64,000 nt of DNA from NCBI RefSeq assembly GCF_009914755.1, contig NC_060929.1. The stretch is one strand, 5' to 3'. Below the pieces are notes generated by a model that saw only the letters and a list, made by a program, of their open reading frames with translations, was not told the DNA's origin and made no database searches. Source of the DNA: the human T2T-CHM13v2.0 reference genome, Homo sapiens. Positions within the stretch are counted from its first letter, which is position 1; every line of letters starts with the position of its first letter. Both the position numbers and the translations under genes were made by a program. Shown here piece after piece: positions 1 to 64,000 of the stretch.

Positions 1-2090
<2,090 letters not shown>

Positions 2091-2666
2091 TTTTTTAAAA
2101 AAAGAAGCATACATGATAAAAGAAAGAAAAGACTTTATAATAGTTGGGAATTTAGGGTACATTTTCCCCTTCTGTTTTGTTTTACTACAATTTGTTTTCA
2201 GGCACTTCTGAATTTGGCAACATTTCCATGATATTACAAACACGCAAGCTGGTTCGAAATAACTATTTCCTATCATTACTTCATATTTTCATAACTTTAG
2301 AGCACTGAGTAAAGGATGTAAAGTGGGGCTTGAAGATATGATTTTTGGGGAATTTCCCAGTCTTGGCTTTGAACATTTAGTTTCTTTCCAAGTTTTCAAT
2401 CTGATAGATCAGAAGAGATATAAGTAGCTGAAAAGGAATTAGTAATGTAAAAATAAAAAAGTGGTAAATAAAAAAGTCTGAAAAATCAGACAAAAATGCT
2501 TGAAGACGCTATTTGCAAAACTGTCCCTGGTGTATTAATCTGTGATTTCTTACCCAAAGTAAGATTTTTCTTTGCTGTTATTTTACTATCATTTATTGGA
2601 GTCTTGAAGGGCCTAAAATGTATACATTATTCCTTCTAACAGCAGCATCCCCTTCTAATTTGTGAG

Positions 2667-3092
2667 TGTGTTGGCCAGGCTTTAATTAGAGAGGAAGAAC
2701 CAGTGTTTTTCATATATATACAAATTTGTTAAAGGAAATGGCTTACAAGATTGTGGGTGCTGGCTAAGCAAGTCCAGAATCAGGAAGGTCATGGGCACAG
2801 ACCACAACTATTGTCTGTGGGCAGCCAGGAGGGAAGAGAATGAGCAGAATGGAACTCCGCAGGCACAAGTACAGCAGATGCCACTGCCCATGGATGGAAT
2901 TTCTTTTCTTTTTCAGGGAAGCTTCAGCTTTTAAGGCCTTTTTAGACTTCTGCTTTTAAAGCTTTTCAACTGATTGAATTGGGCTCACCCAGATCTTTCA
3001 GGATACTCTTAATATCCATCACATCTGCAAAATACCTTCACAGCAGCACCTAGCTTAAATAACTAGAGACTGTCACTGAGCCAAGTTGACAT

Positions 3093-3135
<43 letters not shown>

Positions 3136-3140
3136 ATTAC
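2667..3140. mobile_element. MLT2-like (ERVL) LTR remnant ending in a (CA)n microsatellite at ~3095-3132
   Basis: Resembles MLT2 ends (aaggaaatggcttac...; acatctgcaaaataccttcacagcagcacctag...ccaagttgaca); family assigned from memory. Confidence 0.5.
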
Positions 3141-3844
3141 AGTGGGTTTACCAGTAAATTTCTTCACCAGTTTCCCATAACTGGGCATTTGGTTTACATT
3201 CTTGTTGTTGTTGCTGTTGTGTTTATAGACTTATTTCACATTATACTTACAGAAGCTTCTGTGGGGATTTTTTAGTTTATGGATAAGGACATCAGGACAA
3301 TCAGTTACAGTAAACTGCCTAAGCTGTTCTCTTATGCTGTGTACCCTTAAGAATAAAAGAAATTTTGTTCTTTTTCTGAATCGTTGTCACAGATGGGATG
3401 TGCTCTGTGGAAGCTTAGGAACATCTAAGCTACTGTAATGTACTCTTGCTTAAGTCATTTAAAGATGGACAGAGGTGCTGAGAACTAAGTAAATATGACA
3501 ATAAGAAGCGGGAATGGTAGGGCCTTAGGTGCCCACCTGCAGACTAGAGTGCTCCGTAGGGCCAGGCTGTGCCCCGAGCACATCTGGGGTGTATGGCCGG
3601 TGTCTGATACACATCTCAGAACACAGAGTGGAACAGAAGAGAATCAAAAAGCTGCTTCACCTTCAGCAACAATACATGCCAGTGTTGCTTTTCCATAGGA
3701 ATAAAAAGTGATGAATCTAAAATTACATGATATTTTGCTGTAAATAGCAGCTATTTTTATTATCTGCTAATAATAGAATGAAGATAAAATACATTTAACT
3801 TTTGCATTAAAAAAAATGTCCCTGGTGCACTTATCAACATATGA

Positions 3845-4054
<210 letters not shown>

Positions 4055-5964
4055 TAGAGATGGGGTTTTGGCAGGTTGCCCAGGCTGGGAAATATTTATT
4101 TTTATTTATTGGTTTCACTAACTCTCTATCCAGTTGCTTTTGACCACATCATCTGCCAACAACGGGGCTTAACTTGTGTTCTGGGATGCTCTTATTATGG
4201 GGTTGAGGAGAGGAGAGACTTTGATGCTACCTTGGGCCTTTCCATCTGTAATTCAACTCCCCACCTCACCCTTCAATGCAGTCAGAAGGCCCCCTCAGAC
4301 TTACGGGGCTCCTGGGAGCTGTAGGATCCGTAGAGCCCCTTGCCACACACGCTGGGTCCCGGGCCCCTCAGGAGGGTCAGGCCCTGGGCAGGACATGGTG
4401 AGAGTGAGCAGACAGCAGGCCCTGTGGAGGAAAGGGTGGACTCAGGCCAAATGCCTAGCGGGGATGGGGTGACAGATACTCTCCTGCCCTCACCTGCCTT
4501 CACCTGCGGTGGCCTGCAAGTACAGCTCTGAGGCAGCTTTTGAGTCAGACACCTCCACTTCAGTGGCATCTTCTACCACCCTGGAGGAAGCAGAGGCTGA
4601 GCTCAGCTCCGAAGCACCAGGGTTCTGTCCAGACCCCCAGAACCTCCATGTGGGGAGCCCTTGGAGGTCCCCATAGCCTATAACCTCCCTAAACATTTCT
4701 CATCCTCATGATTTTATTTTCCCTCCTGTGAACAGGGTAGTTGAGATCACTCCCATTTTCAGATGGAGAAACTGAAGTCCTGCTCAGTGAGATGCTCAAA
4801 ATCACCCAGTGTGACAATGACTGAGTCAGGACATGGGGCTGGGGAATAGAGTTGAGGTGGTGTAAGTTGAAGAGTTGTAAGTGGGGTGAGGGGAGTGAGA
4901 GGGATGGGCACATAAGATTAAGGAAGAGGGTGGGAGGGGATCCTGAGAGCAGCCCCTGACCCTGTAAGCATGACCCCAAGCTCAGAGCTTTCTTCCCCTG
5001 GGATGGCAGTGGGTGGAGACCCCCAAAAGCTCGGCTTCAGGGAGGCAGCCATGCCTTAAGACAAGCACCCTCAGACTCCACTGGGCCCTGAACACTCACA
5101 AGCCCAGAGGGGACACGTCCAGCACCGACAGGTTCTCCACCCCTGGAGAGAGCAGGTCCTGGGTCCTTCCACTGGGGCTGAACTGGGGTCACACAAGCAC
5201 ACTTGTTACAAACTGAACCTTTCCCTACTTTCAGCTCACATGATCCTCCTGGGGTCCAAACATGGCACCATGAATTCAGCCTTTTTGCAGTCAGAGGAGA
5301 GGAGACCTCAGAGAGGCACGCCCATGCCAGTGAGCAGTAGAGTGAGACTGGACACACACTCTCTGGCTCCCCACAAACCTCGGGCTCCTTCTGCAACATT
5401 GCCCTGGCCCTGGTTCCCAGGTCCCACTCTCTCCCCTCCCTCAAGGGTCTCACCTGCACCAGGCTAAGAGTGCTAAGCACAGGATCAGAGCAGCTGAGGG
5501 GCAGAGCTTCTTCAAACAGCATCTGCAGCAGCTAAAGTGGAGAAGCGTTCAATGAGGATTAAGAAAGCATGAATCTGTCCTTCAGCATTTCCTGAGCATG
5601 AAGTCTGAGTCATGCCCCATACTACTGGGGACATGGTATCCAGGAGAGAAATAGCACCAGTCTTCTTCTTCACAGCAAGCCAGAAAGTGAGCAGACATCC
5701 TCAGTGGGATCTGCTGTTTGCTGCACAGGGATCCACGACAAGTTCTGAGGCAGCTATTTTGGTTTGGGGGCATTTTGACGAAGCCCCCACAATAAAGCTT
5801 CCAAGCTTATAATTAGTATTCACCATGAACTGTGAAAATCAGATCTCCCTGGATATTTGATCTTTTCATGCCACCCCTCTCTAACCCTCACCCTATCAGC
5901 CCATCTTCCTTTATTTTATTTTTTAATTAAAAAAAAAATTTTTTGTTTTGCCTTTTTTTTTTTT

Positions 5965-7177
5965 GGTATACTTTTGGCTTTATTTCCAGCTTTTAAAAAA
6001 AATTTTATTATTATTACACTTTAAGTTTTAGGGTACATGTGCACAATGTGCAGGTTAGTTACATATGTATACATGTGCCATGCTGGTGTGCTGCACCCAT
6101 TAACTCGTCATTTAGCATTAGGTATATCTCCCAGTGCTATCCCTCCCCCCTCCCCCCACCCCACAACAGTCCCCAGAGTGTGATGTTCCCCTTCCTGTGT
6201 CCATGTGATCTCATTGTTCAATTCCCACCTATGAGTGAGAATATGCGGTGTTTGGTTTTTTGTCCTTGCGATAGTTTACTGAGAATGATGATTTCCAATT
6301 TCATCCATGTCCCTACAAAGGACATGAACTCATCATTTTTTATGGCTGCATAGTATTCCATGGTGTATATGTGCCACATTTTCTTAATCCAGTCTATCAT
6401 TGTTGGACATTTGGGTTGGTTCCAAGTCTTTGCTATTGTGAATAGAGCCGCAATAAACATACGTGTGCATGTGTCTTTATAGCAGCATGATTTATAGTCC
6501 TTTGGGTATATACCCAGTAATGGGATGGATGGGTCAAATGGTATTTCTAGTTCTAGATCCCTGAGGAATCGCCCCACTGACTTCCACAATGGTCGAACTA
6601 GTTTACAGTCCCACCAACAGTGTAAAAGTGTTCCTATTTCTCCACATCCTCTCCAGCACCTTGAGCTGTGGTGAGCTCCACCCAGTTCCAGCTTCCCTGC
6701 TACTTTGTTTACCTAAGCAAGCCTGGGCAATGGCGGGCGCCCCTCCCCCAGCCTCGCTGCCGCCTTGCAGTTTGATCTCAGACTGCTGTGCTAGCAATCA
6801 GCGAGACTCCGTGGGCATAGGACCCTCCGAGCCAGGTGCGGGATGTAATCTTCTGGTGCCCCGTTTTTTAAGCCCGTCAGAAAAGCGCAGTATTGGAGCG
6901 GGAGTGACCCGATTTTCCAGGTGCCGTGTGTCACCCCTTTCTTTGACTAGGAAAGGGAACTCCCTGACCCCTTGCGCTTCCCGAGTGAGGCAATGCCTCG
7001 CCCTGCTTTGGCTCACGCACGGTGTGCTGCACCCACTGTCCTGCGCCCACTGTCTGACACTCCCTAGTGAGATGAACCCGGTACCTCAGATGGAAATGCA
7101 GAAATCACCCGTCTTCTGCGTCGCTCACGCTGGGAGCTGTAGACCTGAGCTGTTCGTATTCGGCCATCTTGACTCCC
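5965..7177 (-). mobile_element. L1PA element with large internal deletion (5'UTR fused to ORF2 end/3'UTR) and short 3' transduction
   Basis: 7177-6661 is L1 5'UTR (caagatggccgaata...cacagctcaag); 6660-6003 is the ORF2 C-terminus and 3'UTR (ORF 6218-6589, CCYKDTCTRMFIAALF); apparent TSD gcc(t)10 at 5950 and 7185. Confidence 0.9.
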
Positions 7178-7187
7178 GAAAAACGCC

Positions 7188-7514
<327 letters not shown>

Positions 7515-9119
7515 TAAATTGACCTTGGCAAAACATCTTGCGTGGACCAACAGGATGCTTGCTGTAGGAGCCCCAGTGAGGGCTGATGTGGGGAGGGAAG
7601 ATTCTCAGAAGTCTCCGGGGAAGGTAACCCCTGAGCTGCATGAGGCCTGCGCCCTGGTGGCTCCTCTGGGACTCACCTGAGGCACAAGTCGGGGTGCCTC
7701 TGTTTCCCTCCCCCGGAGCAACAGGGCCACACTGTACCCTCGGCCCAGAGAGCCCAGTGTGGATTGGACACGTGCCAGCAGCTCCTGCTCTGCCTCCTGC
7801 AGGGACACACAGGCACAGTCCACTGACTCAGGTGCCCTGAGCAAAGGAGCTCTGGAGGCAGCTGGCACTCCAGGATCCAGGGGCCTGAGGGCTCCCACCC
7901 TCCTCTCATCACCCTCCCAGACCTCCCTACCTGAGCAGCATCAGGGCCCAGGACTGTCAAAGGTGAAGTTTTGTTCCTGTGGGCAGGGCTGGGGTCAACC
8001 ATGATATTCCCATCTTCCCCTGCACTCCCCGCCCCACTCCCCTCCCCCCCACCCCCCACCCCAACACACACACAACGCCCATCCACCTGAGTCTCTAGAG
8101 TCCCAAAATGAAGCAAACAGAGGTTTGTGGGCCCCACCAGGTGTGTGGGGCTACAGCTGTCCTCAGGGCCTGAGAAAGGTAGACTGCATATCAGCTCTCA
8201 TGAGGAAAACTGGCTCTGGGATTCCTGAGTTCTGCCCTCAAACTTTGCCTCAGTTTTCCAACCTAAGGTGGCCTAACCCTCCCCCTCTTCCAAGAGGCTG
8301 TCCTGGACTGCATTCCTTCGGAGTATAAATGGGGAGGGCATCTTACCTGAACCCCTCCCCGACTCCACTTCTACCACCACGGTCAGCATGGCATGTGGGT
8401 TGGGAGAGACCATGAGGGCCCCTCAAGGAGGCTGAGTTGCCTGGGCCAAACCAGCCCCTGCGCTCACCACCTCTCCACAGTCCATGCCCTCTATGCCTCT
8501 CAGCTTCCCCTCAATAATTCATGAATCTCATCTGAGGGCTAGGGAGGGGTGGATCTGGACCTCGTAACCTACTAAGGGAAGTGACATTCCCTTCTCTTGT
8601 GAGAGAACACTGCATAAGTTTCTTTTATTTTTTTCCTTTTATGAAAACTTTCAAACATGTATAACACTGGAGAGAATAGTATAATGAACCTCCAGGTACC
8701 CAGCTTCAGAAATTACCAAATTCTGGCCAGTCTTACTTCTTTTGTTCTCCTCCCATCCCCAGCGGATTATTTTGAAGCAAATCTCAGACATCCCAGTATT
8801 TTATCCATAACTAGTTCAGTATACCACAGTTAATTTTAGAACGTTTCCATCACTTCATAAGGAAATTTGGTTCCCTTTAGCTATTGCCTCCCTAACCCAA
8901 GCCCACTGCACCCTCCAACCCTAAGCAACCACTCTTCTATTTTCTGCCTTTACAGATTAGCCAATTCTGGACATTTCATATAAATAGAATTATACACTGT
9001 GTGGCCTTTTGTGTCTGTTTTTTTCCATTTAGCATTATATTTTCAGTGTTCATCTACGTTGTAGCATGTCTGAGTACTTCTTCCCTTTCTACTGTGGATA
9101 ATGTTTCATAATAGAGTTC

Positions 9120-10519
9120 TGTCACCAACCTCCTGGAGTTTGGCCAAGTTTCACCATAAAGGGCATTGTCCTCCGTGAGACTGCACTTCTGAGAACAGTC
9201 TCAAGTTAAGAGGTCCCCAGGCCTTCCTCACTCCAGATGTCTACAGGTTTTGGTGTTCCACTACTCCTTCAGGCTTGACAATTCACTAGAACAGCTCGCA
9301 GAACTCAAGTAAGTGCTACAGTTACTGTGTCTGACACTAATTCTCTCACACCAGCTGAGGGTCCTATGATTCAATTCAACTCTGATACTGACTACCTGGA
9401 GTTAGTGTCAGGTCCTGTGAGTTAAAATACAAGGTCCCCAACAAGACTGACCTTAATTCAAATGCCAGCTGCAAGTGGGATCACCAGGCTACTCACACAT
9501 TTGTCTGACTTGGCTACAGATTCAGGGGTTTCCCATGACCCCACCCCAGATTCAGTAATTCACTTGAATGACTCGCAGAACTCAGAGAAGTGCTTACTAT
9601 TACCTTTTTATTATAAAGGATACAAATGAATAGTCATATGAAGAGGAATAAAGGGAAAGGTTTGGAAAGGTCTTCGGTGCAGGAGCTTCTGTCCCTGTGG
9701 AGTCAGGGTCCATCACCCTCCTGGTATATCAGCGTCTTCACTAATTGGAAAGCTCCCTGAGGTTCATTGTCCAGAGTTTCCATGAAGGTTTCATTATGCA
9801 GGCATAATTGAGTAAATCACTGGCTGCATGATTGAACTCAATTCCAGCCCCATTCCCCTCCCTGAAGTCAGGGGGAGGGACTAAGAATGCCAACCCTCTA
9901 GTCACATGGATGGCCCTTCTCCATCTCATAGTCATCTAGAGGCCCTGCCAAGAATCACCTTGCAGAACAGTTATGCTGGTGGCCTTGAACTGACCCAGTT
10001 CTCTCTTTTTTGCTTGTAGTTCTCAAAAATAACTAGAATATTCTGTGAATGCAACATCCAGTGATAAGGAGCGACTGGCTGGAACAGCCTGGGCTCTGTT
10101 CCAGTCCCCCCTAGAAACAGGATGTCCTTCAACACTTTAGCCCAGCATGTCATGTTACCCCTGGGGTATAAAGCCCAGGGTGGGCTGCTATCCAGGGTCC
10201 CTCAGCTGCGGCGCAAGTGGAGTATGTACAAACAAAGCTTCATCTACCTTGGTAACTTTCCTGAGCCTTGGAAGACCAGCTCAACATGAATCCTAGGCTT
10301 CTGCTGTCCTTTGCTGTCTTTCTGTAAGTAATAAAACTACTTCATGTAATTTGTGTGAGGGTGTTGTGTCTCACCAGCCTCAGATAAGTTGGTAACCAGT
10401 GCAGAGTAAACCTGCCTTGCACAACTCATTAGCATAACAGGCTCCTATAATTCTAAAGATTTTTGAAGCTCTGTGCCAGGAACTGGGGTTGAAGACCAGA
10501 CATATTCTTTATTATATCA

Positions 10520-10520
<1 letters not shown>
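9120..10520 (-). mobile_element. MER21-like LTR with a nested ~460 bp solo LTR (~9961-10423)
   Basis: MER21-like motifs with an internal repeat (aattcact...ctcgcagaactca twice); nested element has TATAAA, AATAAA and TG..CA ends; family names from memory. Confidence 0.55.
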
Positions 10521-14995
<4,475 letters not shown>

Positions 14996-15102
14996 TATTT
15001 TTTTGAGACAGAGTCTCGTTCTGTCACCCAGGCTGGGGTGCAGTGACACAATCTCAGAACTATGGTAATATAATGCTCCCTTCCTTATAAGGATGACGTA
15101 AA

Positions 15103-15272
15103 GCAGTGTTTCTCAAAGTGTATTCCCTGTGCCAGCAGTCTCAGCATCTCCTGATAATTGAATTAAAAGGCAAATTTCAGGCGTCACCATACCTGTTGAA
15201 TCAGAAACTCTGGTTTCTGTGTTTTAAGACTTCTAGGAGATTCCAGTGGAGTCTAGACTTTGAGAACAACTG
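15103..15272. mobile_element. MER5A-like DNA transposon MITE
   Basis: Terminal inverted repeats cagtgtttctcaaagt ... actttgagaacaactg; internal ctgttgaatcagaaactctgg. Confidence 0.7.
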
Positions 15273-16005
15273 TTGATGAGATTAAGTGAGTTAATAATAA
15301 GCTTTAGGACAGTGCCTGGCACATACTAAGCAGTATATTCATGAATATTTTTAAGCGAATACAATAAAATATGGTCAACATATAGAAAGTTTAATTTAGG
15401 CAACAAGATGTTGCCCATGCTGTTTCCCCAAGAAATAAATCCTGCTTAATTCCTTGTCCAAAGGCATCAACATGGACTGCCAAACCCCTCATCATGTGGC
15501 TTCTGCCTTCCTTTCCTACTATTTCTATTCTCCATATACACTAGGTCTCCAACTTTTCTAGTACTCAGTATGAGAATTGCTTACTCACACCTCCAAGGCT
15601 TTGCCTATTCTGTTCCCTCTGCATGGTTCCTTCTCTTCCTTTTTAAAAAAGAACCTCTTTTCTCTCACTTCCTACACTTGCAATCTCCCGAATTCCTACA
15701 TCTCCCTCAAAACCCAGCTCCAGTGTCACCTCTGTGATGACCTCACTGCTGTCCAGTCAGAGCCAGGCATTTGCTAGGCCTCAACACCGCCCTACACATC
15801 CCACTTATAGTACTTAGAGCAGTTTGTAACTGTTTACAGTTTCATTTCGTCTTTTTGAATTTCTTAATTGAGGTGAAATTCATGTTACATATAATTAGTC
15901 ATTTTAAAGTGTGGCTGGGAGTGGTGGCTCACACCTGTAATCCCAGCACTTTTCAGAGGCTGAGGCACGTGGATCACTTGAGGTCAGGAGTTTGAGACCA
16001 GCCTA

Positions 16006-16324
<319 letters not shown>

Positions 16325-16701
16325 TGAGGTCAGGAGTTTGAGACTAGCCTGGCCACATGGTGAAACCCCGTCTCTACTAATAATACAAAAATTAGCCAGG
16401 GTGAGCCGAGATAGTGCCGCTGCACTCCAGCCTGGGAAACAAGAGTGAAATTCTGTCTCAAAAAAAAAAAAGTGTATGATTCAGTGGTATTTAGTGTATT
16501 CGCACTGTTGTGCAACCATCACTTCTTTCTAGTTTCAAAACTTTTCCATCATGCCCAAAACACATGCCATACCCATTAAGTAATCACTTCCCATTCCTCT
16601 CTCTCCCCTCCCCAGGTGACCACTAAGCAGTTTTCTGTCTTTATGAATTTGCCTATTCTGGATATATTATATAAAAGAAGGCAAACAATAACAACATGTG
16701 A

Positions 16702-17070
<369 letters not shown>

Positions 17071-17649
17071 TAAAGTTCATCCAAGTTGTGGCATGTATCA
17101 ATATTTGGGGTTTTTTTTTTGCTGTATAATATTCCATTAAATGTACATATCACAATTTATTTATCCATCATCTGTTGATGAGCATTTGGGTTATTTTCAC
17201 CATTCGGTTATTATGAATACTGCTGCTATAAACATTTGTGTGCAAGTTTCTGTGTAGATATATGTTTTCATTTCTCTTGAGTATATACTAAGGAGTAGAA
17301 TTGATGGGTCATATGGTAATTATATGTTTAACTTTTTGAGGAACTGCTAGCTGTTTCCAGAGTAGCTGCACCATTTTACTTTCCCAATAGCAAGGTATGA
17401 GAGTTCCTGTTTTTCCACATCCTCACCAACACTTGTTATTTTATTTAAAAAATTTATCATTATAGCAGTATGGTGAGTGTGTAGTGATATCTCATTGTGC
17501 CTTTAATTTGCGTTCCCTTTATGATCAATGATGTTGAACATCTTTTCACATGCTTGTTAGCCATTTGTATAGCCTATGTGGAGAAATAGCCATTCAAGTT
17601 GCTTGCCTTATTAAAAACTGGATTGAGACCAGCCTGGGCAACATAGCTA

Positions 17650-17946
<297 letters not shown>

Positions 17947-18769
17947 TCAAAGGCTGTCTTTTCACTTTCTTGATAGTGTCCTTTGATGCACCAAAGTTTT
18001 TAATCTCTATGAAGTCCAATTTATCACTTTTTTTTGTTGCTCATGCTTTTGGTGTCACATCTAAGAATTCATTGCCAAATCAGAGGTCATGAAGATTAAT
18101 CCCTAGGTTTTCTTCTAACAGTTTCATAGCTTTAGTTCTGTTATTTAAGTTGTTAATCTATTTTGAGTTAATTTTTGTATATGGAGAGAGGTAATGGTCT
18201 AGTGTCATTTCTCTTTTTTTTTTTTTTTTGCATATTAGCTACCCAGTTTTCTCAGCATTATTTTTGAAGAGATTTCTTTTTTCCATTGAATAATCTTGGC
18301 TTCATTATCAAAAATCAGTTGGTTATAGATGTTTGGGTTATTTCCAGGCTCTAATCCTATACAGTTGTTCTGTGTCAATATTAAGTCTTCCAATGCATAA
18401 ACATTGAAGGGATGTCTTTCCATTTATTTAGGTCTTCTTTAATTTATTTCAGCAATGTTTTCTAGTTTTCATTTTATAAGGTTTTAACCTCTTTGGTAAT
18501 TGTATTCCAAGGAATTTTATTCTTTTTGAAAACATGTAAATGAAATTATTCTCTTAATTTCCTTTCTGGATTTTAAATTGCTATTGCATAGAAACAACTA
18601 ATTTTTGTGTGTTGATCTTGTAGTCTGAAACTGCTTAATTTATTATCCCCAATAGTTTTTTTGTGAATTCTATGAGACTTTCTATTTATAGAATCATATC
18701 ATATGCAAATACAATTTTACTTCTTCCTTTCCAAATTGGATGCCTTTATTTATTTATTTTTCTTGCCTA

Positions 18770-19205
<436 letters not shown>

Positions 19206-21233
19206 TTAAGTAAGATTGGCATTAAGTCTTTTTAATATTTGGTAGAATTCACCAGTGAAGCTATCTGGTCTTGAACTTTTTTTTGTTGTGAGATTTTTGG
19301 TTACTGATTCAATCTCTTGTTATAAATATGTTGTTGAGGCAGTTTTGGCAATAAGTGTGTCCTAGGAATTTGTCCATTTCATCTAGATTACCTAATTTGT
19401 TGGCATATCGTGTTCAAAATATTTTCTTTCAATCGTTTTAATTTCTGTAAGGTCAGTAGTAATGTTCCACTTTAATTAACCTTCCTTCTTCCTTCCCTCC
19501 CTCCCTCCCCCTTCCCCCCCTTCTTTTCCTTCCCTTTCCTTTCCTTTTCCTTTTCCCCTTCCTTCCTTCCTTCCTCCCTCTCTCTTTCTTTCCTCTTTTT
19601 TTTTTTCCAGGGTCTCATTCTGTCACCCAGGCTGGAGTGCAGTGGTGTGCGGCCTTGAACTCCTGGGCTCAAGCACTCCTCCTGCCTTAGCCTCCCAAGT
19701 AGTTAGGACCACAGATGTGTGCCACCAGGCCTGGCTAAATAAACAAAAAAATTGTAGAGATGGGGTCTGTCTATGTTGCCCAGGCTGGTACTTTCATTTC
19801 TGATTTTAGTTATTTGTACTTTCTTTTTTTTCTCAGACTAAAGGTTTGTCAATTTTGTTGATCTTTTAAAAGAACCAACTCTTGGTTTTACCGATTTTCT
19901 ATTTTTTCCATTCCTTATTTTGTTTATCTATGCTCTAATTTTTAATTTTAATTCTGGCAATATATACATAGTCATGCACCACATAATAATGTTTTGGTCA
20001 AACTTGAACAGTATAAACAAGGGTGGTCCCATTAGATTATAATGGAGCAGAAAAATCTCTATTGCCCAGCTGGGTGTGGTGGCTCACGCCTGTAATCCTA
20101 GCACTTTGGGAGGCCGAGGCAGGCAGATTGCCCAAGCTCAGGAGTTCGAGACCAGCCTGGGCAACACGGTGAAACCCTGTCTCTACTAAAATACAAAAGA
20201 AATTAACTGGGCATGGTGGCATGCGCCTGTAGTCCCAGCTACTCGGGAGGCTGAAGATGACAGCTCCATGCTTATTAATTGCCCCTGAAGACCTTCCAGT
20301 GGGACAAGATGTGGGGGTGGAATACAATGATGTTGATGAGCTTGACTCTGTGTAGGCCCGGGCTAATGTGTGTGGTTTGTGTCTTAGTTTTTAACAAAAT
20401 AGTTTAAAAAGTAAAAAAAAAAAAAAATAATAATAATAATAGAAAAAACCTTATAGACTACTGTTTAAAATAAAATTTGCTATTTTGGCCATTTTTAAGT
20501 GTATAATAAATACAGTGGTATTAATTGCATTCACAATATTGTGCAACCATTGCTACTATTTACAATGCTTTTCATCATCCTAAACAGAAACTCTGTACCC
20601 ATTATGCAATAACTCCCTGTCTCCTCTCCCTCTAGAACCCATTAACCTTTAATCTACTTACCATCTGACTAAGCTTACCTATTATAGATACTCAGCATAA
20701 GTGGAATCATACAATATTTGCCTTTTTGTGTCTGGCTTATTTCACTTAGCATAATGTTGTCAAGGTTTATCTATGTTGTAACATGTATCAGACGTCATTA
20801 CTTTCTGTGGCTAAATAATATTCCGTTGTCTGTGTATACCACATTTTATGTATTCATTTATCCACTAGTGGACACTTGAATCATTTCCATGTTTTAGCTA
20901 TAGTGTATAGTGTTGATATGAACATTTTGGTACAAAATTTTGTTTGGATATGCCTTTCCAATTCTTTTGGGTATATAATGAGGAGTACAATTATTGGATT
21001 ATATGGTAAAATTAATTATATATTTAACTTTTTGACAAACTGCTAAATTATTTTCCACAGTGGCTGTACCATATCACATTCCCACCGAAAATTTATGAGG
21101 GTTCCTTCTTCTCCACCTTCTTGCCAACACTTGTTTCCAATTTTTTTTATTGTTGTTGATTAGTGCTATACTAGTGAGTGTGAAGTGGTATCTCATTGTG
21201 GCTTTTCTATTTTCTTTTTTTTTTTTTTTCTGA

Positions 21234-21341
<108 letters not shown>

Positions 21342-22490
21342 TAGCTGGGATTACAGGCACTCACCACCAGGCCTGGCTAATTTTTGTATTTTTGGTAAAG
21401 ACAGGGTTTCGCTATGTTGGCCAGGCTGGTCTCGAAATCCTGACCTGAAATGATCTGCCCGCCTCGGCCTCTCCAAGTGCTGGGATTACATGCGTGAGCC
21501 ACTGCGCCCAGCCTCTCATTGTGTTTTTGGTTTGCATTACCTTAATGGCCAATGATTTTGAGCATCTTTTCTTATGTTTGTTAGTCATTTATTATAATTT
21601 CTTTGTGGCAATGTTCAGTCAAGTTCTTTGCCCAGGTTTTAATTTGCCTGTTTGTTTTTGGTATTTTACTAATGAATAATAATGTTGAGCATCTTTTCAT
21701 GGACTTTCAGGCATTTGTGTGCCTTTGGAGAAATGGCTATTCAAGCCCTTTTCCCATATTTTTACTTGATTTGTTTGCCTTTTTGTTGCCGAGTTGTAGG
21801 AATCCTATATAAACTCTGGGTAGTAAACCATTACCAGGTATATAATTTGCAACATTTTCTCCCATTTTGTAGGTTGTCTTTTCACTTTATTTGGTAATGC
21901 CTTTTGATGCACAAAAGCTTTTAATTTTGAATTCCAGTTTATTATTATTTATTTTGTTGCTCAGGCTTTTGGAGTCATATCTAATAATCCACTGCTAAAT
22001 CAAAGGCCACAAAGATTAGTTTCTGTGTTTTCTTCTAAGAGCTTTATGGTTTTGGCTCTTACATTTAGGTAATCAATTAATGTGGAATTAATTTTTGTAT
22101 ATGATTTGAGGTAAGGGTCCAACTTCATACATCTGCATATGGATATCCAGGTGTCCCTTTGCCATTAGTTGAAACTAGTGTTTCCTTACTGGATGTTCTT
22201 GACAACCTTGTCAAAATAAGTTTCCCATAGACATGTGGGTATATTTCTGAACTCTCACTTCTATTCCATTGATCTGTCTGCTTATCCTTATGCTACTACC
22301 ACACTGTCTTAGTTACTGTTGCTTTGCAATAATGTTTTGAAATCAGGAAGTGTGAGTCCTCCAACTTTGCTCTTCTTTTACAAGGTTGTTTTATCTATTC
22401 TGCACCCATTGAACTTCTATATAAACTTTACAATTAGCTTGTCAATTTCTATAAAGAAACCAGCTAGGATTCTTATAAGACTTTCATTGA

Positions 22491-23088
22491 GATTGAAAAG
22501 GAGTAGCCATGGCTCTGTGCCACCCCATGACTGGGGTCTCAGCAAGGGCCCAGGTAATGATGGGGTAAGGAGAAAGCCCAGGCTCAGTCGCTACCACCAT
22601 GGGCACCTCACCAAGAACACTGAGTTTGTGCAGACCTGGCCTGAAAGGGGTATGGCTTTGCCCCAAACGAGCGGCATGCCATGGAGTTGCTTGAGGTTTC
22701 TAAGGACAACTGGGCCCTCAAGTTCATCAAGAAAAGGGTGGGGACACACATCTGTGCCAACAGGAAGCAGGAGGAGCTGAGCAACATCCTGGCCGCCAAG
22801 AGGAAAGCAGCTGCCCACAAGGAATGAGCCACCCTCCCCTGTGAGCATAATAAAATCTTTATTTTATTATGGAACTTGTGGTCCTCCTCAGCAGCCTCCC
22901 TGGCATTGGAAAGGAGGGGAGGTCCAGTCTGTTCATCTGTTTGGGACCCACCCCCGGGCAGGACCACACCCTGTCCTGGATCCAAGCCCCCTACCTCGGG
23001 CATGGGGCAACAGGCATAGAAGCAAGTGCTGGAAATGATTTCTAATCATAATGCAATATCTCATACACACCAAAAAAAAAAAAAAAAA
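22491..23088 (+). pseudogene. RPL36 processed pseudogene (CDS-like region 22509-22827)
   Basis: Intronless RPL36-like peptide ([40 protein letters not shown]), with frameshifts; poly(A) 23072-23090; TSD aagactttcattga / aagaatttcattga. Confidence 0.92.
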
Positions 23089-23327
23089 AAGAATTTCATT
23101 GAATCTGTAGGTGAATTAGGGGAGAATTGTCATCTTGACAATCATAAGATCTATGAGCATGGGATATTATTCCATTTACTTAGATCTTCTTTAATTCCTT
23201 TCAACAACATTTTGTAGTTTTAAGAGTGTAAGTCTGCTCTTCTCTTCTTTTGTTATATTTGTTCCTAAACATTTTATTCTTTTTGCTGCTGTTGCAAGTG
23301 GAATTTTTTTCTTTTTTCTTTTTTTGA

Positions 23328-23546
<219 letters not shown>

Positions 23547-23620
23547 TGAGGTGGGCGGATTGCCTGAGCTCAGGAGTTTGAGACCAGCCTGGGCAACATG
23601 GTGAAACCCCATTTCTACTA

Positions 23621-23880
<260 letters not shown>

Positions 23881-24467
23881 TCAGCCAACCAAAGTGCTGG
23901 GATTACAGGCATGAGCTACCACACCTGCTCAGAGTTGTTTACTTAATTTAATTTTCAGAATGTGCATTCTAAGTGTATTGACATACAATAGATTTTTGTA
24001 TATTGATTTTGTATTTTGCAATCTTGCTGAACTTGCTGATTAGTTTTCATGTATTTTAGTGAATCACTAGGAGTTTTTAATATATGTGATTATATAATCT
24101 GTGAATTGACATCATTTTACTTCCTGCTTTTCAACCTGGATGCCATTTATTTCTTTTACTAATTTTCATGGCAAGAACCTCTAGTACAATGTTGAATAGA
24201 GGTGGTGAGAAAATACATCCTTGTTTTGTTGCTGATCTTAAGGCAAAAGCAGTCTTTTACTATTAAGTATGATATAAACTGATTTTTTTTGGCAGATGTC
24301 CTTTACCATGCAAGAAAGTTCCCTTCCTTCCTTTTGTTGAGTGTTTTTTCGTGAGAGGTGTTGAATTTTGTCAAATGCTTCTTCTGCATTTATTTAAATA
24401 ATCACGTGGTTTTTTATTTCTAATTCTATTTTTCTGATGTATTACATTAATTTTCAGATGTTAAACC

Positions 24468-25037
24468 TGTAAGAATTAAAGAGGAAAGAAACATGAAAGG
24501 CAGCTCAACAAAGACAGGTTTATTTTGGAGCATAAACCTGAGAGGGGCTTCTAACCAAGTTAGGTCAGAGCCACTCTCTCTTCCAGACTAAGAGTTTTTA
24601 AGGGTTCAGGGCAGGAGAGCTTATCATAGGCTCAGAATGTTTCTGTGTCTCTTTGTCTTGCTTATCTGGGAGGCACAGTTTTGTGTCTGTTCCCATACAT
24701 CTTCCTGCAGCTACAGGCATACTTCCCATCACTCCCGCCACCCCCAGTCTGCTTTTAGCTTCCCTATCTCAGTGCACCTAAAGGAAAAGGAATGTGCTTA
24801 TCAGGGCCCACTGTTTTACTGGGGCCTATTGTATGAGTGTGAAGTTTGGTGGTTACCCAGGAGATTTTCCCCTCTCCCTCTGTGCCTGAGCTGTCTTGTC
24901 TGTGTTTTACTGTCTGCGCTTTGTGGCTGCTTGTTGTTAGAATAGAAATGATTTCCTTGAAATGCATGAGGTTAGAAAAGGAGCTGGAACTTAAAGTGGC
25001 AGTGTTTGTCCAAGATGACAGTGCTCCTGCTCTGTCA
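24468..25037 (-). mobile_element. Solo ERV1 LTR (LTR19-like)
   Basis: TG..CA ends, 5-bp TSD AAACC, homologous to 32653-33217; family name from memory. Confidence 0.85.
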
Positions 25038-25722
25038 AAACCATCATTGCACTCCTGGCATAAATCCCAATTGGTCATGGTGCATAATTATTTTTATATG
25101 TTGCTTGATTTGGTTTGCTAGTGTTTTGTTGAGGATTCTTGTGTCCATACTCATAAGACATATTGGTCTGTAGTTTTCTTTCCTTGTGATGTCTTTGCAG
25201 CCATTCTTTCTTAAACTTAACCACAAGATCAGACCTATCATACACAATATCATATGTAAAAAAGAATAAGCAATTTTTAGATAGCCTAAAAGATTCAAGT
25301 CAGTGTTCAATGTCTTCCATTACATGTGATTTTAAATGTTTTATAAAGAGCCTCCCATGATCTGGTAAATGAGGGGCTCTGAGCATTAGAAGAAGTGGGG
25401 TTTGTGTTGGAGAAAAGAAGACTGGATGGGAGAGAGCAAGTTTTTTTTGAGAGCAAAACTCTTGACTTAGTGTAGAACAACAACAAAAACACACTAATGT
25501 CATTTTGATTCCAGATGACAGAGCAGGAGCAAAAGAGGAAGTTTACAGGGAAACTGATTTGAGATCAGAAAAGGAAGTCCTACAACCACAACATTCCACT
25601 GTTTCAGCATAAAGTCTGTCACATCACACCAACCATCCGACCACAAAGTGCCATGTAGAAGTGGAGCCCTTGCATCTCTCAGTCCATTTCCCGCTCCTTG
25701 CCTCACTTCCTTCCCTGTTTAG

Positions 25723-26060
<338 letters not shown>

Positions 26061-26323
26061 AACTTGCCCAATCTTAGGGCCTCTCTGAGGATGCCCTGCA
26101 CCCCGACCTCCGACCTTGGTTGAATGAATCCTGTCCCCACACTGCTGGACAAAGTTGAAAACAAAAGATCACAATCCTTGAGACTGGAACCATGACACAT
26201 AGTTTATGGTCTTCAAACTCAGTTCAGCAAATATTTTTACTTGACTTTAGTGAAGTAAAATACTATTCACTGTTTCCTCACTTTCCTTTTGGTCTAGTCC
26301 TCAGCCCACTCTTCAATCAATCA

Positions 26324-26879
<556 letters not shown>

Positions 26880-27495
26880 CTAAACAGTGAGCCACACCTA
26901 CCCATCAGCATCTTTGCCCAGAAACTTTGCCTTCCAGCAGAGTGAGACTACAAATTGACTGTTTCGGTTTTTACACTAAAACTAATCCCTCCACTTGTGA
27001 ACTAGGTACCAGTCCCTTTTATCTACTCAAGAACATTGCTCCAGCAGGACTCCCTTTTCTCCTGTCTCACCAAGTTTTCCGTCTACTGTTTCTAACTTCA
27101 TACAATCATGCTATTTCTATTATTATTATTATTTTTATTTTTAAATACAGTTGTGCCCAGCTGGAGCATAGTGGTGCAATCATAGTTCATTGCTCATTGT
27201 AACGTCAAACTCCTGGCCTTAAGCAATCCTCCTGTCTCAGCCTCCCAAAGCACAGGGATTACAGGCATGAGCCACTGCACCAGGCTCATCTCTCATCGTT
27301 TTTTTTTTTTGTTGTTGTTGTTGTTGTTTTGAGAAGGAGTCTCACTCTGTCGCCCAGGCTGGAGTGCAGTGGTGCGGTCTCGGCTCACTGCAACATCCGC
27401 CTCCCCGGTTCATGCCATTCTCCTGCCTCAGCCTCCTGAGTAGCTGGGACTACAGGCGCCCGTCACCATGCCCAGCTAATTTTTTTGTATTTTTA

Positions 27496-34120
<6,625 letters not shown>

Positions 34121-34135
34121 GGTGTATGTGTGCTA

Positions 34136-34270
<135 letters not shown>

Positions 34271-34654
34271 TTAATTAGCCAGGCGTGGTGACATGCACCT
34301 GTAGTCCCAGCTACTTGGAAGGCTGAAGTGAGAGTACTGCTTGAGCCCAGGAGGTCGAGTCTACAGTCAGCTGAGATTGTGCCACTACACTCCAACCTGG
34401 GGGACAGAGTGAGAACCCATCTCAAAAAAAAAAAGTCTTTAATGAAAAGAAACCTAAAAATAGAATCACCATATGATCCAGCAATTTCACTCTGAATATA
34501 TGCCCAAAAGACCTATCATCAGCATTTAACCCACTATTGGACCCACTGCCTCTCTTGGAATCAATTTCTTCACTTGGCTTCCAGGACATTTCTCTCTTCT
34601 GTTCTACTTCCTTCAAAGACCATTCCTTCTTAGTATCCTTTGCTGATTCCTCCC

Positions 34655-35721
34655 TGTTGCAGGAAGTCAGGGACCCCAAATGGAGGGACGGGCTGAAGCC
34701 GTGACAGAAGAACGTGGATTGTGAAGATTTCGTGGACATTTATTAGTTCCCCAAATTAATACTTTTATAATTTCTTATGCCTGTCTTTACTGCAATCTCT
34801 AAACATAAATTGTAAAGAGTTCATGGACGCTTATCACTTCCCCAGTCAATACCCTTGTGATTTCCTATGCCTGTCTTTACTTTAATCTCAATCCTGTCAG
34901 CTGAGGAGGATGTATGTTGCCTCAGGACTATGTGATAATTGCATTAACTGCACAAATTGTACAGCATGTGTGTTTGAGCAATATGAAATCCGGGCACCTT
35001 GAAAAAAGAACAGGATAACAGCAATTGTTCAGGGAATAAGAGAGATAACCTTAAACTCTGACCGCCGGTGAGCCGGGTGGAACAGAGCCATATTTCTCTT
35101 CTTTTAAAAGCAAATGGGAGAAATATTGCTGAATTCCTTTTCTCAGCAAGGAACATCCCTGAGAAAGAGAATGCACACCTGGGGGTGGGTCTCTGAACTG
35201 GACCCCCTGGGCGTGGCCATCTCTTATGGTTGAGGCTGTAGGAGTGAAATAGACCCCAGTCTCCCATAGCGCTCCCAGGCTTATTAGGAAGAGGAAATTT
35301 ACGCCTAATAAATTTTGGTCAGACTGGTTGATCTCAAAACCCTGTCTCCTGATAAGATGTTATCAATGACAATGGTGCCCGAAACTTCATTAACTATTTT
35401 AATTTCGTCTCGGTCCTTGTGGTCCTGTGATCTCACCCTGCCTCCACTTGCCTTGTGATTTTCTATTACCTTGTAAAGTACTTGATGTCTGTGACCCACA
35501 CCTATTCGCACACTCCCTCTCCTTTTGAAAATCCCTAATAAAAACTTGCTGGTTTTTGCAGCTTGTGGGGCATCACGGAACCTACCGACATGTGATGTCT
35601 CCCCTGGACACCCAGCTTTAAAATTTCTCTGTTTTGTACTGTCCCTTTGTTTCTCAAGCTGGCCGACGCTTAAGGAAAATAGAAAAGAATCAACGTGAAT
35701 ATCGGGGCAGATTCCCCGATA
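34655..35721 (+). mobile_element. Solo MER11-type (HERV-K group) LTR
   Basis: Starts tgttgcaggaagtcagggacccc, ~1.07 kb, 6-bp TSD CCTCCC typical of ERVK. Confidence 0.85.
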
Positions 35722-35967
35722 CCTCCCCATTTTTGTGACTTCTTAATGTTGCAGTGTCCTGGGCTCAGTCCTCAGACATTAACAAAAAAATCTAGAAAAT
35801 GAAGTAGCCCCTGCTATCTGCTCAAGTTTATTCCTCCAGCTGCTTTCCAGGGTCAGGATACACAGGAGTGGAGGTGTTAGGGGCTGGAAGTAGACTGTCA
35901 CTGGCTGTAGTGTTGATGTTTTCAAGCTGCTGTTGCTTCTGCTGCTAAGAGAGCCATCTGCAAAAGG

Positions 35968-36238
35968 ATGTTATACAAGAACAGTGAAAAGAAATTCAGA
36001 ACTGTTATTCCAGATACATGGAAAGACTGTGTGAAGAATGTTACAGAAAGCGGTGGAAGGGAACAACGAAAATAAGAAATGTGCTAGAAGCTTGTACACC
36101 AGCTGGGTTCTCCTTACTGCCAGGGCTTTAGCTACAAAAAAAAAAAAAAAAAAGAAAGAAAAAAGAGAAAAAGGCTTCTGAGCAATGCATGGGGAAACGT
36201 TTTTGGACACCAAAAACTACAAGCAAGCATCTGACTAG
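35968..36238 (+). pseudogene. CRIPT processed pseudogene (CDS-like part)
   Basis: Translates to MLYKNSEKKFRTVIPDTWKDCVKNVTESGGR...VHQLGSPYCQGFSYKK...GF*AMHGETFLDTKNYKQASD*, matching CRIPT (PDTWKD, ESGGR, HYCQGCAYKKG, LDTKNYKQTSV); intronless, with stop, deletion and A-run expansion. Confidence 0.85.
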
Positions 36239-36476
36239 AGGGACTGAAGAAATTTCTGGCTTTCTGTATGATTTTACTTTCTTTTTATGTATTTATATTT
36301 TATTTTTTAATAGAGACTGGGTCTTGCTGTGTTGCCCAGGCTGGTCTCGAACCCCTGGGTTCAAGTGATTCTCCCAGCTTGGTCTCTCAAAGTGCTGGGA
36401 TAACAAGCATGAGCCACCATGTCTGGCTTTGATTTTGCTTTCTGCTTTGAATTCTCAAGGTATAACACAGATGTTC

Positions 36477-36969
36477 TGGAACAGGAATTAAAAGAAATTA
36501 AGGAGTGTGTAAGCAGAAACTAAGTTGTATGTAAGAAAACCCAGTTCCCCTTGAGAAAGAGAAAGAGCTGGAGTCCTTTAAAAACTAACTGCCTATTTTT
36601 CTATGGCTAGTGAGCCTTATCTCTCCTCCTTTCCCAGGCATTGTGAAGACCCTGTTTCCCTAGCTGTGCAGCTGCAAAGTCACTAGACAGATAAACTCAA
36701 GTTGCAAAACATGTTTTTCCTTGAAAAGTAAGAAATGATGTAATGCATGTCTCAATTAATTAAATAACTGTCTTTGTTTCTCACTTCTGTAGCATGCTTC
36801 CCCCGTACAGATCTCCCCCACCCCACAAAATGCTTAAAAGGTAACTTAACTCTTTGTTCAGGGCTCAGTCCTTTGGATGTTAATCTGACTGGGCCAGTGC
36901 ACCTAAATAATTAATAAATATCATCCTGAACCCCATCGGTCTCTCTGATTCCTTAAAAATCCCGCAACA
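36477..36969 (+). mobile_element. Solo ERV1-type LTR
   Basis: TG..CA ends, 4-bp TSD GTTC, AATAAA near the 3' end. Confidence 0.8.
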
Positions 36970-37165
36970 GTTCAAGTTACAAAATAACATGTTTTAAGAC
37001 AAATAATTAAGTTTAAGCCACAGGGCGAAATGTATCTATGCTCACATCTTTAGTGATTTCATCAAGTCTTATAACTTAGGCCTCAAACCATAGAGTCATC
37101 CCTGAGCCCACCTTTTTTCTCTTTTTTAAAAATTTAGTTGAATTTTTATACTTAAAACATTTTAA

Positions 37166-37357
<192 letters not shown>

Positions 37358-38100
37358 TAATTTGACCATTTCCCCCCACTTCTACTATCCTGATCCAACT
37401 GTCACCATGTTTTTGTGTGGGTTTTCTTAAACAGCTTTATATTGAGTTGTGATTCACAACAAATAAAATTCACCCTTTTAAAGTATTTAATTTAGGCTTG
37501 GCGTGGTGACTCATGCCTGTAATCCCAGCACTGTGGGAGGCTGAGGTGGGCAGATCACGAGGTCAGGAGTTTGAGACCAGCCTGACCAAAATGGTGAAAC
37601 CCCGTCTCTACTAAAAATACAAAAATTAGCCAGGCCTGGTGGTGCCTGCCTGTAATCCCAGCTACTCAGGAGGCTGAAGCAGGAGAATCACTTGAACCTG
37701 GGAGGCGGAGGTTGCAGGAGCCGAGATCACACCTTTGCACTCCAGCCTGGGTAACAGAGTGAGACTCCATCTCAAAATAAATGAATAAATAAATAAATAA
37801 ATAAAGTATTCAATTTAGTGGTGTTTATTATATTACCAGAGTTGTGTAACTATAACCGCGCTTTAATTTTAGAACATTTTTATCACCCCAAAAAGAAATT
37901 CTGTATCCCATTAGAGGTCATTCCCCTTGACCACCCCACTTCTAAGCAACCACAAATCTTTGTGTCTCTATCTATCATCATTTCTTTTTTTATTTTTATT
38001 TTTGAAACGGAGTCTCACTCTGTGATCTTGGCTCGCTGCACCTCTGCCTCCCAGGTTCAAGTGATTCTTGCACCTCAGCCTCCCGAGTAGCTGGGGCTAA

Positions 38101-38386
<286 letters not shown>

Positions 38387-39699
38387 TGAGTAGCTGGGAT
38401 TACAGGCGCTTGGCACCGCGCCTGGCTAATTTTCGTATTTTTAGTAGAAACGGGGTTTCACCGTCTTGGCCAGGCTGATCTCAAACTCCTGACCTCATAA
38501 TACATCCGCCTTGGCCTCCCAAAGTGCCAGGATTACAGGCGTGAGTCACTGCACCCGGCCTCCATCATTTCTTGACTGGGTTATTGGTATAAATTCCCAA
38601 CGAGTCTTCTAACTTACTCTCTATAGTTTACTTTCAACACAGCAGCTAATGTGATCCTTTAAAAATGGAAACCAGTTTATGTTACCCTTTGTCAGTATCC
38701 TCAGGTGGCTCTCTATTTCACCTGAGTGAAAAGCAAGCTTCACAGTGGCCTGTGAGCCTTAAACAACAATTGAGGCCACTTGCTATCTCTCTGATATCAT
38801 TGCCAATGTCTTCCAGGGCCTTTGTACTGGATGTTTCCTCTTCCTGGACTGCTCTTCCAGCAGATAACTACAAGGCTCACTCTCTCACCTCCCTTAAATC
38901 TTTGCTCAGAAGTCACCTCATGTGAGGTCTATTCTAACAACTATAAACTTGCAATCCTTCACCCTTATGCCCAGCAATCCTGACTGTTTTGGCTCAGCTC
39001 TATTTTCCCCACAGCACTTACCATCATCTAGCACTCTATACTTTCTTCTCCCCACTGCAATATGAACACTTTAAGAGCAGGAACTTTTGTCGCTTTGCTC
39101 ACTATAAGTGCTTTGTCCTCAGCACTTCCAAAGTGCTTGTCAGGTAGTGGGAGCTCAATAAATAATTGTTAAATGGATGAATAAATTAATGACCAGAACA
39201 TTCCAGGCAGAGGGAAGAACAAGAGGCAAAGGAAAGAATGGCTAGAATATGTTGGGGGTGATGTTGGTTTACAAGGTGGAGATGACAGTAGAGGAGGCAT
39301 AGGGAGTTGCTGACCATGTCTCCCTATGTTCTCTGTCTCAAGTTCTAAGTTCTCTTCCTATTTCTCTGTCTCCTTTGAAGACCCTGCTTTCTCCATCCTG
39401 AAATGTTGACTGATGATTCCCAGTTTCCTTCTTTAGCACGGTCTCTTCTTTCTCCCCTCCTGGCCTGGGTGAACTTACTCATGGCTATTCATGGCTACGG
39501 TTTCCACAGGCATTTCTACACTGATGGCTCCCAAATTCTTATAGCCAGGCCAAACCTGTCCCCTAAGCTCTAGCCCCTATGGCTAACTGCCTACTGGACT
39601 GTCCACCTGCGAGTGGCTCTAAGCAACCTATGCCCAGTCTTCTTTTTTTTTTTGAGATGGAGTCTTGCTCTATCACCCAGGCTGGAATGCAATGGTGTA

Positions 39700-42084
<2,385 letters not shown>

Positions 42085-42149
42085 TGAGCCACCCACCTCG
42101 GCCTTCCAAAGTGCTGAGATTACAGGCATGAGCCACCATGCCCAGCCAT

Positions 42150-43469
<1,320 letters not shown>

Positions 43470-45152
43470 TCACTGCAACCTCTGCCTCCCAGGTTCTAGT
43501 GAGCAATTCTCCTGCCTCAGCCTCCTGAGTAGCTGGGATTACAGACACATGCCACCACACCCGGCTAATTTTTGTATTTTTAGTAGAGACAGGGTTTCAT
43601 CATGTTAGCCAGGGTGGACTCGATCTCTTGACCTCGTGATCCGCCCACCTCAGCCTCCCAAAGTGCTGGGATTATAGGCATGAGCCACCACACCTGGCCC
43701 AGATATATTACTCTTTAAAAAAAATTTTTTTTTTTGCAATCAGATATGTTACATCACCACTACTGCCTTAGTCAGCTCAGGCTACCGTAATAAAATACCA
43801 TAGACTGGTGGCTTAACCAACAGAAATTTATATATATTCTCACAGCTATTTCTCACACATAAAAAACTATCTTTTATGTGTTCCCCCGACCCCCACTGGA
43901 TTGGAATTCCCTAAGGGCATGGATGTTTCTGATTCATCTTTGTATTTCAGGCTTTAGCACAAGGCCTGAGGTGAAATGTGGTTCTGTAACCATTTGATGA
44001 AGTGTGATCAGAGCTATTCAAGGGAAGAAAAAAACTGCCTTGAGATGATTAATTCTCTGATACTAGAAATCTCTCAACTGGCTGGTTGAAGGCCCCTTGG
44101 GGACATTCCAGTGAGTGTCCAGCTAATTTAACTGTTTTCTGACATATTTTGAGTCTGGTTCTGGTAATGTCTGTAACTCTCTTATCAATGTTAATTTCCA
44201 TTCCCTATTCCTATCTGTGTGGCTCTGGACATTGGCCAGAGGCAGGTGCTGGGCCTATATGCCTCCTCCCACCTTTCTCCCATGCTCCCTGTGAGGCAGG
44301 CATCTAGCTCTCTGATGGATGTGGCTGCCTCCTCATTGAAATGAAGAAGGGGCTCAGAAGAAACAGCACCTCTTGATGGCTGATGCTGTAGGTCTCTGAG
44401 CTAATGTGGACTAGAGGACAAATCCTGTTTATTCTGAAGTTTTGAAGAGTCTGAGATGCTTTCCTATTTGCCAATCAGTCAGCCTGAAAAGGTTATCTGC
44501 ATATGTGTTCTAACAGAACACAGGATCTCTAATTCAGAGACCGACTGTATCTTGCGTCAGTTCCCTAGGCCCAAATTTCCCATTATGTCGGGGAGTGACA
44601 CAGTGAAAGCCTCCGGGTGAAGAGAGGTTTTACAAGAGAGGAACCCTAATATTATGAAACTCAGAGCTTGTGCAGGATAGGAGGCTGTCCCTCTTCCTTG
44701 AGTGGTAAGGGAGACAGACAGAGAGGGAGAGGGAGGGTGTGTGAGTGTGTGTGTGTGTGAGAGAGAGAAAGAATAAGGAAATAAGCAAATGGCTGTGGGT
44801 TTTATTACCTTTGAAAGGGAGCAGCTGGCTCTTGGGAAGTGCATAGGAGAGGAAATATTTTGTATCTTCCAAATATCATGCAAATACCTTTTAATCCAGA
44901 TGCCAATAATCTGCTCAGAAAGCCCTGACTGCACACTCATTGTTTCTCCCATGCAGCCCTAGCCAGGAGTCCTTTCCTGGCTCCTTCTATCCCCGCAGTT
45001 CTTTTCTTGAGGAGGACAGATAGGGTTTCTTAGGGAGTTAGGATGAAGAAAGCCTAAGTATGATGAATTCCCCATCCAGCACTGTGCCCAGCACATAGCA
45101 GACATCCAATAAAGGTCTGTTAAATGAATGACACGGACCCGTTGTTTAAGAT

Positions 45153-45158
45153 TTTAAT
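45153..45158 (-). terminator. CD14 poly(A) signal (ATTAAA)
   Basis: tttaat on plus, ~105 nt downstream of the stop. Confidence 0.7.
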
Positions 45159-45263
45159 AAAGGTGGGGCAAAGGGTTGAATTGGTCGAAAAGTCCTCAAC
45201 GTCCTGACGGGACTCCCCTGAAGCCAAGGCAGTTTGAGTCCATTCATTATTCTGTCTTGGATC

Positions 45264-46479
45264 TTAGGCAAAGCCCCGGGCCCCTTGGAGCAGCACCAGG
45301 GTTCCCGACACCCCCACCGACAGGGTCGAACGTGCACAGGCTGGGACCACGCCGGAGTTCATTGAGCCCTCGTGGGGGAGGGCAGTTCCAGGGACCAGGA
45401 AGGGATTCCCGTCCAGTGTCAGGTTATCCACCTCGGGCAGCTCGTCAGGCTGCGGCGCCCTGTTCAGTCTGTTGCAGCTGAGATCGAGCACTCTGAGCTT
45501 GGCTGGCAGTCCTTTAGGCACCTGTTCCAGCCCAGCGAACGACAGATTGAGGGAGTTCAGGGCGCTGGACCACATGCATCTCGGAGCGCTAGGGTTTACG
45601 GTGGCGCGCAGCGAGTTGTGGCTGAGGTCTAGGCTGTGGGGCTGCACACCTGCCGCCGCCAGTGCGGCGCACACGCCTGTGGGCGTCTCCATTCCTGTGT
45701 TGCGCAGCGCTAGATTCTGGATGGCCGGGAACTTGTGGGGACAGAGAGCCGCCATCAGTCCGCGTTCGCCCAGTCCAGGATTGTCAGACAGGTCTAGGCT
45801 GGTAAGGGCCGGGAAGGCGCGAACCTGTTCGCAGGAAAAGGCAGGCGAGTGTGCTTGGGCAATGCTCAGTACCTTGAGGCCTGGCTTGAGCCACTGCTGC
45901 AGCTCGGCGAGCCAAGAACGCCCTGTCGCCCACGACACGTTGCGTAGGCGCAAGCTGGAAAGTGCAAGTCCTGTGGCTTCCAGAGGCAGCGGAGGCATGG
46001 TGCCGGTTATCTTTAGGTCCTCGAGCGTCAGTTCCTTGAGGCGGGAGTACGCTAGCACACGCAGGGCGCCTACCAGTAGCTGAGCAGGAACCTGTGCGGC
46101 TCCCACTGTGAGCCGCCGCACGCGGAGAGCCTTGACCGTGTCAGCATACTGCCGCGGGTCGGCGTCCGCATCGACGCGCTTTAGAAACGGCTCTAGGTTG
46201 AGACCGCCGGCATGGATCTCCACCTCTACTGCAGACACACACTGGAAGGCTTCGGACCAGTCGGGCTGAGGTTCGGAGAAGTTGCAGACGCAGCGGAAAT
46301 CTTCATCGTCCAGCTCACAAGGTTCTGGCGTGGTCGCAGAGACGTGCACCAGCGGCAGCAGCAGCAGCAACAAGCAGGACGCGCGCTCCTGGGGAGAGAG
46401 CAGAGGTCTAGGAGGCCCCATCCAACCCCTGTGGCTCCCGAGTGGCACGCGTTCGACCCCAAGACCCTACACTCACCAT
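45264..46479 (-). CDS. CD14: Monocyte differentiation antigen CD14 (LRR, GPI-anchored LPS co-receptor), 375 aa
   Basis: ATG 46479-46477 alone in the first coding exon; 88-nt GT-AG intron 46476-46389; exon 46388-45264 reads ERASCLLLLLLPLVHVSATTPEPCELDDEDFRC...LLQGARGFA*. Confidence 0.99.
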
Positions 46480-46579
46480 GGTCGATAAGTCTTCCGAACC
46501 TCTGAGCTCCGGACAGGCTCTGGAAGTGCTTTAGCTTCTTTCCTACACAGCGGCACCCGCCGGCTTCCAGGCTTCACAC

Positions 46580-46810
46580 TTGTGAACTCTTCGGCTGCCT
46601 CTGACAGTTTATGTAATCCTGGGATGTCATTCAGTTCCCTCCTCTGTGAACCCTGATCACCTCCCCACCTCTCTTCCTCCGAGCCAGCCCCCTTCCTTTC
46701 CTGGAAATATTGCAATGAAGGATGTTTCAGGGAGGGGGGCCGTAACAGGAAGGATTCTGCAGGGCATCTAGGGTTCTGTGTCTCCTGGCAGTGTCCTGAT
46801 GACTCAGGCG
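46580..46810 (-). promoter_or_regulatory. CD14 proximal promoter
   Basis: C/EBP-like ATTGCAAT ~46709-46716, GC/GT boxes, ETS-like cttcct, AP-1 TGACTCA 46800-46806, -260 variant position at 46739. Confidence 0.75.
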
Positions 46811-48017
46811 CCCCAGGCGGTGAATGCCCTGTTGACTCGGGAGCCTAAGCCTTCTCTGGTGGGTGTGGGAAAAGGATGATCCTCAGTGCCTTAGGCCAGT
46901 ACCATACTCTGCACTATCCAACCCCCCAATCCCCCTACCTTATATCCCAGAGAATCTACTTGATTCATTTCTTTGACTTCTTCCTTGTCTTGGTTTATGT
47001 TGATCTCCTGCCACCAAATCCAAGTCCCTGAATATCCTCAGATATTTAACTGCATGTTTTGTGGAAGAGATTGTGAACCTCATCTGTTGGCACCAAGGGG
47101 GGTAGAATTAGGTTCAAGAAAAGGAAGTTAGTCTAAAGAAAAATTCCCCCTTCCTTTTTTTTTCCTTGCTCCTTTGATTAAGTAATAACTTTCTTTCTTT
47201 TTTTTTTTTTTTTGAGATAGAGTCTTGCTCTGTTGCTCAGGCTGGAGTAGAGTGCCATGATCTCGGCTCACTGCAACCTCCGCCTCCTGGGTTCAAGCAA
47301 TTCTCTGCCTCAGCCTCCCGAGTAGCTGGGATTACAAGTGCCCACCACCACACCCAGCTAATTTTTGTATTTTTTAGTAGAGACAGGGTTTCATCATCTT
47401 GGCCAGGCTGGTCTTGAACTCCTGACCTTGTGATCCACCCGCCTCGGCCTCCCAAAGTGCTGGGATTACAGGCGTGAGCCACTGTGCCTGGCAGTACTAA
47501 CTTTCTTAAAAGTGGATGTATTTAACAGAGACACATTGGCCAAGTCTCTGGGTCACTTACACTATCCATTTTCTGTCCTGAAATTGTGAAGCAAGGTATT
47601 TTGAATCAGTTTTCCCACTTGCACGTTGCTCTCTCCTGCCCTCCCCTCAGTACAATCTCTGTGCCCTAGGAAGGAAGGGATGGGACTATGTTGAATGAGG
47701 ATTAATTAGTAACTCACCAGTTTTGCAAAAAACAGACAAAAACAGAAAACAAAACAAAATGAAAAAAACAGCAAACAAAACAAAACAAAAAAACAACAAA
47801 TGTCCCAGAGAATAAGGAGCTACGCATTTACAACAGCCCTCACAGGTCCACATCCCTAGACCTCTGGGGAAAGAACTATATGAAAGTCTTTTTTTTTTTT
47901 TTTTTTTTGAGACTGAGTTTGGCTCTGTTGCCCAGGATGGAGTGCAGTGGCGTGATCTTGGCTCACTGCAACCTCCGCCTCCCAAGTTCAAGCAATTCTC
48001 TTGCCTCAGATTCCTGA

Positions 48018-48212
<195 letters not shown>

Positions 48213-48215
48213 TGA

Positions 48216-48365
<150 letters not shown>

Positions 48366-50881
48366 TAGTAGAGATGGGGTTTCTCCATGTTGGTCAGGCT
48401 GGTCTCGAACTCCCGACCTCAGGTGATTCACCCGCCTCGGCCTCCCAAAGTGCTGGGATTACAGGCATGAGCCACCGTGCCCGGCAGAAAGTCTTTTTTA
48501 AATTCCCACTTCCTCTTTAATTGAGAAAGAAGTAGCTGCAGATTTGTCCCCAATCCAAACAAGAAGGCTCATCACTGCCCCCTGCGGGTCCTGTTGGGCA
48601 TACCCCAATGCACTGGGCCATGCCCTGGTGCCATGCCAGGCCTCTGTGATATCCCTGAGGACCAAGATATGATTATATCTGACTCAAAGTCAGATAGCCA
48701 GTCTTGGAATCCCAGCTTTACGACTGAGGTTATGAGACTTGGGCCTCCCTTCTGTAAAATGGAGATGATAGTATTACCTGTTTGTGAGTAAAGTCTTTGG
48801 CACAGAAACACATCTTTTTAGTGTGGTCTTGATGACTAGTCTTCTTTCTCAGAGTCTCTGCTTTCAGAGAACTCAGGCCACTGAAGTCTGACACCTCATC
48901 ATCTTAGGGGAGGCACTCTGGGTGGGGAGTTCCAAGTTAAGAGGGGCAGTGATGGTTCTGCAAAGATCTCCAACTCACAGCTTGATTCAACAAATGTCTA
49001 TCATTTGTCTACCGAGTACTAGGGTTGGTAGAAAGCCCTGGGACACAGACATGACAAAGACAAGTCCCTGAAGTGCTCCAGGAGGTGGGTAGAGCAAACA
49101 TGAACCCAGAACTTCCGTCCATAGTGCAGAGGGCTCTTAAAAGAAGAGAAACCAAAGGCTTGTGTTGTTGGGGGAGAGGGGTGGAGGGGAGGAACATGGT
49201 CTGGAGAAAGGAACAGCCAGCCCTGTACAAGACAGGACATGGGGCTGGTTCTTACAGGGTTAACAGTGTTGCTAGACAGGTAGATACAGAAAGGCAATTT
49301 GGGCAGCTGTAGCTGTCTGAGCAGACACTGGGCAGAATATAGCTTTTGGCTGGGAACTTTTTTCATCTTCCCCACCTGGAGCACATGTGGGTTTTGTTGT
49401 TGTTGTTATTGTTGTTGTTTTAGATGGAGTTTCACTCTTGTTGCCCAGGCTGGAGTGCAATGATGCAATCTTGGCTCATCGCAACCTCCACCTCCTGGGT
49501 TCAAGCGAGTCTCCTGCCTCAGTCTCCTGAGTAGCTGGGATTACAAGCACGTGCCACCACGCCTGGTTAATTTTGCATTTTTAGTAGAGACGGGGTTTCA
49601 CCATGTTGGTCATGCTGGTCTCGAACTCCTGACCTCAGGTGATCCACCTGCCTCCATCTCCCAAAGTGCTGGGATTATAGGCATGAGCCACCTTGCTGGG
49701 CCAAGTGTGGGTCTTAGAAGCTAGCCTGGGTTAGGTGCAGTGGCTCATGCCTGTAATTCTAGCACTTTGGGAGGCCAAGCTGAAAGGATCATTTAAGGCT
49801 GAGTTCCAGGCTGTGATAAGCCATGATTGCACTACTGCACTGCAGCGTGGGCAACCGAGCAAGACCCTGGCTCAAAAAAAAAAAAAATAAATAAAATAAA
49901 AATAAAAAAGTTTTTCTTGGGGAAATAAGAAAATAAATTTTTTTTAATTAAAAAATTAAAAAAAGAAGCCAGACAGTTGCATGAGGAAGGGCTCAAGATC
50001 CAGGCCCTATCCCTGGCCAGAGCATGGTGCACAGCAGGTACTCAGTAAATGGCTCTCCAGGGGCTGGATGGATACTGGGAGAGAAGATATGGAGGATGGA
50101 ATGATGGCCTGTAGATATTTTAACATGCTGTTTTGTGGAAGAGATTGCAGACTTCATTGATTAACTCCAAGGGGTAGAATTAAGTTCAAGGGAAAGAAAT
50201 TGGTTTTAAGAATAACCTTTTTCCTAGATTTGTACTTAATTGAACCTTTGCCTAAGTTATATGGCTTTTTAAAAATTAGAGGTTTCCTGTAAAAATTCTT
50301 AGGTGCCACCGGGACCCTAATCTTCTGGAGCTGCCAAGGGGGTCTGGGAGGAGACAACATCAAATAATTACACTATAACTTAATGATAGCTGTGAAAAGG
50401 GTTGTGAAGAAGCTGGGTCATTGGTACAATGGTTCTGAGTAGGTGACACTGGACTTGACATGTTGAGAATGGTGTTGAGGGAAGGATGCTGGTAGAAAGA
50501 AAAGGGAAGGATGCAGGCAGAGAAAACAGCTTGTGCGAGAGCCTCCCCCAAGAGTGGGAGTAGGGTGGAGGAGAAAAAGAACAGGGCTTGTTGACAAAGA
50601 GAAGGTCCCAGAAGAGGTGAGTCCAGATTGGAGAGGTATGCAGGGGTTAGACCATGTAGGGCTAAATCGGCCACAATTCCAATTTTGAATGTGAGGAACA
50701 CGGTTTTTTATTCACTAGTGTTTCCTCAGTGCCTAGTAGACTAGTGGCACTCCACATTTGGTGAAAGATTTTATCCTAAAAATTATGGGAATTCAGTTTT
50801 ATGCAGAGAAGTGAAATAATGATATCTTTCTCATTTTCATCACATATAAAATGAGAATAATGGTCATTGTGGTGAACATTC

Positions 50882-52456
<1,575 letters not shown>

Positions 52457-52934
52457 ATTCAATGACGCTTCAAGCGTTTTTGGCAGCTCTCATCAGTGGG
52501 ATCCGCATTAATAGTGAAACGGCATCATGGCGCTTCCCGCAGTTCGGGATTGTTTTGAACTTTCATCTAGAGCGTATTGTGGGTGGGGAAGTTGTGTTTG
52601 CTGAGTAGATTGTGACACTGCTGGCTTGGGTCACTCGAGGTCAGGGATGAGAGACTTTTTTTCCTAGAATTGGTAAGACAGGAAATCAATCAGAGGCAGA
52701 GCGACGCCTCTGGCTCTGGTCTAGTGGTGCAGCGTCTCTAGCCCTCGCCCCGCCCACCGTCCCCGCGAGGCGTCCACTCGCCGAGCCCCGCCCTCACCCA
52801 GCACCCACCCCGCTCCTCGCGCCCTCCCCGCCTGTTCCCGCCCTGTGCTGAGGCTGCGCAGTCGGTGCCATCTTCTACGCCCCTGGGAGCGTTGTGGCTG
52901 CTGTTTCCTTCGGCTTTCCTCCTCCTGCTCCACC

Positions 52935-58505
<5,571 letters not shown>

Positions 58506-58787
58506 TCTTGTTTCTCAATGTCACTCATTCCCCTCTCTCTTAACATCAAGCTTGTTTGTCCAGTAGAGCCTTTGGAGATTTAGGACCATAATGAGGTCTC
58601 ATGTTCTCTGCTCCCACACCTAAGCCAAGACCTTTGGGTCCCAGCTCCTCCCCTTCCACTCAGCACTATCCAGGCAGGAGGACCAAAAGGGACTCAGTGT
58701 GGTCTACTTACTCTGGGGCCCTAGAATCCCTGCCCCCCCGCCACCCTTCATGTTTGCTTCAGCAGCTGGTAGCTTTTGATGAGACAG

Positions 58788-58793
58788 AATAAA
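58788..58793 (+). terminator. TMCO6 poly(A) signal AATAAA
   Basis: First AATAAA after the stop codon. Confidence 0.8.
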
Positions 58794-58795
58794 GT

Positions 58796-58801
58796 TTTAT
58801 T
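58796..58801 (-). terminator. NDUFA2 poly(A) signal AATAAA
   Basis: tttatt on plus, ~190 nt downstream of the NDUFA2 stop. Confidence 0.75.
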
Positions 58802-58993
58802 TTTATATTAAGCTACTTTGCCTCAGTGGTTGCACAGTAAGGGGTAGAGGGTAGATGAGGACAAGAACACCCTGAGAAAGTATTTTACAGCACAAGCTTT
58901 ATGAGGAATAGGAGAACACATTTTTTTCACATTATACTAAGTCCAGCAGAGCCCAGGCTCTGGGGCTGTTGCTCTTAATCCTCAGTGGAGGCT

Positions 58994-61314
<2,321 letters not shown>

Positions 61315-61411
61315 ATGCCGGAGCGAGATAGTAAGGCTCAGGCCATCCGTTATTTCTTCCCCATGGCACTTGGGGCACTTGGCGCATTATTGTAGCTTCT
61401 GAGCTTAAGCC

Positions 61412-61457
<46 letters not shown>

Positions 61458-61933
61458 CGCTTGAGCCCGGAGAAGCCACAGGGTCCTAAGTGAGGCCGAC
61501 AGCTCCAAACTCCGTCCCCAGTCCTCACTCCTACTCCAAGTGATGATGGGCGGCTTTTGTGCGTGGATCGCTTTCCCCCAGTCCTGTCCCCATACTTAAT
61601 CCTGGGTTGCGCGTATTTATCTTTTACGTAGTATTTTAGACGTGATCTTCCGGAAGTCTTCTCTGATCCTCCAGCGCAGGATTAGGGTCCTCTGCTTTGT
61701 GCTCCCACAGCTTCTTGTAGTTTCCTATTTCAGCACTTATTACATTGTGTTGACACTGTCGCTGTTCTAACTTTTGTTCTGTATTGTTCACTACTATATC
61801 TCAAATTTTTGCATAGGATCTGACACGTAAGAGACTGATTAAATTAACGTCAATTTTTTTTGTCAGGTGAGCCGTTCTCCAACCCTTTGGCCCCCGATGG
61901 CCACGATGTGGATGATCCTCACTCCTTCCACCA
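61315..61933 (+). CDS. IK: IK / protein RED (spliceosomal B-complex factor), first two coding exons; gene continues past the window
   Basis: Exons 61315-61330 and 61867-61933 give MPERDSEPFSNPLAPDGHDVDDPHSFH(Q). Confidence 0.95.
61414..61455 (+). repeat. (TG)n microsatellite in IK intron 1
   Basis: ~20 TG units directly visible. Confidence 0.95.
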
Positions 61934-62209
61934 GTGAGTATTTTGTGCTAGGACCATGGAAATGAGTTGGGCAATGAATAGAAAAGTGGTGGTGATGGTG
62001 AAAGAATTCTGAATGTCTTGTCATCAAGGATGGTAAAAAATTATACCCGCTGGCCCTTTATCTCTGTGAGCCTTAACTGGATCAGGCCAAGTGCATAAGG
62101 GTATTAGAAGGGAAATTCCTGCAGGAAAGGTGTTAAGTTTTTTTTTTTTTTTATACGTGTTGTGTAATTACACATTATATAGGAATTACTTCTTCCAATA
62201 GCAAATTAA

Positions 62210-63230
<1,021 letters not shown>

Positions 63231-64000
63231 TCCTACTCTTTTTTAAATGCATTTATACACATACATGCATATCTGAGGAAAACACAACATTGCTTTGTGA
63301 TTTAAAATATTTGAGTTAAATGATATTATGCTGTATATATCATTTTTGCAACTTGCTTCTTTTTAAACCCTGCTCAGTGTTTCTGAGATTATCTTTCAGA
63401 GCAGTGACAAGCATTCCCTCCTTGGCTAAACTTTAGTCAGGTTCCCCAAAGAGTCCCATTTTTCAGCAGGACTCATCCGTGGCCTGCTGAGCACAGTTTT
63501 AACAAAGAAATCAACCACCGCTCCACCCCCATACCTAACCAAGTTGCTTTTAGTAATTTTCTATAAATTCTCACTTGTCCCTGTTGTATTCAGAATTAAG
63601 TTCAGTCTCTCTACTCTATTACAATGGTCTTGACTCTTGTTACAGTAGTCTTCAATAAAGTCTTCCTTGGGGAGAAGAGGAACTTGATTAGATATCAAGT
63701 TGGATTGGATATCAAGAGTGGGAAAACTTTCTGTGAACTGACTTAGGATTCCTTTTTAAAACTGAGGTCGGCAGGCCAAGGAAGAGCCCTAGTCAGAAGA
63801 GAGCTTTAAAGGAGTCTGACTTTAATTTGATCAAGAGAGGAGTCTTTGTTAGTGTACCAATTAAAATAATCTCTTGTACCATTAGTGCTGTCTTTCCCTC
63901 TTTGGGAAACACCATCATAGTTTAGTCAGTCTCCAGCTAATAAACGCTTAGTCTGTTTCAGACTGATTCTTTTCTTTTTTTTATTTTTTTGAGACAGAGT

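What the first reader, a model, noticed from the sequence alone, without database searches (positions are those of the whole stretch)
7931..8485. Candidate inactivating lesions sit in the first two exons of the kinesin-like gene
Seen: the 46-nt exon reads EQNFTFD in one frame and VLGPDAAQ in another, separated by a single A. Restoring 2 nt gives a kinesin-like FTFD-x-VLGPDAAQ in phase with the next exon. The candidate first exon (ATG 8485, donor GTAAGA at 8346) has an in-frame TGA at 8423-8425 and ends in phase 1. Inference: a recent unitary pseudogenisation, because the five downstream exons have no lesions. A truncated product from an internal Met (5522) is also possible.
Basis: partly seen in the sequence, partly recalled or inferred. 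Interest (0 to 1): 0.7.

Follow-up and report, generated by a model that had tools for sequence, protein, structure and literature searches.

The report
Known dead kinesin-like gene, human chr5
This is the transcribed human remnant of a kinesin-like gene (mouse E230025N22Rik) that other placental mammals appear to keep intact; it is already catalogued as a unitary pseudogene, so the finding is real but not new.

Summary
The sequence facts are right. The 46-nt exon (7931-7976, minus strand) reads EQNFTFD, one stray A, then VLGPDAAQ, in phase with exon 7677-7796. ATG 8485, TGA 8423-8425 and the phase-1 donor are all there.

Five Old World monkey protein models read EQSFTFDRVLGPDAAQ (48 nt), so the human 2-nt loss is a real frameshift.
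- The phase-1 end is explained by a missed, open 83-nt exon (8087-8169).
- The TGA lies upstream of Met 8413, where all six monkey models that include exon 1 start.

Exons E4-E8 are clean. Further exons lie outside the window (to about -16,520) and carry a 1-nt deletion, a TAG, a TGA and a probable lost donor.

The gene is the orthologue of mouse E230025N22Rik: a kinesin motor fold with a dead P-loop (RGRETEAPR in all 24 aligned placentals that cover it) plus a coiled coil.

It is already listed as a human unitary pseudogene by Zhang et al. 2010 and by GENCODE (ENSG00000283602, Mudge et al. 2019). RefSeq's 270-aa "protein" starts out of frame and regains the frame through a transposon-derived exon.

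"Recent" is not shown.

The parts
8347..8485 (-). Coding part of exon 1. ATG 8485 is the start used by lemur, bovid, whale, rodent and mole models. ATG 8413 is the start of all six monkey models that include exon 1. The exon ends in phase 1 with donor gtaaga.
   Evidence: tblastn of mouse-lemur P0052 aligns from 8485; macaque P0005 and P0009 align from 8413.
8423..8425 (-). In-frame TGA in the ancestral N-terminal extension. Lemurs have Q or R at this position.
   Evidence: P0052 ...AAQPPQGAL versus human ...ATQPP*GAL. P0006 has PPRGAL.
8087..8169 (-). Exon 2 (83 nt, phase 1 to 0), encoding (G)PEDSCSPTHLVGPTNLCLLHFGTLETQ.
   Evidence: acceptor tctcag|GC, donor CAG|gtggat. Present in macaque, baboon, douc langur, lemur and other models.
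7931..7976 (-). Exon 3, 46 nt in human and 48 nt (16 codons, E-Q-x-x-T-F-D-R-V-L-G-x-x-A-x-Q) in orthologues. It carries the frameshift.
7955..7955 (-). Single A left of the Arg codon between FTFD and VLGPDAAQ (net loss of 2 nt).
   Evidence: frames. FDRV is present in all 21 of the 25 aligned orthologues that include this exon in full.
7677..7796 (-). Exon 4, 40 codons. It covers the position of the kinesin P-loop, which reads RGRETEAPR. It has no lesion.
   Evidence: one human-specific change in 40.
7085..7226 (-). RefSeq-only 142-nt exon made of transposon sequence: an Alu 3' end with its acceptor (7188-7226) and a high-copy repeat (7085 to about 7176). It is not part of the ancestral gene. 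It shifts RefSeq's out-of-frame ORF back into the ancestral frame.
   Evidence: frame arithmetic. (7188-7482 covered by at least 5 other copies in the window). (3820 first-look candidates genome-wide; all 39 scored non-self copies are 93-95% identical).
5454..5531 (-). Exon 5 (LLQMLFEE...LSLVQ), containing Met 5522. No lesion.
   Evidence: Ten orthologue models start at this Met.
5100..5182 (-). Exon 6 (FSPSGRTQDLLSPGVENLSVLDVSPLG). No lesion.
4494..4580 (-). Exon 7 (VVEDATEVEVSDSKAASELYLQATAGEG). No lesion.
4305..4421 (-). Exon 8 (ACCLLTLTM...ALRILQLPGA), covering the positions of switch I and switch II. No lesion. The next exon lies outside the window at about -10,993.

Best explanation
LOC112267855 is the transcribed human unitary pseudogene of the gene known in mouse as E230025N22Rik.

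The ancestral gene has about 16 coding exons on the minus strand, running from window 8485 to about -16,520, immediately downstream of CD14. It encodes an N-terminal kinesin motor fold whose nucleotide-binding motifs were already lost before placentals diverged (P-loop position RGRETEAPR, switch II position LQLPGA). This is followed by a long coiled coil.

In human the reading frame is broken at several places:
- a 2-nt loss in the 48-nt exon 3;
- outside the window, a 1-nt deletion and a TAG in exon 13;
- a TGA in exon 16;
- a missing GT donor after exon 15;
- 11 codons that could not be found after exon 11.

The TGA in exon 1 is probably older, because monkey models start at the next Met. 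The 'phase 1' problem is an annotation gap (exon 2).

Shown here: the human sequence, the orthologue proteins, and the single human locus. Inferred: the lesions arose after the split from Old World monkeys, the RNA is now non-coding, and the ancestral protein acts as a non-motor scaffold or microtubule binder. RefSeq's 270-aa protein is the longest leftover ORF, not a conserved product.
For: Frames and lesions in the window.

Orthologues:
- 127 hits to exon 4, 159 to exon 10 and 176 to exon 9, with 120 listed each time.
- Every named row is a placental mammal 'uncharacterized protein' of about 390-690 aa.
- UniRef names two of them 'Riken cDNA E230025N22 gene'.

Monkey models: macaque, baboon and douc langur models read through every place where human is broken. 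They have FDRVLG, RCGLHQKNPLRHPKEQ and VFRAWQ.

One locus only: all 9 matches of macaque P0009 in the human genome lie at C5:141095482-141119805.

Synteny: a Scotinomys model fuses CD14 to this protein.

Kinesin ancestry:
- Pfam PF00225 is sub-threshold in 4 of 7 orthologues.
- hhalign against four human motor domains gives E 2.7e-4 over 175 columns, running from FTFD to the DLAGSE position.
- 45 of the 46 listed Foldseek rows are kinesin motors.
- 10 of 21 more distant relatives pass the PF00225 cut-off.

Print:
- Zhang et al. 2010 Table S2 lists chr5-:139929821-139951871 as the human unitary pseudogene of RIKEN cDNA E230025N22.
- Mudge et al. [quoted passage not shown]
- By my arithmetic, with one constant offset its five PhyloCSF regions fall on exons E4-E8.
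Against: - Human single exons give no Pfam hit even at E<=10, and the genome-wide six-frame PF00225 scan did not hit this locus.
- The orthologue profile against PDB sequences gives only E 0.2 for a kinesin.
- The hhalign probability is only 41%.
- The AlphaFold model is poor (mean pLDDT 43), so the fold matches have TM-scores of about 0.3.
- Amino-acid changes on the human lineage (14) are not more numerous than on the Old World monkey lineage (18) over 508 comparable positions. There is therefore no sign of long neutral drift in human.
- E4-E8 are still clean.
- The monkey proteins are computational models with many isoforms, and some colobine models start out of frame.
- The GENCODE curators wrote 'primates' as the point of pseudogenisation. 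That may mean they saw lesions in other primates.
- No DNA of any non-human primate could be read here.
Confidence: 0.85

Rival explanations
1. The locus still makes a shortened protein containing only the kinesin-like fold. It would start either at Met 8413 with exon 3 skipped (exon 2 joins exon 4 in frame) or at the internal Met 5522. It would end in the read-through tail after exon 9 (...LDPQGGQGESVEFFGKL).
For: - Skipping exon 3 keeps the frame.
- Exon-3-less models exist in Saimiri, Propithecus, Talpa, two cats and orca.
- Ten orthologue models start at MLFEE.
- E4-E9 are open in human.
- A marmot model ends in a similar read-through tail...GVGFFGKL.
- There is no excess of human-lineage replacements.
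- The RNA is expressed in blood (passage in PMC10946588).
Against: - RefSeq's human transcript skips exon 2, keeps exon 3 and includes the transposon exon, so the observed splicing does not give this ORF (hub table).
- Such a product would lack the whole coiled-coil half, which is as well conserved as the head.
- No translation evidence was available.
- Tail similarity just past a donor site is expected for splice-region conservation.
Confidence: 0.08
2. RefSeq is right: the 270-aa protein (ATG 7941) is a genuine, new, primate-specific protein.
For: The ORF exists and is identical in two human assemblies (P0165, 2 contigs). Exon junctions are presumably RNA-supported.
Against: - Its first 43 codons read exon 4 in a frame that no orthologue uses.
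- The next 47 codons come from an Alu tail plus a high-copy repeat.
- Only the last 179 residues are in the conserved frame.
- Pfam finds nothing in it.
- It forms a cluster of one, with no ape counterpart among the listed rows.
- GENCODE calls the locus a unitary pseudogene.
Confidence: 0.03
3. The lesions are polymorphic or assembly-specific, and many people carry an intact gene.
For: Only one assembly (T2T-CHM13) was read base by base here.
Against: Two independent catalogues, built on hg18 and on GRCh38, called the same locus disabled. At least five separate lesions would all have to segregate together.
Confidence: 0.03

Closest known systems
GENCODE unitary pseudogene ENSG00000283602 (Mudge et al. 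2019, Genome Res 29:2073, supplementary file 5) and the entry 'RIKEN cDNA E230025N22 gene' in Table S2 of Zhang et al. 2010 (Genome Biol 11:R26)
   Same: Same locus and strand. With one constant offset, the five PhyloCSF regions of the GENCODE row fall on exons E4-E8 (my arithmetic). Zhang's span of 22,051 bp equals the distance from the start of E5 to the stop of E16 (22,053 bp here). Both call it a unitary pseudogene of mouse E230025N22Rik. [quoted passage not shown]
   Different: Neither source, in what I read (one table row each), mentions the 2-nt loss in exon 3, exon 2, the kinesin ancestry, or the make-up of RefSeq's coding model. GENCODE gives 'primates' as the point of pseudogenisation. 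The monkey and lemur protein models seen here are open.
Mouse E230025N22Rik and its placental orthologues ('uncharacterized protein LOC...')
   Same: Same exon order and frames and 70-98% identity per exon. Same neighbour: a rodent model is fused to CD14.
   Different: Those genes are open over about 450-690 codons. The human copy is broken in at least five places. No function is described: of six papers holding the name I read passages in one, which reports dN/dS>1 in hares (PMC6065068), and saw only the search listing for the other five.
Kinesin motor domain proteins (Pfam PF00225), for example KIFC1, KIFC2, KIF3B and KIF4B in the same genome
   Same: Colinear motifs: FxFDxV...Q, GY-hydrophobic strand, LVPQLLQxLFEE, LSLVQ...DLL, LxVxD..G..VE...EV.V, hydrophobic strand, LRILQLPGA. 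The order of secondary-structure elements also matches, and Foldseek hits are almost all kinesins. An exon boundary right after the conserved Q, followed by a roughly 117-120-nt exon (model positions 56/57-95), is also seen in four other human kinesin loci; their gene names are recalled.
   Different: No Walker A motif, and no SSRSH or DLAGSE motif in any placental member. The loop after the P-loop position is about 15 residues shorter than in KIFC1. Placental members stay below Pfam's cut-off. Which kinesin family it branched from was not resolved.
Catalytically inactive kinesin-like proteins such as KIF26A/B or Costal2/KIF7-type scaffolds (recalled, not tested)
   Same: A kinesin fold kept under selection without ATPase motifs, followed by a coiled coil. 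This suggests a binding or scaffold role rather than a motor role.
   Different: No sequence relationship to those families was tested or seen. This is an analogy of mechanism only.

Membership tests
Unitary pseudogene | An orthologue with an open frame exists at the same genomic position in other species | tested here: met
   Open models of 390-690 aa in many placental species. A CD14 fusion model in a rodent shows the same neighbourhood. These are predicted proteins only; no DNA of other species was read.
Unitary pseudogene | Frame-disrupting lesions relative to the orthologous coding sequence | tested here: met
   2-nt loss in exon 3. A 1-nt deletion at about -14,752 and TAG at -14,788..-14,790. 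TGA at -16,366..-16,368. No GT after ...CATGTGCTG at -16,278.
Unitary pseudogene | No functional copy elsewhere in the same genome | tested here: met
   Macaque P0009 against the whole human genome gave 9 matches from 19 scored candidates, all at C5:141095482-141119805.
Unitary pseudogene | Lesions fixed in the species rather than polymorphic | not testable with these tools
   No population data were available. Indirect support comes from hg18- and GRCh38-based catalogues that also call the locus disabled.
Kinesin motor domain (Pfam PF00225) | Score above Pfam's gathering cut-off (29.3 bits) | tested here: not met
   Human exons: 0 of 7 pieces hit, and no hit at the locus in the genome scan. 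Placental orthologues: 14.1-19.1 bits in 4 of 7 and nothing in 3. More distant relatives of the family: 10 of 21 above the cut-off (31-98 bits), 4 below it, 7 with none.
Kinesin motor domain (Pfam PF00225) | Walker A / P-loop GxxxxGK[ST] (motif recalled) | tested here: not met
   RGRETEAPR or close variants in all 24 of 25 aligned placentals that cover it, and in human. Some distant relatives keep GTYASGKS or GSQGSGKD.
Kinesin motor domain (Pfam PF00225) | Switch I SSRSH and switch II DLAGSE (motifs recalled) | tested here: not met
   The aligned positions read ...GEGRACS/C... and LRILQLPGA.
Kinesin motor domain (Pfam PF00225) | Kinesin fold | tested here: inconclusive
   45 of 46 listed Foldseek rows are kinesin motors (E 1.6e-6 to 7.5e-5). 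However, the model has mean pLDDT 43, and TM-scores are about 0.15-0.33.

The most novel reading that the evidence does not exclude
The human locus is not fully dead. An exon-3-skipped or Met-5522 isoform could still give a roughly 180-270-residue 'head-only' protein with the kinesin-like fold. It would end in the read-through tail that a marmot model also carries. In that case hominoids lost only the coiled-coil half of a vertebrate-wide, catalytically dead kinesin relative that nobody has studied.
Probability: 0.07. Interest if true: 0.5.

Novelty: already known. Interest (0 to 1): 0.18.

Why it matters
It matters little as a discovery, because the loss of this gene in human has been in print since 2010 and in GENCODE since about 2018.

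Three practical points remain:
1. RefSeq labels the locus protein_coding on the strength of an ORF that begins out of frame and passes through a transposon-derived exon. This analysis supports GENCODE's pseudogene call.
2. The ancestral gene is longer than either human model. Exons 1 and 2 lie upstream of GENCODE's model, and exons 10-16 lie beyond RefSeq's.
3. The family itself is uncharacterised. It is a kinesin fold that lost its ATPase motifs before placentals diverged yet stayed conserved. It is a candidate for study in mouse.

Tried and rejected
- Pfam on single human exon translations gave nothing (one search failed because one piece was too short).
- phmmer of exon 4 against PDB sequences gave nothing.
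- phmmer of the spliced conceptual reading (X at the break) against five human kinesin ORFs gave only 6.4 bits to KIFC1.
- A search for more kinesin-like exons in window 1-4305 by eye over all minus-strand ORFs found none. The rest of the gene lies outside the window.
- The 11 codons RTEAMRLPEPQ of macaque were looked for between exons 11 and 12 and not found. The best candidates were Alu sequence, or a weak match at -12,979 with an in-frame TAG.
- Pfam on two ORFs of the repeat at 6218-7085 gave nothing. Its identity as an L1 element therefore rests on copy number and on recall.
- Dating the loss from replacement counts was indecisive: 14 human-lineage against 18 monkey-lineage changes.
- The supplement of PMC7555810 held no mention of the gene.
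- Considered and rejected: a chance resemblance to kinesin. Transitive Pfam hits and colinear hhalign and Foldseek results speak against it.
- Considered and rejected: a segmental duplicate of KIFC1 or KIFC2. Identity is far too low and there is only one locus.

Full report
**1. The observation**

Read on the minus strand, the exon at 7976..7931 is 46 nt long, between ...cccacag and gtaggg. Frame 0 gives EQNFTFD and then hits TGA. One base later, after the A at 7955, the frame gives VLGPDAAQ. That frame joins exon 7796..7677 in phase 0: EAEQELLARVQSTLGSLGRGYSVALLLRGRETEAPRLVPQ.

ATG 8485 opens MDCGEVVSAGAGLAQATQPP, followed by TGA at 8425-8423. The exon ends TCAG|gtaaga, in phase 1. Met 5522 is the fourth codon of exon 5531..5454. 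All stated coordinates are correct.

RefSeq's coding model is a different thing.
- It starts at ATG 7941 in a third frame and reads exon 7796..7677 out of frame.
- It returns to the conserved frame only because a 142-nt exon (7226..7085) is included.
- The stored human protein P0165 (270 aa) is exactly this reading.

**2. What the 142-nt exon is**

- Its 5' part, including the acceptor, lies in an Alu. Window 7188-7482 is covered by at least five other copies within the window, from 63 blastn rows including the self match.
- Its 3' part lies in a high-copy repeat. Window 6850-7187 gave 3820 first-look candidates in the human genome. Forty were scored, and all 39 non-self copies are 93-95% identical, beginning at query positions 5-16.
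- From memory the repeat looks like the start of an L1 5' UTR. Pfam did not confirm that.
- No orthologue protein contains this exon.

**3. Orthologues**

Three searches of the large protein library were run.
- Exon 4 (40 aa) found 127 proteins at E<=1, 120 listed.
- Exon 10, taken from outside the window, found 159 at E<=1e-10, 120 listed.
- Exon 9 with its read-through tail found 176 at E<=1e-8, 120 listed.

All named rows are 'uncharacterized protein LOC...' of placental mammals, including primates, rodents, bats, carnivores, ungulates, whales, insectivores, xenarthrans and afrotherians. UniRef names two of them 'Riken cDNA E230025N22 gene'.

The only hominoid protein in any list is the human RefSeq model. 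No chimpanzee, gorilla, orangutan or gibbon protein appears. Because the library is clustered at 90% identity and only 120 rows are shown, this is weak evidence.

A Scotinomys model fuses CD14 to this protein. That fits the position of the human locus, just downstream of CD14 on the same strand.

The macaque protein matches only this one place in the human genome: 9 matches from 19 scored candidates.

**4.

(a) The 46-nt exon.
- Five of five Old World monkey models that cover the small exon read EQSFTFDRVLGPDAAQ. These are Macaca mulatta, M. fascicularis, M. nemestrina, Papio anubis and Pygathrix nigripes.
- FDRV is present in all 21 of the 25 aligned placentals that include the exon in full.
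- Human has therefore lost two bases of the Arg codon. This is a true frameshift.

(b) The phase-1 end of exon 1.
- Orthologues have one more exon between exon 1 and this exon. Its human counterpart is 8169..8087: 83 nt, tctcag|GC...CAG|gtggat, open, encoding (G)PEDSCSPTHLVGPTNLCLLHFGTLETQ.
- It takes phase 1 to phase 0.
- The 'phase 1' end of exon 1 is thus normal.

(c) The TGA at 8423-8425.
- Lemur, bovid, whale, rodent and mole models start at the equivalent of ATG 8485 and have Q or R where human has TGA.
- All six anthropoid models with an N-terminus start at MVSPN/MVSRN, which is human ATG 8413. These are three macaque models, baboon, douc langur and squirrel monkey.
- The simplest reading is that the stop is old and the next Met took over. 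This is inferred from predicted proteins, not from DNA.

**5. The rest of the gene**

Macaque and lemur proteins map to further human exons outside the window, from about -10,993 to -16,521. This is beyond the 3' end of RefSeq's gene at -11,917.

| Exon | State in human |
|---|---|
| E9, E10, E12, E14 | Open |
| E13 | 1-nt deletion at about -14,752 (AGRMATLRRG, then LHQKNPLRHPKE in the next frame); ends in TAG where monkeys have Q |
| E15 | Followed by cccatc instead of a GT donor |
| E16 | VF-TGA-AWQ, where every orthologue has VFRAWQ |
| After E11 | Eleven codons present in monkeys (RTEAMRLPEPQ) were not found |

The gene as a whole carries at least five disabling changes, so the argument 'recent, because only the first exons are hit' does not hold.

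**6. Dating**

- Over 508 positions where the outgroup consensus is clear, there are 14 human-lineage and 18 monkey-lineage replacements. There is no excess in human, which argues against very long neutral drift.
- The number of independent lesions argues against a very young loss.
- Zhang et al. 2010 do not list the gene in their Table S3, which dates eight losses placed after the human-chimpanzee split.
- The GENCODE row says 'primates'.
- My reading is that the loss came after the split from Old World monkeys and is probably shared by apes. Without ape DNA this stays open.

**7. Is it kinesin-like?**

Evidence against or weak:
- The human exons alone give no Pfam hit.
- The profile of 25 orthologues finds a kinesin in PDB sequences only at E 0.2.
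- The AlphaFold model is poor, with mean pLDDT 43.

Evidence for:
- PF00225 appears below its cut-off in 4 of 7 orthologues, at 14-19 bits.
- hhalign against four human motor domains gives E 2.7e-4 (probability 41%) over 175 colinear columns.
- 45 of the 46 listed Foldseek rows are kinesin motors.
- A profile of the head region finds 53 relatives at E<=0.001 among 1.84 billion representatives. Of the 21 I scanned, 10 pass the PF00225 cut-off at 31-98 bits.
- Some of these distant relatives keep a Walker-A-like GTYASGKS.

The family is therefore kinesin-derived. In all 24 of the 25 aligned placentals that cover it, the P-loop position reads RGRETEAPR or a close variant, and the switch II position reads LQLPGA or a close variant. 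The ATPase was dead long before the human gene broke. Despite this, the protein stayed 70-98% identical per exon, which points to a non-motor role for the fold. That role is an inference.

**8. Prior knowledge**

- Zhang et al. [quoted passage not shown] The span is 22,051 bp. The distance from the start of E5 to the stop of E16 is 22,053 bp here.
- Mudge et al. 2019 (PMC6886504; I read passages and one supplementary row) list chr5:140569962-140594570(-), ENSG00000283602. [quoted passage not shown]
- In that paper, supplementary files 1 and 8 were not searched.
- Papers naming LOC112267855: one, a table row on transcript usage in blood.
- Papers naming E230025N22Rik: six. I read passages in one (hares, dN/dS>1) and saw only the listing for the others.
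- I found no paper describing the kinesin ancestry. The search for 'kinesin' + 'unitary pseudogene' + 'human lineage' gave one paper, and its only mention of kinesin is a reference on Kif25.

**9. Verdict**

Of the three proposed lesions, one is real, one is probably old and bypassed, and one is an annotation gap. More lesions lie outside the window. RefSeq's protein_coding label is not supported.

Noticed in passing
window 7085-7226 (and 5902-7187): RefSeq's coding model depends on an exon built from an Alu tail plus the 5' end of a high-copy repeat. From recall the repeat looks like an internally deleted L1 lying in the intron. The RefSeq 'enhancer' 6357-7306 overlaps it.
   Followed up: partly
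alignment A1; proteins P0210, P0207, P0218: The whole placental family has a dead P-loop (RGRETEAPR). More distant relatives keep Walker-A-like GTYASGKS or GSQGSGKD and share the C-terminal RYRKLLQ..AIQDA..LAAQ motif. This looks like a vertebrate-wide kinesin-derived family with no described function.
   Followed up: partly
outside the window, about -10,993 to -16,521 (L011): Seven more ancestral exons lie beyond the 3' end of RefSeq's LOC112267855 (-11,917), close to SLC35A4. The roughly 15-kb intron before them holds HAUS1P1 and a snoRNA-like gene (hub table).
   Followed up: yes
P0179 (Scotinomys), P0036 (rabbit): Annotation oddities in other species. One rodent model fuses CD14 to this gene. 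The rabbit orthologue is named 'plectin'. Several colobine and seal models start out of frame in exon 5.
   Followed up: no
L011, about -11,127 to -11,161; P0064: The read-through tail after exon 9 (GGQGESVEFFGKL-stop) resembles the end of a marmot model (DGWGKGVGFFGKL). This may be a conserved short isoform, or only splice-region conservation.
   Followed up: no
PMC6065068: E230025N22Rik is one of two genes with dN/dS above 1 between hare species in an introgression study.
   Followed up: no
human genome: An exon of about 114-120 nt covering Pfam kinesin positions 56/57-95 recurs in at least four human kinesin loci (on C20, C16, C15 and C8). This matches the boundaries of exon 4 here and suggests an old shared intron position.
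   Followed up: no
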